DNA of 64,000 nucleotides from Flavobacterium sp. (GTDB taxonomy: Bacteria; Bacteroidota; Bacteroidia; Flavobacteriales; Flavobacteriaceae). The DNA lies in the NCBI GenBank assembly GCA_030591585.1, contig JAUVAS010000006.1, positions 1,714-65,713 on the forward strand. Reading direction: 5' to 3'. The notes beneath the pieces were generated by a model. That model was not told the DNA's origin, ran no database searches, and saw nothing but the letters and a program-made list of their open reading frames with translations. Position numbers and translations under genes: made by a program. Below are positions 1 to 64,000 of this stretch, piece after piece. Each line of letters opens with the position of its first letter. Within the stretch, counting starts at the first letter, position 1.

Positions 1-1
1 T

Positions 2-694
2 TTAGAAACAGCAGAAAAGAAACTGGAGAAAGTAAAACGTGCTGCAAGAACTGGCGATAAAGAAGCTCAAAAAGAAGAAACTGCTATTCAAAAAGTGGTT
101 ACAGGATTAGAAGCAAGTATTTCGGTACGAGCTATAGATCTTACTGAAAGAGAGCGTGAGGAATATATCAATCAGATTCAGTTTATCACAGATAAGCCTG
201 TGTTATATGTTTGTAATGTAGATGACGAATCTGCTGCAACCGGAAATGAATATGTTGATAAAGTAAAAGAAGCAGTTAAGAACGAAGATGCTGAAGTAAT
301 TGTATTAGCAGTTGGTACAGAAGCTGATATTAACGAATTAGAAGAGTATGAGGAGCGTCAGATGTTTTTAGAAGACCTTGGGTTAAAAGAACCAGGATCC
401 GCAAAATTAATCCGTTCCGCTTATAAATTATTAAATTTACAAACCTATTTTACTGCAGGTGTAAAGGAAGTTCGAGCTTGGACAATTCCTGTAGGTTCTA
501 CAGCACCTCAAGCTGCAGGAGTAATCCATACCGATTTTGAAAAAGGGTTTATTCGTGCAGAAGTAATTAAATACGATGACTTTGTAAGTTTCGGAAGTGA
601 AGCCAAAGTAAAAGAAGCAGGAAAACTTGCCGTAGAAGGGAAGGAATATATTGTGCAAGATGGCGATGTGATGCACTTTAGGTTTAATGTGTAA
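2..694 (+). CDS. ychF: Ribosome-binding ATPase YchF, C-terminal part (5' end outside window)
   Basis: Frame is open from the window edge; the ORF-track start at 95 is an internal GTG. The C-terminal block YFTAGVKEVRAWTIPVGSTAPQAAGVIHTDFEKGFIRAEV...DGDVMHFRFNV is the canonical YchF/OLA1 C-terminus. Confidence 0.9.
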   Translation, partial: LETAEKKLEKVKRAARTGDKEAQKEETAIQKVVTGLEASISVRAIDLTEREREEYINQIQFITDKPVLYVCNVDDESAATGNEYVDKVKEAVKNEDAEVIVLAVGTEADINELEEYEERQMFLEDLGLKEPGSAKLIRSAYKLLNLQTYFTAGVKEVRAWTIPVGSTAPQAAGVIHTDFEKGFIRAEVIKYDDFVSFGSEAKVKEAGKLAVEGKEYIVQDGDVMHFRFNV

Positions 695-727
695 CAAATT
701 CCTGCGCAGGCAGGAATCTCAAATTTG
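695..727 (+). repeat. REP-like palindromic element directly after the ychF stop; may also act as terminator
   Basis: caaattCCTGCgcagGCAGGaatctcaaatttg. Inner stem ttcctg/caggaa, outer arms caaatt/aaatttg. Contains the CAGGAATCT motif shared with other post-stop elements in this window. Confidence 0.5.
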
Positions 728-770
728 TTTAGTATAAAAATTCTAGATTTTTTTACAGTAATATTTTCAT

Positions 771-1286
771 TTAAAAAACAAAATAAGGTCCTTGTTGGTC
801 TAAATCAGATTCTGAATCGTAATTAGGATTATCTTTAAGTGGGTCATAATCTTCTTCTTGATATGAATCATATGAGGACATTTTATCAATTTGTTTTCTA
901 TTAAGCAATTCATATGATTCATCATTATTACTTTTATTAATATCTAACAAATAATATTTAAGAAACAATTCAATGTCATTTATCGATAAATCTTTGAAAA
1001 GGCTAGAGAAAATAGCATAATTACTACTTAAACCTTCTCCAAAATATAAAGGTTCACTTATTGGATACCAAATCCATTTAGATGCAAATTCACGTAATAT
1101 TTCTTCTGTATATTTAACCTCTTCATTAATTGAAAGGTCTTTCCTTACTATTTCTTCTTTATATTTATCGATTAAGTCAATATTATTATTAAAGTTAAAT
1201 TTAGAAGAAACCCCCATCCAATTCAATTTACCTTTAAATTTATTTATTAAAAAAATATTCCAACACATACCTTCATTAAAACTCAA
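771..1286 (-). CDS. Hypothetical protein with acidic, Tyr/Asp-rich C-terminal tail
   Basis: 171-codon ORF with a TTG start in the ORF track (first ATG at 1268). I recognise no family motif. The start is uncertain because the frame stays open upstream to an in-frame TAA at 1359-1361. Confidence 0.45.
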   Translation of the reverse strand: MSFNEGMCWNIFLINKFKGKLNWMGVSSKFNFNNNIDLIDKYKEEIVRKDLSINEEVKYTEEILREFASKWIWYPISEPLYFGEGLSSNYAIFSSLFKDLSINDIELFLKYYLLDINKSNNDESYELLNRKQIDKMSSYDSYQEEDYDPLKDNPNYDSESDLDQQGPYFVF

Positions 1287-1424
1287 ATAATTAAAATCTA
1301 ATTTATCTTGACATTTTAAAATAAAATTTTCTGTCCCATCAAATGTAGTAACTCCACTTTATTCTTTGTTCATAAAGTGCAGCGGTCTTATATCTTTTTT
1401 CAGAAACTAAATGATAATTATCCT

Positions 1425-1432
1425 TAAATTTG
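1425..1432 (+). promoter_or_regulatory. Candidate -7 promoter box for the nitroreductase gene
   Basis: TAAATTTG is an exact match to the Bacteroidota sigma-A -7 consensus TAnnTTTG. It ends 20 nt before ATG 1452. Confidence 0.45.
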
Positions 1433-1451
1433 TATTCCACAAAAAAAAGAT

Positions 1452-2090
1452 ATGGAAACAAATATCATAAATCAATTACAATGGCGATACGCCACCAAAA
1501 AGTTTGACGAAAACAAAAAACTTTCCCCAGAAAAGCTCAGTATCTTAAAAGAAGCATTTAATTTAACAGCAACATCTTATGGCTTGCAACCCGTTAAGAT
1601 GGTCGTAGTGAGCAACCCTAAAACCATTCAAGACTTAGTGCCCATGTCCTACAATCAAGCACAAATTGGGACTGCTTCTCATATTTTGGTATTGTGTACT
1701 GAAACGAATGTGGATACCGCTTTTATAAAAAACTATTTCGATTTAGTAGAGAAAACTAGAAATACACCTAGAGATGTGTTAAGCTCTTTTGAAGAGTTTT
1801 TAATAGACGACTTCTCTGAAAAAACACAAGAAGAAAAAGATATTTGGGGAGCGAAACAAACCTATTTAATAATGGGAAATTTACTCACCGTTTGTGCTAT
1901 TGAAGAAATTGATGCCTGCCCCATTGAAGGATTTGTGCCTAAACAGTATGACGAGTTTCTAAACTTTTCTGAAAAGGGTTTGCAATCTGTTTTGGTATTA
2001 GCAGTAGGCTATCGCGCTGAAGATGATATGTTTTCTGAAATGAAAAAAGTGAGACGTGAGCTAGAAGATATGGTGATTGAAATTAACTAG
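1452..2090 (+). CDS. NAD(P)H nitroreductase family protein
   Basis: 212 aa. N-terminal QWRYATKKF matches the nitroreductase R-x-S/T-x-R/K-x-F type motif. Size and overall pattern fit the nitroreductase fold family. Confidence 0.75.
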   Translation: METNIINQLQWRYATKKFDENKKLSPEKLSILKEAFNLTATSYGLQPVKMVVVSNPKTIQDLVPMSYNQAQIGTASHILVLCTETNVDTAFIKNYFDLVEKTRNTPRDVLSSFEEFLIDDFSEKTQEEKDIWGAKQTYLIMGNLLTVCAIEEIDACPIEGFVPKQYDEFLNFSEKGLQSVLVLAVGYRAEDDMFSEMKKVRRELEDMVIEIN

Positions 2091-2093
2091 TTT

Positions 2094-2128
2094 GTCATTC
2101 AGAACGAAGTTTGCGTAGCGAAGAATCT
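2094..2128 (+). repeat. REP-like post-stop element
   Basis: gtcattcagaacgaagtttgcgtagcgaagaatct begins 4 nt after the TAG stop. It shares gtcatt...acgaag with the element at 55581-55636 and the terminal GAAGAATCT with 20339-20347. Confidence 0.5.
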
Positions 2129-2146
2129 TATTTCAAACACAACACT

Positions 2147-2154
2147 TATCTTTG
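2147..2154 (+). promoter_or_regulatory. Candidate -7 promoter box for the DegT-family gene
   Basis: TATCTTTG matches TAnnTTTG and ends 42 nt before ATG 2196. Confidence 0.4.
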
Positions 2155-2195
2155 TTCTACATCTAATAAACAATAACAATAAACAATAGTACACT

Positions 2196-3389
2196 ATGCC
2201 TGGATTTGAAATATTTGGCGACGAAGAACGCAAACAAGTAAACGATGTTTTAGAAAGCGGAATTTTAATGCGTTATGGTTTCGACGGAATGCGAAATGGT
2301 CACTGGAAGGCAAAAGAATTTGAAACTTCCTTTGCTGAAAAAATGGGTACCGAATTTTGTCAGTTACTCTCAAGTGGGACTTCTGCATTAACTACAGCAT
2401 TGGCGTCAGCAGGTATTGGAGCAGGAGATGAGGTGATTATGCCTGTATTTACTTTTGTAGCGAGCTTTGAGTCTATTTTAGCCTTGGGAGCCATTCCTGT
2501 TTTAGTGGATATTGACGATACTCTTACCCTTGATCCAAAAGCAGTAGCAGCGGCAATTACTCCTAAAACAAAATGTGTGATGCCGGTACATATGTGTGGG
2601 TCTATGGCAGATTTAGATGCCTTGCAAACCATCTGTAGTAAACATAATTTATTGTTATTAGAAGATGCTTGTCAGGCGCTTGGCGGAACCTATAAAGGAA
2701 AACAATTAGGAAGTATTGGTGATTTAGGATGCTTTTCTTTCGATTTTGTAAAGACCATCACTTGTGGCGAAGGAGGTGCTGTTATTACTAATAACAAAGC
2801 CTATTATATCAATTCAGATCAATATCAGGATCACGGTCATGACCATGTTGGGACAGATCGTGGAGCAGAAACACACCCTAACATGGGCTATAACTTTCGT
2901 ATTTCTGAATTGCATGCCGCAGTAGGAATTGCACAACTGAATAAACTAGACCATATTTTAGCAATTCAGAAAAGAAATTATACCATGGTTAGAAATGCAT
3001 TAGAAACCATTGAAGGAGTCACTTTTAGAAGAGTACCAGAAGGGGGAGAAGAAAACTATTCGTTTGTAAGCTTCTTTTTACCTACCGAAGAATTAACAAA
3101 AAAGGCTATCAATGCTTTATCTGAAGCAGGAGTAGAGGCCAATTTTTATTGGTACACCAACAATTGGCATTATATAAATGGTTGGGAACACCTACGGAAT
3201 CTAAAATCTTTAGGAAGGGTAACTAATGAGGTTCGTAACCAATTAGAAAAACTGAATACTACTAATTTTTTAAAAAGCGATGCAGTGATGAGCCGTACCA
3301 TTTCTTCTTTAGTGAAAATTGGTTGGACGGAAGCTGAAGTTATAGAACGTGCTGAAAAGATGAAGAAAGCGATTAATTCTGTTTTATAA
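2196..3389 (+). CDS. DegT/DnrJ/EryC1/StrS family PLP-dependent aminotransferase
   Basis: SSGTSALTTALASAGIGAGDEVIMPVFTFVAS and FSFDFVKTITCGEGGAV (PLP-lysine context) are typical of sugar aminotransferases of this family. Confidence 0.8.
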   Translation: MPGFEIFGDEERKQVNDVLESGILMRYGFDGMRNGHWKAKEFETSFAEKMGTEFCQLLSSGTSALTTALASAGIGAGDEVIMPVFTFVASFESILALGAIPVLVDIDDTLTLDPKAVAAAITPKTKCVMPVHMCGSMADLDALQTICSKHNLLLLEDACQALGGTYKGKQLGSIGDLGCFSFDFVKTITCGEGGAVITNNKAYYINSDQYQDHGHDHVGTDRGAETHPNMGYNFRISELHAAVGIAQLNKLDHILAIQKRNYTMVRNALETIEGVTFRRVPEGGEENYSFVSFFLPTEELTKKAINALSEAGVEANFYWYTNNWHYINGWEHLRNLKSLGRVTNEVRNQLEKLNTTNFLKSDAVMSRTISSLVKIGWTEAEVIERAEKMKKAINSVL

Positions 3390-3395
3390 TAAGAA

Positions 3396-4547
3396 TTAAT
3401 AAGTCACATATTCAGTAATCTCTAAACCATAGCCAATCATCCCCACTCTTTTTTGAATGTTCTTAGAGTTTGAAACCAGTTTGATTTTATTAATTCCTAA
3501 ATCGTGAAGAATTTGTGCTCCAATTCCAAAATCTTTGGAGTCCATAACAATTCTAGGTGCTTTAGAAATTTCATTGCCGCTTTGAGACTCTTTTAACGCT
3601 TTTAATCTGGAGAGTAAATTTAATGACTGGCTTTGCTGATTGATAAATACAATAGCGCCTTTGCCATCTTCATTAAAGACCGAAAACATATCGTCTAATT
3701 TCTTGTCAGAATTATTGGTTAGCGTTCCTAATATGTCATTATTAATTAAAGTAGAATTTACCTTCACTAAAACAGCTTCATTTTCGCTCCAATGACCTTT
3801 GGTTAACGCAATATGAATTTGATTATTGGTCGTTTGTTGGTAAGCTCTCAATCTAAAACTTCCGTATTTAGTATTTAACTGAAAGTCTTCTTTTTTACTA
3901 ATTAACGAATCGTGCTCCATTCGGTAGGCAACTAAATCTTCAATAGAGATAAGTTTTAAATCGAATTTTTTAGCAACCTCCGCCAATTGAGGAAGACGTG
4001 CCATGGTGCCATCTTCGTTTAATATTTCAACTAAAATCCCAGCGGGCTGTAAACCAGCAAGCCTTGCTAAATCTATAGAGGCTTCGGTATGTCCTGTTCT
4101 ACGTAAAACACCGCCTTCTTTAGCGCGTAACGGGAAAATATGACCAGGACGGCCTAAGTCGTGAATTTTGGTATTCTTATCTACTAATGCTTTAATTGTT
4201 TTTGCACGATCGTGTACAGATATTCCTGTAGTACACCCATTTCCAATTAAATCTACCGAAACGGTAAACTGTGTATTATGTAGCACAGTATTGTTTTTCA
4301 CCATCATATTTAAGCCCAAATCTTCGCAACGTTCTTCGGTAAGTGGTGCGCAAATAAGTCCTCGACCATGAGTGGCCATAAAGTTGATCATTTCGGGAGT
4401 TGCCATTTCGGCAGCTGCAATAAAATCGCCTTCATTTTCGCGGTTTTCATCATCTACTACAATAATTACCTTCCCATTTTTGATGTCCTCAATGGCTTCT
4501 TCAATGGTGTTTAGTTGTATAGAAGTGTTATTTTGTGTAGTTGTCAT
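3396..4547 (-). CDS. ribB: 3,4-dihydroxy-2-butanone-4-phosphate synthase (RibB) fused to a degenerate GTP cyclohydrolase II-like domain
   Basis: N-terminal half has DENRENEGDFI, GRGLICAP and RTGHTEASIDLARLAG (DHBP synthase). The C-terminal half aligns to RibA, but the zinc-ligand Cys positions read KVNSTLINNDILGTLTNNSD instead of RVHSECLTGD..LRCDCG. Confidence 0.85.
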   Translation of the reverse strand: MTTTQNNTSIQLNTIEEAIEDIKNGKVIIVVDDENRENEGDFIAAAEMATPEMINFMATHGRGLICAPLTEERCEDLGLNMMVKNNTVLHNTQFTVSVDLIGNGCTTGISVHDRAKTIKALVDKNTKIHDLGRPGHIFPLRAKEGGVLRRTGHTEASIDLARLAGLQPAGILVEILNEDGTMARLPQLAEVAKKFDLKLISIEDLVAYRMEHDSLISKKEDFQLNTKYGSFRLRAYQQTTNNQIHIALTKGHWSENEAVLVKVNSTLINNDILGTLTNNSDKKLDDMFSVFNEDGKGAIVFINQQSQSLNLLSRLKALKESQSGNEISKAPRIVMDSKDFGIGAQILHDLGINKIKLVSNSKNIQKRVGMIGYGLEITEYVTY

Positions 4548-4593
4548 AGCAATATATTATTGGTGCGAAGATAATTAAAGTTTAAAAGGTAAT

Positions 4594-6618
4594 TTACCTT
4601 ATTATTTCTAATTCTTCCCTCATTTTCTTTTTAAAATAATAGTGTAATAATACATAAAGTAATGGTCCAAATATTACTAAAATGAGCGTTAGTCCTAATT
4701 CTCTTTTCTTACCTATTTTTTTATAGAAATTATAATAATTTATAATTGCTTTTATTACGAAAAAATAAAATAGTAAACTAGATAAAATCTTAATAAAGTA
4801 CAAGATGATAAAAATACTCTCAGAATTTTGATAATCTAAAACTTCAATTAGTATCATTAGTATAATAAGTGCTAATGAGGTAAAATAAAGAATCAATGCC
4901 GTCTTAGAATTTTTAGAAAATTCTTTATGTGATTTAGCAGCATTAGTATATTTTACATTTTCAAAATCGCCACTAACTTTTAATTGTTGCTCGTTATAAC
5001 CTAATTCTTTTAGTCTTTGTAATACGCCTATTTTAATGTCTTCAGAATAATTATACTGTCTATAATTCTTTAAAATATCTTTTAGCTGATCTTCCCTTTT
5101 AGCGAGTATAAATGCTTTCTCTTGTTGTGTTAATAAAACTTTATTTTCTTCAGTTTGAGTGTCCTCAGAATCTAATTTTGAAAACCATTTAAAACGCTGT
5201 ATAAAAGCACCCATATCTACAATACCTTGATCTGTTGTGGCACGATAGGTAAGCCATATACCAAGAGGAAGCATGATAATTGTACTCAACCAGGAAGCTA
5301 TAATGGGAGCTAGGGTTCCGTCTTCTGCACTATTTTTAGCAAAAATACCAATAAAGTGATAGGTTAAAAATATTAGGATAGCAACCACCATAGGCATTCC
5401 CATTCCTCCTTTTCTAATAATTGCACCCAATGGAGCGCCAACAAAAAATAAAATAATACAAGCAATTGGCAACACATATTTATCATGCAGAGCGGTTTCA
5501 AATTTATTTAACCGTTTGGTTTTTATAGCATATTCTTTCTTTTTAGAATCTAGGGATTGCAATGTGCTTTTAATATTGTTGAGGGCTAATTTTACAATAC
5601 TAACTTGGTTTTTTACATCAAAAAGGTGGAGAAGGGTATCGGTTGATTTGAACACCAATGTGTCATTTTTTTTATAGAAAACACTATTATTGTCTTTGTC
5701 ATGACGAAACTTAGCCATACCAGCTCTGTAATACATATTATTAGAAAAAGCAATCATTGAGTTTGTGAAACGTTGTGACTGGGAGTCGATTTCTGCTTTT
5801 AGTTCTTTAACATTGAACATGTTTTGATTGTTTAACTTATTTTCTTTGTCAACATCTTTATTGTTTAATTCGGTAAGGTCTATATTAATTGTGTACTCTT
5901 CAAAATAGCTTTTTACAAAGGGTTCTCTTTTTTGTTTTTTAGGGTCTTTTGTTTGTACTTCACTATAATAGTTTCCGTCTTTTAAAACCAAAGAAAGGGT
6001 ATTACTACCTTCTTTACTGGTCAACTCTCCATTATCTGCAATGATTACCGTATGGTTGCCTCTAATTCTTTTTGAGTCTTTTTGATGAATTACAATAGTG
6101 CTTAAAAATTGGTCATTATCACCACTTTTTTTGTCTACTTTAATATTGAAATCATCACCAATCTGACTAAATTGCCCCTCAGCAATTACCATAGAGGGTT
6201 TAAATTGTTGAATGTTTCGTCTAAGGTTTAACCATTTATATTCAGAATAAGGAATGACATTATTAGCGAAGAAAAACACCAAAACCCCTAATAATACTAT
6301 AAAAAATATCAGGCTTTTCATAGCTCTTTGAAGGGAGATTCCTGTAGATTTCATTGCTGCGAATTCATAGTTTTCAGAAAAACTCCCGAAAACCATCAAC
6401 GAAGTAACTAATATTGTAAGTGGTAATACTAAAGGGATTAGCCTTGGAGAAACATACCAAAGAAATTTTAATACAATGACAAGGTCTAGCCCTCTACCTG
6501 CCAATTCGGAAATATATAACCAGATACTCTGAAGTATGAAAATAAACATCAAAATTATAAATACACTAAAAAAAGTCTTTAGGTAAGTGGTTAAAATATA
6601 TTTGTCTAATACTTTCAT
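4594..6618 (-). CDS. LptF/LptG family permease with a long C-terminal extension
   Basis: The YjgP/YjgQ-type layout is present: N-terminal TM helices, a large periplasmic beta-jellyroll-like insert, then C-terminal TM helices ending near WLTYRATTDQG. About 200 further residues follow, with a charged linker and extra hydrophobic helices. Confidence 0.75.
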   Translation of the reverse strand: MKVLDKYILTTYLKTFFSVFIILMFIFILQSIWLYISELAGRGLDLVIVLKFLWYVSPRLIPLVLPLTILVTSLMVFGSFSENYEFAAMKSTGISLQRAMKSLIFFIVLLGVLVFFFANNVIPYSEYKWLNLRRNIQQFKPSMVIAEGQFSQIGDDFNIKVDKKSGDNDQFLSTIVIHQKDSKRIRGNHTVIIADNGELTSKEGSNTLSLVLKDGNYYSEVQTKDPKKQKREPFVKSYFEEYTINIDLTELNNKDVDKENKLNNQNMFNVKELKAEIDSQSQRFTNSMIAFSNNMYYRAGMAKFRHDKDNNSVFYKKNDTLVFKSTDTLLHLFDVKNQVSIVKLALNNIKSTLQSLDSKKKEYAIKTKRLNKFETALHDKYVLPIACIILFFVGAPLGAIIRKGGMGMPMVVAILIFLTYHFIGIFAKNSAEDGTLAPIIASWLSTIIMLPLGIWLTYRATTDQGIVDMGAFIQRFKWFSKLDSEDTQTEENKVLLTQQEKAFILAKREDQLKDILKNYRQYNYSEDIKIGVLQRLKELGYNEQQLKVSGDFENVKYTNAAKSHKEFSKNSKTALILYFTSLALIILMILIEVLDYQNSESIFIILYFIKILSSLLFYFFVIKAIINYYNFYKKIGKKRELGLTLILVIFGPLLYVLLHYYFKKKMREELEIIR

Positions 6619-6625
6619 GAGGAGA

Positions 6626-7276
6626 TTAGTCCAGCTTATTTATATAATAACCCTCTTCTTTATAGTTCTCTTCATCAAAATTAAATAGGATTTTTGAAAT
6701 GACTTGATTGGTTTTAAAAGAAGTTACCGTAATGGTGTATTGAGTCCCGTAAGAGTCTGTCTGAATCAATTTATAGATATGTTTTGTTTGCATATCTATG
6801 CCTAAAAGAATGTCTTTAATTTCGGCATTGTTGTCTATAGGAATTAATTTCACATACTGAATCTTTCTTCCTTTTACCGTCTGTACCACATCCATTTTAG
6901 TAGTATATCCATGTTCATAAAAGGTGAGTAATTTTGAAGCTGAAATATTACCATCTTCTTGCTCATTATAGGATGAAATGGTAACTTCTTCATCTTCAGG
7001 GTTAATAGTGTAGATAGTAGCTCCATCAAAAATACGGGTGATTCCCAGCATATTTAGCAGGTACTTTTCTCCTTGCATCGTGATGTCTCCTCGAGTATCT
7101 TGCTTAATGTTTTCCTTAGTATTACTTAAGGTGTATTTAAAATTTATGGCAATGTTATCGTAGCTTTTTACCTTGTTGGATACTTCGTTTAATAAAGTGG
7201 TTGCTTCTTGAGCTTGTGCTGTAATAACGGTTAAAAAGAGTAAACAGCTTATGGTGATTTTATAAATGTTAATCAT
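6626..7276 (-). CDS. LolA-like outer-membrane lipoprotein carrier protein
   Basis: Signal peptide (LLFLTVITAQAQE), about 215 aa. It overlaps the 3' end of ftsK by 8 nt, which is the conserved ftsK-lolA arrangement. The family call rests on context and size. Confidence 0.55.
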   Translation of the reverse strand: MINIYKITISCLLFLTVITAQAQEATTLLNEVSNKVKSYDNIAINFKYTLSNTKENIKQDTRGDITMQGEKYLLNMLGITRIFDGATIYTINPEDEEVTISSYNEQEDGNISASKLLTFYEHGYTTKMDVVQTVKGRKIQYVKLIPIDNNAEIKDILLGIDMQTKHIYKLIQTDSYGTQYTITVTSFKTNQVISKILFNFDEENYKEEGYYINKLD

Positions 7277-9620
7277 TTCCTTCGTTTTCTAAAAATTGAT
7301 TTAATGCTTCAAGTGTTGGAACGAGTACCTGTCTTGCTTTACTACCTTCAAAAGGACCTACAATTCCTGCAGCTTCTAATTGGTCAATAATTCTTCCAGC
7401 TCTATTATAGCCTAATTTTAATTTTCGTTGTAATAATGAAGTTGACCCTTGTTGTGCAATGACCAATACTTCTGCAGCATCCCTAAAGAGCTTGTCGCGT
7501 TCGTTTATGTCATTATCAAGAGCTGTGCCACCTTCTTCACTAACGTATTCTGGTAATAAATATGCATCTGGATACGCTCTTTGCGACCCAATAAAATCTG
7601 TAATGTCTGCTACTTCTGGGGTATCTACAAAAGCACATTGTATTCTTATTAATTCATTTCCTTGCGTGTACAACATATCTCCACGTCCAATTAATTGATC
7701 GGCCCCTGAGCTATCTAAAATAGTACGAGAATCGATTTTACTAGTTACTCTAAAAGCAGCTCTTGCTGGAAAATTTGCTTTAATAATTCCTGTAATTACA
7801 TTAACAGAAGGCCTCTGGGTTGCGACAATTAAATGAATACCAATAGCACGTGCTAACTGAGCCATACGAGCAATAGGAGTTTCTACTTCTTTGCCTGCCG
7901 TCATAATCAAATCTGCAAACTCATCAATTACCAATACGATGTAGGGTAAGAATCGGTGGCCATCATTCGGATTTAATTTCCGGGCTTTAAACTTGGTATT
8001 ATATTCTTTGATGTTACGTACCATTGCATCTTTCAGTAAGTCGTAACGTGTGTCCATTTCAATACACATAGAGTTGAGTGTATTTACAACTTTGGTGGTG
8101 TCGGTGATGATGGCTTCTTCAGAATCTGGCAACTTTGCTAAGTAATGACGCTCTATTTTATTAAATAATGTAAGCTCTACTTTTTTAGGATCTACTAGAA
8201 CAAACTTTACTTCGGCAGGATGTTTTTTATAAAGTAACGAAGTAAGAATTGCATTTAAACCCACAGATTTTCCTTGTCCTGTAGCACCCGCCATAAGGAG
8301 GTGAGGCATCTTAGCTAAATCTACTACAAAAGTTTCGTTACTAATGGTTTTTCCGAAAGCAATTGGAAGTTCCATTTCTGCATTCTGAAATTTTGGTGAA
8401 GCAATTACAGAACGCATAGATACGATACTCGGGTTTTTATTTGGCACTTCAATACCAATAGTTCCACGACCTGGGATAGGAGCAATAATACGAATTCCCA
8501 ATGCTGAAAGTGATAATGCAATGTCGTCTTCTAGGTTTTTAATTTTTGAAATTCGAATACCTGCTTCGGGAACAATTTCATACAGTGTTACCGTTGGACC
8601 AACCGTAGCTTTAATAGTTGCAATCCCAATTTTATAATTGTTAAGTGTGCTTACAATTTTGTTTTTATTTTCTTCAAGCTCTTCTTGGTTAATGGTAATT
8701 CCTGTATTACTAGCATAATCATTAAGCAAATCGATTGTTGGAAATTTGTATTTACTGAGTTCTAACGTTGGATCAAACTCACCATATTTACTTACTATTT
8801 TGTCACTAAGGTTTTTCTCCACAACTTCCTCTTCAACGGCTTGTTTAATTTCCATGGTAACTTCTTCTTCAGGAGGAGAAATTTGTTTTTCTTTTTTCAA
8901 AGTTATTTCTTCTAAAGGAGGAAAAGAGTCTGTGTTTCTTTCTTCTGAAGGCTTAGAAAGGTCAATCTCGGGTGAAGTTTCTTCATTTATAGGGGTTTCA
9001 TCTGAAACAAAATCTGCAGCAATATCTTTTTTGGTTCTTTTAAAAGATGCACCTACTTTGTCTGGTGTAATGTTTAAGCGGATAACGAAATAAACAATTA
9101 GTAAAAAAACCATTACTAAAATAGTACCAATAAAGCCTAAATAATCCTGAAGTAAATCGTTGATTTCATAGCCAATAGTCCCGCTATATAGTTTGTTGAT
9201 GGAAGAAAAGAAAGCAAAAAATACTGAAACCCAAATCATAACCAAACAGCCCCAAAACCAAAACTTAAAAAGTTGCCTTTTAGTAAAGTCAAAAAAGTAA
9301 TAAACTCCAGTTAGGGTTAATAAAAACGCAAAAATTAAAGAGGAGATTCCAAAGCCATTATAGATAAAAAAATGCCCTAAATGCGCACCAAATGTACTAA
9401 GCCAGTTATTAGATTCTAAATTTCGAGAGACACCTTCGGTAAGAATACTTTGATCTGCCTGCCAAGTAAAAACATAGGATACAAAAGAGAAAAGAAGGGC
9501 AATCCCAAATAAAATTAAAAAGCTACCCAATACTATTTTTTGTTGTTTGGATAACTTTAGACTAATTTTTTTGCGTGTCTTTATGGAAGACTTACCGTTG
9601 CTTTTCTTTTTTCTGGCCAT
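7269..9620 (-). CDS. ftsK: DNA translocase FtsK/SpoIIIE
   Basis: N-terminal TM helices, Walker A GATGQGKS, Walker B VLVIDEFADL, and a C-terminal gamma winged-helix (GSTSLLQRKLKLGYNRAGRIIDQLEAAGIVGP). Confidence 0.95.
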   Translation of the reverse strand: MARKKKSNGKSSIKTRKKISLKLSKQQKIVLGSFLILFGIALLFSFVSYVFTWQADQSILTEGVSRNLESNNWLSTFGAHLGHFFIYNGFGISSLIFAFLLTLTGVYYFFDFTKRQLFKFWFWGCLVMIWVSVFFAFFSSINKLYSGTIGYEINDLLQDYLGFIGTILVMVFLLIVYFVIRLNITPDKVGASFKRTKKDIAADFVSDETPINEETSPEIDLSKPSEERNTDSFPPLEEITLKKEKQISPPEEEVTMEIKQAVEEEVVEKNLSDKIVSKYGEFDPTLELSKYKFPTIDLLNDYASNTGITINQEELEENKNKIVSTLNNYKIGIATIKATVGPTVTLYEIVPEAGIRISKIKNLEDDIALSLSALGIRIIAPIPGRGTIGIEVPNKNPSIVSMRSVIASPKFQNAEMELPIAFGKTISNETFVVDLAKMPHLLMAGATGQGKSVGLNAILTSLLYKKHPAEVKFVLVDPKKVELTLFNKIERHYLAKLPDSEEAIITDTTKVVNTLNSMCIEMDTRYDLLKDAMVRNIKEYNTKFKARKLNPNDGHRFLPYIVLVIDEFADLIMTAGKEVETPIARMAQLARAIGIHLIVATQRPSVNVITGIIKANFPARAAFRVTSKIDSRTILDSSGADQLIGRGDMLYTQGNELIRIQCAFVDTPEVADITDFIGSQRAYPDAYLLPEYVSEEGGTALDNDINERDKLFRDAAEVLVIAQQGSTSLLQRKLKLGYNRAGRIIDQLEAAGIVGPFEGSKARQVLVPTLEALNQFLENEGND

Positions 9621-9642
9621 TAATTAGTGGGTTGTATTTCAA

Positions 9643-9650
9643 CAAAAATA
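9643..9650 (-). promoter_or_regulatory. Candidate -7 promoter box for ftsK
   Basis: The minus strand reads TATTTTTG (TAnnTTTG), 23 nt upstream of ATG 9620. Confidence 0.4.
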
Positions 9651-9691
9651 CAAATATCAAACGGTACAAGCGATATATTATTTTTGTTTTA

Positions 9692-10057
9692 CTAAAATTT
9701 TGGAATATAAATAATACAAGCAATAATTAAAGCTGCAATAGCTGTAAAAAACACGGCTCCTGCTGCGATGTCTTTTATATAACCAATTTTAGGATGTTGC
9801 GCTGGATGAATAAAATTGGCAATTTCTTCAATAGCAGTATTGAGCCCTTCGATCGCTAGGACTAAAGCAATGCTTATGGTTTGTAAAATCCATTCGGTAG
9901 AAGATATACTAAAATAAAAACCTGCTATTGTTATTAGTATCGCTATTGTTATTTGAATTTTAATACTTGCCTCATTTTTAACTAATAACAAAGCTCCTTT
10001 GATTGCATAACCAATACTTTTAATACGGTTTGTTAGAAAGGATTCTTTTTTAGTCAT
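9692..10057 (-). CDS. dgkA: Diacylglycerol kinase family protein (DgkA-type)
   Basis: 121 aa with three hydrophobic helices. The EGLNTAIEEI motif resembles the prokaryotic DAGK E-x-x-N-[ST]-A-I-E signature. Confidence 0.75.
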   Translation of the reverse strand: MTKKESFLTNRIKSIGYAIKGALLLVKNEASIKIQITIAILITIAGFYFSISSTEWILQTISIALVLAIEGLNTAIEEIANFIHPAQHPKIGYIKDIAAGAVFFTAIAALIIACIIYIPKF

Positions 10058-10074
10058 GTTTTGATTTTATGATT

Positions 10075-10082
10075 CAAAAATA
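10075..10082 (-). promoter_or_regulatory. Candidate -7 promoter box for dgkA
   Basis: The minus strand reads TATTTTTG, 18 nt upstream of ATG 10057. Confidence 0.4.
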
Positions 10083-10090
10083 GAAAAAAA

Positions 10091-10113
10091 AGGCTACCTA
10101 TTTTAGGTAGCCT
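10091..10113 (-). terminator. Rho-independent terminator downstream of tpx
   Basis: Perfect 10-bp stem aggctaccta/taggtagcct with a 3-nt loop. On the minus strand it is followed by a T8 run. Confidence 0.8.
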
Positions 10114-10178
10114 TTAAATTGTTATAAGAGCCTATTGTAAAAACAATGATTCTGTTTTCTATATTTTATTAGAAATCT

Positions 10179-10679
10179 TTATTTTAAAGCTTCTAAGGCA
10201 GCATCGTAATTAGGTTCGTTAGCTGTTTCTGAAACTTGTTCTGTATAAAGAATGGTTCCGTTTTCATCTAAAACGACCACCGATCTAGAAAGTAAAGCAT
10301 CTAAAGGGCCATTTGTAAATAACACACCATACTCTTTTCCAAATTGTCCGTTTTTATAATCTGAAAGGTTAATTACATTTTCTAATCCTTCAGCTCCACA
10401 AAAACGTCCTTGAGCAAATGGTAAGTCTCTAGAAATACATAATACTTTTGTGTTTTCTAAACCTGAAGCTAATTTGTTAAATTGCCTAACTGAAGCAGCA
10501 CATGTTCCCGTATCTAAACTTGGGAAAATATTTAAGACTATTTTACTTCCAGAAAAATCTTCTAATGTTTTAGTAGAAAGATCTCCAGCTGTTAATGAAA
10601 AATTTGGAGATTTATCGCCTACTGCTGGTAATTCTCCAGATGTTTGAAAAGGATTGCCTTTTAATGTTACTGTTGCCAT
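10179..10679 (-). CDS. tpx: Thiol peroxidase (Tpx, atypical 2-Cys peroxiredoxin)
   Basis: 166 aa. FPSLDTGTCA (peroxidatic Cys) and CISRDLPFAQGRFCGAEG are typical Tpx blocks. Confidence 0.9.
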   Translation of the reverse strand: MATVTLKGNPFQTSGELPAVGDKSPNFSLTAGDLSTKTLEDFSGSKIVLNIFPSLDTGTCAASVRQFNKLASGLENTKVLCISRDLPFAQGRFCGAEGLENVINLSDYKNGQFGKEYGVLFTNGPLDALLSRSVVVLDENGTILYTEQVSETANEPNYDAALEALK

Positions 10680-10698
10680 TTTTTATATGTTTTATTTG

Positions 10699-11337
10699 TT
10701 AATGTGAAGCTAAATACTCAGCAGTATCTTTTGCATTAGGTTTCATTGCATCATCACCTTCTTTCCAGTTTGCAGGACAAACTTCACCTACTGTTTGAAC
10801 ATGTGTGTATGCATCAATAAGGCGTAAATATTCGTTTACATTTCTTCCTAAAGGCATATCGTTTACACTTTCATGGAAAATTTTTCCTTCTTCGTCAATA
10901 AGGTAAGTAGCTCTATAAGTTACATTACTTCCTTCAATTTGGATAGTGTCGGTTTCTTCATCGTATACTTCATTAGCGATATCTAAAATCCCTAATACAC
11001 TAGATAAATTACGTGTAGTATCTGCAAGTAGAGGATACGTAACTCCTTCAATCCCTCCATTATCTTTAGCAGTGCTTAACCAAGCAAAATGTACTTGAGC
11101 AGAATCGCAAGAGGCTCCAATAACTAGGGTGTTTCTTTTTTCGAATTCCCCTAATGCTGCTTGAAACGCATGTAGCTCTGTTGGGCAAACAAATGTGAAG
11201 TCTTTTGGGTACCAAAACAAGACTACTTTTTTCTTGTTGTTCACCGCTTCGTCTAAAACGTTTACATTTGATGATTCTCCCTTACTATTCATAGCTTCTA
11301 TGGTGATGTTTGGGAATTTTTTTCCTACTAATGACAT
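10699..11337 (-). CDS. Peroxiredoxin (AhpC/Prx1 subfamily)
   Basis: FWYPKDFTFVCPTE active-site block and a C-terminal VCPANW resolving-Cys block. It lies 19 nt upstream of tpx and is likely co-transcribed. Confidence 0.9.
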   Translation of the reverse strand: MSLVGKKFPNITIEAMNSKGESSNVNVLDEAVNNKKKVVLFWYPKDFTFVCPTELHAFQAALGEFEKRNTLVIGASCDSAQVHFAWLSTAKDNGGIEGVTYPLLADTTRNLSSVLGILDIANEVYDEETDTIQIEGSNVTYRATYLIDEEGKIFHESVNDMPLGRNVNEYLRLIDAYTHVQTVGEVCPANWKEGDDAMKPNAKDTAEYLASH

Positions 11338-11371
11338 AATTTTATTTTTAGATTATTAAATTTCTATGATA

Positions 11372-11379
11372 CAAAAATA
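11372..11379 (-). promoter_or_regulatory. Candidate -7 promoter box for the peroxiredoxin-tpx pair
   Basis: The minus strand reads TATTTTTG, 35 nt upstream of ATG 11337. A second identical match lies at 11403-11410. Confidence 0.4.
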
Positions 11380-11474
11380 CGATACAAACAGAGGTTTTTA
11401 CTCAAAAATAATTTTAATTTTTTATTGAGCTATAGAGAAATGCTATAGGCAGTTATTTTTGAAATAAGTAAAAT

Positions 11475-12962
11475 TTATTCTGAAATAGTAACAGCTTCTT
11501 TTTTTACTAATTGCTTTATTTTAATGTTTAATGCAGCAAATAATAAAGTGGTAAAAGGACTCATCCAATTAAAGAATGCATACATAAAATATTCGCCTAC
11601 TCCTACGCCTAATACTCCACTTTGATAAGCTCCACAGGTATTCCAGGGGATTAATACAGAGGTTACTGTTCCTGCATCTTCTAATGTTCTGCTTAAGTTT
11701 TCGGGAGCAAGCCCTCGGTCTTCAAAAGCATTTTTAAACATTTTCCCAGGAATTACAATCGCTAAATATTGGTCACTTGCTATAATATTTAAACCCAAAC
11801 AACTAAAAACAGTACTGGCAAATAAGCCAAAAACAGTATGTGCCATTTTTAATAAGGCTTTGGTAATTCTTGCTAATGCTCCAATGGCGTCCATAATACC
11901 TCCAAAGACCATAGCACAAATTATTAAGAAAATAGTCCAGAGCATGCCTTTCATTCCTCCAGAACTAAATAGGTCGTTTAGTTTTTCATTATCGGTTACA
12001 ATTTGAATATCTGTAAAAATAGAATTGAAAATGGCAGTAATATTTGAAGAAGAAAGATTACCTAATACTTCTTGTTGAAATATAAAAGCGAAAACAATAG
12101 CTAGTAATACACCAGATCCTAATGCAATTAGTGGTTTTGTCTTAAATAATATTAATGCGATAACAGCTAGCGGTACAATAAATAAATAAGGGGTAATATT
12201 AAATGTATTGTCTATAGAATTTAGTAAACCACTTACGTCAGCAGATCCCGTTGTATCAATATTCATACTTATAATACTAAAAATGATTAGTGTAATTATT
12301 ATAGTAGGTATTGTGGTAATTGCCATATACCTAATATGGGTAAATAAATCGGTTCCTGCCATAGCAGGAGCAAGGTTGGTAGTATCACTCAATGGCGACA
12401 TCTTGTCTCCAAAATAAGCGCCAGATATTACGGCTCCTGCGACCATTCCTAAATTAATTCCTAAGGCTTCTCCAATTCCTATTAGTGCAATTCCTACGGT
12501 GGCAGAAGTGGTCCAAGAACTTCCGGTTGCAATAGAAATAAGAGCCGCAATTATTACACAAGCTGGTAAAAATATCGAAGGACTTAATACTTGTAATCCG
12601 TAATAAACCATAGCGGGTATTACACCACTAATTAGCCATGTTCCAGCAAGTGCACCAACGAGAAAAAGAATCATTATGGGTACAAATACACTTCTTAGGT
12701 TTTCCCATATTTCAGCAATCATGGTTTTTATTCCTACTTTATTTCTAAAGCCTACTATAGTGGCGATACCTCCACCAATCAATAAAATAAACTGATTTGA
12801 ATAATCGCCTAATGCTACTCCGTCTGCAAAAAAGATATTGTAAGCAAGCATTGTCATTAATAAAATAACAGGGATTAAAGCTTCTCTGAAGGATAATTCT
12901 ACATTTTCAATAATGTGTTGACCGTCAACTTTTAATTCGGAAAGGTTTTTATTCTCTTGCAT
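11475..12962 (-). CDS. nhaC: Na+/H+ antiporter NhaC family protein
   Basis: Polytopic membrane protein with GSSWTTSATVGIALIGIG and GAYFGDKMSPLSDTTNLA blocks typical of NhaC. Start set at ATG 12962 (MQENKN...); the ORF-track start at 13013 is a TTG. Confidence 0.8.
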   Translation of the reverse strand: MQENKNLSELKVDGQHIIENVELSFREALIPVILLMTMLAYNIFFADGVALGDYSNQFILLIGGGIATIVGFRNKVGIKTMIAEIWENLRSVFVPIMILFLVGALAGTWLISGVIPAMVYYGLQVLSPSIFLPACVIIAALISIATGSSWTTSATVGIALIGIGEALGINLGMVAGAVISGAYFGDKMSPLSDTTNLAPAMAGTDLFTHIRYMAITTIPTIIITLIIFSIISMNIDTTGSADVSGLLNSIDNTFNITPYLFIVPLAVIALILFKTKPLIALGSGVLLAIVFAFIFQQEVLGNLSSSNITAIFNSIFTDIQIVTDNEKLNDLFSSGGMKGMLWTIFLIICAMVFGGIMDAIGALARITKALLKMAHTVFGLFASTVFSCLGLNIIASDQYLAIVIPGKMFKNAFEDRGLAPENLSRTLEDAGTVTSVLIPWNTCGAYQSGVLGVGVGEYFMYAFFNWMSPFTTLLFAALNIKIKQLVKKEAVTISE

Positions 12963-13063
12963 ACAATTTGTTTTTAGGATTGTAATGTTACGATTTTGAG
13001 TAGTTATTTGCAAATGTTAATATTGTAGGGATTTTCATATTTATGGGTAAAATATATTTTATT

Positions 13064-13071
13064 TATATTTG
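13064..13071 (+). promoter_or_regulatory. Candidate -7 promoter box for the tail-fiber-domain gene
   Basis: TATATTTG matches TAnnTTTG and ends 43 nt before ATG 13114. Confidence 0.45.
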
Positions 13072-13113
13072 CCCTCCCGGTCATTTTACAGCTTACTTTA
13101 TAACTAACCAATT

Positions 13114-15300
13114 ATGAAAAAAACCATTATTTTTACAGGACTTCTATTCGCTTTTTTTACAACAATTGCACAAGTAGGAATAGGGACTGTCACACCAGAA
13201 GCATCATCTCAACTTGATATTACAGCAACAGATAAGGGAATTTTGATTCCTAGAATGACGGAGGTACAGCGCGATGCTATTTCTTTACCCGCAACTAGTT
13301 TATTAATTTATCAGACAGATAATACGTCGGGGTATTATTACTATAATGGTAGTGCTTGGATTTCGTTTAAAGGGGTTGAAAAAATAGATGATTTAATAGA
13401 TGGTAAATCTGACAGTGATGGCTCACAAGATGGATCTTCTGTTTTTTTAGGAATTGACGCAGGCCTAAATGATGACAGTACTAATAATATGAACGTTGGT
13501 GTTGGGTTCAATTCACTAAAATCTAATACAACTGGATATTATAATACTGCTAATGGATATGCTTCACTTTATACTAATGTTGGGGGAAGTAATAATACTG
13601 CTAATGGAACCTTTTCTTTAAGTTTTAATACCGGAGGAAGTGGTAATACCGCTATTGGAATGAACGCACTTTATAATAACACATTGGGAGATGGTAATAC
13701 TGCTAATGGAGGCGGATCACTTTATACCAATACGGAAGGTATTAATAATACAGCCAATGGAGTTAATTCTCTTCATTTTAATGCATTGGGAGACTACAAT
13801 ACTGCTTTAGGATATCAAGCAGGGCTTTTAAGTGTAGGAGATAGTAACGTGTTTTTGGGACACCAAGCAGGTTATAACGAAACGGGGAGCAACAAACTAT
13901 ATATTGAAAACATAGCCACCACAGCAGATAATGCATTAATTTATGGTGAATTTGGTGTAGACAACACAACTACGGGTAATATATTACGTACTAATTCTCA
14001 ATTTCAAATTGGTAACCCAACGGTTTCAGGCTATGCTTTTCCAACCATTGACGGTACATCAAATCAAGTCTTATCTACAGATGGTTCAGGAACTATGAGT
14101 TGGGTTACACCAACAGATGCTGATGTCACTGAGGTATTAGCAGGAGATGGACTTATTAATGGAGGTGCTTCAGGTGCGATTACTTTAGATGTAGTAGCTA
14201 CTAATGGTCTTACTGATACTGCAGATGATATTAGGTTAGGCGGAACGTTAACAGAAAATACAACGTTTAGCCAAGGAGCTTATGGTATGACTTTTAATTT
14301 AAATAGCACCGGAGATTTTAAAATACAAGATGTTGGCGTAACTCAGTTTGAAATTGCAGATACTGGAATATCTTATTTTGGAAATGATACCTATTGGAAA
14401 GATGCTAATACCTCAGGCACAGTTTTAGCAAGAATATATGACAATGTAGATGACGGTCAGTTTGACCTTTATTCAAATGGATTAGTTCAACATAAGTTAA
14501 ATACAGTAGGAACAACAGTCTTTAATGAACAAGGATTTGCAGTTGATTTCCGAGTAGAATCTAATGGCAATGCCAATATGTTTTTTGTTGATGCTAGTAC
14601 AAATAGAGTCGGGATTGGAACATTAGTACCAGTATCTCGTTTTCATGTAAGTGGAGGTAGAGTTGAATTTACCAATACTACTGATGCAACTGGAACTGCT
14701 GGATCTGGTGTATTGGAGATAGGAAATTCATTACGACTTGATGGAAACGAGATAATAACCAACACGAATTCAATATTATCTATTCAAGCAGATAATAATG
14801 GGGACCTTCGGGTAGACACAAATACTCTTGTTGTAGATGCTAGTGCCAATAGAGTAGGTATTGGAACTACTTTTCCAGCATATCAATTAACCTTAACAAC
14901 AAATTCAGCTGCGAAGCCAACTTCTAGTGCATGGACCATAGCTTCAGATGAGCGTTTAAAAACTAATGTTAAGCCATTTACTGAGGGATTGTCATTGATA
15001 AACAAAATAAATCCAGTTTGGTTTACTTATAATGGTAAAGCAGGAATGCCTAATGAAACTGGAGTTGGTACTTTAGCGCAAGAATTCCAAAAAATCGCAC
15101 CCTATATGGTGAAGCCCTGGGAGTATAATAATGAAAAAGGTGTTTCAGAAACTTATTTAGGAATAGACTATGGTCCATTAACTTTTGTAATAGTTAATGC
15201 CATTCAAGAACAACAACAAGAAATAGAAGAACTAAAAGAACAATTGGAAAGTCAACAAAAAGAAATTGATGCTATTAAAGCAATGTTAAGCAAACAATAG
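13114..15300 (+). CDS. Exported tail-fiber-domain protein with C-terminal peptidase S74 intramolecular-chaperone domain
   Basis: Signal peptide; N-terminal VGIGT...KGILIPRMT...YYYNGSAW module; about ten NTANG-type roughly 14-residue repeats; repeated NRVGIGT segments. The C-terminal SSAWTIASDERLKTNV...YLGIDYG followed by a coiled coil matches the endosialidase-chaperone (S74) autoprocessing domain. Confidence 0.8.
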   Translation: MKKTIIFTGLLFAFFTTIAQVGIGTVTPEASSQLDITATDKGILIPRMTEVQRDAISLPATSLLIYQTDNTSGYYYYNGSAWISFKGVEKIDDLIDGKSDSDGSQDGSSVFLGIDAGLNDDSTNNMNVGVGFNSLKSNTTGYYNTANGYASLYTNVGGSNNTANGTFSLSFNTGGSGNTAIGMNALYNNTLGDGNTANGGGSLYTNTEGINNTANGVNSLHFNALGDYNTALGYQAGLLSVGDSNVFLGHQAGYNETGSNKLYIENIATTADNALIYGEFGVDNTTTGNILRTNSQFQIGNPTVSGYAFPTIDGTSNQVLSTDGSGTMSWVTPTDADVTEVLAGDGLINGGASGAITLDVVATNGLTDTADDIRLGGTLTENTTFSQGAYGMTFNLNSTGDFKIQDVGVTQFEIADTGISYFGNDTYWKDANTSGTVLARIYDNVDDGQFDLYSNGLVQHKLNTVGTTVFNEQGFAVDFRVESNGNANMFFVDASTNRVGIGTLVPVSRFHVSGGRVEFTNTTDATGTAGSGVLEIGNSLRLDGNEIITNTNSILSIQADNNGDLRVDTNTLVVDASANRVGIGTTFPAYQLTLTTNSAAKPTSSAWTIASDERLKTNVKPFTEGLSLINKINPVWFTYNGKAGMPNETGVGTLAQEFQKIAPYMVKPWEYNNEKGVSETYLGIDYGPLTFVIVNAIQEQQQEIEELKEQLESQQKEIDAIKAMLSKQ

Positions 15301-15326
15301 TGTTATTAGTTTCACATACAAAAAAA

Positions 15327-15346
15327 GGCTGTCTAATTAGACCGCC
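15327..15346. terminator. Bidirectional terminator between convergent genes
   Basis: aaaaaaGGCTGTCTAattAGACCGCCtttttt: imperfect hairpin flanked by an A-run and a T-run, between the stops at 15300 (+) and 15376 (-). Confidence 0.65.
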
Positions 15347-15375
15347 TTTTTTAATTTATTAATGGTTTTTGAGGT

Positions 15376-16599
15376 TTATAAAGTCTCTTGTGGCTCAGAT
15401 TCTAATATACCCACCTTATTCATGCATCTACGCATCATTCTAAAAGTACGTTCAATATCATTATCCAATCCAATAGAAAAACGAACTAATCCATCGCTAA
15501 GTCCCATTTCTTTTTGTTCGTCTTCAGGAATCTCTGATGAAGTAGAAGTGCCTGGAGCAGAGAATAAAGTCTTGTAAAACCCTAAGCTTACTGCTAAATA
15601 GCCTAAATTTTCTTTTTGCATTAATTCCATTAACGCATTTGCTTTTTCTAATGAACCGAAATCAACAGTTAATAAACCACCAAACCCATATTCTTCATTG
15701 ATCATAGTTTTAAATAACTCATGAGATGGGTGAGAAGGGAGTCCTGGGTAAACTGTTTTTAAGCCTAAATCTTCAAACTTTTCAGCTAGATAAGCTGCAT
15801 TTTTACTATGCTGTTTAATACGAATGTGCAGTGTTCGCATATTCTTTAAAATTGAAGCAGAACGCAAACTATCCATTGAAGGTCCTAACAACATGGCAGA
15901 ACCATCTATAACACTTCGCATAGCATCAATTAGTTCTTGAGAGCCACAAACTACCCCACCCATAGTGTCATTAGTTCCGTTGATGAATTTTGTTAAACTG
16001 TGTAAAACAACATCTGCTCCCAATTCTATAGGAGAGATTGACATAGGTGAGAAAGTATTATCTACTAATAACTGTAGCCCGTGTTTTTTTGCAAGTTTTG
16101 CTAATCCTCTAATGTCAGCAACTTCTAATAAAGGATTACTTACAGCTTCACAGTATATGATTTTTGTATTCTCATTAATAGCCGCCTCAACTGCATCAAG
16201 GCTTGTAATATTAACAAAACTAGTATTTACATTAAATCTTGGAGCAAAGTTTTTTAAGAATGCATAAGTTCCGCCATAGATAGTTCTACTAGAAACAATA
16301 TGATCACCAGCACCACAAAAATGTAAGATAGTGGCAGTTATTGCTCCCATACCAGAACCAGCAACATTTGCAGTTTCTGTACCTTCCATAGCAGCAAGAG
16401 CTTCTCCTAAATATAAATTACTTGGTGAAGTATGTCTTGAATATAAATAGCATCCGTCTGCCTGACCTTCAAAAGTATCAAGCATTGTTTTTGCTGAAAG
16501 AAATGTATAAGTTGCAGAATCTGAAATAGATGGATTTACACCACCAAATTCGCCAAAATATTGTAAATCTTGAATCTTATTTGCGGGCCTGAATTTCAT
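15376..16599 (-). CDS. Cys/Met-metabolism PLP-dependent enzyme (methionine gamma-lyase / O-acetylhomoserine sulfhydrylase family)
   Basis: YSRHTSPSN, GMGAI and the PLP-lysine block VLHSLTKFINGTNDTMGG are present. Start set at ATG 16599 (MKFRPANK...) because a -7 box lies inside the longer ORF-track extension. Confidence 0.8.
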   Translation of the reverse strand: MKFRPANKIQDLQYFGEFGGVNPSISDSATYTFLSAKTMLDTFEGQADGCYLYSRHTSPSNLYLGEALAAMEGTETANVAGSGMGAITATILHFCGAGDHIVSSRTIYGGTYAFLKNFAPRFNVNTSFVNITSLDAVEAAINENTKIIYCEAVSNPLLEVADIRGLAKLAKKHGLQLLVDNTFSPMSISPIELGADVVLHSLTKFINGTNDTMGGVVCGSQELIDAMRSVIDGSAMLLGPSMDSLRSASILKNMRTLHIRIKQHSKNAAYLAEKFEDLGLKTVYPGLPSHPSHELFKTMINEEYGFGGLLTVDFGSLEKANALMELMQKENLGYLAVSLGFYKTLFSAPGTSTSSEIPEDEQKEMGLSDGLVRFSIGLDNDIERTFRMMRRCMNKVGILESEPQETL

Positions 16600-16622
16600 A
16601 TTAATAGTTTTTGAATTAGACA

Positions 16623-16630
16623 CAAATTTA
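16623..16630 (-). promoter_or_regulatory. Candidate -7 promoter box for the gamma-lyase-family gene
   Basis: The minus strand reads TAAATTTG, 24 nt upstream of ATG 16599. Confidence 0.45.
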
Positions 16631-16760
16631 CAATTCAATAGTTTATTAATCAACTATATTGATTGTATTGAGAATATAAAACTATCAAAATCAAATAAAC
16701 AAGAAAATAATTCTTAATTTTAATTAAATCTTAGTATTTTTCAGAAAAATATTCAGAAAA

Positions 16761-17222
16761 ATGAAACTAGATGCTACCGATAGGAAACTGTTAAATTACC
16801 TTCAAGAAAATTGCAAACAGACCAATAAAGAATTGTCTTCAAAATTAAACTTATCTGTTACGGCAGTCTATGAACGTATAAAAAAACTAGAAAGAGAAGG
16901 GGTTATAAAACAACATGTTAGTATCTTAAACAAAGAGAAGGTGGATATGGGGTTTTTGGTGTTTTGTCAAATTAAGTTAGTGCAACACGCCAAAGAATAC
17001 CTGACCAAATTTGAAAAAGAAGTAACAAAACTGGATGAGGTGTTGGAATGTTTTCACGTTAGTGGCGACTATGATTATCTACTAAAAGTAATTGTAAAAG
17101 ATATGCCACATTTTAGATCCTTTATGGTAACAAAATTAACAACCTTAAAGCATATTGGTAGTACGCATACTTCCTTTACAATTAGTGAAGTAAAGAATAC
17201 TACTACGATACCTTTGATTTAA
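16761..17222 (+). CDS. Lrp/AsnC family transcriptional regulator
   Basis: 153 aa. N-terminal HTH LDATDRKLLNYLQENCKQTNKELSSKLNLSVTAVYERIKKLEREGVI plus a C-terminal RAM/AsnC_trans_reg-like half. Divergent from the PLP enzyme gene. Confidence 0.9.
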   Translation: MKLDATDRKLLNYLQENCKQTNKELSSKLNLSVTAVYERIKKLEREGVIKQHVSILNKEKVDMGFLVFCQIKLVQHAKEYLTKFEKEVTKLDEVLECFHVSGDYDYLLKVIVKDMPHFRSFMVTKLTTLKHIGSTHTSFTISEVKNTTTIPLI

Positions 17223-17233
17223 GGATATAAAGT

Positions 17234-18790
17234 TTACAACCCTTTAACTGCCGACTCAGCACAGCGTTCTCCGTCCATAGCAGCAGAAACAATCCCGCCT
17301 GCATAACCACCACCTTCACCACAAGGAAACAACCCTTCAATTTCGGGATGTTCTAAATTTTCATTTCTGGGAATAGTAATAGGGGAAGAAGTACGAGATT
17401 CTACTCCAACAACATTTGCTTCGGAAGTATAAAATCCTTTCATTTTTATTCCGAATTGTTTAAAACCTGTTCGTAATTTACCGCCAATTAACTTCGGAAG
17501 CAAGGAGTGAAGCGGAGCCGATTTTAAACCAGGCTGATAAGAAGTAGGATTTAGGTCTAAAGACATGTTGCCTTCCACAAAATCTGTTAATCGTTGTGCG
17601 GGTGCTGTTTGTGTTCTTCCGCCAGAAGTCCACGCTAATTTCTCTAAAGATTTTTGATATTCCAACCCTTTTAAAGGACCGTATTTTTCAAATTTAGGAA
17701 GGTCTTTATGTACATCAATCTCTACTACAATCCCAGAATTTGCATAGGGAGTATTCCGTTTAGAAGGTGACATTCCATTGACAACAATCTCACCATTTTC
17801 CGTTGCTGCTGGGACTATAAATCCGCCAGGGCACATGCAAAATGAATACACTCCACGACCTTTTACTTGATTTACCAAACTATACGAAGCAGCCGGAAGT
17901 AAGGGATCTCTCTCAGTTTCGCAATGATATTGAATAGAATCAATTATATGTTGCGGATGCTCTACCCGAACACCCATTGCAAAAGATTTAGCAATTAAGG
18001 AAGCTTCTTTTTTATGAAGTAAATAGTAGATGTCTCTTGCCGAATGTCCTGTTGCTAAAATCACTCGATTAACAATCATTTCATTCCCATTTTGTAATTG
18101 GATAGATTTAATCGTATTATTTTTAATTACAAAATCGACTACTCGAGTTTCAAAATGAATTTCTCCTCCGTGTTTCAAAATAGTTTCTCGAATATTTATC
18201 ACCACTTTCGGAAGTTTATTGGTGCCAATATGCGGATGGGCATCTATAAGAATTTGCTCTGTAGCTCCGTGATATACTAAGTTTTCAAAAATACGTCGAA
18301 CGTCACCTCGCTTTAAACTTCGGGTATATAGTTTCCCGTCAGAATAGGTTCCAGCACCCCCTTCACCAAAGCAATAATTAGAATCTTCATTCACAAAATG
18401 ATCTTGGTTAATGGCTTTTAAATCTTTTCTGCGGTCTTGAACATTTTTTCCTCGCTCTAAAACAATGGGTTTGAAACCTAACTCAATACAACGCAGCGCA
18501 GCATACATTCCTGCGGGTCCAAAGCCAATAATGTGAATTTCTTTGGCAGACGAAACATCTTTATAAGGAAAGGAATACAAAGAAGATGCAGGCATTTTTT
18601 CACGAATATAAACCGCAACTTTGTAATTAAAAATAATAGCAGCTTTTCTGGCATCGATAGATTTCCGAAGAACTTTTACCCCAGTAATATCTTTTATATC
18701 AATTCTTAAAACCCGAGCAGCTTTTGTTTTTAAAATGTCTGTTAGGTTTTCTTCTTTAAGTTTAATACGTAGCTGAATCTCTTTAATCAT
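17234..18790 (-). CDS. NAD(P)/FAD-dependent oxidoreductase (COG2509-like)
   Basis: 518 aa with dinucleotide-binding IIGFGPAGMYAA and a C-terminal PCGEGGGYAGGIVSAAMDG block typical of this uncharacterised FAD-dependent dehydrogenase family. Confidence 0.75.
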   Translation of the reverse strand: MIKEIQLRIKLKEENLTDILKTKAARVLRIDIKDITGVKVLRKSIDARKAAIIFNYKVAVYIREKMPASSLYSFPYKDVSSAKEIHIIGFGPAGMYAALRCIELGFKPIVLERGKNVQDRRKDLKAINQDHFVNEDSNYCFGEGGAGTYSDGKLYTRSLKRGDVRRIFENLVYHGATEQILIDAHPHIGTNKLPKVVINIRETILKHGGEIHFETRVVDFVIKNNTIKSIQLQNGNEMIVNRVILATGHSARDIYYLLHKKEASLIAKSFAMGVRVEHPQHIIDSIQYHCETERDPLLPAASYSLVNQVKGRGVYSFCMCPGGFIVPAATENGEIVVNGMSPSKRNTPYANSGIVVEIDVHKDLPKFEKYGPLKGLEYQKSLEKLAWTSGGRTQTAPAQRLTDFVEGNMSLDLNPTSYQPGLKSAPLHSLLPKLIGGKLRTGFKQFGIKMKGFYTSEANVVGVESRTSSPITIPRNENLEHPEIEGLFPCGEGGGYAGGIVSAAMDGERCAESAVKGL

Positions 18791-18875
18791 GATTGCAAAA
18801 TTAACTAAATTTTAGAGAGAATTGAATTTTAATAAATCTTCACATTCTAAAATCGTAAATCGGGCTATAAAATTT

Positions 18876-18883
18876 TATATTTG
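18876..18883 (+). promoter_or_regulatory. Candidate -7 promoter box for lpd
   Basis: TATATTTG ends 24 nt before ATG 18907. Confidence 0.45.
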
Positions 18884-18906
18884 CCCACGTTAAAAATGAA
18901 AAGATT

Positions 18907-20313
18907 ATGAACTCATACGATGTTACCGTTATCGGCTCCGGACCTGGAGGGTATGTTGCAGCTATTCGTTGCGCACAATTAGGAATGAAAACCGCTTTAA
19001 TTGAAAAGTACAATATTCTTGGCGGAACTTGTCTAAACGTAGGTTGTATACCAAGTAAGGCATTATTAGATTCCTCACATCATTATGAAGATGCTCTCAA
19101 ACATTTTGAAGAACACGGTATCGAAATTTCTGGAGAAGTGAAAATAAGTCTTGAAAAAATGATTGCCCGTAAAGATAAAGTGGTGGAACAAACTACTGCC
19201 GGAATCGATTTCTTAATGAAGAAAAATAAGATTGATGTTCTTACGGGTTTGGGGAGTTTTAAAGATGCAACTCACATCATTATTTCAAAAGAAGAGGGTT
19301 CTTCGGAAGAAATTGAAACCAAAAATGTAATTATTGCTACGGGATCTAAACCTTCTAGTTTGCCTTTTATTTCAATTGATAAGGAAAGAGTAATCACTTC
19401 AACTGAAGCGTTGAAACTGAAAGAAATTCCGAAGCACCTAGTAGTCATTGGCGGAGGAGTTATTGGTTTAGAACTCGGACAAGTATACAGAAGATTAGGA
19501 GCTGAGGTTTCAGTAATTGAATATTTAGACCGTATAATTCCAACAATGGATAAGGCGCAAAGTAGAGAATTAACCAAGGCGATGAAAAAGCAAGGAGTAA
19601 AATTTTACCTTTCGCATAAAGTCTCTGGAATTACTAATAACGGAAATGAAGTAACGGTTACCGCAACAGATAAAAAAGATAGAGAAGTAAGTTTTACAGG
19701 AGACTATTGTTTGGTTTCGGTGGGGCGTCGTCCATTTACAGATGGGCTAAATGCGGATAATGCAGGTATTAAATTATCTGAAAGAGGACAGATAGAAGTC
19801 AATGAAAATTTACAAACCAACATCCCCAATATCTACGCAATTGGCGATGTAATAAAAGGAGCGATGTTAGCTCATAAAGCGGAAGAAGAGGGTGTATTTG
19901 TTGCTGAAACTTTAGCAGGACAAAAACCACATATTAATTATAATTTAATCCCAGGAGTTGTGTACACGTGGCCTGAAGTGGCTTCAGTCGGTAAAACAGA
20001 ACAACAACTTATCGAGGATGGTGTAAAATACAAGTCGGGGCAATTTCCAATGCGTGCTTTAGGTCGTGCAAGAGCAAGTGGAGATACTGACGGATTTGTA
20101 AAAATATTAAGTGACGAAGCTACCGATGAGGTTTTAGGAGTACATATGGTAGGAGCGCGAGTAGCAGACCTTATTGCAGAAGCAGTAGTTGCTATGGAGT
20201 TTAGAGCCAGTGCAGAAGATATTGCACGTATGAGCCACGCACATCCAACCTATGCCGAAGCTGTAAAAGAAGCCGCTTTAGCAGCTACAGGAGATAGAGC
20301 CTTGCATATATAG
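18907..20313 (+). CDS. lpdA: Dihydrolipoyl dehydrogenase
   Basis: VIGSGPGGYVAAIR FAD site, redox-active disulfide GGTCLNVGCIPSK, NAD site VIGGGVIGLELG, and C-terminal HAHPTYAEA. Confidence 0.95.
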   Translation: MNSYDVTVIGSGPGGYVAAIRCAQLGMKTALIEKYNILGGTCLNVGCIPSKALLDSSHHYEDALKHFEEHGIEISGEVKISLEKMIARKDKVVEQTTAGIDFLMKKNKIDVLTGLGSFKDATHIIISKEEGSSEEIETKNVIIATGSKPSSLPFISIDKERVITSTEALKLKEIPKHLVVIGGGVIGLELGQVYRRLGAEVSVIEYLDRIIPTMDKAQSRELTKAMKKQGVKFYLSHKVSGITNNGNEVTVTATDKKDREVSFTGDYCLVSVGRRPFTDGLNADNAGIKLSERGQIEVNENLQTNIPNIYAIGDVIKGAMLAHKAEEEGVFVAETLAGQKPHINYNLIPGVVYTWPEVASVGKTEQQLIEDGVKYKSGQFPMRALGRARASGDTDGFVKILSDEATDEVLGVHMVGARVADLIAEAVVAMEFRASAEDIARMSHAHPTYAEAVKEAALAATGDRALHI

Positions 20314-20338
20314 CTTTTTATTTAGAACCCCGAAGGGT

Positions 20339-20438
20339 GAAGAATCTAATATTAATTTTAAAAATCCATTCCGATTCTATCGGAATGGATTTTTAATTTT
20401 CAATACCTTTACTTTTTATTAAAAAATGATATTTTGGA
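20339..20438 (+). repeat. Copy 1 of a roughly 100-bp intergenic module (post-stop motif + terminator hairpin + promoter-like tail)
   Basis: Aligns by eye at roughly 80 percent identity with 25072-25170: GAAGAATCT, aaaaatccattccgat-tct-atcggaatggattttt, then ttttcaatacctttactttttattaaaaaatgatattttgga. Confidence 0.75.
20364..20394 (+). terminator. Rho-independent terminator of lpd
   Basis: Perfect 12-bp stem atccattccgat/atcggaatggat, loop tct, followed by TTTT. Confidence 0.85.
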
Positions 20439-20456
20439 CCTTACTATATAGTTTTA

Positions 20457-23400
20457 ATGACGCATAAAAACCCACTTCCTAATTTACACACCTATCAGTT
20501 TAGAGATGTAGCGTTTAATGAACTCATGCAAAACAGAATAAACAAAGTGCTTATTGTCTGTTCTAATTATGATTATTATATGTTAGAGTCTGATGGCAGA
20601 ATAGATGAACATATTTTTAATGAATACACTTCTTTGAATTTAAGATATCCACCAAGTTTTATTCATGCTAATTCTGCTAAGAGAGCTGTTAGGAAATTAA
20701 AAACTAATAAAATAGATCTGGTAATCACATGGTTAGATGTTGGTAACTATAATGCTTTTGAAGCTTCAAAACAAATAAAAGAAGCCTTTCCAGAGGTGCC
20801 AATTGTTGCCTTGAGTAATTATTCTTCAGAATTAAATAAAAAATTAAAAAGTGAGAAAGCACGTGTAATTGATTATGTTTTTCATTGGAATGGCAATGTG
20901 GGTATTTTTTTAGCCATCATCAAATTGATTGAGGATCGTATGAATGCCGAACATGACATAAATACTATTGGTGTAAAAGCTATTTTATTAGTAGAAGATT
21001 CTTTAAAGTTTTACTCACGTTATTTACCTATAATTTATAATATTCTTTTAAAGCAAACACGCTCATCTATGTCTGAAGGCTTAAATGAACACCGCCAAAT
21101 GATGTTAATGCGTGGACGTCCTAAGATTTTACTTTCGGTAAATTATGAAGAAGGCCTAGAGTTATTCGAAAAATATAAAAACAATCTTTTAGGGGTCATT
21201 TCCGATGTGAGTTATAACAGAGGTGGCGTTCGTGATAAACATGCTGGGTTTGAACTTTTAAAATATGTTCGCAGTTATAAACGTTATTTTCCATTTTTAA
21301 TACAGTCTTCTGAAAAAGAAAATGAAAAATTAGCATTAGAATTAAAAGGTAAATTTCTGTATAAATATTCAGAAACATTGGGTACGGATTTAAAAAACTA
21401 TATCAATAAATATTTTTCTTTTGGTGATTTCGAGTTTTGGGATCCTGAGCAAAAGAAAGTACTTGCTGTTGTAAAAGATTTAAAGTGTTTTCAAAAAGCC
21501 CTCCAGACAGTTAGTTTGGATTCAATTAGATATCATGCGGTACGTAGTGAATATTCTAAATGGCTTAAGTCTAGAGCATTATTTCCATTGGCAAATTTGT
21601 TTAGTAATATAGAATATGATGATTTTGATGATACAGAACAAATAAGAATTTTTCTTTTAGAATCCTTAAAAGTGTATCGAGTTTATAGATCAAGAGGGGT
21701 TATTGTCAAATTTGATAAAGATAAATACGATGAATTTTTAGGCTTTGCTCGTATCGGTAATGGTGCTTTAGGTGGGAAAGCCCGTGGTTTGGCATTTATT
21801 GATTCCTTTTTAAAACGTCATAGGCTTTTTAATAAGTATGAAGGTGTGCAAATTTCAATTCCGCGTACAGTAGTTTTAACCACAGATATTTTTGATGAAT
21901 TTATGGAAAAGCATCATTTGATACGATTTGTTGCAAAATGTGATAATGATGATGAAATACTAAATAAATTTATTTCTAAACCACTTCCTGAATGGGCCTT
22001 GCAAGATATACAGGCTTTTTTAAATGTTGTAAAAAGACCCATTGCTGTTAGATCGTCAAGTGTTTTAGAAGACTCGCATTATCAGCCTTTTGCAGGGGTG
22101 TTTGCTACGTATATGATTCCGAATACCAACGATGATAGAATGCTAAATATGGTTTCGAATGCTGTTAAATCTGTTATGGCATCTGCCTTTTTTCAAAGTT
22201 CTAAGAATTATTTAAAAGCAACAGCACATTCTATTGAAGAAGATAAAATGGCTGTAATCTTGCAAGAAGTTACAGGTAAGGAGTATAATGAGGTGTATTA
22301 TCCTAATATTTCTGGGGTTGCCCGTTCTATAAATTTTTATCCTATAGGAGATGAAAAACCAAATGAGGGTATAGCCGACATAGCAACAGGTTTGGGTGAA
22401 ATAATTGTAGGTGGTGGACGTGTTTTACGGTTTTCTCCAAAACATCCCAAAAAAATATTGCAATTATCGTCACCAGATTCAACACAACGTGAAACGCAAC
22501 AGTATTTATATGGGTTGGATTTAAATCCAGATAGTTATAAAGTATCTACGAGCGAGGCTATCAATAAAAAGAAAATTTCAGTTAGAGCAGCTAAAAGCCA
22601 TGGATCATTAAAATTTGTTGCTTCAACATACGATTTACAAAATAACGTAATTAAACCAGGCGTATTACATGACGGTATAAGAGTCATAACTTTTGACAAT
22701 GTATTAAAATATGATACTTTTCCATTGCCAGAAATATTACAAGAATTACTTAGAATTGGGCAAAGAGAAATGCGTAATCCTATTGAAATGGAATTTGCAG
22801 TAAATCTTGATGTGCCAAAAGGTAAATCTAAAATTTTTAGTTTTTTACAAATAAGACCTATAGTAGAAAGTGTTGATACCAATAACTTATTACCAAAAGA
22901 GTTAAGGACTGAAGATACTATCATATATTCAGAATCTGCTTTGGGTAATGGTAGTTATAATCATATTTATGACTTTGTTTATATTAGACCAGAAACGTTT
23001 AATCCAGCAAATACTAGAGCTATAGCGGTAGCAGTAGAAATACTCAATAAAAAATTTATAGAAGACGATAAACAATATATTTTGGTAGGTCCTGGACGTT
23101 GGGGTTCAAGCGATCCTTGGTTAGGTATTCCTGTTATTTGGCCACAAATATCTGCTGCTAAAATAATAGTCGAAGCAGGTTTACACGATTTTAGAATTGA
23201 CCCTAGTCAAGGTACACACTTCTTTCAAAATTTAACATCATTTAAAGTGGGTTATTTTACTATAAACCCTTTTATGAATGATGGCTTTTTCGATATAGAT
23301 TATCTTAATAAACAACCTGCTATTTGCGAAAATGAATTCTTAAGGCATATCAGGTTTAAAAACCCATTAAAAGTTATTATTGAAGGTAAAACTAATAGAG

Positions 23401-23492
23401 CTGCTATTTTTAAAGAGGGTTTTGAATTAAAAAAACCGGAAGATAGTTTAGAAAATGGTTTAGATGAATTACCACCTCAGGGTTTTATGTAA
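20457..23492 (+). CDS. PEP/pyruvate-binding (PPDK_N-type) domain protein with two N-terminal receiver-like domains
   Basis: 1011 aa. REC-like 1 (KVLIVCSNYD...DLVITWLDVG...PIVALS); REC-like 2 with acidic pair and Asp (AILLVEDS...LLGVISDVSY); central GNGALGGKARGLAFID...VRSSSVLEDS block typical of the pyruvate phosphate dikinase / PEP synthase nucleotide-binding domain. Confidence 0.7.
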   Translation: MTHKNPLPNLHTYQFRDVAFNELMQNRINKVLIVCSNYDYYMLESDGRIDEHIFNEYTSLNLRYPPSFIHANSAKRAVRKLKTNKIDLVITWLDVGNYNAFEASKQIKEAFPEVPIVALSNYSSELNKKLKSEKARVIDYVFHWNGNVGIFLAIIKLIEDRMNAEHDINTIGVKAILLVEDSLKFYSRYLPIIYNILLKQTRSSMSEGLNEHRQMMLMRGRPKILLSVNYEEGLELFEKYKNNLLGVISDVSYNRGGVRDKHAGFELLKYVRSYKRYFPFLIQSSEKENEKLALELKGKFLYKYSETLGTDLKNYINKYFSFGDFEFWDPEQKKVLAVVKDLKCFQKALQTVSLDSIRYHAVRSEYSKWLKSRALFPLANLFSNIEYDDFDDTEQIRIFLLESLKVYRVYRSRGVIVKFDKDKYDEFLGFARIGNGALGGKARGLAFIDSFLKRHRLFNKYEGVQISIPRTVVLTTDIFDEFMEKHHLIRFVAKCDNDDEILNKFISKPLPEWALQDIQAFLNVVKRPIAVRSSSVLEDSHYQPFAGVFATYMIPNTNDDRMLNMVSNAVKSVMASAFFQSSKNYLKATAHSIEEDKMAVILQEVTGKEYNEVYYPNISGVARSINFYPIGDEKPNEGIADIATGLGEIIVGGGRVLRFSPKHPKKILQLSSPDSTQRETQQYLYGLDLNPDSYKVSTSEAINKKKISVRAAKSHGSLKFVASTYDLQNNVIKPGVLHDGIRVITFDNVLKYDTFPLPEILQELLRIGQREMRNPIEMEFAVNLDVPKGKSKIFSFLQIRPIVESVDTNNLLPKELRTEDTIIYSESALGNGSYNHIYDFVYIRPETFNPANTRAIAVAVEILNKKFIEDDKQYILVGPGRWGSSDPWLGIPVIWPQISAAKIIVEAGLHDFRIDPSQGTHFFQNLTSFKVGYFTINPFMNDGFFDIDYLNKQPAICENEFLRHIRFKNPLKVIIEGKTNRAAIFKEGFELKKPEDSLENGLDELPPQGFM

Positions 23493-23620
23493 CAAAAGTA
23501 TCCATTTTCTATTTAAAGTGTTATTTAAACACCTTATAATCAATGATATGAATTTAAAATAATTATTATCATATTCATAAAATAAGTCACAAATAGCAAG
23601 AATAATGTAATTATTATATT

Positions 23621-23628
23621 TAATTTTG
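23621..23628 (+). promoter_or_regulatory. Candidate -7 promoter box for gdhA
   Basis: TAATTTTG ends 55 nt before ATG 23683 and overlaps the ORF-track TTG start at 23626, which argues against that start. Confidence 0.4.
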
Positions 23629-23682
23629 TTCCTGAATTTTAATAAAAAATTCAAAAAATTTAAGTCACTATATTTTTATAAT

Positions 23683-25020
23683 ATGAATGTACAAAATATA
23701 CTATTAAATCTCGAAGCAAAGCATCCAGGTGAGCAGGAATACCTTCAAGCAGTTACTGAAGTACTAGAATCTATTGAAGGCATTTACAATGAAAATCCAC
23801 AATACGAATCAGCAAAAATTATTGAACGTTTAGTAGAGCCAGACCGTATCTTAACATTTCGGGTGTCTTGGGTAGACGACAGAGGTCAGGTTCAAGTTAA
23901 TTTGGGTCATCGTGTTCAGTTTAACAATGCTATTGGTCCATATAAAGGAGGCTTAAGATTGCATCCAAGTGTTAATTTAAGTATTCTTAAATTTTTAGGA
24001 TTTGAACAAACTTTTAAAAATGCTTTAACAACATTACCTATGGGTGGTGCTAAAGGAGGATCAGATTTTAATCCTAAAGGAAAATCTGATAATGAAATTA
24101 TGAGATTTTGTCAAGCATTTATGTTAGAGTTATGGCACATAATTGGTCCAAATACAGATGTTCCTGCTGGTGATATTGGAACGGGAGGTCGCGAAATTGG
24201 TTACTTATACGGAATGTACAAAAAGCTCAAAATGGAAAATACCGGTATTTTAACCGGTAAAGGTCTTAATTGGGGGGGTAGTTTGGTTAGACCAGAAGCG
24301 ACAGGTTTTGGAGCAACTTATTTTGTCAACGAAATGCTAAAAGCAAACAATGATTCTTTTAAAGGGAAAATCGTTACTGTTTCCGGATTTGGAAATGTTG
24401 CTTGGGGTGTAGCTTTAAAAGTTACAGAACTAGGAGGTAAGGTTGTAACCATATCTGGCCCTGATGGATATATTTATGACGAAAAAGGTTTAGATGCAGA
24501 TAAAATTGATTATTTGTTGACACTTCGTGCATCTAATAACGATATAGTTTCTCCATATGCAGAAGAATTTCCAGAGGCTAAATTTATTGCCAATAAAAAA
24601 CCTTGGGAAGTAACATGTGATATTGCTATGCCAAGTGCTATTCAAAATGAATTGAATGATGATGATGCAGCATTATTATTATCAAATGATGTGAAATATG
24701 TAGCAGAAGTCTCCAATATGGGTTGTACATCTGAAGCTGTGGAAGCTTTTCATAAAGCACAAATACCATTTGGCCCAGGAAAAGCGGTTAATGCAGGAGG
24801 TGTAGGTGTTTCTGGTTTAGAAATGTCTCAAAATGCAATGAAATTAAACTGGACAGTAGAAGAAGTTGATGCTAAATTACATCAAATGATGTTTTCAATA
24901 CATGAAGCTTGTACCAAGTACGGAACAGAGCCAGACGGTTATGTAAATTATGTTGATGGCGCTAATATTGCAGGCTTTATTAAAGTAGCAGATGCGATGC
25001 TAGATCAGGGTATTATTTAA
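23683..25020 (+). CDS. gdhA: NADP-specific glutamate dehydrogenase
   Basis: YKGGLRLHPSVN, LPMGGAKGGSDFNPKG (catalytic Lys block) and the GFGNVAWG dinucleotide motif. Start taken at ATG 23683 (MNVQNILL...). Confidence 0.95.
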   Translation: MNVQNILLNLEAKHPGEQEYLQAVTEVLESIEGIYNENPQYESAKIIERLVEPDRILTFRVSWVDDRGQVQVNLGHRVQFNNAIGPYKGGLRLHPSVNLSILKFLGFEQTFKNALTTLPMGGAKGGSDFNPKGKSDNEIMRFCQAFMLELWHIIGPNTDVPAGDIGTGGREIGYLYGMYKKLKMENTGILTGKGLNWGGSLVRPEATGFGATYFVNEMLKANNDSFKGKIVTVSGFGNVAWGVALKVTELGGKVVTISGPDGYIYDEKGLDADKIDYLLTLRASNNDIVSPYAEEFPEAKFIANKKPWEVTCDIAMPSAIQNELNDDDAALLLSNDVKYVAEVSNMGCTSEAVEAFHKAQIPFGPGKAVNAGGVGVSGLEMSQNAMKLNWTVEEVDAKLHQMMFSIHEACTKYGTEPDGYVNYVDGANIAGFIKVADAMLDQGII

Positions 25021-25093
25021 TTCAAGTCAATTGAGCTTGTTTTGACACCTCGTTAGCTTCGTTAATGTGTTAAAGAATCTCAATAATATAAAA

Positions 25094-25125
25094 ATCCATC
25101 CTGTTTCTATCGGGATGGATTTTTT
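25094..25125 (+). terminator. Rho-independent terminator of gdhA
   Basis: 12-position stem with one mismatch and one G-U pair, the same tct loop as the lpd terminator, and a T5 run. One stem position shows a compensatory T:A to C:G change relative to copy 1. Confidence 0.8.
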
Positions 25126-25133
25126 ATTTTCTA

Positions 25134-25141
25134 TACCTTTG
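25134..25141 (+). promoter_or_regulatory. Candidate -7 promoter box for the FMN reductase-pabB pair
   Basis: TACCTTTG matches TAnnTTTG and ends 59 nt before ATG 25200. The equivalent position in copy 1 (20404-20411) reads TACCTTTA. Confidence 0.4.
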
Positions 25142-25199
25142 GTTTTTACTTTTAATAAATGATTTTCGGAAAATAAAAAGTTTCCCGATTACTCGGAAA

Positions 25200-25748
25200 A
25201 TGAATATGAAAAAAATAATAGCCTTTGCAGGAAGTAATAGTAGTACTTCTATCAATCATAAATTTGTATCCTTTGCAGCTTTGCAAATAAAAAATCACGA
25301 TGTAAATGTAATTAGGCTTACAGATTTCGAGTTGCCTATGTTTAGTGAAGATATTGAAAAAGAAACGGGATTTCCTGTTAATTTAGAAAAGTTAAATCAA
25401 GTAATTTCTGAAGCAGATGCAGTAATCGTTTCAGTAAACGAGTATAATAGTGGTGTTTCAGGTTTTTTTAAAAACACTACCGATTGGCTTTCACGTATCA
25501 ACCGTGATTTTCTAAAAGACAAAAAAGTATTGTTATTATCTACTTCACCAGGAGGTAGAGGAGCTATGACAGCATTGGAATTTACTAAAAATGTATTTCC
25601 AAGATTTGGTGCAGACATCACAGATAGTTTTAGTTTTCCGAAGTTTTATGAGAATTTTTCTTCCGAAGAAAATAAGATTATAGAGGAGACATTAGCAGAT
25701 GATTTTAATGAAGTACTTCAAAATTTTGTACGTCAATTGGAAGCCTAA
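25200..25748 (+). CDS. NAD(P)H-dependent FMN reductase family protein
   Basis: 182 aa. KIIAFAGSNSSTSINHKF and SVNEYNSGVSGFFKNTTDWLSR are typical of the NADPH-dependent FMN reductase (flavodoxin-like) family. The stop overlaps the pabB start (TAATG). Confidence 0.8.
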   Translation: MNMKKIIAFAGSNSSTSINHKFVSFAALQIKNHDVNVIRLTDFELPMFSEDIEKETGFPVNLEKLNQVISEADAVIVSVNEYNSGVSGFFKNTTDWLSRINRDFLKDKKVLLLSTSPGGRGAMTALEFTKNVFPRFGADITDSFSFPKFYENFSSEENKIIEETLADDFNEVLQNFVRQLEA

Positions 25749-27094
25749 TGCGCGTTGTAAAAAAACATTCGGTAACACTTACTGAAGATTTTAAAAAATC
25801 AATACTCCATTGGGCGCAACAGTTTGATGAAGTAATTTGGTTAGATTCTAACCACCACCAGCAAGACCATTCTAAGTATAAAGCCATACTTGCTGTAGAT
25901 GCTTTTACGGCTGTTAAAACAGATGAGTTTAAAGCTTTTGAAAAATTAGAAGAATACCAAGCCAAAACCAACGATTGGCTTTTTGGCTACCTCACCTATG
26001 ACATTAAAAATGATGTAGAGAGATTAAGCTCTAATAATTTTGATGGCTTACACTTTCCCGATTTGTATTTTTTTCAACCCAAAAAAGTATTTCTTTTTAC
26101 TGAAAATGAAGTTGAAATTCAATATCTCAATTTTGTAGATGATGAGATAGAAGCAGATTGGCAAGAAATAACACATCTTAGTAAAAACTTGCATTATTTT
26201 GAGCCTGACCGTCTTTGTGAGACTAAAGGGCCAAAGAACTTAACGAAAGAGAATGAAAATAACCCAATAAAAATTCATCTTCGAACCTCTAAAGATTCCT
26301 ATTTTGAAAAAATAAATACCATGCTTCAGCACATTCATAAAGGGGATATTTATGAAGCTAATTTTTGTCAGGAGTTTTATTCAGAAAACATAAGTATCGA
26401 TGCGGTAAAAACCTATTTACATTTAAATGATATTTCTAAATCCCCATTTGCAACCTACTTAAAGCTTGGTGGTTTTTATTCATTTTCAGCTTCACCAGAG
26501 CGTTATATTAAGAAAACAGGAAATAAGGTAATCTCTCAACCCATTAAAGGAACAGCGAAGCGTCATTTAAATAAAGTAGAAGACGCTCAATTAAAATCAG
26601 ATTTACAAAAAGATACAAAAGAGCGAAGTGAAAACATAATGATAACCGATTTGGTTAGAAATGACCTGTCGAGGTTTGCGGTAAAAGGTTCGGTAAAAGT
26701 AGAAGAGCTTTGTAAAGTATATACTTTTGAGCAAGTTCATCAAATGATTTCTACAATTTCTTGTGAAGTTGAAGAAAGTATAAGCCCCGTTTCAATTTTA
26801 AAGAAGACATTTCCAATGGGAAGTATGACGGGTGCTCCAAAGATTTCAGCAATGAAAATTATTGAAAAGTTAGAAGATGCAAAACGAGGATTATATAGCG
26901 GGACTATTGGTTATTTTACCCCAAGTGGAGATTTCGATTTTAATGTGATTATTCGCAGTATTTTATATAATTCAGAAAATAAATACGTAAGCTTCTCGGT
27001 AGGAGGTGCTATTACGGCAAAGTCTATTCCCGAAAAAGAATACGAAGAATGCCTTTTGAAAGCTAAGGCAATGCGGGAAGTTTTGGAAAGTTAA
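25748..27094 (+). CDS. pabB: Aminodeoxychorismate synthase component I
   Basis: Chorismate-binding enzyme blocks: GDIYEANFCQEF, SPERYIKK, PIKGTAKR, ERSENIMITDLVRND, FPMGSMTGAPK, GLYSGTIGYF. Confidence 0.85.
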   Translation: MRVVKKHSVTLTEDFKKSILHWAQQFDEVIWLDSNHHQQDHSKYKAILAVDAFTAVKTDEFKAFEKLEEYQAKTNDWLFGYLTYDIKNDVERLSSNNFDGLHFPDLYFFQPKKVFLFTENEVEIQYLNFVDDEIEADWQEITHLSKNLHYFEPDRLCETKGPKNLTKENENNPIKIHLRTSKDSYFEKINTMLQHIHKGDIYEANFCQEFYSENISIDAVKTYLHLNDISKSPFATYLKLGGFYSFSASPERYIKKTGNKVISQPIKGTAKRHLNKVEDAQLKSDLQKDTKERSENIMITDLVRNDLSRFAVKGSVKVEELCKVYTFEQVHQMISTISCEVEESISPVSILKKTFPMGSMTGAPKISAMKIIEKLEDAKRGLYSGTIGYFTPSGDFDFNVIIRSILYNSENKYVSFSVGGAITAKSIPEKEYEECLLKAKAMREVLES

Positions 27095-27139
27095 TTCCTG
27101 CATTTCGACTTAGCTCAATATAGACTTCAGCAGGAATCT
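27095..27139 (+). repeat. REP-like post-stop element
   Basis: TTCCTGCatttcgacttagctcaatatagacttcaGCAGGAAtct starts at the first base after the pabB stop. The arms ttcctgc/gcaggaa can pair. It ends in CAGGAATCT, as at 711-719. Confidence 0.5.
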
Positions 27140-27201
27140 TATGAATAAAAGTTATATTTTTAATTAAGAGAATTTTACAATTTTAAAGTTACGATATTTC
27201 T

Positions 27202-27209
27202 TAAATTTG
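27202..27209 (+). promoter_or_regulatory. Candidate -7 promoter box for tilS
   Basis: TAAATTTG ends 19 nt before ATG 27228 and overlaps the ORF-track TTG start at 27207, favouring ATG 27228. Confidence 0.45.
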
Positions 27210-27227
27210 CAAGAATATTTTAAACGA

Positions 27228-28538
27228 ATGCTCAAAAACATAAACCAACATATAAACAGTAACTTCTCTTTCTTACAAGAAGAAAGACTCCTTATCGCAT
27301 GTAGTGGAGGACTGGATAGTGTAGTACTTTCCAGACTGTTAAAAGAGTTGAAATTTAATATTTCATTAGCACATTGTAATTTCTCCTTACGTGGAAAAGA
27401 AAGTGATGGTGATGAAAAATTTGTAGTAGCATTAGCAGACAAATTATCAATTCCAGTTTTTACGAAAATATTTGATACAAAGCAATACGCAAAAGAATTG
27501 AAGATATCCACACAAATGGCTGCTAGAAATTTGCGATATACTTGGTTTGAGGAATTAATCCAACAACATTCGTTCGATTATTTACTAACGGCACACCATT
27601 TAGATGATGATTTAGAGACGTTTTTCATTAATCTTTCCAGAGGAACGGGATTGCGAGGGCTAACCGGGATTCCTGATGTTAATGAGAAAATTGTTCGGCC
27701 TTTATTAGCTTTTTCAAGAGAAGAAATTCTTGCGTATGCTCAAGAAAAAAATATTTCTTGGCGAGAAGATAGTAGCAATGCTAAAGCTGATTACCTTCGG
27801 AATAAATTGAGATTAGAAGTCATTCCAAAATATAAAGAAGCGGCGGATACGGTTTTAAAAAACTTTCAACAAACTCAAAGACATCTGCAAGAAAGTCAAT
27901 TATTGATTGATGATTATATGATGTTGATTCAGAATTTAGTGATAACGAAAGTCAATGATGGGTTTGAATTTAATATTAAAAAATTAGGAGAGCTTCCCAA
28001 TACAAGCGCACTTTTATACGAGCTGCTATCATCCTATGGATTCACAGCTTGGGAGGATATTTCAGAATTATTAACAGCACAAAGTGGAAAGCAAGTTTTT
28101 TCTAATACGCATCGTATTTTAAAAGATAGAGAAGTGTTGTTGTTGACTGAGATTATTTCCGACGTATCTATTGAAAAGACAATTATTTCCGAAGAAACAA
28201 AAGTGATTGAAGTCCCTATAAAACTACAGTTTGAAAAGGTTTCAAGTATTGAAGATCTAAATAAACACATTGTTTATTTAGACAATTTGAAACTCAAATA
28301 TTCATTAGAGTTACGAAAATGGAAAGAGGGAGATTATTTTTATCCCTTTGGAATGAAAGGAAAAAAGAAACTTAGTAAGTTTTTTAAAGATGAAAAGTTA
28401 TCTTTGGTTGCTAAAGAAAAAATTTGGGTATTGTGCTCTGAAAATGAAATAGTTTGGATTGTTGGAATGCGTTCAGATGAAAGGTTTAAAGTTGAAAATA
28501 CTACTCGAGAAATATTAAAAATCACCTACAAACAATAA
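27228..28538 (+). CDS. tilS: tRNA(Ile)-lysidine synthetase
   Basis: PP-loop ACSGGLDS, AHHLDDDLETFFINLSRGTG, and a C-terminal TilS substrate-binding domain (EGDYFYPFGMKGKKKLSKFFKDEK). Confidence 0.9.
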   Translation: MLKNINQHINSNFSFLQEERLLIACSGGLDSVVLSRLLKELKFNISLAHCNFSLRGKESDGDEKFVVALADKLSIPVFTKIFDTKQYAKELKISTQMAARNLRYTWFEELIQQHSFDYLLTAHHLDDDLETFFINLSRGTGLRGLTGIPDVNEKIVRPLLAFSREEILAYAQEKNISWREDSSNAKADYLRNKLRLEVIPKYKEAADTVLKNFQQTQRHLQESQLLIDDYMMLIQNLVITKVNDGFEFNIKKLGELPNTSALLYELLSSYGFTAWEDISELLTAQSGKQVFSNTHRILKDREVLLLTEIISDVSIEKTIISEETKVIEVPIKLQFEKVSSIEDLNKHIVYLDNLKLKYSLELRKWKEGDYFYPFGMKGKKKLSKFFKDEKLSLVAKEKIWVLCSENEIVWIVGMRSDERFKVENTTREILKITYKQ

Positions 28539-28542
28539 TAAG

Positions 28543-30603
28543 ATGAAGAAACTACTTTTTTTAATTTCCCTATTAGGAATTGTATTACCAACGCTTGCGC
28601 AAGATTTTACAACTATGGGCGGGCAATCTGCAGACATTAAAAACCCGTTAGTTTGGGAAGGAAGCATAAAAAAAAATAGTGATACCGAATATGAAATTTC
28701 AATAACAGGTTTTATTGATAAAGACTGGCATGTGTACTCACAACACACTCCTAATGAAGAAATAGGCCCCATTCCTTTAGAAATTACATTTTTAAATGCC
28801 GATACAGATTTTACTTTGGAAGGCTCTTTAGAGGAAAGTGAAACTCATAGAACTTATAGTGATGTATGGGGATTTGATGAGGTGTATTTTTCTGAAATCG
28901 TTGTTTTAACTCAAAAAATAATAGTAACCAATCCAGATACGAAAGTAATCAAGGCAAATCTTTTTTATCAAGTATGTATTGATGTTTGTTTAAATGAAGA
29001 GCGCTACATTGTTTTTGACCTTTCAGAAAATAAAGTGAAATTTATTGAGAATTACGATGATTTTGAGTCGTATGTAGCTAAGGAAAAATCAAAAACAGCG
29101 GTAGAAGAAACTAAAAAAGATGATACTACCGTAGATAATTCATCTGTTGAGGATTCTGAGAAAGATTCTGAAGCCAAAGGACTATGGACTATATTTTTCA
29201 TAGCATTTTTATCTGGTTTTGCAGCCTTGTTAACACCTTGTGTTTTTCCTATGATTCCGTTAACAGTAAGTTACTTTACTAAGCAAAGTAAAACTAAAGC
29301 TGCAGGAATTAAAAATGCAATCCTCTACGGAATTTTCATCATTATAATATATGTACTATTAGGCTCTGTAATTGTTGGCGTATTTGGGGCTGATTCCTTA
29401 AATGCACTGTCCACAAATGTGTGGTTTAATATTATATTCTTCTTATTATTAGTGGTGTTTGCAGTTTCTTTTCTAGGTGCTTTTGAGATTACTTTACCAC
29501 AATCTTGGTCTAATAAAGTAGATAGCCAAGCAGATAGAGGTGGGATTATTGGAATCTTTTTTATGGCATTGGCTCTAGCAATTGTGTCTTTTTCTTGTAC
29601 GGGTCCTATTGTTGGAACGCTTTTAGTAGAATCGGCTTCAAAAGGAGGTATTGCACCTATCGTAGGGATGTTCGGTTTCTCATTAGCAATTGCATTACCT
29701 TTTGCATTGTTTGCAATGTTCCCTGGATGGATGAATTCACTTCCCAAATCTGGAGGATGGTTAAATACTGTAAAAGTGTTTTTAGGATTTTTAGAATTAG
29801 CTTTAGCATTTAAATTCCTTTCCAATGCAGATTTAGTATTGCAATTACATTGGTTAGAAAGAGAAATGTTTTTAGCAATTTGGATCGCAATATTTGGTGT
29901 GATGGCTTTGTATCTCTTCGGAAAAATAAAACTACCTCACGATGGTAATGATGAGCATATCTCAGTGGGTAGATTGTCTTTAGGATTGATAGTTTTAGCA
30001 TTTACTATCTATTTAATTCCAGGGCTTTGGGGAGCACCATTAAAATTAATAAGCGGATTCCCACCACCTTTAAATTATAGCGAAGCACCTTATGGAGTAG
30101 GTTTTACTAAATTGAGTAATGGTATTAATTCTTCTGAAAGCACATTGCCAGATGGTGCAGAATTGGGTCCACATGATATTATAGCATTTAATGATTATGA
30201 AAGGGGTTTAGCATATGCTAAAAAAGTTAATAAACCAATTTTATTAGATTTTACAGGCTATGCTTGTGTAAATTGCAGAAAGATGGAAGAACGAGTATGG
30301 GCGAGTCCTCATATTTTAGGTACTTTAAATAACGACATTGTGCTTATTTCATTATATGTTGATGATAAGCGCTCACTCCCAAAAGGTGAGCAATATACCA
30401 GTGAAACTACAGGAAAACGTATTAAATCTATTGGTAATAAGTGGAGTGATTTTCAAATTAAAAACTACCAAGCAAATGCACAACCTTATTATGTGTTGAT
30501 GGATTTAAACGAAAAAAACCTGATAGACCCAATTGGGTATACCCCAGATATAGATGAGTATAAAGAATGGCTTCAAAAAGGGATTGGTTCTTTTGAAAAA
30601 TAG
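28543..30603 (+). CDS. DsbD-family thiol:disulfide interchange protein (N-terminal DsbD-alpha-like + CcdA-type membrane core + thioredoxin domain)
   Basis: Signal peptide; membrane core with LTPCVFPMIPL and SFSCTGP cysteines; C-terminal thioredoxin fold with DFTGYACVNCRKME (CxxC). Confidence 0.85.
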   Translation: MKKLLFLISLLGIVLPTLAQDFTTMGGQSADIKNPLVWEGSIKKNSDTEYEISITGFIDKDWHVYSQHTPNEEIGPIPLEITFLNADTDFTLEGSLEESETHRTYSDVWGFDEVYFSEIVVLTQKIIVTNPDTKVIKANLFYQVCIDVCLNEERYIVFDLSENKVKFIENYDDFESYVAKEKSKTAVEETKKDDTTVDNSSVEDSEKDSEAKGLWTIFFIAFLSGFAALLTPCVFPMIPLTVSYFTKQSKTKAAGIKNAILYGIFIIIIYVLLGSVIVGVFGADSLNALSTNVWFNIIFFLLLVVFAVSFLGAFEITLPQSWSNKVDSQADRGGIIGIFFMALALAIVSFSCTGPIVGTLLVESASKGGIAPIVGMFGFSLAIALPFALFAMFPGWMNSLPKSGGWLNTVKVFLGFLELALAFKFLSNADLVLQLHWLEREMFLAIWIAIFGVMALYLFGKIKLPHDGNDEHISVGRLSLGLIVLAFTIYLIPGLWGAPLKLISGFPPPLNYSEAPYGVGFTKLSNGINSSESTLPDGAELGPHDIIAFNDYERGLAYAKKVNKPILLDFTGYACVNCRKMEERVWASPHILGTLNNDIVLISLYVDDKRSLPKGEQYTSETTGKRIKSIGNKWSDFQIKNYQANAQPYYVLMDLNEKNLIDPIGYTPDIDEYKEWLQKGIGSFEK

Positions 30604-30616
30604 CATTATAAAAAAA

Positions 30617-30643
30617 GCATCTCGATAATTATCGAGATGCTTT
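30617..30643 (+). terminator. Rho-independent terminator of the dsbD-like gene
   Basis: Perfect 10-bp stem gcatctcgat/atcgagatgc, loop aatt, followed by TTT. Confidence 0.75.
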
Positions 30644-30897
30644 CAACAAACCTAACTTAGTTAATTGTAATAAATCGTTTAACCTAAATTTTCTATCCCC
30701 ACAAAAAATATAGATCAATAAATTAACTATTTATACTACAAAGATAGATGAAGAGTTGTTATAAAACTATGCGTAGAAACACGTATTTTTAATATTTTAG
30801 TAAACAATTATGAAACTAGCATGTTAAAATTTTTTAGACCCAAGGAAATGACTAATAACGAACAGCATGTGACCGGTTTAATAAAATAATTTACCCA

Positions 30898-31884
30898 ATG
30901 GCAAAAGCAATAAAAAAAGTTGGAGTATTAACCAGTGGAGGAGATTCTCCAGGAATGAATGCAGCTATTCGTGCCGTAGTGCGTTCTTGTGCATATCATA
31001 ATTTAGAATGTGTTGGTATTTACAGAGGCTATGAAGGTTTAATAGAAGGGGATTTTGTTTCACTTAATGCTCGTTCTGTAAAAAACTTAATTAACAGAGG
31101 AGGAACTTTTTTGAAATCTGCAAGATCACCAGAATTTAGAACAAAAGAAGGTAGAAAATTAGCGATAGACCATTTAAAGAAAGCAAAAATAGATGCACTT
31201 GTTGTAATTGGAGGAGACGGAACATTTAGAGGAGCAATTGCATTAGGAGAAGAATTTAATTTTCCTATCATCGGACTCCCAGGAACTATAGATAACGATA
31301 TTAATGGCACCGATTTTACTATTGGTTACGATACTGCATTAAACACAGTAGTTGAAGCTATAGATAAGATTAGAGATACCGCCCATTCACATAACCGAAT
31401 ATTTTTAGTGGAAGTGATGGGAAGAGATGCAGGCGATATTGCTTTAAGTGCAGGTATTGGTTCTGGAGCTGAAGTGATTTTAATTCCTGAACAAAATATG
31501 GGAAGAGATCGTTTGGTAGCGTCTTTAAAGAGAAATAAAAAATCTGGGAAAACATCTAGCATTGTTGTGGTCTCTGAAGGGGATAAAGTAGGAAAAAACA
31601 TTTTTGAAGTTGCAGAATATATTGAAAACAACCTTGATGGATACGAAGTAAGAGTAACTGTTTTAGGACATGTGCAAAGGGGAGGGTCACCAAGTTGTAG
31701 GGATAGAGTATTTGCCAGCAGATTGGGGGTTAGCGCCATTGATGCCTTATTAAAAGGGGAGTCAAATGTAATGGTTGGAATTAAAGATAATAAAGTGGTA
31801 TCCGTGCCTTTTATAGAAACAATAGAGGGTGAAAATGAAATTGATACCGAATTAATAAGAGTGGCGGATATAACGTCTATTTAA
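30898..31884 (+). CDS. pfkA: ATP-dependent 6-phosphofructokinase
   Basis: VLTSGGDSPGMNAAIR, IGGDGTF, PGTIDNDI, MGRDAGDIAL and LGHVQRGG. Confidence 0.95.
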   Translation: MAKAIKKVGVLTSGGDSPGMNAAIRAVVRSCAYHNLECVGIYRGYEGLIEGDFVSLNARSVKNLINRGGTFLKSARSPEFRTKEGRKLAIDHLKKAKIDALVVIGGDGTFRGAIALGEEFNFPIIGLPGTIDNDINGTDFTIGYDTALNTVVEAIDKIRDTAHSHNRIFLVEVMGRDAGDIALSAGIGSGAEVILIPEQNMGRDRLVASLKRNKKSGKTSSIVVVSEGDKVGKNIFEVAEYIENNLDGYEVRVTVLGHVQRGGSPSCRDRVFASRLGVSAIDALLKGESNVMVGIKDNKVVSVPFIETIEGENEIDTELIRVADITSI

Positions 31885-31888
31885 AAAA

Positions 31889-32548
31889 ATGAAATATTTT
31901 ATAATAATTATAACACTTTTTACTTCTGTTTTGAGTTTTGGACAAAATTCTGAACTTGAATCAAAACCTGAAAAACAAAAACAGAGTAAAATAAGATTGA
32001 GTCCTTTTTTTTCTTATGATTTTAATTTAAGTAACGATATTTATCATCATAACTATGGAACAACATATTTTACCTATGAAAAAGTAAATTATAGGGTAGG
32101 TATCGATGTTGATTATTTTTTAAAGAAGAATATTTCAATAAGCTTAGGTGTGAATTACTCAAATAAAAATTATGAATCTTGGTATAATTGTGAAGATTGT
32201 TTTAGCCCATTTTTTCAAGATATAAAATTACAATTTATAGATGTTCCTATATACGGTAGTTATCATATGAATTTTAATAAATTTAATTTTTTTGGCCAAA
32301 TTGGAGTAGTTAATCATTTTACAATAAAGCGTGAAGTTCATTTTAACAATCAAGAAGTTATTTTAGAAAATATTAATAAATACTATTTAAGTGGGAAAAT
32401 TGGATTAGGCGCAAGTTATCCGATTACAAATAAGCATCATTTATTTGTTCTTACAGATTATACAACAGGATTTACAGATATTTTTGGTAACGAAGATTAT
32501 AAAATTAAAACTTTAGGAATTAGAATGGGAATTCAATTCCTATTATAA
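31889..32548 (+). CDS. Outer-membrane beta-barrel (porin-family) protein
   Basis: Signal peptide (FTSVLSFGQN), 219 aa. Alternating aromatic/hydrophobic beta-strand pattern and a terminal strand LGIRMGIQFLL. The call is structural only. Confidence 0.5.
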   Translation: MKYFIIIITLFTSVLSFGQNSELESKPEKQKQSKIRLSPFFSYDFNLSNDIYHHNYGTTYFTYEKVNYRVGIDVDYFLKKNISISLGVNYSNKNYESWYNCEDCFSPFFQDIKLQFIDVPIYGSYHMNFNKFNFFGQIGVVNHFTIKREVHFNNQEVILENINKYYLSGKIGLGASYPITNKHHLFVLTDYTTGFTDIFGNEDYKIKTLGIRMGIQFLL

Positions 32549-32588
32549 ATAATAATTAATAAGATACCCGTTTTTACGGATAATAAAT

Positions 32589-33581
32589 ATGAAAAAAATA
32601 GGAATAAATGGCTTTGGCCGAATAGGAAGATTAGCGTTTAGAATTGCATCTCAGCATAGTGATGTTGAAGTAGTAGCGATTAACGATTTGTTAGATGTAG
32701 ACCAGTTAGCTTACTTGCTAAAATATGATTCGGTTCATGGAAAATATAAAGGAGAGATAACAGTTAATAATGGTGCTTTAATTGTCGATGGAAAAACAAT
32801 TAGAGTTACTTCAGAAAGAAATCCTGAAAATTTAAAATGGAATGAAGTTGATGTAGATATTGCAATTGACTGTACAGGTCTTTTTAAAGAATTAGACTCC
32901 GCTTCAGGGCATATAAAAGCTGGAGCAAAAAAAGTCGTGATTTCGGCACCTTCTAAAACAGCTCCTATGTTTGTAATGGGAGTGAATCACCTAGATGCAA
33001 CCGCAGACGATACTATTGTGTCTTGCGCATCTTGTACTACCAATTGTTTGGCACCTTTAGCAAAAATATTGAATGATAATTTTGAGATTGTAGAAGGTTT
33101 AATGACAACTGTCCATGCGGCTACATCTACGCAGTTAACGGTAGATGGTCTAGCAGGAGGGTATAGAAAAGGTAGAAGTGCTATTAATAACATTATTCCT
33201 ACTTCTACAGGAGCAGCCATTGCGGTTACCAAAGTAATTCCAGAATTAACAGGAAAACTTACAGGTATGGCTTTTAGGGTTCCTACGGCAGATGTTTCGG
33301 TGGTAGACTTAACGGTACGTGTAAAGAAATCAACAAACTTAGAAGAAATTAATCAACTTTTTAAAGAAGCTGCAGATGGTGCTTATAAAGGGGTTGTTCA
33401 GTATATTGATGATGAAGTAGTGTCTCAAGATTTTGTTTCAGAAACGCATTCGTGTAATTATGATTCTAAAGCGAGTATTGCTCTTAACGATAAATTCTTT
33501 AAGTTAGTGGCTTGGTATGATAATGAGTATGGTTATTCTTCAAAATTAATAGATTTAGCGGTACACATTTCTAATTTGTAG
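32589..33581 (+). CDS. gap: Type I glyceraldehyde-3-phosphate dehydrogenase
   Basis: INGFGRIGR, active site [19 protein letters not shown]. Confidence 0.95.
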
Positions 33582-33584
33582 AAA

Positions 33585-34439
33585 ATGATTTTAATAGCGG
33601 ATGGTGGCTCCACAAAATGCGATTGGGTACTTCTAGATGAAAAAGGAGAAGTAGCTTTAAAAACTCGTACTGAAGGGTTAAATCCAGCCGTATTTCCTGA
33701 AGATGAATTATTAGAAAGAATACAATCAAATGTAGCGCTTCAAAAAATAGCCCAAACAGTTGATATTATAGATTTCTATGGAGCTGGTTGTGGAACAACT
33801 ACACCAAGTGCCATTTTAAAAAATGTAATTCAGCAACTATTTCCAAAGGCAGAAGTGACTATTAATGAAGATCTTTTTGCCGCAGTATATGCAGTTACTA
33901 CACAACCCGGGATAGTCTGTATATTAGGCACTGGCTCTAATAGTTGTTATTTTGATGGAAAAGAAATCCACTCTGCTACAGCATCCTTAGGCTATGTTTT
34001 AATGGATGAGGCTAGTGGAAATTATTTCGGAAAAAGACTTATTAGAGATTACTATTATAATAAAATGCCTTCAGAATTGGTTCAGAAATTTGAAGAAAGA
34101 TTTGAATTAGGTGCAGACAGTATAAAAATGAATCTTTATAAAAAATCGAATCCGAATACCTATCTAGCTTCCTTTGCCGAATTTATTTTCACCAGTGAAG
34201 AGGTAAATGGTTATTTTTACAAATTGATAAGTGAAGGGGTTTCAAAATTTATCGAATATCGAATTCTTTGTTATAAAGAAGCACAACAAGTACCCATTCA
34301 TTTTGTGGGTTCCATAGCGCATTTTTCTGAAGAGATTATTCGAGATTGTTTAAAACCGTACCACCTTGAATTAGGATCTATTGTAAGAAGACCCATAGAT
34401 GGCCTAATTGATTATTATAAAAATAATAAGCTGAAATAA
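33585..34439 (+). CDS. BadF/BadG/BcrA/BcrD-type ATPase (N-acetylglucosamine kinase-like)
   Basis: ASKHA-fold motifs ILIADGGSTKCDW and ILGTGSNS, 284 aa. It sits between gap and pgi. Confidence 0.6.
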   Translation: MILIADGGSTKCDWVLLDEKGEVALKTRTEGLNPAVFPEDELLERIQSNVALQKIAQTVDIIDFYGAGCGTTTPSAILKNVIQQLFPKAEVTINEDLFAAVYAVTTQPGIVCILGTGSNSCYFDGKEIHSATASLGYVLMDEASGNYFGKRLIRDYYYNKMPSELVQKFEERFELGADSIKMNLYKKSNPNTYLASFAEFIFTSEEVNGYFYKLISEGVSKFIEYRILCYKEAQQVPIHFVGSIAHFSEEIIRDCLKPYHLELGSIVRRPIDGLIDYYKNNKLK

Positions 34440-35936
34440 ATGAGTTTACCATCCATAAATCCAACAACTACCGAAGCTTGGAAAAAGTTAGAAAAACATT
34501 TTCTTGAAGTTAAGGAACTTCATATGATGGATTTATTTACTCAAGATGAAAGTAGATCTAGTAAAATGAAAATTTCGTGGAATGATTTTCAGCTAGATTT
34601 TTCAAAGAATAGAATTACAGAGGAGACCTTGTCTTTATTGCTTCAATTAGCTGATGAGGTTGATTTAAAAGAAGCGATACAACTTCAGTTTAACGGTGAT
34701 AAAATAAATCAAACAGAAGATAGAGCGGTGCTGCATACTTCCCTTCGTGATTTTACTTCAATGAAACCCGAAGTAAAAAGATCGCTTAAAAAAATGAAAA
34801 AGTTTTCCGAAGCTATCATTAAAGGAAAATGGAAAGGCTATTCAGGAAAACAAATAACCGATGTTGTAAATATTGGTATTGGGGGAAGTGATTTAGGACC
34901 AAAAATGGTATCAGATTCCCTTGCTTTTTATAAGAATCATTTAAAGGTTCATTATGTTTCTAATGTGGATGGAGATCATATTTTGGAAACAGTAAAAAAT
35001 TTAAACAGAGAGACCACTTTGTTTATTGTGGTTTCAAAAACATTTACCACGCAGGAAACACTTGCCAATGCAACAACCATTAAAGATTGGTTTTTAAAAG
35101 AAGCCACACAATTGGATATTGAAAAACACTTTGTGGCAGTTTCTACAAATTTAAGTGCTGCTACTTATTTTGGAATTTCAGAAGATAATATATTCCCTTT
35201 GTGGGATTGGGTAGGAGGTAGATTTTCTTTATGGAGCGCTGTTGGATTATCCATTTGTTGTTCGGTTGGATATTCAAATTTTGAGGAATTATTGAAGGGT
35301 GCTCATGAGATGGATACTCATTTTAAAGATTCAGAATTTTCAGAAAATATCCCTGTGGTTTTGGCCTTGCTTTCTATCTGGTATAACAATTTTTATAAGT
35401 CTGAAACCGAAGCGGTAATTCCCTACACACAATATTTAGAAAAGTTTGTGCCTTACCTTCAACAGGCTGTGATGGAAAGTAATGGAAAAGAAGTGGATAG
35501 AAACGGAAACTCAATAAACTACCAAACAGGAACTATTGTTTGGGGAAATGTGGGTACCAACGCGCAACATGCATTCTTTCAGTTATTACATCAAGGTACA
35601 AAAATGATTCCGGTAGATTTTATAGGTTTTTCTGAATCGTTACACGGAAACCAAAAACATCACTCCTTATTAATGGCAAATTTCTATACCCAATCTGAAG
35701 CTTTATTGCAAGGGACTTATAATGAAGAAATTAATGAAAGCTATAGCGTTTTTAAAGGAAACAAACCCTCTAATACAATTCTTATAAATCAACTAACTCC
35801 AAAAAACTTAGGAAGTCTGATTGCAATGTACGAGCATAAACTTTTTGTACAAGGTATTATCTGGAATGTTTTTAGTTATGACCAATGGGGAGTTGAGTTG
35901 GGTAAAAAACTGGCTGATAAAAAATTACTCTCTTAG
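34440..35936 (+). CDS. pgi: Glucose-6-phosphate isomerase
   Basis: Collinear with E. coli Pgi: NRITEETL, NIGIGGSDLGP, SKTFTTQET, WDWVGGRFSLWSAVG, ESNGK, GTNAQHAFFQLLHQGT, DQWGVELGK. Confidence 0.92.
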   Translation: MSLPSINPTTTEAWKKLEKHFLEVKELHMMDLFTQDESRSSKMKISWNDFQLDFSKNRITEETLSLLLQLADEVDLKEAIQLQFNGDKINQTEDRAVLHTSLRDFTSMKPEVKRSLKKMKKFSEAIIKGKWKGYSGKQITDVVNIGIGGSDLGPKMVSDSLAFYKNHLKVHYVSNVDGDHILETVKNLNRETTLFIVVSKTFTTQETLANATTIKDWFLKEATQLDIEKHFVAVSTNLSAATYFGISEDNIFPLWDWVGGRFSLWSAVGLSICCSVGYSNFEELLKGAHEMDTHFKDSEFSENIPVVLALLSIWYNNFYKSETEAVIPYTQYLEKFVPYLQQAVMESNGKEVDRNGNSINYQTGTIVWGNVGTNAQHAFFQLLHQGTKMIPVDFIGFSESLHGNQKHHSLLMANFYTQSEALLQGTYNEEINESYSVFKGNKPSNTILINQLTPKNLGSLIAMYEHKLFVQGIIWNVFSYDQWGVELGKKLADKKLLS

Positions 35937-36043
35937 TTCTCTTAACCTTTTTTTGATAAAGGCTGTTTTTGTGTTTATAGCATTCATAAAAAAGTACTAT
36001 CTTCAAACTTTCAATGACTCCCTAATTTTAATAACATGAATTT

Positions 36044-37585
36044 ATGCTTACAAAAGTGTACGGGAGTGCTGTGTTTGGTGTTGAAGCAAACACAATAACC
36101 GTTGAGGTTAATGTAGATAAAGGGGTAGGGTACCATTTGGTAGGATTGCCAGATAATGCCATTAGAGAAAGTAATTTTAGAATTGCTGCGGCACTACAAA
36201 ATAATGGTTATAAAATCCCAGGAAAAAAATTAATCCTCAATATGTCACCCGCAGATATGCGAAAGGAAGGCTCCGCCTATGACCTAACACTCGCTATGGG
36301 GATATTAGTGGCTACAGAACAGATTGAAGAAAAGAATCCGTTGAGCGACTATATTATTATGGGCGAACTTTCTTTAGACGGAAGTCTACAACCCATTCGA
36401 GGAGCTTTGCCAATTTCAATAAAAGCGAATGAAGAAGGGTTTAAAGGATTTATCTTACCAGAAATAAATGCCAAAGAAGCAGCCATTGTTGAAGGGATTA
36501 AAGTCTATGGTGTAAAAAGTATAAAAGAAGTAATCGATTTTTTTAATGAAGAAACTCCATTAGAACAAACCATTGTAGATATTGAAGCTGAATTCTACAA
36601 CCATTTAGAAACTCCAGAATTCGATTTTGCAGATGTAAAAGGTCAAGAATCCATTAAACGCTGTATGGAAATTGCAGCAGCTGGGGGTCATAATATTATA
36701 CTCATTGGGCCTCCTGGATCTGGAAAAACGATGTTAGCAAAGAGGCTGCCAAGTATTCTACCGCCAATGACTTTAGGTGAAGCTTTAGAAACCACAAAGA
36801 TTCATAGTGTGGCTGGACGTACCATGAAAAAAGGAGGTATTATGAGTTCGCGCCCATTTAGAAGCCCTCATCATACAATTTCGGACGTAGCCCTCGTTGG
36901 TGGGGGAGCTTACCCACAACCTGGAGAGATTTCCCTATCACATAATGGAGTTTTATTTTTAGATGAATTACCCGAATTTAAGCGAGGCGTACTCGAAGTA
37001 ATGCGACAGCCTTTAGAAGATAGGGAAGTCACCATTTCTAGAGCTAAATTTACAGTAACGTACCCTTCAAGTTTTATGTTGGTAGCGAGTATGAACCCAA
37101 GCCCCAGTGGTTATTTTAACGATCCCGACTCTCCAATGACTTCATCCCCAGCCGAAATGCAACGTTATTTAGGGAAGATTTCAGGACCTTTATTAGATCG
37201 TATCGATATTCATGTAGAAGTAACTCCTGTCCCTTTTGAAAAACTTAGTGAAGATCGTAGAGGAGAACTAAGTAATGTAATTAGAGAGCGTGTTACTAAA
37301 GCCAGAAAATTGCAATCAGCACGTTTCTCAGAATCTGAAACTGTTCATTATAATGCACAAATGGGAGTACAACAAATTAGAGCATTTTGTAAATTAGATG
37401 CGGTTTCATTAGATCTATTGAAAACTGCAATGGAACGCTTAAATCTTTCAGCAAGAGCCTATGACAGAATATTAAAAGTATCACGTACAATTGCCGATTT
37501 AGAAGCTTCTTTAGCTATTACTGGGGATCATATTTCCGAAGCAATACAGTATAGAAGTCTCGACAGAGATGGTTGGTTTGGATAA
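36044..37585 (+). CDS. comM: YifB/ComM family Mg-chelatase-like AAA+ ATPase
   Basis: N-terminal Lon-protease-like ChlI domain, Walker A GPPGSGKTMLAKRL, GVLFLDELPEF, C-terminal ARAYDRILKVSRTIADL. Confidence 0.9.
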   Translation: MLTKVYGSAVFGVEANTITVEVNVDKGVGYHLVGLPDNAIRESNFRIAAALQNNGYKIPGKKLILNMSPADMRKEGSAYDLTLAMGILVATEQIEEKNPLSDYIIMGELSLDGSLQPIRGALPISIKANEEGFKGFILPEINAKEAAIVEGIKVYGVKSIKEVIDFFNEETPLEQTIVDIEAEFYNHLETPEFDFADVKGQESIKRCMEIAAAGGHNIILIGPPGSGKTMLAKRLPSILPPMTLGEALETTKIHSVAGRTMKKGGIMSSRPFRSPHHTISDVALVGGGAYPQPGEISLSHNGVLFLDELPEFKRGVLEVMRQPLEDREVTISRAKFTVTYPSSFMLVASMNPSPSGYFNDPDSPMTSSPAEMQRYLGKISGPLLDRIDIHVEVTPVPFEKLSEDRRGELSNVIRERVTKARKLQSARFSESETVHYNAQMGVQQIRAFCKLDAVSLDLLKTAMERLNLSARAYDRILKVSRTIADLEASLAITGDHISEAIQYRSLDRDGWFG

Positions 37586-37700
37586 TAATTTATTAATTCT
37601 GAGAGATTATCTACAACAGGAATAATAGTGCTTATGTGTCACCAATAAGTATTTGGTAAAAAACTTTCACTAATATTGCAATCTGAAAAGTCATCATTTA

Positions 37701-38909
37701 ATGAAGCATTTCCTTTTTGTTATAATCACACTTTTTTTTATAAGTTGTACAAGTACTAAAACTGTGTATCACCTTCCTATACAAAAAGAAGAAGCACCTA
37801 AAAAACTAGTGGTTTTTATGGATGGGACGATGAACAATTCAAGTAGTTATACTAATGTTTCTAAACTCTACAACCTTACCATACTCCAAGATAGAGCTAA
37901 TGTAAATGCAACTTATGTTGTGGGAGTAGGTAATCGTGGTTTTGGGTTTATTACAGGAGTAGGTATTGGGATTACCGTTAGAGAAGCTTACTTGTTTTTA
38001 TCAAAAAATTACCGAGCAGAAAGAGGAGATAAGATTTTTATCTTCGGATTTAGTAGAGGAGCATATGCAGCAAGAATTTTGGCTGGATTTATTCATGTTG
38101 CAGGAATTACCGATTTGAGTGGTATTCCAAAAAATAAACAAGAGAATTATATTAAAAAAGTATATCAAGCTTATCGAGGGGACCAGACTATTTATAATAG
38201 AAGAAAAGATATTGCTTCTATTACTGGAAAAAAACCAACTTCAGTTAGTATTGAGTTTTTAGGATTATGGGATACGGTAGAAGCATTGGGGGTGCCTAAT
38301 TTTAAAGAAAATTATAACGTTACTAATAAAAAATATGTAGATCAGTTATGCAATATCAAAAGAGCGTCTCATGCCATGTCCATTAATGATGACCGTGCAA
38401 CCATTTTTACTCCAAAATTACTTACTGAAGAGTATTTAACTTCTAAATGTGAGAAACCTGTACATATAGATGAAGTGGTAAATGAGGTTTGGTTTGCGGG
38501 TGCACATTCAGATATTGGTGGTGGTTATAGCGATACGGAAGTAGATGCAGTTTCATTAAACTGGATGATTAAAGAGATAAAACCTTATGGGATTCTTCCA
38601 GAAGATTCCAACGTTTATGAAGACCCAAATGGTATAATTCACGACCCCGATAACGGATATTTTAAATTTCTATACAAACCAAATTTTAGAAATATTGCTT
38701 TATATCTTGAAAACAGCACTTATAATAATGGGAAACTTAAAATTTATCCAACCGTATTTGATAGATTAAAAAACCCAGATAATTTACCATTGGTAGAATA
38801 TGAATATAACTTACAAAATCAATTTCCAGCTTGTTTTGAAGCCCAAGAAAATGGAGGGTTTATTTATGTTGATAATAATAAATGTCCCTTAGAAATTTAT
38901 TCAGATTGA
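37701..38909 (+). CDS. Exported (probable lipoprotein) DUF2235-family alpha/beta hydrolase, Tle1-like
   Basis: Signal/lipobox-like LFFISC. LVVFMDGTMNN, IFIFGFSRGAYAAR (GxSxG nucleophile elbow), LGLWDTVEALG and GAHSDIGGGY are the hallmark DUF2235 blocks. Confidence 0.8.
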   Translation: MKHFLFVIITLFFISCTSTKTVYHLPIQKEEAPKKLVVFMDGTMNNSSSYTNVSKLYNLTILQDRANVNATYVVGVGNRGFGFITGVGIGITVREAYLFLSKNYRAERGDKIFIFGFSRGAYAARILAGFIHVAGITDLSGIPKNKQENYIKKVYQAYRGDQTIYNRRKDIASITGKKPTSVSIEFLGLWDTVEALGVPNFKENYNVTNKKYVDQLCNIKRASHAMSINDDRATIFTPKLLTEEYLTSKCEKPVHIDEVVNEVWFAGAHSDIGGGYSDTEVDAVSLNWMIKEIKPYGILPEDSNVYEDPNGIIHDPDNGYFKFLYKPNFRNIALYLENSTYNNGKLKIYPTVFDRLKNPDNLPLVEYEYNLQNQFPACFEAQENGGFIYVDNNKCPLEIYSD

Positions 38910-39000
38910 TAAATTTATATTTAATCTCATTTAACAAATCCTTAAGTTTTTTCAGAAAAGCCTATTGTACCTTTATAGCTTATACTAAAAAATAATTAAA

Positions 39001-41868
39001 ATGTTTAAACAATCACTAAAACTTTCATTGGTAACTCTTGTTGCCTTTTCATTATTTATGAGTTCATGTAAAGAATCTAGCACCGAATTTGCTAAAGAAG
39101 ACACCAAACTATCTATAGAGTTTGAAAAATACGAACTCGAAAACGGACTTGAAATCGTTCTTCATCAAGACAAAAGCGATCCAATAGTATCTTTAGCCAT
39201 TCAATATGGAGTAGGATCCAACAGAGAAAAAGTTGGAAGAACTGGATTTGCTCACCTATTTGAGCATATGTTATTTCAGGAATCTGAAAATGTTCCACAA
39301 GATCAATTCTTCAAAAAAATTCAAGATGTGGGAGGAACGTTAAACGGAGGAACTTGGAAAGACGGAACCATTTATTACGAAATTGTGCCAAATAATGCTC
39401 TTGAAACTGTACTATGGTTAGAGAGTGATCGTATGGGATTCTTGATTAATACAGTAACAGAATCTGCTTTTTACAATCAGCAAGAAGTGGTGCAGAACGA
39501 AAAAAGACAACGAGTAGATAACAATCCTTACGGGCATACCGGTTGGGTGATTGATAAAAATTTATATCCAGAAGGACATCCCTACAACTGGCAAGTGATT
39601 GGGGAGTTAGTAGATCTTCAGAACGCGACGGTGGAGGATGTAAAAGAATTTTACAATCAGTTTTATGGACCGAATAATGCGACTTTAGTATTGGCTGGTG
39701 ATTTTAATACGGAAGAAGCCAAAGCGTTAATCGAAAAGTATTTTGGTGAAATTAAACCAAAAGCAGAAGTAGCTAAATTAGAACCACAACCCGTTACACT
39801 TTCTGAAACGAAACGATTATTCCATGAAGATAATTTTGCTACAGCACCGCAGTTAAATATGGTGTGGCCTACACTTCAGCAATACACAGAGGACGCGTAT
39901 GCGTTAGATTTTTTAGCTGAAATTATTTCCAGCGGAAAAAAAGCACCCTTGTACAAAGTATTGGTAAAAGAAAAAGAGTTAACCTCTAGAACGACCGCTT
40001 ATAACTATTCGCAAGAATTGGCAGGTGCGTTTCGTATTATCATTACAGCAAATAATGGAGTAAATTTAAACGATGTTGAAAAAGGAATTTTTGAAGCCTT
40101 TGCAATGTTTGAAAAAGAAGGGGCAACCGATAGAGATATTGAAAGAATTAAAGCAGGATTAGAAACCAATTTTTATAATGGGATAGGAAGTGTTTTAGGA
40201 AAATCTTTTCAGTTAGCACAATACAATGTATTTGCGGGTGATCCAGGGTTTATTACTACCGATATCGAAAATATAAAAAAGGTAACTAAAGAAGACGTAA
40301 TGCGTGTGTACAACACCTATATAAAAGACAAGCATTATGTAATGACGAGCTTTGTTCCTAAAGGTGAACAGGCTTTAATTACCGATAATTCTACCAAAGC
40401 TCCGGTTGTGGAAGAGGAAATAAAAGACAATGTTGCTAAAACGGTAGAAGATTCAGGTGAGGAAATTGCTAAAACTCCTTCCATTTTTGATAGATCTGTT
40501 GATCCAGAACAGGGACCAACGCCAAAATTAAATATTCCAACTTCTTGGACAGTAACGTTGGATAACGGAATGAAAGTCTACGGAATTGAACAAAATGAAA
40601 TTCCAACAGTTAATTTTAGTTTGGTGATGGAAGGCGGACATTTATTAGACGATATGAATAATAATGGGGTGGCGAATTTAATGACAGATATAATGATGGA
40701 AGGAACCGTAAACAAAACACCTCAAGAATTAGAAGAAGAAATTGAGTTATTAGGAGCTAGTATTAATATGTACACAACTCAGGAATCGATTGTTATTAGA
40801 GGAAATACTTTGGTTAGAAATTTTGATAAGACAATGAAATTAGTTGAAGAGATTTTATTAGAACCTAGATGGGACGAAGAAGAATTTGCTCTTATTAAAA
40901 CAAAAACCATCAACGGAATTAAACGTTCTGATGCAAATCCTAATGTAGTGGCAAACAGAGTGTATAACAAAATATTATATGGTAAAGAACATATTTTCAG
41001 TTACCCAACAAGCGGTACGGTAGCTTCGGTTGAAGCGATTACTATAGACGATTTAAAAAACTTCTATGCTAAAAACTTCTCACCTTCAGTGAGTACAATG
41101 CATGTGGTTGGGGCAATTTCAGAAGCAGGAAGTTTAGCTATTTTGGCTTCCCTCGGAAAAAATTGGGAGGCGAAAGAAGTTGTCATTCCTACGTATCCAA
41201 TTTCAGATAGCAGAGATAAAGCTTCTTTGTATTTTGTAGATATTCCAGATGCTAAACAATCGGTGATTAAAATTGGGTATGTATCCTTGGCGAGAACCGA
41301 TAAAGATTTTTATCCTGCTGAAGTAATGAATTACAAACTGGGTGGTTCTTTTTCAGGAAATGTAAACCTAATTCTTCGTGAAGAAAAAGGATTTACCTAT
41401 GGCGCAAGAACTGGTTTTAGTGGTTCTAAAATTCCAGGAACTTTTACAGCTTCTTCTAGTGTGAGAACCAATACTACTGGAGAATCTGTTGCTATTTTTA
41501 AAGAACAGATTGCTGCCTATAAAAATGGAATAAGTGAAGAGAATCTAGAATTCACCAAAAACGCACTAATTAAATCGAATGCTCGCAGATTCGAAACACA
41601 ATTCGCCTTATTAGGAATGTTGCAAGAAATGAGCACTTACGATTTAGACCCAAATTATATTGAAGAAGAAGAAGCGATTGTAGGAGCAATGACCTTAGAA
41701 CAGCACAAAGCATTAGCTAATAAATATCTAGACGAATCTAAAATGGCCTATGTAGTAATTGGTGATGCAAAAACTCAATTCGCACAATTTAAAGATATGG
41801 GCTTTGATGAGGTAAAACTTATGAGCAAAGAAGGTGAAGAAGTGAAATTGGATGATGTGAAGATGTAG
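39001..41868 (+). CDS. M16-family zinc peptidase (two pitrilysin-like halves), probable lipoprotein
   Basis: Inverted zincin motif HLFEHMLFQ (HxxEH) and downstream E in NEKRQR. 955 aa with a second, non-catalytic M16 repeat. N-terminal FMSSC. Confidence 0.85.
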   Translation: MFKQSLKLSLVTLVAFSLFMSSCKESSTEFAKEDTKLSIEFEKYELENGLEIVLHQDKSDPIVSLAIQYGVGSNREKVGRTGFAHLFEHMLFQESENVPQDQFFKKIQDVGGTLNGGTWKDGTIYYEIVPNNALETVLWLESDRMGFLINTVTESAFYNQQEVVQNEKRQRVDNNPYGHTGWVIDKNLYPEGHPYNWQVIGELVDLQNATVEDVKEFYNQFYGPNNATLVLAGDFNTEEAKALIEKYFGEIKPKAEVAKLEPQPVTLSETKRLFHEDNFATAPQLNMVWPTLQQYTEDAYALDFLAEIISSGKKAPLYKVLVKEKELTSRTTAYNYSQELAGAFRIIITANNGVNLNDVEKGIFEAFAMFEKEGATDRDIERIKAGLETNFYNGIGSVLGKSFQLAQYNVFAGDPGFITTDIENIKKVTKEDVMRVYNTYIKDKHYVMTSFVPKGEQALITDNSTKAPVVEEEIKDNVAKTVEDSGEEIAKTPSIFDRSVDPEQGPTPKLNIPTSWTVTLDNGMKVYGIEQNEIPTVNFSLVMEGGHLLDDMNNNGVANLMTDIMMEGTVNKTPQELEEEIELLGASINMYTTQESIVIRGNTLVRNFDKTMKLVEEILLEPRWDEEEFALIKTKTINGIKRSDANPNVVANRVYNKILYGKEHIFSYPTSGTVASVEAITIDDLKNFYAKNFSPSVSTMHVVGAISEAGSLAILASLGKNWEAKEVVIPTYPISDSRDKASLYFVDIPDAKQSVIKIGYVSLARTDKDFYPAEVMNYKLGGSFSGNVNLILREEKGFTYGARTGFSGSKIPGTFTASSSVRTNTTGESVAIFKEQIAAYKNGISEENLEFTKNALIKSNARRFETQFALLGMLQEMSTYDLDPNYIEEEEAIVGAMTLEQHKALANKYLDESKMAYVVIGDAKTQFAQFKDMGFDEVKLMSKEGEEVKLDDVKM

Positions 41869-41876
41869 ATTGATCT

Positions 41877-41902
41877 CTCGCAAAGGCGCTAAGCCACAAA
41901 GA
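41877..41902 (+). repeat. Left copy of an inverted 26-bp REP-like pair
   Basis: ctcgcaaaggcgctaagccacaaaga, 9 nt after the M16 stop. 21 of 26 positions match the reverse complement of 45581-45606. Confidence 0.6.
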
Positions 41903-41910
41903 TTATTAAA

Positions 41911-41943
41911 CTCTATTTGCTTAAAACCAAATAGAGTTTTTTT
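41911..41943 (+). terminator. Rho-independent terminator of the M16 peptidase gene
   Basis: 9-bp stem ctctatttg/caaatagag, 8-nt loop, followed by a T7 run. Confidence 0.8.
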
Positions 41944-42131
41944 ATTAAAACAAGACTAATTTAGAATGTTGTTTGTCTAATAGTTAAAATCAAGTCTTTG
42001 ATCTTTTGTCTTTCAGCGGAGCGGTCTTTTATCTTTTTATAGGCAACAATATTTTTAAATTTATCAATCAAAGTGATTTTCCATAAAAAAAACACATATC
42101 TTTATTCTTAATTAACTAAAACAAAATTAAA

Positions 42132-42488
42132 ATGACAAAACCAAGAAATTGTATTACCGTACTCGAAGCAAAAGCACTACAAAAAAACTGGAACGACAAC
42201 CAAGCAAAAGATATAGAAAAAGCGATGGGCTCTAAAGATGTTTGTGCAGTAACATTTAATATAGACCAATTACAACAATTTATTGACTATGTAAAAAGTG
42301 AATCTACAAAGCAAAGCATTGATAACCCAGGGATACGAATATATTTTGCAGCTTATAATAGCGAAAAAGACAACAAAGCCACGGTTTTCTTAAACGCTAC
42401 CGAGAGTGATGATGGTAATTCTGCTAATAATTATGGGATTGATCCTTTGAATTTTGGAAATGGTGAATGGCCACCACATGCGTATTAA
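42132..42488 (+). CDS. Hypothetical 118-aa soluble protein (cassette copy 1, gene A)
   Basis: ATG-initiated ORF with no signal peptide and no family I recognise. Its last 40 or so codons are repeated at 43234-43362. Confidence 0.55.
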   Translation: MTKPRNCITVLEAKALQKNWNDNQAKDIEKAMGSKDVCAVTFNIDQLQQFIDYVKSESTKQSIDNPGIRIYFAAYNSEKDNKATVFLNATESDDGNSANNYGIDPLNFGNGEWPPHAY

Positions 42489-42490
42489 AA

Positions 42491-43222
42491 TTGGATTATT
42501 TATTTGATTATTTTATAAAGGTAATGCCAATTCTATTGTTTGAATTGCTTGCTGCTTTGGCTGGAACTTATTATTTAAGAAATAATGAAAACACAGAAAA
42601 AAACTATAAATATTTAGTTTATTTTTTATGGTTTACTTTTTTTAATGAAGTAATTGGTTCCTATGCTCCAATTGCATATTTCACTAAATATAAGTATTTT
42701 AGGTTTGTTGAAAATACAGTTTTTTATAATAATGTATGGCTTTATAATATTTACATATTAATAAGTATTAGCTTTTTTGTTATTTTTTTTAGAAGATATT
42801 TAAGTTCTATAAAATTAAAAAAAAATATTTTAGTTATTTTACTATTATATTTACTAATAAGTGTACTAAATTTTATATTTACAGATATATTTTTCACTAG
42901 CTATTCGGTTTTAGCAATTACGTTTGGTACGATATTGTTATTATTTACGATTATTTTATTTTATTTTGATTTGTTAAAAACCGATAAAGTTTTTAATATA
43001 AAATATTATTTGCCATTTTATATATCTATAGGAGCTTTAGTGTTTTATTTGTGTGTAGCTCCGTTATTTACATTTTCAAAATACTTTAATACTTTAAACG
43101 AATTGTATGTGAATCTGAGAACCAATATTATATTATTAGCTAGCATCATTATGTACACCACCTTCATCATTGGTTTTTTAGTTTGTTCAAGGAAAGATAT
43201 AAAAGAAGAAGTGTTAAATTAA
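42491..43222 (+). CDS. Seven-TM membrane protein (cassette copy 1, gene B)
   Basis: About seven hydrophobic helices. Start placed at TTG 42491, 2 nt after the upstream stop, by analogy with the paralog whose ORF starts at TTG 43365 in the same att-TTG-GAT-T context. ATG 42467 or 42524 are alternatives. Confidence 0.6.
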   Translation: MDYLFDYFIKVMPILLFELLAALAGTYYLRNNENTEKNYKYLVYFLWFTFFNEVIGSYAPIAYFTKYKYFRFVENTVFYNNVWLYNIYILISISFFVIFFRRYLSSIKLKKNILVILLLYLLISVLNFIFTDIFFTSYSVLAITFGTILLLFTIILFYFDLLKTDKVFNIKYYLPFYISIGALVFYLCVAPLFTFSKYFNTLNELYVNLRTNIILLASIIMYTTFIIGFLVCSRKDIKEEVLN

Positions 43223-43233
43223 ATTTTATAAAA

Positions 43234-43362
43234 ATGAAAAAAGATAACAAAGCCACCGTTTTCTTAAACGCTACAGAGAGTGATGATGGTAATTCTGCTA
43301 ATAATTATGGGGTTGATCCTTTGAATTTGGGTGGAGGACTTTGGCCACCTTATAATTATTAA
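43234..43362 (+). CDS. 42-codon ORF, a duplicated 3' fragment of the 118-aa gene (cassette copy 2, gene A remnant)
   Basis: MKKDNKATVFLNATESDDGNSANNYGVDPLNLGGGLWPPYNY. The 84 nt at 43246-43329 differ from 42372-42455 at 4 positions. It has its own ATG. Expression is unknown. Confidence 0.35.
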   Translation: MKKDNKATVFLNATESDDGNSANNYGVDPLNLGGGLWPPYNY

Positions 43363-43364
43363 TA

Positions 43365-44084
43365 TTGGATTCTATATTAAATTATTATTTGAGTGTATTA
43401 CCAATATATTTTTTAGAAATATTAGCAATTATTGCAGGGTTTTATTTTTTATTTAAAAGTAAAACAAATAGTTACAATAGGGGTTTAGTTTATTTTTTAC
43501 TTTTTACCGTTTTTGTGGAGTTAATAGCTTCTTATGCAATTATTGGTTATTTCTCAGAGTATAAATATTTTTCATTTGTGGAGGGTACTTTGTTTCAAAA
43601 AAACACTTGGATATATAATTGTTTTTTACTTTTTGAATTTATATTTTTCATATTATATTTTAGATATTATATAAAATCATATTATTGGAAAAGATTTTTA
43701 AAAATAGGCGTAATTATTTTTATAATTATATCAATATTAAACTTTTCACTAACAGATATATTTTTTAGAAGCTATTCACAAATAACTATTATCATTTGTA
43801 CATTATTGCTTGTAATAAAATAATTTAGAATTTATTTTGAACTATTAAATAGTGATGATATATTAAGTATTAAAAAATATTTACCTTTATATATCTCAAT
43901 TGGAATTTTAATATTTTATTTATGTTTTTCGCCTTTAAGTATTTTTTCAAATTATTATAATTCTGATAATAAGTTATTTATGAAAGTATTTTCGAGTGGG
44001 TTATTATTTGCAAGTATTTTCAAATATGTTTTTTTTTCAATTGGCTTTTTAGTTTGTTCAAAAAAAGAGAAAGAAAGATTTTAA
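43365..44084 (+). pseudogene. Paralog of the seven-TM protein interrupted by an in-frame TAA (cassette copy 2, gene B)
   Basis: The same frame continues through TAA at 43821-43823. Downstream FRIYFELLNSDDILSIKKYLPLYISIGILIFYLC...FLVCSKKEKERF aligns with the C-terminal third of the 42491-43222 product. Confidence 0.7.
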
Positions 44085-44126
44085 GTATTACTGTTAAAAA
44101 GAATATATTGTAGTCCTGTACTAGTA

Positions 44127-44930
44127 ATGATGATTCAAGAAAAAGAAAATTTAATCAACCAAGAAACAATCATATTGATTGTCTATGCAATTGCGGTAAT
44201 TTTTATATTGCTGTTTTTTGTGATAGGTTTTTTTATTGCCTTTCAAAAACGAAAAAACAAACTTTTATTAGAGCGTTTAGAGGCTAAGCAAAGGTTTGAA
44301 AAAGAACTATCAGCATCGCAATTAGAAATACAAGAACAAACTTTTAAAAATATTGCTTGGGAGCTGCATGACAATGTAGGGCAATTGCTTTCGGTGGTAA
44401 GTATGCAACTTAATATTATGTTGACCAAAGCGCCAGAAGCTCTTCAAGAACAAATAAAAGACACCAGAACAATAGTTTCAGACACGGTGCAGGAAGTAAG
44501 GAATCTTTCAAAAACGTTAAATAATGATGTGATTAATAAAAATGGTTTGGTACGCTCGCTTGAGATTGAAGTAGAACGGTTTAATAGACTAAATTATCTA
44601 GAGGCTACTTTTTTAATTGAAGGAGAACAGATTTATATTAAAAGTGAGCATGAAATATTAATTTTTAGAATGTATCAAGAGTTTTTATCTAATGTGATGA
44701 AGCACTCCAAAGCAACTAAATTAAACATAAAACTAGATTACAAAAAAGATAAATTAGAAATAATAGCGGAAGATGATGGTGTAGGTTTTGACACTTCAAA
44801 AAAGACCGAAAGTTCAGGATTACAAACCATCAAAGGAAGAGCAGAATTATTAAATGCAGAATATTCATTAACTTCAGAAATTGGAAAAGGCACAAAATTA
44901 ACCTTAACATATCCCTACCCAGATGAATAA
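44127..44930 (+). CDS. Sensor histidine kinase (HisKA_3/NarL-partner type) without an extracytoplasmic sensor domain
   Basis: A single N-terminal TM helix, coiled coil, H-box WELHDNVGQLLS, N-box FLSNVMKHS, G-boxes DDGVGFD and GLQTIKGRAELL. Confidence 0.85.
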   Translation: MMIQEKENLINQETIILIVYAIAVIFILLFFVIGFFIAFQKRKNKLLLERLEAKQRFEKELSASQLEIQEQTFKNIAWELHDNVGQLLSVVSMQLNIMLTKAPEALQEQIKDTRTIVSDTVQEVRNLSKTLNNDVINKNGLVRSLEIEVERFNRLNYLEATFLIEGEQIYIKSEHEILIFRMYQEFLSNVMKHSKATKLNIKLDYKKDKLEIIAEDDGVGFDTSKKTESSGLQTIKGRAELLNAEYSLTSEIGKGTKLTLTYPYPDE

Positions 44931-45576
44931 CAACAAGAAAGATTTTAATTTAGTGATTGTAGACGATCACTTATTGGTGGCAGATTCTTTAAAGAGTTTA
45001 ATCGAAATGTTTTCAGGGTATCATGTTTTATATCACGCCAAAAACGGTTTGGATTTACAACAAAAATTAAAGCAGGATACCTTGCCAGATGTAATTTTAC
45101 TAGACGTTAATATGCCAGTAATGAATGGCTACGAAACAATGGAGTGGCTAAATAAGGAGTATCCAGAAATTAAAGTGCTGGCATTGTCTATGAATGATGA
45201 TGAGCAAATGGTTTTAAAAATGTTAAGTAAAGGAGCTAATGGATATATGCTAAAAGATATTCATCCAGAAACCCTAAAAGTAGCTTTAAATGAAGTGATG
45301 GAAAAAGGATATTATCATTCAGATAAAGTAACCACTACCTTGTTAAATTCATTAAAACCAAAAGAAGAAAAACCTACCGTCAGATTAAACGATAAGGAAC
45401 AAACTTTTCTTCAATTTGCGTGTAGTGAATTAACCTATCAAGAAATAGCTAAAAAAATGTTTGTCAGTCCAAAAACAGTCGATAACTATCGTAATGAACT
45501 ATTTAAAAAGTTTGATGTAAAAAATAGGGTAGGGCTTGTTATTTATGGTTTGAAGAATAATTTGATTTCTATATAA
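44923..45576 (+). CDS. LuxR/NarL-family response regulator
   Basis: REC domain (LVIVDDH, VILLDVNMPVMNG, VLALS, GYMLK) plus HTH LTYQEIAKKMFVSPKTVDNYRNELFKKF. It overlaps the kinase gene by 8 nt. Confidence 0.9.
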   Translation: MNNNKKDFNLVIVDDHLLVADSLKSLIEMFSGYHVLYHAKNGLDLQQKLKQDTLPDVILLDVNMPVMNGYETMEWLNKEYPEIKVLALSMNDDEQMVLKMLSKGANGYMLKDIHPETLKVALNEVMEKGYYHSDKVTTTLLNSLKPKEEKPTVRLNDKEQTFLQFACSELTYQEIAKKMFVSPKTVDNYRNELFKKFDVKNRVGLVIYGLKNNLISI

Positions 45577-45580
45577 CTTC

Positions 45581-45606
45581 TCTTTGCGCCTTAGCATCTC
45601 TGCGAG
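45581..45606 (-). repeat. Right copy of the inverted 26-bp REP-like pair
   Basis: tctttgcgccttagcatctctgcgag, 5 nt after the regulator stop. Its reverse complement matches 41877-41902 at 21 of 26 positions. Confidence 0.6.
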
Positions 45607-45614
45607 CATATTTT

Positions 45615-46313
45615 TTAATTACAAGCCTCCCAAACAACATCACTAGGAGTTGGAGCGACCAAAGTAATATCTTCTTTCTTTACCGGATGAATAAAAGATA
45701 ATTTCCTTGAATGTAAATGGATTCCTCCATCTTTATTACTTCTGTCGAATCCATACTTTAAATCACCCTTTATCGGACATCCAATTGCAGTTAATTGCGA
45801 ACGAATTTGATGATGCCTTCCTGTTTTTAAATCGATTTCAAGTAAGGAATATCTGTCTAGTTTTTTAATTACTTGATAGTCCAAAATTGCTTTTTTACTA
45901 TCAGGAATTTCATTTTTATATGCGTATGATTTATTCTGTTTCGGGTTTCTTTTTAAATAATGAGTCAAGGTGTCTGAAGGCTTTGGAGGAGAATTCTTTA
46001 CTATTGCCCAATACGTTTTTTGTGTTTTCCGTTCAGAAAATAATTTATTTAGTCTTGACAGTGCTTTACTAGTTCTTGCAAAAACAACAATTCCGCTGGT
46101 AGGTCGATCTAGCCTATGTACCACTCCCAGATATACCGCTCCGGGTTTGTTGTATTTCTCAGAGATGTATTGTTTTACTACTTCAGAAAGAGGAATGTCA
46201 CCCGTTTTGTCACCTTGAACAATATCTCCTACGCGTTTGTTTACAGCGATGATATGGTTATCCTCATACAGTACCTGTAAGTTTTCTTTGTTTGATATTA
46301 TTTTTGAGGACAA
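45615..46313 (-). CDS. RluA-family pseudouridine synthase
   Basis: Catalytic block HRLDRPTSG, then KTYWAIV and GRHHQIR. Confidence 0.9.
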   Translation of the reverse strand: MSSKIISNKENLQVLYEDNHIIAVNKRVGDIVQGDKTGDIPLSEVVKQYISEKYNKPGAVYLGVVHRLDRPTSGIVVFARTSKALSRLNKLFSERKTQKTYWAIVKNSPPKPSDTLTHYLKRNPKQNKSYAYKNEIPDSKKAILDYQVIKKLDRYSLLEIDLKTGRHHQIRSQLTAIGCPIKGDLKYGFDRSNKDGGIHLHSRKLSFIHPVKKEDITLVAPTPSDVVWEACN

Positions 46314-46352
46314 TTTTATTATGATTGAGTTTTTATTTTTGTTTACAGCCTA

Positions 46353-47171
46353 CTAATATTGTTCCTTCTCATTTGGAAAATCACCATTTTTTACATCGTC
46401 TATATATTTATGAAAAGCACCTGTCATGCCTTCAAACATATCTAGGTAGCGTCTTAAAAACCGAGGATTAAATTCGTGAGTCATTCCCAACATATCGTGT
46501 GTTACTAGTACTTGTCCATCTACGCCACCACCAGCACCAATCCCTATGATTGGAATATGTAGACTTTTTGCAACTTCTTCAGCAAGTTTTGCAGGAACTT
46601 TTTCTAGCACGATAGCAAAACAACCTGTTTTTTCGAGTAATAATGCATCTTTTTTAAGTCGTTCAGCTTCAGCATCTTCTTTTGCTCTTACCGTATAGGT
46701 TCCAAATTTATAGATGGATTGCGGTGTAAGTCCTAGATGCCCCATCACCGGAATTCCAGCATTTAGAGTACGTTTAATAGATTCTTTTATTTCTTTTCCA
46801 CCCTCCATTTTTATGGCATGAGCACCACTCTCTTTCATAATTCGTATTGCAGAGCGCAAGGCTTCTTTAGGGTCACTTTGGTAGGTTCCGAAGGGTAAAT
46901 CTACCACTACCAAACTTCTGGTTATTGCTCTAACAACAGAAGAGGCATGATAAATCATTTCGTTGAGTGTAATAGGTAAAGTAGTTTCATGCCCCGCCAT
47001 TACGTTAGAAGCAGAGTCACCTACCAGAACCACATCGATTCCCGCATTATCTACAATCTTTGCCATAGTATAATCGTAGGCAGTTAGCATAGATATTTTT
47101 TCACCTTTACTTTTCATATCCACCAAGGTTTTTGTGGTGATACGTTTGTATTCTTTTTTAGCTGTACTCAT
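46353..47171 (-). CDS. panB: 3-methyl-2-oxobutanoate hydroxymethyltransferase
   Basis: [37 protein letters not shown]. Confidence 0.93.
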
Positions 47172-47238
47172 ATTTGTAATAAATTGGATGGTAAATGTAC
47201 TATTTTGAATCCAATCTTTTAAAAAAATATAAATGAAG

Positions 47239-48495
47239 TTATTTTTTTACAATTAGTTTTTCAGTAGCTATCATAATACCATTTTCAAAAAACGTTACAA
47301 AATAAATTCCATTATTAAAACTAGAGATATCAATACTAATTCTATTATATAATTCATCTTCTGAAATAATTTTCCTTCCCTGAATGTCTAATATATCAAT
47401 AGACAAATTATCGGTACTTGTACTATTAAAATCGATATTAAAATTAGTGCTATTTGAAGGGTTTGGATAGATTGTAAAGTGCTTATTACTATATTTAAAA
47501 TCGCTTGTGTTTAATATTGTGGTTGTCCCACAATCTGATACCCTTAAAACAATTCTTCCTGATAAAACAAAACCTATTTCATTGGAAACAAAATCAATAT
47601 CTGAATAGCCTGATAATGGTAATTGATTTGAAGTAATGGTTGTCTCAAAAAGGCAATATTCTTCTTCCCAGTTTTCACCAGAATTAATAGATTTATTTAT
47701 AGAAAGTTGAATACAGTCACACATAAACACTATTATTTCAGAAGTAAACCCTAAATTGTCATTATGAAAATATAGTTTTGAAGTATAGAATACAGGTAAT
47801 GAGAAATCAACCCAGTCAATATTGTTACTAGTTTTAAAGCCAGTGTTTCCTCCAGCCAATAAAAATGAAAAATTAGCTGTTGACGAAAGAGAAGATAGAT
47901 TGTCATTAGTATTGATGTTGCTTTCATTCCAAGTATTCCCTCCATTTAGCGTATGGAATAGAGTGCCGTTATTACCAGCAATAAATCCGATATCAGCATC
48001 TCTAAAACTTATACTATTAAATTTTTCGCTAGACATTGTATTATCTATGACCCAAGTATCTCCTTGATCGGTTGAATTTAATACTGTTCCATTATCACCA
48101 ACCACCCAAATAGTATTTAGCGAAGGCATAGAAATTGAAAATAGATCGTTGGATATTCCTGAAGATAAAAGTGTCCATTCTTCACCACCATTGGTAGTTT
48201 TAATGATAGTGCCGTTTCCACCAACAGCAAAGCCAATATCATTATTGTAAAAAGTCATATCGAAAAAATATTCAGAAATCCCTGTAGTATACTCCATCCA
48301 GTTTACACCACCATCTTCACTTTTTAAAAATATTCCATCATCCAAAATTACAGATACTAAGTTTTCATCAATAGCTCAAATGGCACCATATTGTTCGCTA
48401 TTTGAAGAATTAATGATTTGATGATTCCACCCTTCTTGTGAAAACACTTGAGTGGTAACAAAAAAAGTAACGAAGAAGAAAAGAGAGAATTTCAT
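47239..48495 (-). pseudogene. BNR/Asp-box beta-propeller protein with T9SS C-terminal sorting domain, interrupted by an in-frame TGA
   Basis: ATG 48495 plus signal peptide MKFSLFFFVTFFVTTQVFSQEGW is in frame with the 47239-48345 ORF but separated by TGA at 48376-48378 (...YGAI*AIDENL...). Asp-box repeats SEDGGVNW, TTNGGEEW, STDQGDTW, TLNGGNTW, SINSGENW. C-terminal YPNPS...GIYFV...KLIVKK is a T9SS CTD. Confidence 0.7.
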
Positions 48496-48551
48496 AACTA
48501 ACATCTAAATTAATAATACCTAAAGATACAATTTTTTAAGAAATTTTTTCG

Positions 48552-48672
48552 CAAAAAAGAAGTGAAGCCTGAGTGATTTCACAAGAAGGACGGGACTGTA
48601 TTGTATTGAAGTGGGCTAAGTGATCTTGTCTGCCACCCTGTCATATCATTTCTGCTGGCATAAAGATTGCCA
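48552..48672 (-). ncRNA. Candidate small RNA or structured element (GC-rich island between divergent genes)
   Basis: About 113 nt at roughly 45 percent G+C (hand count) inside otherwise very AT-rich spacer. On the minus strand it ends in a short hairpin (gtgaa/ttcac, 48562-48582) followed by TTCTTTTTTG. No convincing ORF. Orientation and ends are inferred. Confidence 0.25.
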
Positions 48673-48738
48673 TATATCAAATGTCTCAAATAATTTTTAG
48701 ACGATAAAAAAAGATAATTAAAAAAATAATTTATAGTT

Positions 48739-50646
48739 ATGAGTAAAATAATAGGAATCGATTTAGGAACCACCAATTCTTGTGTGGCTGTGATGGAAGG
48801 TAGTGAGCCAACCGTTATCCCTAATGCTGAAGGGAAGAGAACAACCCCTTCAGTTATTGCATTTGTAGAAGATGGTGAAATTAAAGTGGGAGATTCTGCT
48901 AAAAGACAAGCGGTAACCAACCCAACAAAAACCATTTCTTCTATTAAGAGATTTATGGGAAACAGTTTTTCTGAATCTAGCAAAGAAGCAGATCGTGCTG
49001 CATTTAAAGTAGTAAAAGGTGATAATGACACCGCTCGTGTAGATATCGACGGAAGAATGTATACACCTCAAGAATTATCAGCAATGATTCTTCAGAAAAT
49101 GAAGAAAACAGCAGAAGATTACTTAGGGCACGATGTAACAGAAGCAGTTATTACAGTACCTGCATACTTTAACGACAGTCAACGTCACGCAACAAAAGAA
49201 GCGGGTGAGATTGCTGGATTAAAAGTAAGAAGAATCATCAACGAACCTACGGCAGCAGCCTTAGCTTACGGAATGGACAAAAAGGGAACCGACCAAAAAA
49301 TCGTAGTATTCGATTTTGGAGGAGGTACTCATGATGTTTCAATCCTTGAATTAGGTGATGGTGTTTTTGAAGTATTGTCAACAGACGGTGATACACATTT
49401 AGGGGGTGACGATATAGATCAAGAAATTATTAACTGGCTAGCAGAAGAGTTTAAAAAAGATGAGGATATAGACCTTCGTAAAGACCCAATGGCTTTACAA
49501 CGTTTAAAAGAAGCTGCAGAAAAAGCAAAGATTGAATTGTCTGCTTCTACACAAACAGAAATCAATTTACCTTATGTAACGGCTACCGCTAGCGGGCCAA
49601 AGCACTTGGTAAGAAGTTTGTCACGTTCTAAGTTTGAACAATTAATAGACAGTTTAGTAAAACGTACCATCGCACCTTGTGAGAAAGCATTAAAAGATGC
49701 AGGTCTTTCAAAAAGTGATATTGATGAAATTATTTTAGTAGGGGGATCTACTCGTATTCCTGCAGTGCAAGAAGCGGTAGAAAAGTTCTTCGGAAAAAAA
49801 CCTAACAAAGGAGTGAATCCAGATGAGGTAGTAGCATTAGGAGCTGCGATTCAAGGTGGTGTGTTGACAGGAGATGTGAAAGATGTATTATTATTAGATG
49901 TAACACCACTTTCATTAGGTATTGAAACTATGGGAGGTGTAATGACTCATTTAATTGAATCTAACACGACCATTCCAACTAAGAAATCGCAAGTATTCTC
50001 TACAGCAGCAGATAATCAACCAAGTGTTGAGATTCATGTAATGCAAGGAGAACGTCCAATGGCAAATGATAATAAAACAATAGGTCGTTTCCATTTAGAT
50101 GGAATTCCACCAGCACGTAGAGGAACGCCACAGATTGAAGTTACTTTCGATATTGATGCCAATGGTATTATTAAAGTAAGTGCTACCGATAAAGCAACTG
50201 GAAAATCTCAAGACATTCGTATTGAAGCATCTTCAGGATTAACAGATGAGGAAATCCAAAAAATGAAAGCAGATGCAGAAGCAAATGCAGAATCTGATAA
50301 GTTAGCAAAAGAAAAAGCTGATAAGTTGAATGAAGCAGACTCGATGATTTTCCAAACAGAAAAGCAATTGGAAGAATTTGGGGATAAAATCTCTGATGAC
50401 AACAAAAAACCAGTTGAAGAAGCTTTAGCAGAATTAAAAGCTGCTTTTGAGACTAAGGAAGTTGAAACCATTCAACCTGCTTTAGACAAAATTAATGAAG
50501 CTTGGAAAGCAGCCTCAGAAGAAATGTATAAAGCACAAGCCGAAGCGCAACAAGCTGGAGCTCCAACAGGAGATGCTGGTGCGCAAGAAGAGCCAACAGA
50601 CGAAAATAGCGATGTTGAGGATGTTGACTTTGAAGAAGTGAAGTAA
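48739..50646 (+). CDS. dnaK: Molecular chaperone DnaK (Hsp70)
   Basis: [22 protein letters not shown]-type block ([10 protein letters not shown]), [14 protein letters not shown], and an acidic C-terminal EEVK tail. Confidence 0.98.
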
Positions 50647-50679
50647 GCAGAGAACACCTTTTGCTTAGCAAAAGGTTGT

Positions 50680-50711
50680 GAATCGCTTATGCTGAGCTTG
50701 TCGAAGTATCT
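50680..50711 (+). repeat. REP-like post-stop element
   Basis: gaatcgcttatgctgagcttgtcgaagtatct, preceded by the hairpin accttttgc-tta-gcaaaaggt (50655-50677). It ends in GAAGTATCT, a one-base variant of the shared GAAGAATCT. Confidence 0.45.
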
Positions 50712-50724
50712 AGTAGAAAAAAAA

Positions 50725-50750
50725 GGCGACCCGATTGGGTCGCCTTTTTT
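50725..50750 (+). terminator. Rho-independent terminator of dnaK
   Basis: GC-rich 8-bp stem ggcgaccc/gggtcgcc, loop gatt, a T6 run, and an A8 run upstream. Confidence 0.9.
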
Positions 50751-50779
50751 GTTAGATTATTGGTTTAGGTTTAATTCAT

Positions 50780-50787
50780 TATTTTTG
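50780..50787 (+). promoter_or_regulatory. Candidate -7 promoter box for the three-hydrolase operon
   Basis: TATTTTTG matches TAnnTTTG and ends 23 nt before ATG 50810, about 30 nt after the dnaK terminator. Confidence 0.45.
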
Positions 50788-50809
50788 CGAGCTATTATTA
50801 ATTGTTAAT

Positions 50810-52258
50810 ATGAAAAACATCCCCAATTTCCTGCTTTCAAAAAAATGGTTATTATTGATATTATTTATTTCAACCATATCTTTTAGCCAAGAAAATAGTG
50901 TTACTTACGAGTTGTTCAATAACAACGAATTGTTTTCTAAAAAAAAATGTATCACAGATGAGATTGAGTTTTCATCTTTAGAGGTAAAATTTGATAAAGG
51001 AGATGCGGCCTTAGTTAAAAGCACTTCCCTTACAATTATTTTAAACGAAATGTTCGAAGAGCATTTTTTAGATTATAAAGAGTTTAATAAATTCAACTTA
51101 AGAGAATGGTTGTTAAACCATAAGATAAGTAAAAATAAAGAGTTTCTTGTTTTCGATTATTTTATTCTATTAAAAGACAATACCATTCAAAGACAAAAAA
51201 GAAAGTATTGTGTTAAAAATATAGATAAATTAATTAAAGAAAGTTCTGATCAAAAAGAGGAGTTTATAAAGTTACCAATATTCTTCGCTACAGATAGAGA
51301 TTATAATCCAGACGTAGGTTTTGATGACCAATTTGGAGGAGAACGATCCGATTTAAAATATGGTTTCTCAGTTATTAGTATTCCTAAGATTCATAAAGTA
51401 GGAGAGATTGAGGCTCCTTCCTATTGGAAGCTAGAATTTTGGGAAGACCCAGAGAAACATATTGTAGTTCATTCTATAAATATGTTAAACAAGTATAATT
51501 TTTATACTAAGTTATCTGAGAGGATTGATCAATCACCAAAAAAACGAACCTTTTTATTTATTCACGGTTTTAATGTTTCGTTTATAGATGCTGCTAAAAG
51601 AACTGCTCAAATGACCTATGACCTTAAGTTTGATGGTGCCCCTGTTTTTTATAGTTGGCCTTCCCAGGCATCTGTAAGTGCTTATACAATGGATGAAGCA
51701 ACAATTGAATGGTCTGAAAAGAAAATAGAAAATTTTCTAAAAGATTACTTATCAAAAACAAATGCAGAAGAAATTTATTTGATAGCTCATAGTATGGGGA
51801 ATCGTGCATTGACAAAAGCGATTATATCTGTGGTTTCAGAAAACCCTGAACTTAAATCAAAGATTAAAGAAATCATATTGGCAGCGCCAGATATTGATGC
51901 TGGTGTTTTTAAAAGAGATATTGCTCCTAAAATGGTGTCAATTATTAGCAGACCAATCACGTTATATGTTTCGTCTAAAGATGTTGCTCTTCAAGCTTCA
52001 CACGTAGTTCATGGGGCTGCAAGGGCTGGAGATTCTAACGATTCTATAGTAGTTGTAGACGGGATAGAAACAATAGATGCCTCTAGTGTTGATACAAGTT
52101 TATTTGGTATGGGTCATTCGTATATTTCAGATTCACCATCTATAATAGAAGATATTCTTGATCTTATAAAAACATCAGATAGAGCAGATGTAAGAGATCA
52201 ATTGATAAAAATGAAAACAGATGAAGATGTTTTTTGGGAAATAAACTACAAAAACTAG
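50810..52258 (+). CDS. Exported DUF900-family alpha/beta hydrolase with an unassigned N-terminal domain of about 150 aa
   Basis: Signal peptide LLLILFISTISFSQE. DUF900 blocks: FFATDR, YGFSVISIPK, FLFIHGFNVSFIDAAKRTAQM, PVFYSWPS, LIAHSMGN (nucleophile Ser), LAAPDID, GHS. Confidence 0.8.
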   Translation: MKNIPNFLLSKKWLLLILFISTISFSQENSVTYELFNNNELFSKKKCITDEIEFSSLEVKFDKGDAALVKSTSLTIILNEMFEEHFLDYKEFNKFNLREWLLNHKISKNKEFLVFDYFILLKDNTIQRQKRKYCVKNIDKLIKESSDQKEEFIKLPIFFATDRDYNPDVGFDDQFGGERSDLKYGFSVISIPKIHKVGEIEAPSYWKLEFWEDPEKHIVVHSINMLNKYNFYTKLSERIDQSPKKRTFLFIHGFNVSFIDAAKRTAQMTYDLKFDGAPVFYSWPSQASVSAYTMDEATIEWSEKKIENFLKDYLSKTNAEEIYLIAHSMGNRALTKAIISVVSENPELKSKIKEIILAAPDIDAGVFKRDIAPKMVSIISRPITLYVSSKDVALQASHVVHGAARAGDSNDSIVVVDGIETIDASSVDTSLFGMGHSYISDSPSIIEDILDLIKTSDRADVRDQLIKMKTDEDVFWEINYKN

Positions 52259-52263
52259 TTAAA

Positions 52264-53715
52264 ATGATTAAGAATATATTTTTAAAAATAGTTGTTATAT
52301 TAATTATTTGCATTACTTCTTTAGTCGGATTTTCACAAGATGATGCGGGATATAATTTTCCAATGGGTATCAGCGAAAATGATTTTGAGGAATTAGAAAA
52401 AATGCCTCAAAAAGCAGTGCTAACACGTAGCTTTTACGATGCTGTAAATTTACCAAATGCGTTTTCTTTAAAGCAGTATGCTCCAATTCCTAAAGAACAA
52501 AAGTATGGCACATGTGCTGCTTGGGCAACAGCGTATGCAGCAAGAACGATCATTGAAGCAAAAGCAAACAACTGGACAGATAAAGAAGAGATTACTAAAA
52601 ATGCATTTTCACCAGCATTTACTTATAGAATTACAGAGCCTAGCAATAAAAAATGTAAAGGTGCAAGTACCCTTTCCGTAGTTTCTTCTTTGAAAATGGT
52701 AGGTGCTTTGCCTTTGAGTGAATGGGAAGTAGATGAAAATGATAAAAAAGAGTATTACTGTCCAGATGAATTAGATGTTGACCTTTCTGTTTTAGCTTCA
52801 AATTTTAAAATTATTGATTTTTCAAAACTTTTTTCAGATCCAAAACCAAGAGGCTCAAAAACAGAAAAGGTTAAATTAAGCTTATCTAATGGAAATCCAG
52901 TAGTAATAATGATGTCTTGCCCAGATTCATTTCAGAGAATTTCAGCATCTGTGTGGGAGCCAAAAGAGTATCCCAATTTTGGAAAATATGGGAATCATGC
53001 AATGACAGTGGTTAGCTATGATAATGATAAATTTGGAGGAGCTTTCGAAATTCAAAATAGCTGGGGTACAGACTATGCGGATGGTGGTTATGTTTGGATT
53101 ACCTATAAAGACTTTAACGCATTTGTGTACGGTGCAATCGAATTGTTTGAATACGTAGCGCCAGAGCCTGAAGCACCTTTGTTTAAAGGAGCTTTGTCGG
53201 TTTTGAATACCGAAACAAATAAAAAACTAACAGCCAGTCTTATAGCTAATGAAAGTTCAAATACTTATAAAGTAAATGAACCTTTAATCGCTGGAAGCAG
53301 AATAAGGTTTTATCTTCAAAATAATGAATCTGCGTATGTATATGTTTTGGGGACGGGTTCTGTAGATACTTCTGTAAATAAGCTTTTTCCAGTAGCTGGT
53401 ACTACGGCACTTTTAAATTACAAGGAGAATGAAGTGCCTTTACCTTCAGAAGAGCATTATTTTGAAATGGATAATACTGTAGGAAAAGATTATATCAGTT
53501 TATTATATTCTAAAGAGGTATTAGATATTGATAAGTTGTTAGAGTTTTTAAATGATTCTGAAGGAACTATAGATAAAAAAATATTTGATATATTTGACAG
53601 CCAAATCATTCCAAATAACGAGATACAATTTAATAAAAACGAAGTAAAATTCGAAACCTTTTCAAAAGACAAATCAAAAATAATGAGTATCATTATTGAG
53701 TTTGATCATAATTAA
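52264..53715 (+). CDS. Exported papain-like (C1 family) cysteine peptidase with C-terminal DUF4384-like domain
   Basis: Start at ATG 52264 gives signal peptide MIKNIFLKIVVILIICITSLVGFSQDD. Catalytic Cys context QKYGTCAAWATAYA, His GNHAMTVVSYD, Asn/Trp FEIQNSWGTDYADGGYVWITY. The C-terminal RIRFYLQNNESAYVYVLGTG...NKLFP...GKDYISLLYS resembles DUF4384. Confidence 0.8.
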   Translation: MIKNIFLKIVVILIICITSLVGFSQDDAGYNFPMGISENDFEELEKMPQKAVLTRSFYDAVNLPNAFSLKQYAPIPKEQKYGTCAAWATAYAARTIIEAKANNWTDKEEITKNAFSPAFTYRITEPSNKKCKGASTLSVVSSLKMVGALPLSEWEVDENDKKEYYCPDELDVDLSVLASNFKIIDFSKLFSDPKPRGSKTEKVKLSLSNGNPVVIMMSCPDSFQRISASVWEPKEYPNFGKYGNHAMTVVSYDNDKFGGAFEIQNSWGTDYADGGYVWITYKDFNAFVYGAIELFEYVAPEPEAPLFKGALSVLNTETNKKLTASLIANESSNTYKVNEPLIAGSRIRFYLQNNESAYVYVLGTGSVDTSVNKLFPVAGTTALLNYKENEVPLPSEEHYFEMDNTVGKDYISLLYSKEVLDIDKLLEFLNDSEGTIDKKIFDIFDSQIIPNNEIQFNKNEVKFETFSKDKSKIMSIIIEFDHN

Positions 53716-53740
53716 AAAGGAACACTTAACCACCCAACTT

Positions 53741-55072
53741 ATGAAACAGTTTATTACATTATTACTTTTAATAGCATTTGTTGCCGTAAACGCACAAAAA
53801 ACCCGAAATTTCAATGTCTTTAAAGAAAATAAAATTGAATCTAATAATGACAAAATAGCATTAGTAATAGCCAATAGTGACTACGATATTGGGAAGTTAG
53901 ACAAGCCTGTAGAAGAAGCTGAGTATTTAATAAAAGCTCTTGAAAAGCAAGGATATGATGTGCAAATTGGATATAATCTAGATCAAGCTAATATGAAAAA
54001 AGCGATCATCGAGTTTTCTAAGAAATTTAATTCTTACAAAAGCGGGTTGGTGTATTATGCAGGTCATGGTTTTCAGATAGATGGTGAAAATTATTTAGTG
54101 CCAACAGACACACCACAAACCGATGTGATGTTTGAATTAAAGAGCTCTTTAGTAAATGTTGACTATGTTTTTGAAGCGATTAACGACCCAAAAAAACCAA
54201 AAATCATCATATTAGATGCGTGTAGAAACAACCCTTTTAAAGATAAATTAGCATCGTCTTACAGAGGACTTGATGATAACGGATTTTCAGAAATTAAAGC
54301 GCAAATAAACAGTGAAATATTATTCTCAACAGCAGCAGGAACTAAAGTAAATGATGATAACCCTTTTACCAGAATTTTTAGTGAAGAAATTATCAAAGGT
54401 GGTTGTTATGATGATATTTTGCGTAGAACTAATTCTCGTGTTAGAGAAGAAAATCCAAGACAGATTTTAGCAACTATGGGATTTCTTGAAGACAAAATAT
54501 GTTTTGGGGAAGAGAAAAAAGAAGCGCCTGTGACTCCTGTAATTGTTAATAATAATCAAGATATTTCAGTTAATAAAAGTGTAAATGTTAATGATTTGGA
54601 AGAAACGTTGGCTTGGATGCAAGGAAAAATAACAGGAATTAGTTATTATAAATATTATAATACTGGAGCTTTATCTAAAAACTTTTATCGTGAGAGTAAG
54701 TATAAAATAGAATATGATACTAATAAATGTGAACTAAAATTAATTGAAGAAGATTCATACGTTGAAGACAGAAACTCGGTTAGAAATGATAGAGTGTCAA
54801 ATATTACCTATAGTTTTAACTTATCTGATATTTCAACAGTTGCGATAGAAGAAGATAATTTTAATGGGAAGAATTTTAAAATTAATACGCACAATAATAA
54901 AAAAGCAATTCACAAAGTATCAAAAGGTTGGGCTAGTCAAACAATTGATTTGGATGAGTTTTATATAAAATATACAGATTTGGGAGATTTAAAAGATCAC
55001 CCAGAACGTTTTGTAAAAGCATTTACAGATGCTGTTAAAATGTGTGGAGGAAGTAAAAAAGAGAAATATTAA
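53741..55072 (+). CDS. Exported caspase-like (peptidase C14) protein with an unassigned C-terminal domain of about 180 aa
   Basis: Start at ATG 53741 gives signal peptide MKQFITLLLLIAFVAVNAQK. KIALVIANSDYD, catalytic His in VYYAGHGFQIDGENYLVPTD, catalytic Cys in KIIILDACRNNPF. Confidence 0.85.
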   Translation: MKQFITLLLLIAFVAVNAQKTRNFNVFKENKIESNNDKIALVIANSDYDIGKLDKPVEEAEYLIKALEKQGYDVQIGYNLDQANMKKAIIEFSKKFNSYKSGLVYYAGHGFQIDGENYLVPTDTPQTDVMFELKSSLVNVDYVFEAINDPKKPKIIILDACRNNPFKDKLASSYRGLDDNGFSEIKAQINSEILFSTAAGTKVNDDNPFTRIFSEEIIKGGCYDDILRRTNSRVREENPRQILATMGFLEDKICFGEEKKEAPVTPVIVNNNQDISVNKSVNVNDLEETLAWMQGKITGISYYKYYNTGALSKNFYRESKYKIEYDTNKCELKLIEEDSYVEDRNSVRNDRVSNITYSFNLSDISTVAIEEDNFNGKNFKINTHNNKKAIHKVSKGWASQTIDLDEFYIKYTDLGDLKDHPERFVKAFTDAVKMCGGSKKEKY

Positions 55073-55126
55073 AATTACGTTTTTGTTGATTTAACACAAC
55101 TTTTGCACCATATAATATAGTTTTTA

Positions 55127-55134
55127 TACCTTTG
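55127..55134 (+). promoter_or_regulatory. Candidate -7 promoter box immediately upstream of the HYC_CC_PP-like gene
   Basis: TACCTTTG matches TAnnTTTG but ends only 9 nt before ATG 55143, which would give a nearly leaderless mRNA. Confidence 0.3.
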
Positions 55135-55142
55135 GAGTATAA

Positions 55143-55559
55143 ATGAAATATTTTTTTAGAAATATAACAGTATTTACTTTAGCCACTTTGGTGCTAGTAT
55201 CTACGATGTCGTTTACCATAAACAAACATTTTTGTGGTGATTACTTAGTAAGTACTTCACTAGTATTAAAGGGGGATACTTGTGGTATGGAAAAACAAAT
55301 TTCTACTACTAAGAAAGGTTGTTTTATTCTAAAAAAGAACTGTTGTAAAGACGAAATTCAATTAGTTAAGGGTCAAGATGATTTAAAGATTGACTTTTCA
55401 GAATTAGATTTTCAACAACAAATTTTCATTACTTCTTTTGTAATCTCTTACTCTAATTTATTTGAAGTATTAGATTCTCAAACTATTCCTTTTAAAGAGT
55501 ATTCTCCTCCTCTGCTGGTTAAGGACATTCAGTTACTTGACCAAGTATTTTTAATTTGA
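55143..55559 (+). CDS. Small Cys-containing membrane-anchored protein, HYC_CC_PP-like, first gene of the metal-efflux cluster
   Basis: 138 aa with an N-terminal hydrophobic helix. Ordered motifs NKHFCGDY, TCGMEK, KNCCKDE and YSPPLL fit the pattern implied by the family name (H-aromatic-C, CC, PP) as I recall it from Bacteroidota metal-efflux loci. Confidence 0.5.
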   Translation: MKYFFRNITVFTLATLVLVSTMSFTINKHFCGDYLVSTSLVLKGDTCGMEKQISTTKKGCFILKKNCCKDEIQLVKGQDDLKIDFSELDFQQQIFITSFVISYSNLFEVLDSQTIPFKEYSPPLLVKDIQLLDQVFLI

Positions 55560-55580
55560 TCTAATTTTTTAAATGAAACA

Positions 55581-55636
55581 TTGCAATCTCGTTAAGGGGT
55601 TGCCACGTCACTCATTCTTCGTTTCTCGCAATGACA
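55581..55636. repeat. REP-like imperfect palindrome between the HYC_CC_PP-like gene and cusA
   Basis: ttgcaatctcgttaaggggttgccacgtcactcattcttcgtttctcgcaatgac. The reverse complement starts gtcattgcgagaaacgaagaatg, related to gtcattcagaacgaag at 2094. Outer arms cattgc.../...gcaatg. Confidence 0.5.
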
Positions 55637-55684
55637 GAGATAAGAAGATGCATTCATTAAATAATCAAATTAAAAATAAAACAC

Positions 55685-58600
55685 ATGCTCAATAAAAGCA
55701 TAAAATACTTAATAGAGAATAAACTCGTAGCGGTATTGCTATTAGTATTATTTATTGGTTGGGGAATCTCAACAGCACCCTTTAATTGGGATACTGGAAA
55801 CTTTCCTAGAAATCCTGTGGCGGTAGATGCCATCCCAGACATCGGCGAAAACCAACAAATTGTTTTCACCAAATGGGAGGGGCGTTCTCCGCAAGATATA
55901 GAAGATCAAATAACGTATCCATTAACTTCTTCATTATTGGGGATTCCAGGAGTAAAAACCATTCGTAGTTCTTCTATGTTTGGGTTTTCTAGTATCTATA
56001 TCATTTTTGAAGAAGATATAGAATTCTATTGGAGTCGAAGCAGAATTTTAGAGAAACTAAATTCACTTCCAGCCAATTTATTACCAACCGAAGTACAACC
56101 AAGTCTAGGGCCAGATGCTACTGGATTAGGTCAGATATATTGGTACACTTTAGAAGGACGTGATGAAAACGGAAATGTAACAGGAGGTTGGGATTTACAT
56201 GAATTGCGAAGTATTCAAGATTATTACGTGAAGTATGCGCTTTCTTCAGCTTCAGGAGTATCTGAAGTAGCTTCCATTGGTGGATTTGTTCAAGAGTATC
56301 AAATAGATGTAGCTCCAGATGTTTTAAAGGAATACGGAATTTCTCTTCAGCAAGTAGTAAATGCTGTTCGTAAAACCAATAAAGATATTGGAGCTAAAAC
56401 GATTGAAATCAATCAAGCAGAATATTTAGTAAGAGGCTTAGGGTACGTTAAATCGGTTGCAGATATTGAAAATGCTGTGGTGACTTCAGAAAATTTAACT
56501 TCCATATTAATAAAAGACATTGCAAAAGTTTCACTAGGACCTGCAGAGCGAAGAGGAATGCTAGATAAAGAAGGAGCTGAGGTCGTAGGAGGTGTAGTGG
56601 TTGCTCGTTATGCTGCTAACCCAATGGAAGTCATCACTAATGTAAAAGAAAAAATAGCAGAAATTAGTGCAGGTTTACCATCCAAAATATTAAAAGACGG
56701 ACGAACGTCACAATTAACCATTGTACCATTTTACGACCGTACAGAATTGATTCAAGAAACGCTACATACCTTAAATGAAGCGTTATCAATGGAAATCATC
56801 ATCACCATTTTAGTGATTGTTTTGATGTTGTTTAACCTTAGAGTTTCTATTTTAATTTCAGGATTATTACCTGTGGCAGTACTAATGGTTTTTATTACCA
56901 TGAAAATGTTTAATGTAGATGCAAACATTGTGGCACTTTCTGGGATTGCCATTGCCATTGGTACGATGGTGGATGTTGGTGTGATACTTTCTGAAAATAT
57001 TATTCGACATCTTGAAGAAGAAAAGAGAAATGAAAAAAGAGAAGAGAAAAAAGAGAAGAGAAAAAAGACTGTTAATGAGATAGTTTACAGTGCTACTAAA
57101 GAAGTTTCAGGAGCCATTATTACTGCAGTGATGACGACCATTATCAGTTTTATTCCTGTGTTTACAATGATTGGCGCTGAAGGGAAATTATTCCGTCCAT
57201 TAGCATTTACAAAAACAATGGCATTAACTTCCTCTTTAATTGTGGCTTTATTTTTAATTCCACCCTTTGCTGCCTGGTTATTTGGTTGGAAATCTCCCAA
57301 GAAAAAGTTTGGACTCATTCTTAATATTAGCATGATTTCTGTAGGGGTTTTCGGTTTAGTAAGTGGTTATTATTTAGGGCTAATTTTAATAGGATTTGCA
57401 GTTTCAAGCATCTTGAAATCAAAAGAAATTCTTTCAGAAACCAAAGCAAACCTTTTAAATATTGCCATAACAACAATTGCAATTGTAATTCTATTGAGTA
57501 TTTATTGGAGGCCTTTAGGAGTAGATTATTCTATTATTTCAAACCTTCTATTTGTAAGTGTTATTTGCTTCGGATTGTTGAGTGTTTTCATATTATTTAG
57601 AAAGAATTATGTTCGAATTTTAGAGTGGGCTTTGGAGAATAAAGTATTGTTTTTAAGCATCCCTGCTATTATAATTGTCTTTGGAATTACTATAATGAAC
57701 AACACAGGTAAAGAGTTTATGCCTGCTTTAGATGAAGGCTCTTTTCTATTAATGCCAACATCATTACCACATGCGGGAGTTGCTGAAAACAAAAGAATAT
57801 TACAGCAATTAGATATGGCAGTTGCCTCTATACCAGAAATAAAAACGGTGGTTGGAAAAGCTGGTAGAGTTGAAAGTGCCTTAGACCCCGCGCCCTTATC
57901 GATGTATGAAAATATGATTATTTATACTTCGGAATATAAGCAGGATGCTGATGCTAATAGAGTAAAATTTAAAGTAAATGAAGATGATTTATTTGAAACA
58001 ATTTCGGGGAAATTCATAACTTCAGGAACAAAAATAGAAAGCAAAGAGCTAATTGAAGATGAAGATGGTAATTACTATCGAAATTGGCGAACAGAAATAA
58101 AATCACCCGATGATATCTGGAATGAAGTTGTACGGGTCACTAAGTTGCCTGGAATTACTTCAGCGCCAAAGTTGCAGCCTATTCAAACCAGATTGGTAAT
58201 GCTTCAAACAGGAATGAGAGCACCCATGGGAATAAAAGTGAAAGGACAAAACCTAGCTGATATCGAAGCCTTCGGTATTGAATTAGAAAAAATATTAAAG
58301 AAGGTTCCTGGGGTTAAAAAAGAAGCTGTTTTTGCTGATAGAATTGTAGGGAAACCTTATTTGCTAATCGATATAGATCGAGAAAAAATTGCTCGTTATG
58401 GATTATCAATTGATGATGTTCAAACTGTGTTAGAAGCTGCTATTGGAGGGAAAGTATTATCTCAGACCGTGGAGGGAAGAGAACGGTATGGAATACGAGT
58501 TCGGTACCCTAGAGAGTTGCGTACGAGTCCGAGTGATTTAGGGAAAATTTATGTTCCAACTCCTAAAGGAAATCCAATTCCATTAAAAGAATTGGTAGAA

Positions 58601-59392
58601 ATTAAATACGAACAAGGACCGCAAGTTATTAAAAGTGAAGATACCTTTTTAGTGGGTTATGTGCTGTTTGATAAACTAGATGATGAAGCGGAAGTAACTG
58701 TAGTAAAAAGAGCCCAAGACGCTATAGAAAGAGCCATTGAAAGAGGAGAGATAACAGTCCCAAAAGGAATTAACTATAAATTTACAGGAACTTATGAGAA
58801 TCAATTAAGAGCCGAAAAAACGCTTTCAATTGTAGTTCCGTTAGCCTTGTTGGTTATTTTTATGATTCTTTATTTTCAGTTTAAATCTGTTTCAACTTCA
58901 TTAATGGTATTCACAGGAATCGCAGTTGCTTTTGCTGGTGGATTTATTATGATATGGTTATATGGTGAACCTTGGTTTTTGAATTTTAATTTCTTCGGAA
59001 TCAACCTAAGAGAATTATTTCAAATGAATCCAATAAATTTGAGTGTTGCCGTATGGGTTGGATTTATAGCACTCTTCGGAATTGCAACCGATGATGGAGT
59101 AGTGATGGCAACTTATCTAACACAAACTTTCGAAAGAAACAATCCTAAATCTAAAGAAGAAATAAGAGCATCGATAGTTGAAGCAGGAGAGAAGCGAATT
59201 CGCCCTTGTTTAATGACGACCGCAACAACTATTTTGGCATTATTACCAATCTTGACTTCAACAGGACGCGGAAGCGATATTATGATTCCAATGGCAATAC
59301 CAAGCTTTGGAGGGATGTTGATTGCTTTAATTACATTGTTTGTAGTGCCGGTTTTGTTTAGCTGGAAGAAGGAGTTGGAAGCTAGAAACTAG
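55685..59392 (+). CDS. cusA: CusA/CzcA-family heavy-metal efflux RND transporter
   Basis: 1235 aa, 12-TM RND layout. The N-terminal VDAIPDIGENQQIVFTKWEGRSPQDIEDQITYPLTS and later ALSGIAIAIGTMVDVGVILSEN are CusA/CzcA-like. It lies with adaptor and TolC-like genes. Confidence 0.9.
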   Translation: MLNKSIKYLIENKLVAVLLLVLFIGWGISTAPFNWDTGNFPRNPVAVDAIPDIGENQQIVFTKWEGRSPQDIEDQITYPLTSSLLGIPGVKTIRSSSMFGFSSIYIIFEEDIEFYWSRSRILEKLNSLPANLLPTEVQPSLGPDATGLGQIYWYTLEGRDENGNVTGGWDLHELRSIQDYYVKYALSSASGVSEVASIGGFVQEYQIDVAPDVLKEYGISLQQVVNAVRKTNKDIGAKTIEINQAEYLVRGLGYVKSVADIENAVVTSENLTSILIKDIAKVSLGPAERRGMLDKEGAEVVGGVVVARYAANPMEVITNVKEKIAEISAGLPSKILKDGRTSQLTIVPFYDRTELIQETLHTLNEALSMEIIITILVIVLMLFNLRVSILISGLLPVAVLMVFITMKMFNVDANIVALSGIAIAIGTMVDVGVILSENIIRHLEEEKRNEKREEKKEKRKKTVNEIVYSATKEVSGAIITAVMTTIISFIPVFTMIGAEGKLFRPLAFTKTMALTSSLIVALFLIPPFAAWLFGWKSPKKKFGLILNISMISVGVFGLVSGYYLGLILIGFAVSSILKSKEILSETKANLLNIAITTIAIVILLSIYWRPLGVDYSIISNLLFVSVICFGLLSVFILFRKNYVRILEWALENKVLFLSIPAIIIVFGITIMNNTGKEFMPALDEGSFLLMPTSLPHAGVAENKRILQQLDMAVASIPEIKTVVGKAGRVESALDPAPLSMYENMIIYTSEYKQDADANRVKFKVNEDDLFETISGKFITSGTKIESKELIEDEDGNYYRNWRTEIKSPDDIWNEVVRVTKLPGITSAPKLQPIQTRLVMLQTGMRAPMGIKVKGQNLADIEAFGIELEKILKKVPGVKKEAVFADRIVGKPYLLIDIDREKIARYGLSIDDVQTVLEAAIGGKVLSQTVEGRERYGIRVRYPRELRTSPSDLGKIYVPTPKGNPIPLKELVEIKYEQGPQVIKSEDTFLVGYVLFDKLDDEAEVTVVKRAQDAIERAIERGEITVPKGINYKFTGTYENQLRAEKTLSIVVPLALLVIFMILYFQFKSVSTSLMVFTGIAVAFAGGFIMIWLYGEPWFLNFNFFGINLRELFQMNPINLSVAVWVGFIALFGIATDDGVVMATYLTQTFERNNPKSKEEIRASIVEAGEKRIRPCLMTTATTILALLPILTSTGRGSDIMIPMAIPSFGGMLIALITLFVVPVLFSWKKELEARN

Positions 59393-59419
59393 AAGTTGGA
59401 AGTTGGAAGTTGGAAAATA
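59364..59419 (+). repeat. Tandem heptamer array (consensus GAAGTTG, about 8 units) spanning the cusA stop
   Basis: ggaagaa ggagttg gaagcta gaaacta gaagttg gaagttg gaagttg gaaaata. The first units encode the last cusA codons. Confidence 0.8.
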
Positions 59420-59491
59420 ATGGATGAAATTAATGATATAAGTAAAATGCTTACAAAGCTTCATCAAAATTGGAAAAATTTTAAAAAATAA
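59420..59491 (+). pseudogene. 23-codon mini-ORF, possibly a relic of the 3' end of a four-helix-bundle (23S rRNA IVS protein family) gene
   Basis: MDEINDISKMLTKLHQNWKNFKK resembles the usual C-terminal helix of that family (acidic-I/L-N-D/E-I-x-KM...). It is flanked by inverted heptamer arrays. The assignment is from memory of the family pattern only. Confidence 0.3.
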
Positions 59492-59551
59492 TTAAAGACT
59501 AAATAAGATTGAAAGTAAAAGTTATGAGGTTAGCAAAATAAATCAAACCTC

Positions 59552-59572
59552 TAGCTTCAAACTTCAAACTTC
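59552..59572 (-). repeat. Inverted partner heptamer array
   Basis: The plus strand reads tagcttc aaacttc aaacttc, the reverse complement of gaagttt gaagttt gaagcta, mirroring the array at 59364-59419. Confidence 0.75.
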
Positions 59573-59585
59573 AATTTATTACGAT

Positions 59586-60800
59586 ATGAAAACAAAAATA
59601 GTAATAACAATAAGTATTCTGTTCACTGCAATAAGTAGTCACGCCCAATCATTACAAGAATACTTAGCAATTGCAAAAGAGAATAGTTCAGAATTAAAAA
59701 TTAATAATTACGAATATGAGATAGCAAAAGAGAAAGTACTGGAAATTGGTAATAACACTAATACCAGTTTTAATTTTGGGTATTTTATTCAAAGACCAGA
59801 ATCTCGTGTTGGACCTCAAGTAGCTATGGGAGGAATTAATCAACAGTTTCCTTGGTTTGGGACAAAAAACTCTGAACGAGAAATGGTAAAATCGGCGGCA
59901 GAAGTTTGGAAATATGATGTGGAACTTTCGGAAAGAGATTTACTATACAAAGTAAAAGAAGCTTATTATAACCTGTATGAAAAACAAGCGTTAACAGTTA
60001 TTTTAATGGAAAATAAAGAGATACTAATGACCTATGAAAATATGGCATTAGCAGCACTGGAAAATAACAAAGCAACTTTTAGTGACGTGTCTTTAATTAG
60101 GGTTCAGAAAAATGAATTGCATAGTAAAATGTTTCAAAACTACAATGAAATAGAAGCGTTGAGTAATAATTTTAACAGATTATTGCAAAGAGATATAAAT
60201 GAAATTGTAAATATTTTAGACGGTCTAAATGTTACCGATATTTTAATAGGAAAAATAGGTGTAGATAACCATCCGAGTTTAGATAAAATGGATCAGTTAA
60301 ACCATGTGTTGGAAAATGAAAATGAGTTGATTGGAAAAGAAAATACACCTACAATTGGAGTTGGATTAGATTATATAATCGTTAATAAAATTGAAAACAT
60401 TGATATTGTAGACAACGGAAAAGACATTATTCTTCCTACGGTTTCATTTTCTATCCCTATTTTTAATAAGGATTATAAATCGAAAAGCAATCAGATAAAG
60501 ATTCGACAAGACCTGATAATTTCAGAAAAAATAAATCAGAAACGATTATTAGAAATGGCTTTAGAAGATGCATTGCTATCTTTTAATAACTCAATATTAA
60601 GTGTAGTTGCAGCACAAAAAAACAAAGAAGAAATACAACATGCCATCAATATTAATTTAAAAGCTTATGAAACAGGAATTTTAAATTATAAAAATATAGT
60701 TGGACTTCAGTTGCAAAAAATTAAATACCAGTTGATGGAAATAGCTGCAACCAAAAACGCCTTTATTGCAAAGGCAACAATAGAATACCTTACTAATTAA
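59586..60800 (+). CDS. TolC-family outer-membrane efflux protein
   Basis: Signal peptide ending SHAQS, 404 aa. Two-fold repeated coiled-coil/beta pattern typical of outer membrane factors. It lies between cusA and the adaptor gene. Confidence 0.75.
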   Translation: MKTKIVITISILFTAISSHAQSLQEYLAIAKENSSELKINNYEYEIAKEKVLEIGNNTNTSFNFGYFIQRPESRVGPQVAMGGINQQFPWFGTKNSEREMVKSAAEVWKYDVELSERDLLYKVKEAYYNLYEKQALTVILMENKEILMTYENMALAALENNKATFSDVSLIRVQKNELHSKMFQNYNEIEALSNNFNRLLQRDINEIVNILDGLNVTDILIGKIGVDNHPSLDKMDQLNHVLENENELIGKENTPTIGVGLDYIIVNKIENIDIVDNGKDIILPTVSFSIPIFNKDYKSKSNQIKIRQDLIISEKINQKRLLEMALEDALLSFNNSILSVVAAQKNKEEIQHAININLKAYETGILNYKNIVGLQLQKIKYQLMEIAATKNAFIAKATIEYLTN

Positions 60801-60812
60801 AACATATTACAA

Positions 60813-62270
60813 ATGAAAAAATATATAACATACATAGGGTTTTTAGCCATTGGATTATTAATTGGATGGTTTGTTTTTGGAAACAATTCTCAAAAAGAAC
60901 CTCACGACCATTCAACTGAAACCATAGAAGAACATTGGACTTGCTCGATGCATCCTCAAATAGATTTACCAGAATTTGGTGCTTGCCCAATATGTGGGAT
61001 GGATTTAATTCTTAGAACAGAGACAGAAGAGGGCTTATCCAAGAATCAGTTTAAAATGTCCAAAAATGCTATGGCATTAGCAAACATAGAGACGATTGTT
61101 GTTGACAGCACTTCAGAAACTTCAAAAACAATTACATTATCTGGAAAAATCTCAACAAATGACAAAGCCAGTGCTATACAAACCGCTCATTTTGGAGGGA
61201 GAATTGAAAAATTAAACTTTAAAACAGTAGGTGAATTTGTTTCAAAAGGAGCTTTAATAGCTTCTATTTATTCGCCAGAATTGGTGACGGCTCAAAATGA
61301 ATTAATTGAAGCAATATCAATAAAAGAATCTCAACCAGAATTATACAATGCAGTACGTAATAAACTAAAATACTGGAAGATTTCAGAAAAACAAATTCAA
61401 GACATTGAATACAATAAAAAAGTGCACTCTAATTTTAATATGTATGCGAATGTTTCAGGTTATATTTCAGAAATATTTGTGGAAGAAGGGAATCATGTGA
61501 AAGAAGGGGCTCCTCTTTTTAATGTTGCAAATTTAGGAAGTGTATGGGCAGAATTTGATGTGTATGAAAAAGATATAAAAAGCCTAAAAGTAAATCAAGC
61601 AATTGTTATAAGAATTAATGCCTACCCAGATAAAAAGATAAATGCGACTATTGATTTTATAAATCCAGTATTAAATAACACAACTAGAACAGTTACTGTT
61701 AGAGCAACATTGTCAAACAATGATAATTTATTAAAACCAGGTATGCTTATTACTAGTAACTTAGAAATAGATTTTAAAAATAATACGTCTAAAATACTTT
61801 TAATACCAAAATCAGCTGTGCTGTGGACGGGTAAAAGATCTGTTGTTTACGTTAAAGTATCTTCAATAGAGCCGCTATTTGAAATGAGAGAAGTAAGTTT
61901 AGGAAGCGATATTGGTGATAACTATGAAATTTTACAGGGATTAACCAAAGGGGAAGAAGTTGTATTTAATGGCACATTTACGGTAGATGCTGCCGCACAA
62001 TTGCAAGGTAAAACGAGTATGATGAATCGAAAGGGAGGAAAAATAAGTACTGGTGGTCATACTGATATGGATATGGGAGGTAGTTATGAAAAAAGAGGAG
62101 ATGAACAGGGTGCTGACAGTGGTGAAGTAATGGAAGGTTACCAATGTCCTATGGATTGTGAACATGGTAAACTATATGATGAGCCAGGTAGTTGCCCAGT
62201 TTGTAAGATGGATTTGAAGAAAATAAATAAAAATATAGAATCAGAAAATGTAATGAATCACAATCATTAA
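60813..62270 (+). CDS. Efflux RND periplasmic adaptor (CusB-like) with N- and C-terminal CxxC heavy-metal-binding modules
   Basis: TM anchor. N-terminal HWTCSMHPQIDLPEFGACPICGMDL; membrane-fusion-protein core (SGKISTNDK..., GMLITSNLEI, GEEVVFNGTF); C-terminal YQCPMDCEHGKLYDEPGSCPVCKMDL; His/Met/Asp-rich stretches (GGHTDMDMGG, NVMNHNH). Confidence 0.85.
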   Translation: MKKYITYIGFLAIGLLIGWFVFGNNSQKEPHDHSTETIEEHWTCSMHPQIDLPEFGACPICGMDLILRTETEEGLSKNQFKMSKNAMALANIETIVVDSTSETSKTITLSGKISTNDKASAIQTAHFGGRIEKLNFKTVGEFVSKGALIASIYSPELVTAQNELIEAISIKESQPELYNAVRNKLKYWKISEKQIQDIEYNKKVHSNFNMYANVSGYISEIFVEEGNHVKEGAPLFNVANLGSVWAEFDVYEKDIKSLKVNQAIVIRINAYPDKKINATIDFINPVLNNTTRTVTVRATLSNNDNLLKPGMLITSNLEIDFKNNTSKILLIPKSAVLWTGKRSVVYVKVSSIEPLFEMREVSLGSDIGDNYEILQGLTKGEEVVFNGTFTVDAAAQLQGKTSMMNRKGGKISTGGHTDMDMGGSYEKRGDEQGADSGEVMEGYQCPMDCEHGKLYDEPGSCPVCKMDLKKINKNIESENVMNHNH

Positions 62271-62323
62271 CTATTTAATGATAAAATGTAACATTTATCA
62301 CCTTTTAAAATTATAGTTAGTCT

Positions 62324-62331
62324 TATTTTTG
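62324..62331 (+). promoter_or_regulatory. Candidate -7 promoter box for the multicopper oxidase gene
   Basis: TATTTTTG ends 26 nt before ATG 62357. Confidence 0.45.
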
Positions 62332-62356
62332 TTTTAAATCAAAAACCAATAAAATT

Positions 62357-64000
62357 ATGAAGACTCGGATTCTAATCCTTTTATTGATAGGTGTAGTAGC
62401 AAATGTATTTTCACAAAACCAGTTAATAATCCCTGGGACTATTACAAGTTCAGATATTAATTTAACATTACAAAACGGAACTCATGAGTTCTTTGCTGGA
62501 GAAACTACCGTGACAATGGGAGTTAATGGGAATATTTTAGGACCTACATTAATTTTAAATCAAGGAGGAAATGTAAATATAAACGTTACTAACAATCTTG
62601 GAGAAGAGACCACTATTCATTGGCACGGCTTACACGTTTCTGCAGAAAATGATGGAGGACCTCATACTATAATCGACCCAGGAGCCACTTGGAATCCACA
62701 ATTTACAGTATTAGATAGAGCAGCAACATATTGGTATCACCCTCATTTACTAGATGTTACCGATGAACATGCTAGTAAAGGTATTGCAGGGTTTATAATC
62801 GTTAAAGATGATGATGAAGCGGCATTAGAATTGCCTAGAACTTATGGAGTTGATGACTTTCCATTAGCAGTACAAACAAAAGATTTTGATGCTAATTTTC
62901 AGATTGTTAATCATGCAAATAACGATGATATCGTAATGGTTAATGCAACTATTAATCCTGAAACAGATATTCCTGCTCAAGTAGTAAGACTTCGACTTTT
63001 AAATGGTTCATCTCAGCGAGTTTTTAATTTTGGTTTTTCTGATAATATGACTTTCTATCAAATTGCAACAGATGGAGGATTAAGAGCAGAGCCACTTGCA
63101 TTAACAAGATTGCCTCTTTCACCTGGAGAGCGTTCAGAAATATTGATAGACTTAAATGGATTAAACGGGCAGACTATTCAATTAATGAGTTATGCTTCAG
63201 AATTTTCAAATGGTATTTATGGAGCAACTTACCCAGGAATGGGACAAGGAATGGGGTTAGACAATTATAACCCTAATCCATTAAATGGAGCAGATTTTAA
63301 TATTTTACAATTAAATGTGGTTCCACAAACTGCCAATCCCGTAACCACTATTCCTTCAAGTTTGGTAGATGTGATTCCTTATTTGGAAGAAGATTCAGAT
63401 CAAACTAGAACATTTATTATGGAACCTACAACACAAGGTCCTAACCAATTAAATGGAATGTTTACTATTAATGGTGTAAATATGGATATGAATATAATTA
63501 ATGTAACGGTACCTTTAAATAATATCGAAATATGGAATATTCAGAATAACACGGGAATTTCACATCCTTTTCATGTACACGATGTACAATACTATATATT
63601 AGATATTAACGGAAATCCTCCACCTGCTTATGCCCAAGGATGGAAAGATACTTTTTTAGTGCCAGCTGGACAGGGAACGGTACGTTTTATCACAAAATTT
63701 GAAGACTTTGCAGATGATACTGTACCCTATATGTATCATTGTCATATGCTAACACACGAAGATGATGGTATGATGGGACAATTTGTGGTAGTAGATTTAT
63801 TGGGTATTGATGAATTTGATTCAGAAAATGAAGTGTTACTATACCCAAACCCATCAGAAGGAGTCTATATGACGATACATTTAAAAGACCCTTCTAAAAA
63901 AATACTATCCTATGCCGTAATTAATGAATTGGGGCAGATAATTAGTTATCATAAAATTCATGCAAATGAAATTAGTAATAAATATTCATTTCCTATTTTC
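62357..64000 (+). CDS. Multicopper oxidase with T9SS C-terminal sorting domain (3' end outside window; not in the supplied ORF track)
   Basis: My own translation is open from ATG 62357 to the window edge (548 codons). Signal peptide ILILLLIGVVANVFSQ. Copper sites HWHGLHV, WYHPH, HPFHVHD, HCHMLTHEDDGMMGQF. Then LLYPNPSEGVYMTIHL..., a T9SS CTD start. Confidence 0.85.
   Translation, partial: MKTRILILLLIGVVANVFSQNQLIIPGTITSSDINLTLQNGTHEFFAGETTVTMGVNGNILGPTLILNQGGNVNINVTNNLGEETTIHWHGLHVSAENDGGPHTIIDPGATWNPQFTVLDRAATYWYHPHLLDVTDEHASKGIAGFIIVKDDDEAALELPRTYGVDDFPLAVQTKDFDANFQIVNHANNDDIVMVNATINPETDIPAQVVRLRLLNGSSQRVFNFGFSDNMTFYQIATDGGLRAEPLALTRLPLSPGERSEILIDLNGLNGQTIQLMSYASEFSNGIYGATYPGMGQGMGLDNYNPNPLNGADFNILQLNVVPQTANPVTTIPSSLVDVIPYLEEDSDQTRTFIMEPTTQGPNQLNGMFTINGVNMDMNIINVTVPLNNIEIWNIQNNTGISHPFHVHDVQYYILDINGNPPPAYAQGWKDTFLVPAGQGTVRFITKFEDFADDTVPYMYHCHMLTHEDDGMMGQFVVVDLLGIDEFDSENEVLLYPNPSEGVYMTIHLKDPSKKILSYAVINELGQIISYHKIHANEISNKYSFPIF

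Follow-up and report, generated by a model that had tools for sequence, protein, structure and literature searches.

A three-gene locus of predicted exported hydrolases in a marine Flavobacteriaceae genome as a possible envelope-located protease-effector module

Bacteroidota export several clan-CD and papain-like cysteine proteases, such as the gingipains (C25), fragipain (C11) and the Bfp/SpeB-like C10 enzymes, which have a caspase or papain fold, use the Sec pathway and are usually lipoproteins or T9SS cargo. Fragipain activates the B. fragilis toxin, which shows that an exported clan-CD protease can serve to activate a second exported hydrolase. In VMAP systems a caspase 'always' has an alpha/beta-hydrolase as its partner (Kaur et al. 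2020, PMC7159879), and LcCaspase activates the LcHydrolase zymogen by a cut between R and G (Evans et al. 2025, bioRxiv 10.1101/2025.11.14.688446). Cyanobacterial and other orthocaspases carry FGE-sulfatase, GUN4, TPR, Sel1 or WD40 accessory domains (PMC5756287, PMC7475262). Moreover, the C-terminal domains of some Csx30 proteins are DUF4384 (bioRxiv 10.1101/2022.08.17.504292), thus DUF4384 recurs as a companion, or substrate domain, of clan-CD proteases. Among DUF900-type enzymes, we found only one in the literature whose activity has been demonstrated: Cinquedea of Haloferax larsenii, a secreted bactericidal phospholipase A. Most of its homologues match Pfam DUF900, and they are rare in bacteria (bioRxiv 10.64898/2026.06.10.730825).

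We analysed a 64,000-nucleotide stretch of DNA (the window) from a marine Flavobacteriaceae genome, in which three hydrolase genes, g1, g2 and g3, lie downstream of dnaK with the following features.

50725..50750, + strand: dnaK intrinsic terminator (8-bp GC stem, GATT loop, T6 run)
50780..50787, + strand: TATTTTTG, candidate -7 promoter box of the Bacteroidota type, with 22 nt between it and the g1 ATG
50810-52258, + strand: g1, 482 aa, DUF900 serine hydrolase, predicted exported
50900..51214, + strand: g1NT, the g1 N-terminal beta-sandwich (model pLDDT about 90, all-beta)
52264-53715, + strand: g2, 483 aa, papain-like C1 peptidase with DUF4384, predicted exported
53290..53514, + strand: DUF4384 domain of g2 (Pfam)
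53741-55072, + strand: g3, 443 aa, caspase-like C14 peptidase, predicted exported
54587..55069, + strand: g3CT, modelled alpha+beta domain (pLDDT 75-91 over aa 283-434)

Because homologue alignments start there, ATG 52264 (the mechanical ORF start is TTG 52234) and ATG 53741 are the most likely starts of g2 and g3, and the spacers are 5 nt between g1 and g2 and 25 nt between g2 and g3. ORFs and alignments thus confirmed the tight same-strand arrangement described in the initial annotation, and judged by this packing the three genes appear operon-like. The dnaK terminator, which had been called strong, folds with a dG of -25.4 kcal/mol and a z of -6.1 (stem 50725-50744, T-run 50745-50750), and 0/200 shuffles fold as well; a terminator consensus scan did not pick it up. 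This terminator separates the operon from dnaK. On the other side of the locus, g3 is followed by HYC_CC_PP (55143-55559) and then by a CusA-like gene, where the initial annotation placed a copper-efflux cluster. The operon had also been given its own TAnnTTTG box, and TATTTTTG does match this motif. As an operon promoter it is a plausible but weak candidate, because the window contains no more TAnnTTTG than chance would give (93 found vs 104 expected), yet TATTTTTA is present at the corresponding position in the relatives L001 and L003/L093.

The g1 protein consists of a signal peptide (aa 1-26), a beta-sandwich (aa 31-135), a flexible linker (aa 136-151) and an alpha/beta-hydrolase core (aa 152-478), with Pfam DUF900 matching at aa 231-448 (E 7.5e-50) and with S328 (AHSMG), D361/D363 (APDID) and H436 invariant in 26 aligned sequences. 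About 125 N-terminal residues have no Pfam match, and g1NT, which has invariant C47/C134, was found by jackhmmer only in Flavobacteriaceae orthologues. The model gives a confident beta-sandwich, then a disordered linker at aa 141-148, and then the hydrolase core. The closest structural matches are lipases, cutinases and esterases (TM 0.2-0.5), and this generic fold similarity would suggest a lipid substrate. The linker is variable except for R[GS], mostly TRS/TRG/SRG, which is present in 86 of the 118 aligned sequences (one of them a stray g2 protein, P0122). The motif is absent from the linker of the window's own g1, which has only Lys, and from its closest relatives.

In g2, a C1 peptidase (aa about 60-295; Peptidase_C1, E 6.4e-8) is followed by a Pro-rich linker, DUF4384 (aa 343-417; E 8.9e-7, or 1.9e-7 when the C-terminal part was searched alone) and a conserved tail (aa 418-483), and Q79, C84, H245, N265 and W267 do not vary among 30 sequences of 37-79% identity. 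The g3 protein has a C14 domain (aa 38-256; Peptidase_C14, E 3.7e-24, aa 38-241) with H109 and C161 invariant in 12 sequences, a low-complexity linker (aa 257-282) and g3CT. Its acidic S1 residues E59/D159 are located at the positions of MALT1 D365/D462, which form a basic-P1 pocket, and cleavage after Arg/Lys is predicted. For the ~160 residues of g3CT neither a Pfam match nor a meaningful PDB match was obtained, and from its model g3CT appears to be a novel alpha+beta domain. It also exists as stand-alone exported proteins of ~175 aa that end in ...CGGxKKEK[YF], with 15 clusters among the 1.84 billion representatives searched. The family assignments and catalytic sets proposed in the initial annotation, including the DUF4384-like tail of g2, therefore held under profile searches and alignment for all three proteins, and the two ends it had left unassigned, the N-terminus of g1 and the C-terminus of g3, are now modelled as a beta-sandwich and an alpha+beta domain.

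All three N-termini, previously described as signal-peptide-like, kept this character: each combines an n-region with a hydrophobic core and ends in a small -3/-1 site of SPI type, as judged from sequence features and a crude heuristic, with predicted cleavage between SFS and Q27 in g1, GFS and Q25 in g2, and VNA and Q19 in g3. Within each family, position +1 is always or almost always Gln, consistent with the Bacteroidetes Q-rule (PMC5837995). A conserved lipobox Cys is present in none of the three proteins, and a Pfam search gave no Por_Secre_tail match in them. Hence the products most likely leave the cytoplasm and, because other sorting signals are absent, most likely reside in the periplasm. 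Of the secreted or periplasmic location suggested earlier, the periplasmic one is the likelier, and release past the outer membrane is unsupported because a T9SS C-terminal domain is lacking. These observations bear on the view that g1-g3 are independent degradative or antagonistic exoenzymes that digest external protein and lipid to feed, to prey or to kill competitors, none of them being under the proteolytic control of another. Export of all three products and the killing of bacteria by a secreted DUF900-type phospholipase A speak for it, and Flavobacteriaceae are polymer degraders. We nevertheless regard it as unlikely, since neither a T9SS domain nor a lipobox supports release, SusC/SusD or PUL context is absent, no immunity gene against a periplasmic lipase is adjacent, and C14 enzymes of clan CD usually process their substrates at specific sites.

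The two protease genes form a pair that is kept together across Bacteroidota, in which the caspase partner swaps its binding domain between one genome and the next. A C14 gene directly adjoins the C1-DUF4384 homologue at 44/80 independent metagenomic loci (55%), as against 17/384 non-adjacent ORFs and 3/492 background ORFs (~1-4% per ORF), and 34 of 43 such C14 genes share the strand of their C1-DUF4384 neighbour. All ten sampled C14 neighbours were Peptidase_C14 by Pfam, each with a different accessory domain; TPR, Sel1, MORN and WG repeats, FGE-sulfatase and Ig-like domains occur at the pair loci, and g3CT is found here. The pair is adjacent in L091, L173 and L174 and close in L089, and L089, L173 and L174 are clusters with several paralogues. 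Such strict pairing and such diverse non-catalytic domains would be unexpected for bulk digestion. CHASE2 receptors are often linked to the pair caspases, and a four-gene set of C14, C1-DUF4384, a small exported DUF4384-like protein and CHASE2(-Guanylate_cyc) recurs at at least 12 loci. This wiring in other Bacteroidota to CHASE2 membrane receptors or cyclases, in place of DUF900, suggests interchangeable outputs of one extracytoplasmic proteolytic switch.

The full triad is restricted to one small clade (1/84 C1 loci and 1/~40 DUF900-g1NT genome loci), and DUF900 is missing from 83/84 C1-DUF4384 loci. Within this clade it is kept in L001/L009, L003/L093 and L004. Its spacers in relatives (23/22, 34/19 and -4/11 nt) stay tight down to ~50% protein identity, also where flanks have changed. 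In other Flavobacteriaceae, of sister genera, about 23 of the ~40 DUF900-g1NT loci in species genomes have a type-B operon (Trypsin_2+Ank, DUF900, c2, C14+DUF4384, CHAT x n) whose protease products are exported. About 16 of the ~40 orthologues have no protease neighbour, and the same holds for nearly all DUF900 homologues from outside the family, thus the DUF900 enzyme can work without an adjacent protease. The ancestral location of DUF900, close to umuDC and dnaK, is kept in several genera with or without proteases, therefore the protease pair could simply have inserted beside it, and the three genes could be unrelated exported hydrolase genes that are adjacent by chance. This is disfavoured and very improbable, given the persistence of tight spacers, the independent linkage of the same DUF900 orthologue group to a second clan-CD protease set, and the C1/C14 adjacency far above background; the co-localisation about which the initial annotation asked is non-random. 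It had also asked about variable islands, but the triad has been passed on vertically next to dnaK and umuDC and is not in such an island; no mobile context was found, and the housekeeping flanks differ from those of typical defence islands. There is no NTPase sensor at the locus, and PADLOC gave no model match for g1 or g2 and a marginal caspase match for g3 (E 5e-4).

In another explanation, the triad is an extracytoplasmic signalling or regulatory module that reports an external or envelope cue, the caspase carries a variable binding domain, the proteases process envelope proteins or receptors, and DUF900 is a co-regulated envelope-maintenance esterase, with no killing. The CHASE2 sets agree with this, as do housekeeping flanks, vertical inheritance without an immunity or toxin-like partner, and a DUF900 core that is ~50% identical across phyla and mostly stand-alone, which fits a conserved enzyme of normal physiology. 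However, no CHASE2 gene or other transducer is present in or beside the window's triad, and swapped caspase binding domains together with paralogue clusters resemble diversifying recognition rather than signalling along a fixed pathway. We consider this explanation somewhat unlikely.

We tentatively prefer, as a possibility short of probable, that the triad is a protease-effector module of the cell envelope, most likely of the periplasm. By analogy with the caspase/alpha-beta-hydrolase zymogen pairs that anti-phage systems have in the cytoplasm, it would best be read as a variant of these that is exported. The C14 caspase and the C1 protease would act jointly as a sensing and processing pair, and the DUF900 enzyme would be a latent output, inactive or mislocalised through its N-terminal beta-sandwich. 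Cleavage in the flexible linker would free the enzyme to hydrolyse an envelope ester substrate, most plausibly membrane phospholipid, and the cell would be killed or arrested, or its envelope remodelled. The modelled anatomy of g1, the R[GS] linkers and g3 E59/D159 are consistent with such processing; the missing R[GS] in the window's own g1 counts against it, and protease-free DUF900 orthologues, PADLOC silence and housekeeping flanks count against the module. The activation cascade, antagonism, suicide and role in conflict or cell death we infer only by analogy with cytoplasmic modules of this type (PMC7159879; bioRxiv 10.1101/2025.11.14.688446). As the initial annotation had anticipated, we found no paper describing this three-family composition. 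The conservation of the two proteases as neighbours across Bacteroidota points to an apparently undescribed protease-controlled envelope system.

Compared with the known systems, Cinquedea would resemble g1 as an exported alpha/beta hydrolase through Pfam DUF900, but it is an archaeal single-gene unit with no protease partner. Type III-E CRISPR Craspase, in which TPR-CHAT Csx29 cleaves Csx30, also combines a caspase-like protease with a DUF4384-bearing partner, but it is cytoplasmic and RNA-guided with a sigma-factor pathway as output, whereas the triad has no CRISPR components and its DUF4384 is fused to a papain-like protease with an apparently intact active site. Gingipains, fragipain and Bfp belong to MEROPS C25, C11 and C10, not to C14 or C1 as do g3 and g2, and we know of none that forms a C1-DUF4384/C14 pair with variable binding domains. 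Orthocaspases share with g3-type caspases the C14 p20 with its His-Cys dyad, basic P1 specificity and highly variable accessory domains, but g3CT is not listed for them, and g3 differs further in its export and in its strict pairing with a C1-DUF4384 gene. The zymogen pairs are alike in that a clan-CD caspase-like protease gene lies beside an alpha/beta-fold serine hydrolase gene, the hydrolase has an N-terminal segment whose joining region contains Arg-Gly/Ser in most orthologues here, and basic P1 preference is predicted for the caspase. In length and linker the likeness would be looser (482 aa with a beta-sandwich N-domain and, in the window, no linker Arg, vs ~300 aa for LcHydrolase). Unlike those pairs, the triad is without a STAND, vWA-MoxR, GTPase or other NTPase sensor; it has an additional papain-like C1-DUF4384 protease, and signal peptides on all its products make it an extracytoplasmic module.

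Three plus-strand ORFs lie within 50780-55072 of the window and encode a DUF900 protein (g1), a papain-like Peptidase_C1 protein with a DUF4384 domain (g2) and a caspase-like Peptidase_C14 protein (g3), together called the triad. The features of the locus are as follows.

50725-50750: dnaK hairpin terminator with T-run (by folding, dG -25.4 kcal/mol, z -6.1)
50810-52258, + strand: g1, ORF of 482 aa
52264 (ATG start), + strand: g2, 483 aa; homologue alignments begin at this ATG, and the raw ORF begins at TTG 52234
53741 (ATG start), + strand: g3, 443 aa; this ATG is supported by homologue alignments, and the raw ORF begins at TTG 53696
54587-55069: C-terminal alpha+beta domain of g3 (g3CT)

With the ATG starts at 52264 and 53741, the spacers are 5 nt between g1 and g2 and 25 nt between g2 and g3. 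A strong dnaK terminator had been proposed upstream of the triad in the initial annotation and was confirmed by folding; the consensus terminator scan reported none in 50500-55800 and missed this hairpin, and its negatives are unreliable. The TAnnTTTG box proposed to precede g1 is indeed present, as TATTTTTG located 22 nt 5′ of the g1 ATG, but the motif occurs in the window at chance frequency (93 observed versus 104 expected) and is not kept exactly in relatives. Because relatives have TATTTTTA at the position of the window's TATTTTTG, the box is a plausible candidate promoter; the sigma-70 consensus scan was uninformative at the triad. The triad is followed by an HYC_CC_PP gene and then a CusA-like pump, and at 55143-59392 these are an HYC_CC_PP match with E 4.6e-37 and a 1235-aa RND protein. 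The window and the related loci L003/L093 have this block after the triad, and in L001/L009 an HMBD gene and an endonuclease stand there instead; because other genes replace it in relatives, we regard the block as an insertion outside the unit. No paralogues of g1-g3 were found elsewhere in the window. On the minus strand at 47239-48345, a 368-aa ORF with BNR/Sortilin-like repeats has a C-terminus whose sequence resembles a T9SS sorting domain (...FTIYPNPSNSTNFNIDF...GIYFVTFFENG...), a tail that the triad proteins do not have.

All three proteins start with a basic n-region, a hydrophobic core of 11-14 residues and a cleavage site of small residues, after which comes Gln (SFS|Q27 in g1, GFS|Q25 in g2 and VNA|Q19 in g3). 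In all three families the +1 Gln varies little or not at all; it is the signature of Bacteroidota signal peptidase I substrates known as the Q-rule (PMC5837995). Hence, as judged from sequence features, the N-termini are signal-peptide-like, as had been claimed. Invariant Cys pairs (C47/C134 in g1, C131/C166 in g2 and C330/C435 in g3CT) fit an oxidising compartment. A reading as lipoproteins or T9SS cargo was rejected because g1-g3 have no conserved lipobox Cys, the signal-peptide Cys of g2 being unconserved and without lipobox context, and no Pfam match to Por_Secre_tail (PF18962). The simplest reading is that g1, g2 and g3 are soluble periplasmic proteins.

The domain calls made at first (DUF900, C1 with DUF4384, and C14) were all borne out by Pfam, and the catalytic sets named with them are invariant in family alignments of 26, 30 and 12 sequences. 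For g1, the match to DUF900 (PF05990) reached 170 bits over profile positions 5-227 of 232 (cutoff 20.5, E 7.5e-50), and S328 in the GxSxG-type elbow AHSMG, D361/D363 and H436 are invariant among its 26 orthologues. The core of the AlphaFold2 model is an alpha/beta-hydrolase, with lipases, cutinases and esterases as Foldseek neighbours at modest scores. In the same model, residues 31-135 are confidently predicted to be an all-beta sandwich (pLDDT about 90), which a disordered linker of residues 141-148 joins to the core; this N-domain is restricted to Flavobacteriaceae orthologues and had no match in a Pfam search, and the g1 profile had no match among PDB sequences. The linker contains R[GS] in 86 of 118 aligned sequences, one of them a stray g2 protein (P0122), mostly as TRS, TRG or SRG, and is otherwise variable. 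The linkers of g1 in the window and in its nearest relatives have only Lys and lack that Arg, thus the argument for R|G-type cleavage is weaker for the window locus. The model is of low confidence for the highly conserved loop of residues 198-217, GEIExPSYWKLEFxEDPxKH, a possible lid. Outside Flavobacteriaceae, the DUF900 core (residues about 150-478) mostly comes from a gene that stands alone and encodes a signal peptide, and it is about 50% identical across phyla (46-55% in L051-L088, from Gammaproteobacteria, Verrucomicrobiota, Acidobacteriota, Omnitrophota, SAR324 and others). Such identity across distant phyla is unusually high for an uncharacterised hydrolase, and in these homologues the loop GEIExPSYW[KR][LF]EFxED, for which the prediction is of low confidence, is fully conserved.

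Protein g2 matched Peptidase_C1 with 33.4 bits (cutoff 20.7, E 6.4e-8), an alignment of 30 sequences, the most distant at 37% identity, shows no variation at its residues Q79, C84, H245, N265 and W267, and its profile matches the cysteine protease of PDB 3OIS (E 3.6e-17) and cathepsins. There is no inhibitor_I29 match, with about 35 residues between the signal-peptide site and the mature domain; in place of a papain-type propeptide, a short conserved K-A-x-L-T-R55 segment precedes the mature domain, and we speculate that it could be an activation site. DUF4384 (PF14326, cutoff 27) was matched with 29.3 bits by the whole protein (E 8.9e-7) and with 31.5 bits by the isolated C-terminal part, and is annotated in most full-length g2 homologues in precomputed records; by sequence it has no relative in the PDB.

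Protein g3 matched Peptidase_C14 with 86.1 bits (cutoff 21.4, E 3.7e-24), and H109 (YAGHG) and C161 (DACR) are invariant in 12 sequences. By Foldseek its N-terminal half is nearest to MALT1 (1.7e-11) and caspases. In the alignment, E59 and D159 coincide with acidic MALT1 residues which we take to be D365 and D462, binding the basic P1 side chain; because acidic residues are kept at these positions, g3 would be predicted to cleave after Arg/Lys, as orthocaspases do (PMC6426788). The score of g3 against the EACC1-associated caspase family NF047832 of NCBIfam was 37.4 bits, below the cutoff of 140, with no EACC1 gene nearby, and an exact look-up of the g3 sequence (P0001) found it not on record. 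The g3CT domain (residues 283-434) was confidently modelled by AlphaFold2 as an alpha+beta fold of a helix, about nine strands and a helix. No meaningful match was obtained for it by Pfam at E<=10, by PDB profile search or by a per-member Pfam scan, matches to alpha-actinin and vimentin coiled coils in the PDB being spurious, and Foldseek of the whole g3 model matched the caspase half only. The domain, found in g3 and in P0370-P0382, is rare (15 clusters in 1.84 billion representatives), and most of its members are stand-alone exported proteins of 170-185 aa, all with the conserved end ...CGGxKKEK[YF]-COOH. This charged, aromatic-terminated tail resembles a recognition tag.

We then turn to conservation of the gene order. 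The triad is present at 76-82% identity in L001/L009 (the 'Flavobacterium sp.' NORP82 MAG), at 62-68% in L003/L093, and at 50-54% with different flanks in L004; the spacers in relatives are 23/22, 34/19 and -4/11 nt, and the g2-g3 pair is kept on the truncated contigs L005-L008. Full-length g2-type proteins (C1 with DUF4384, 32-48% identity) are widespread in Bacteroidota, and their loci were surveyed by a metagenome contig scan (80 loci) together with direct look-ups. Among 80 C1 loci with at least one neighbouring ORF, counted with the orthologue L093 left out, a C14/CHAT gene stands immediately beside the C1-DUF4384 gene in 44 (55%), a lower bound because many contigs are truncated. By comparison, such genes make up 17 of the 384 ORFs that are not adjacent and 3 of the 492 at unrelated DUF900 loci. 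The adjacent C14/CHAT gene is on the strand of the C1 gene in 34 of 43 cases, and ten of ten sampled neighbours are C14 by Pfam with differing accessory domains (TPR, Glucodextran_B, MORN, WG repeats, FGE-sulfatase with DPBB, Sel1). In direct look-ups, C14 was adjacent in L091 (Solitalea), L173 and L174 and close in L089, and the C1 gene of L092 was solitary. A signal peptide was found by a crude heuristic in 45/53 caspases and 66/75 C1 proteins of the pair survey. Co-localisation beyond chance, on which the initial annotation had depended, is thus established by the tight spacers of the triad in relatives and by the 44 adjacent pairs, and chance adjacency is effectively excluded. DUF900 was found in 1 of 84 C1-DUF4384 loci, and therefore the exact three-family composition is confined to a small clade; the comparative pattern is broader than was seen at first.

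Full-length DUF900 orthologues with the N-domain are found throughout Flavobacteriaceae at 46-51% identity, in three contexts. Type A is the triad of the window, in one species genome and metagenomic relatives. In type B (about 23 genomes, e.g. Winogradskyella, Seonamhaeicola, Maribacter, Leeuwenhoekiella and Lutibacter), the order is Trypsin_2 with ankyrin, DUF900, a gene here called c2, C14 with DUF4384, and then two to four CHAT and C14 paralogues, some with long TPR arrays; nearly all the products have signal peptides. An example is L029:6360-17377 of Winogradskyella tangerina, with a C14-DUF4384 protein of about 660 aa, and further loci are L025, L030, L031, L033, L037, L041, L045 and L049. 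In type C, about 16 genomes (e.g. Polaribacter, near AdoHcyase and umuDC) have DUF900 without a protease neighbour. We argue for functional coupling because two different exported clan-CD protease/DUF4384 gene sets adjoin the same hydrolase, and the coupling is not obligatory because the DUF900 gene also occurs without proteases. That the three products are independent degradative enzymes is, in our judgement, unlikely; if they were merely envelope-maintenance enzymes, the strict protease pairing would still want explaining.

Conserved and exported, the c2 product (L029:9408-10832 and 23 homologues) is about 474 aa long, and Pfam has no match for it. Its N-terminal half looks helical, and its C-terminal third consists of alternating-hydrophobic strands and ends in ...FGISFSLFDLN, which suggests an outer-membrane beta-barrel. 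A divergent g2 at the same operon position was considered for c2 and rejected (hhalign probability 12%, with the signal peptides alone aligned).

The DUF900 gene lies beside umuD/umuC (Peptidase_S24, IMS) in several Flavobacteriaceae genera (L018, L020 and L046 versus L001 and L003), and in some of those lineages beside dnaK. It seems to hold an old chromosomal position, around which protease partners were gained or lost. Inheritance of the triad is vertical, and its place is between dnaK/umuDC and menaquinone genes; with such housekeeping flanks, the variable or mobile island that had been raised as a possible setting is not the case. A phage origin is unlikely, with 3 and 6 weak or rare matches among 2.9 million viral contigs.

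In other Bacteroidota the pair has another partner. In at least 12 loci the C1-DUF4384/C14 pair is accompanied by two further genes, one for a small exported DUF4384-like protein (about 190 aa) and one for a membrane protein with CHASE2; the C14 protein of this set has FGE-sulfatase or another domain (L117:2274-8144 and L151:5405-13147; also L120, L154, L166, L170, L172 and L091). Fusion of CHASE2 to an adenylate/guanylate cyclase is frequent, and the CHASE2 gene and the small gene share about 28 nt. Such an arrangement hints at input from the exported proteases and DUF4384 into the CHASE2 sensor domain, for which no ligand is known to us. A non-lethal regulatory or signalling module is accordingly worth naming for the triad as a possibility, though a rather doubtful one. 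At L089:1707-9473 (GCA_030427245.1), three C14 genes, one with FGE-sulfatase, lie just upstream of the C1-DUF4384 gene, and an exported 207-aa protein with the effector-associated domain EAD11 is encoded among the caspases. Through this locus the exported pair is connected with the adaptor domains typical of Aravind's conflict systems.

The best-supported interpretation of the triad is an envelope-located protease-effector module. It would have a conserved two-protease core, namely a C14 protein with a variable binding domain and a C1-DUF4384 protein, and interchangeable outputs, which would be the DUF900 lipase-like hydrolase in the window and CHASE2 receptors elsewhere. Activation of the module may kill the cell, remodel the envelope or only signal. 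The observation itself is solid, and the mechanism is drawn by analogy. A bolder proposal, which we think improbable, is that protease-gated bacterial immunity or programmed death has a branch outside the cytoplasm that works without an NTPase sensor. Exported caspases with swappable ligand-binding domains would then detect envelope damage or foreign molecules, e.g. incoming phage or effector proteins, and together with the papain-like C1-DUF4384 partner would trigger a membrane-destroying DUF900 phospholipase in the window and CHASE2-cyclase second-messenger signalling in other Bacteroidota. Such a system would be the periplasmic counterpart of cytoplasmic caspase-effector immune modules.

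Gating of effectors by proteases (gasdermins, CHAT/Craspase, caspase/alpha-beta-hydrolase, Pepco, EACC1) is increasingly recognised as a dominant principle in bacterial immunity, and all characterised examples known to us are cytoplasmic and act behind NTPase or nucleic-acid sensors. An exported version that lacks a sensor is defined by the window locus and its relatives: the C1-DUF4384/C14 pair is kept in Bacteroidota metagenomes of diverse origin (gut, soil, marine), and the binding domains of its caspase diversify. These loci also give the uncharacterised DUF900 and DUF4384 families a first genomic context, and they include a link to CHASE2. If the cascade is true, it would explain how regulated proteolysis and decisions on cell fate can be carried out in the bacterial periplasm, and would offer testable substrates for bacterial caspase homologues, few of which, as far as we know, have a known function. 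Our literature searches did not turn up any account of the C1-DUF4384/C14 pair, of DUF900-protease operons including type B, or of g3CT, and nothing relevant on CHASE2 with CHAT and caspase or on exported orthocaspases in Bacteroidetes. PADLOC-DB 2.0 gave no match for g1 or g2 and only a marginal generic caspase match for g3 (E 5.2e-4, 17 bits), and NCBIfam models likewise yielded nothing usable for g1-g3.

NTPase-centred conflict systems pair a caspase with an alpha/beta-hydrolase (PMC7159879), and LcCaspase cuts at R|G sites and thereby activates its partner alpha/beta-hydrolase zymogen (bioRxiv 10.1101/2025.11.14.688446). A secreted DUF900-type enzyme, the only one with demonstrated activity that we found, is a bactericidal phospholipase A (bioRxiv 10.64898/2026.06.10.730825). 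As in the caspase/alpha-beta-hydrolase modules (Kaur 2020; Evans 2025), the window has caspase (g3) and hydrolase (g1) genes in one operon, and this likeness extends to about 23 further genomes in which the DUF900 orthologue is beside C14/CHAT. By its residues, the R[GS] of the g1-family linker resembles the R|G sites cut by LcCaspase, although g1 of the window is without the Arg. Unlike the components of those modules, which are cytoplasmic, g1-g3 all have signal peptides; domain scans found no STAND, vWA-MoxR, GTPase or other intracellular sensor domain in g1-g3 or their neighbours, and the window has an additional papain-like protease, g2. We rate the triad as a variation on known protease-effector modules, for which the nearest known logic is the caspase/alpha-beta-hydrolase zymogen activation of NTPase-centred conflict systems.
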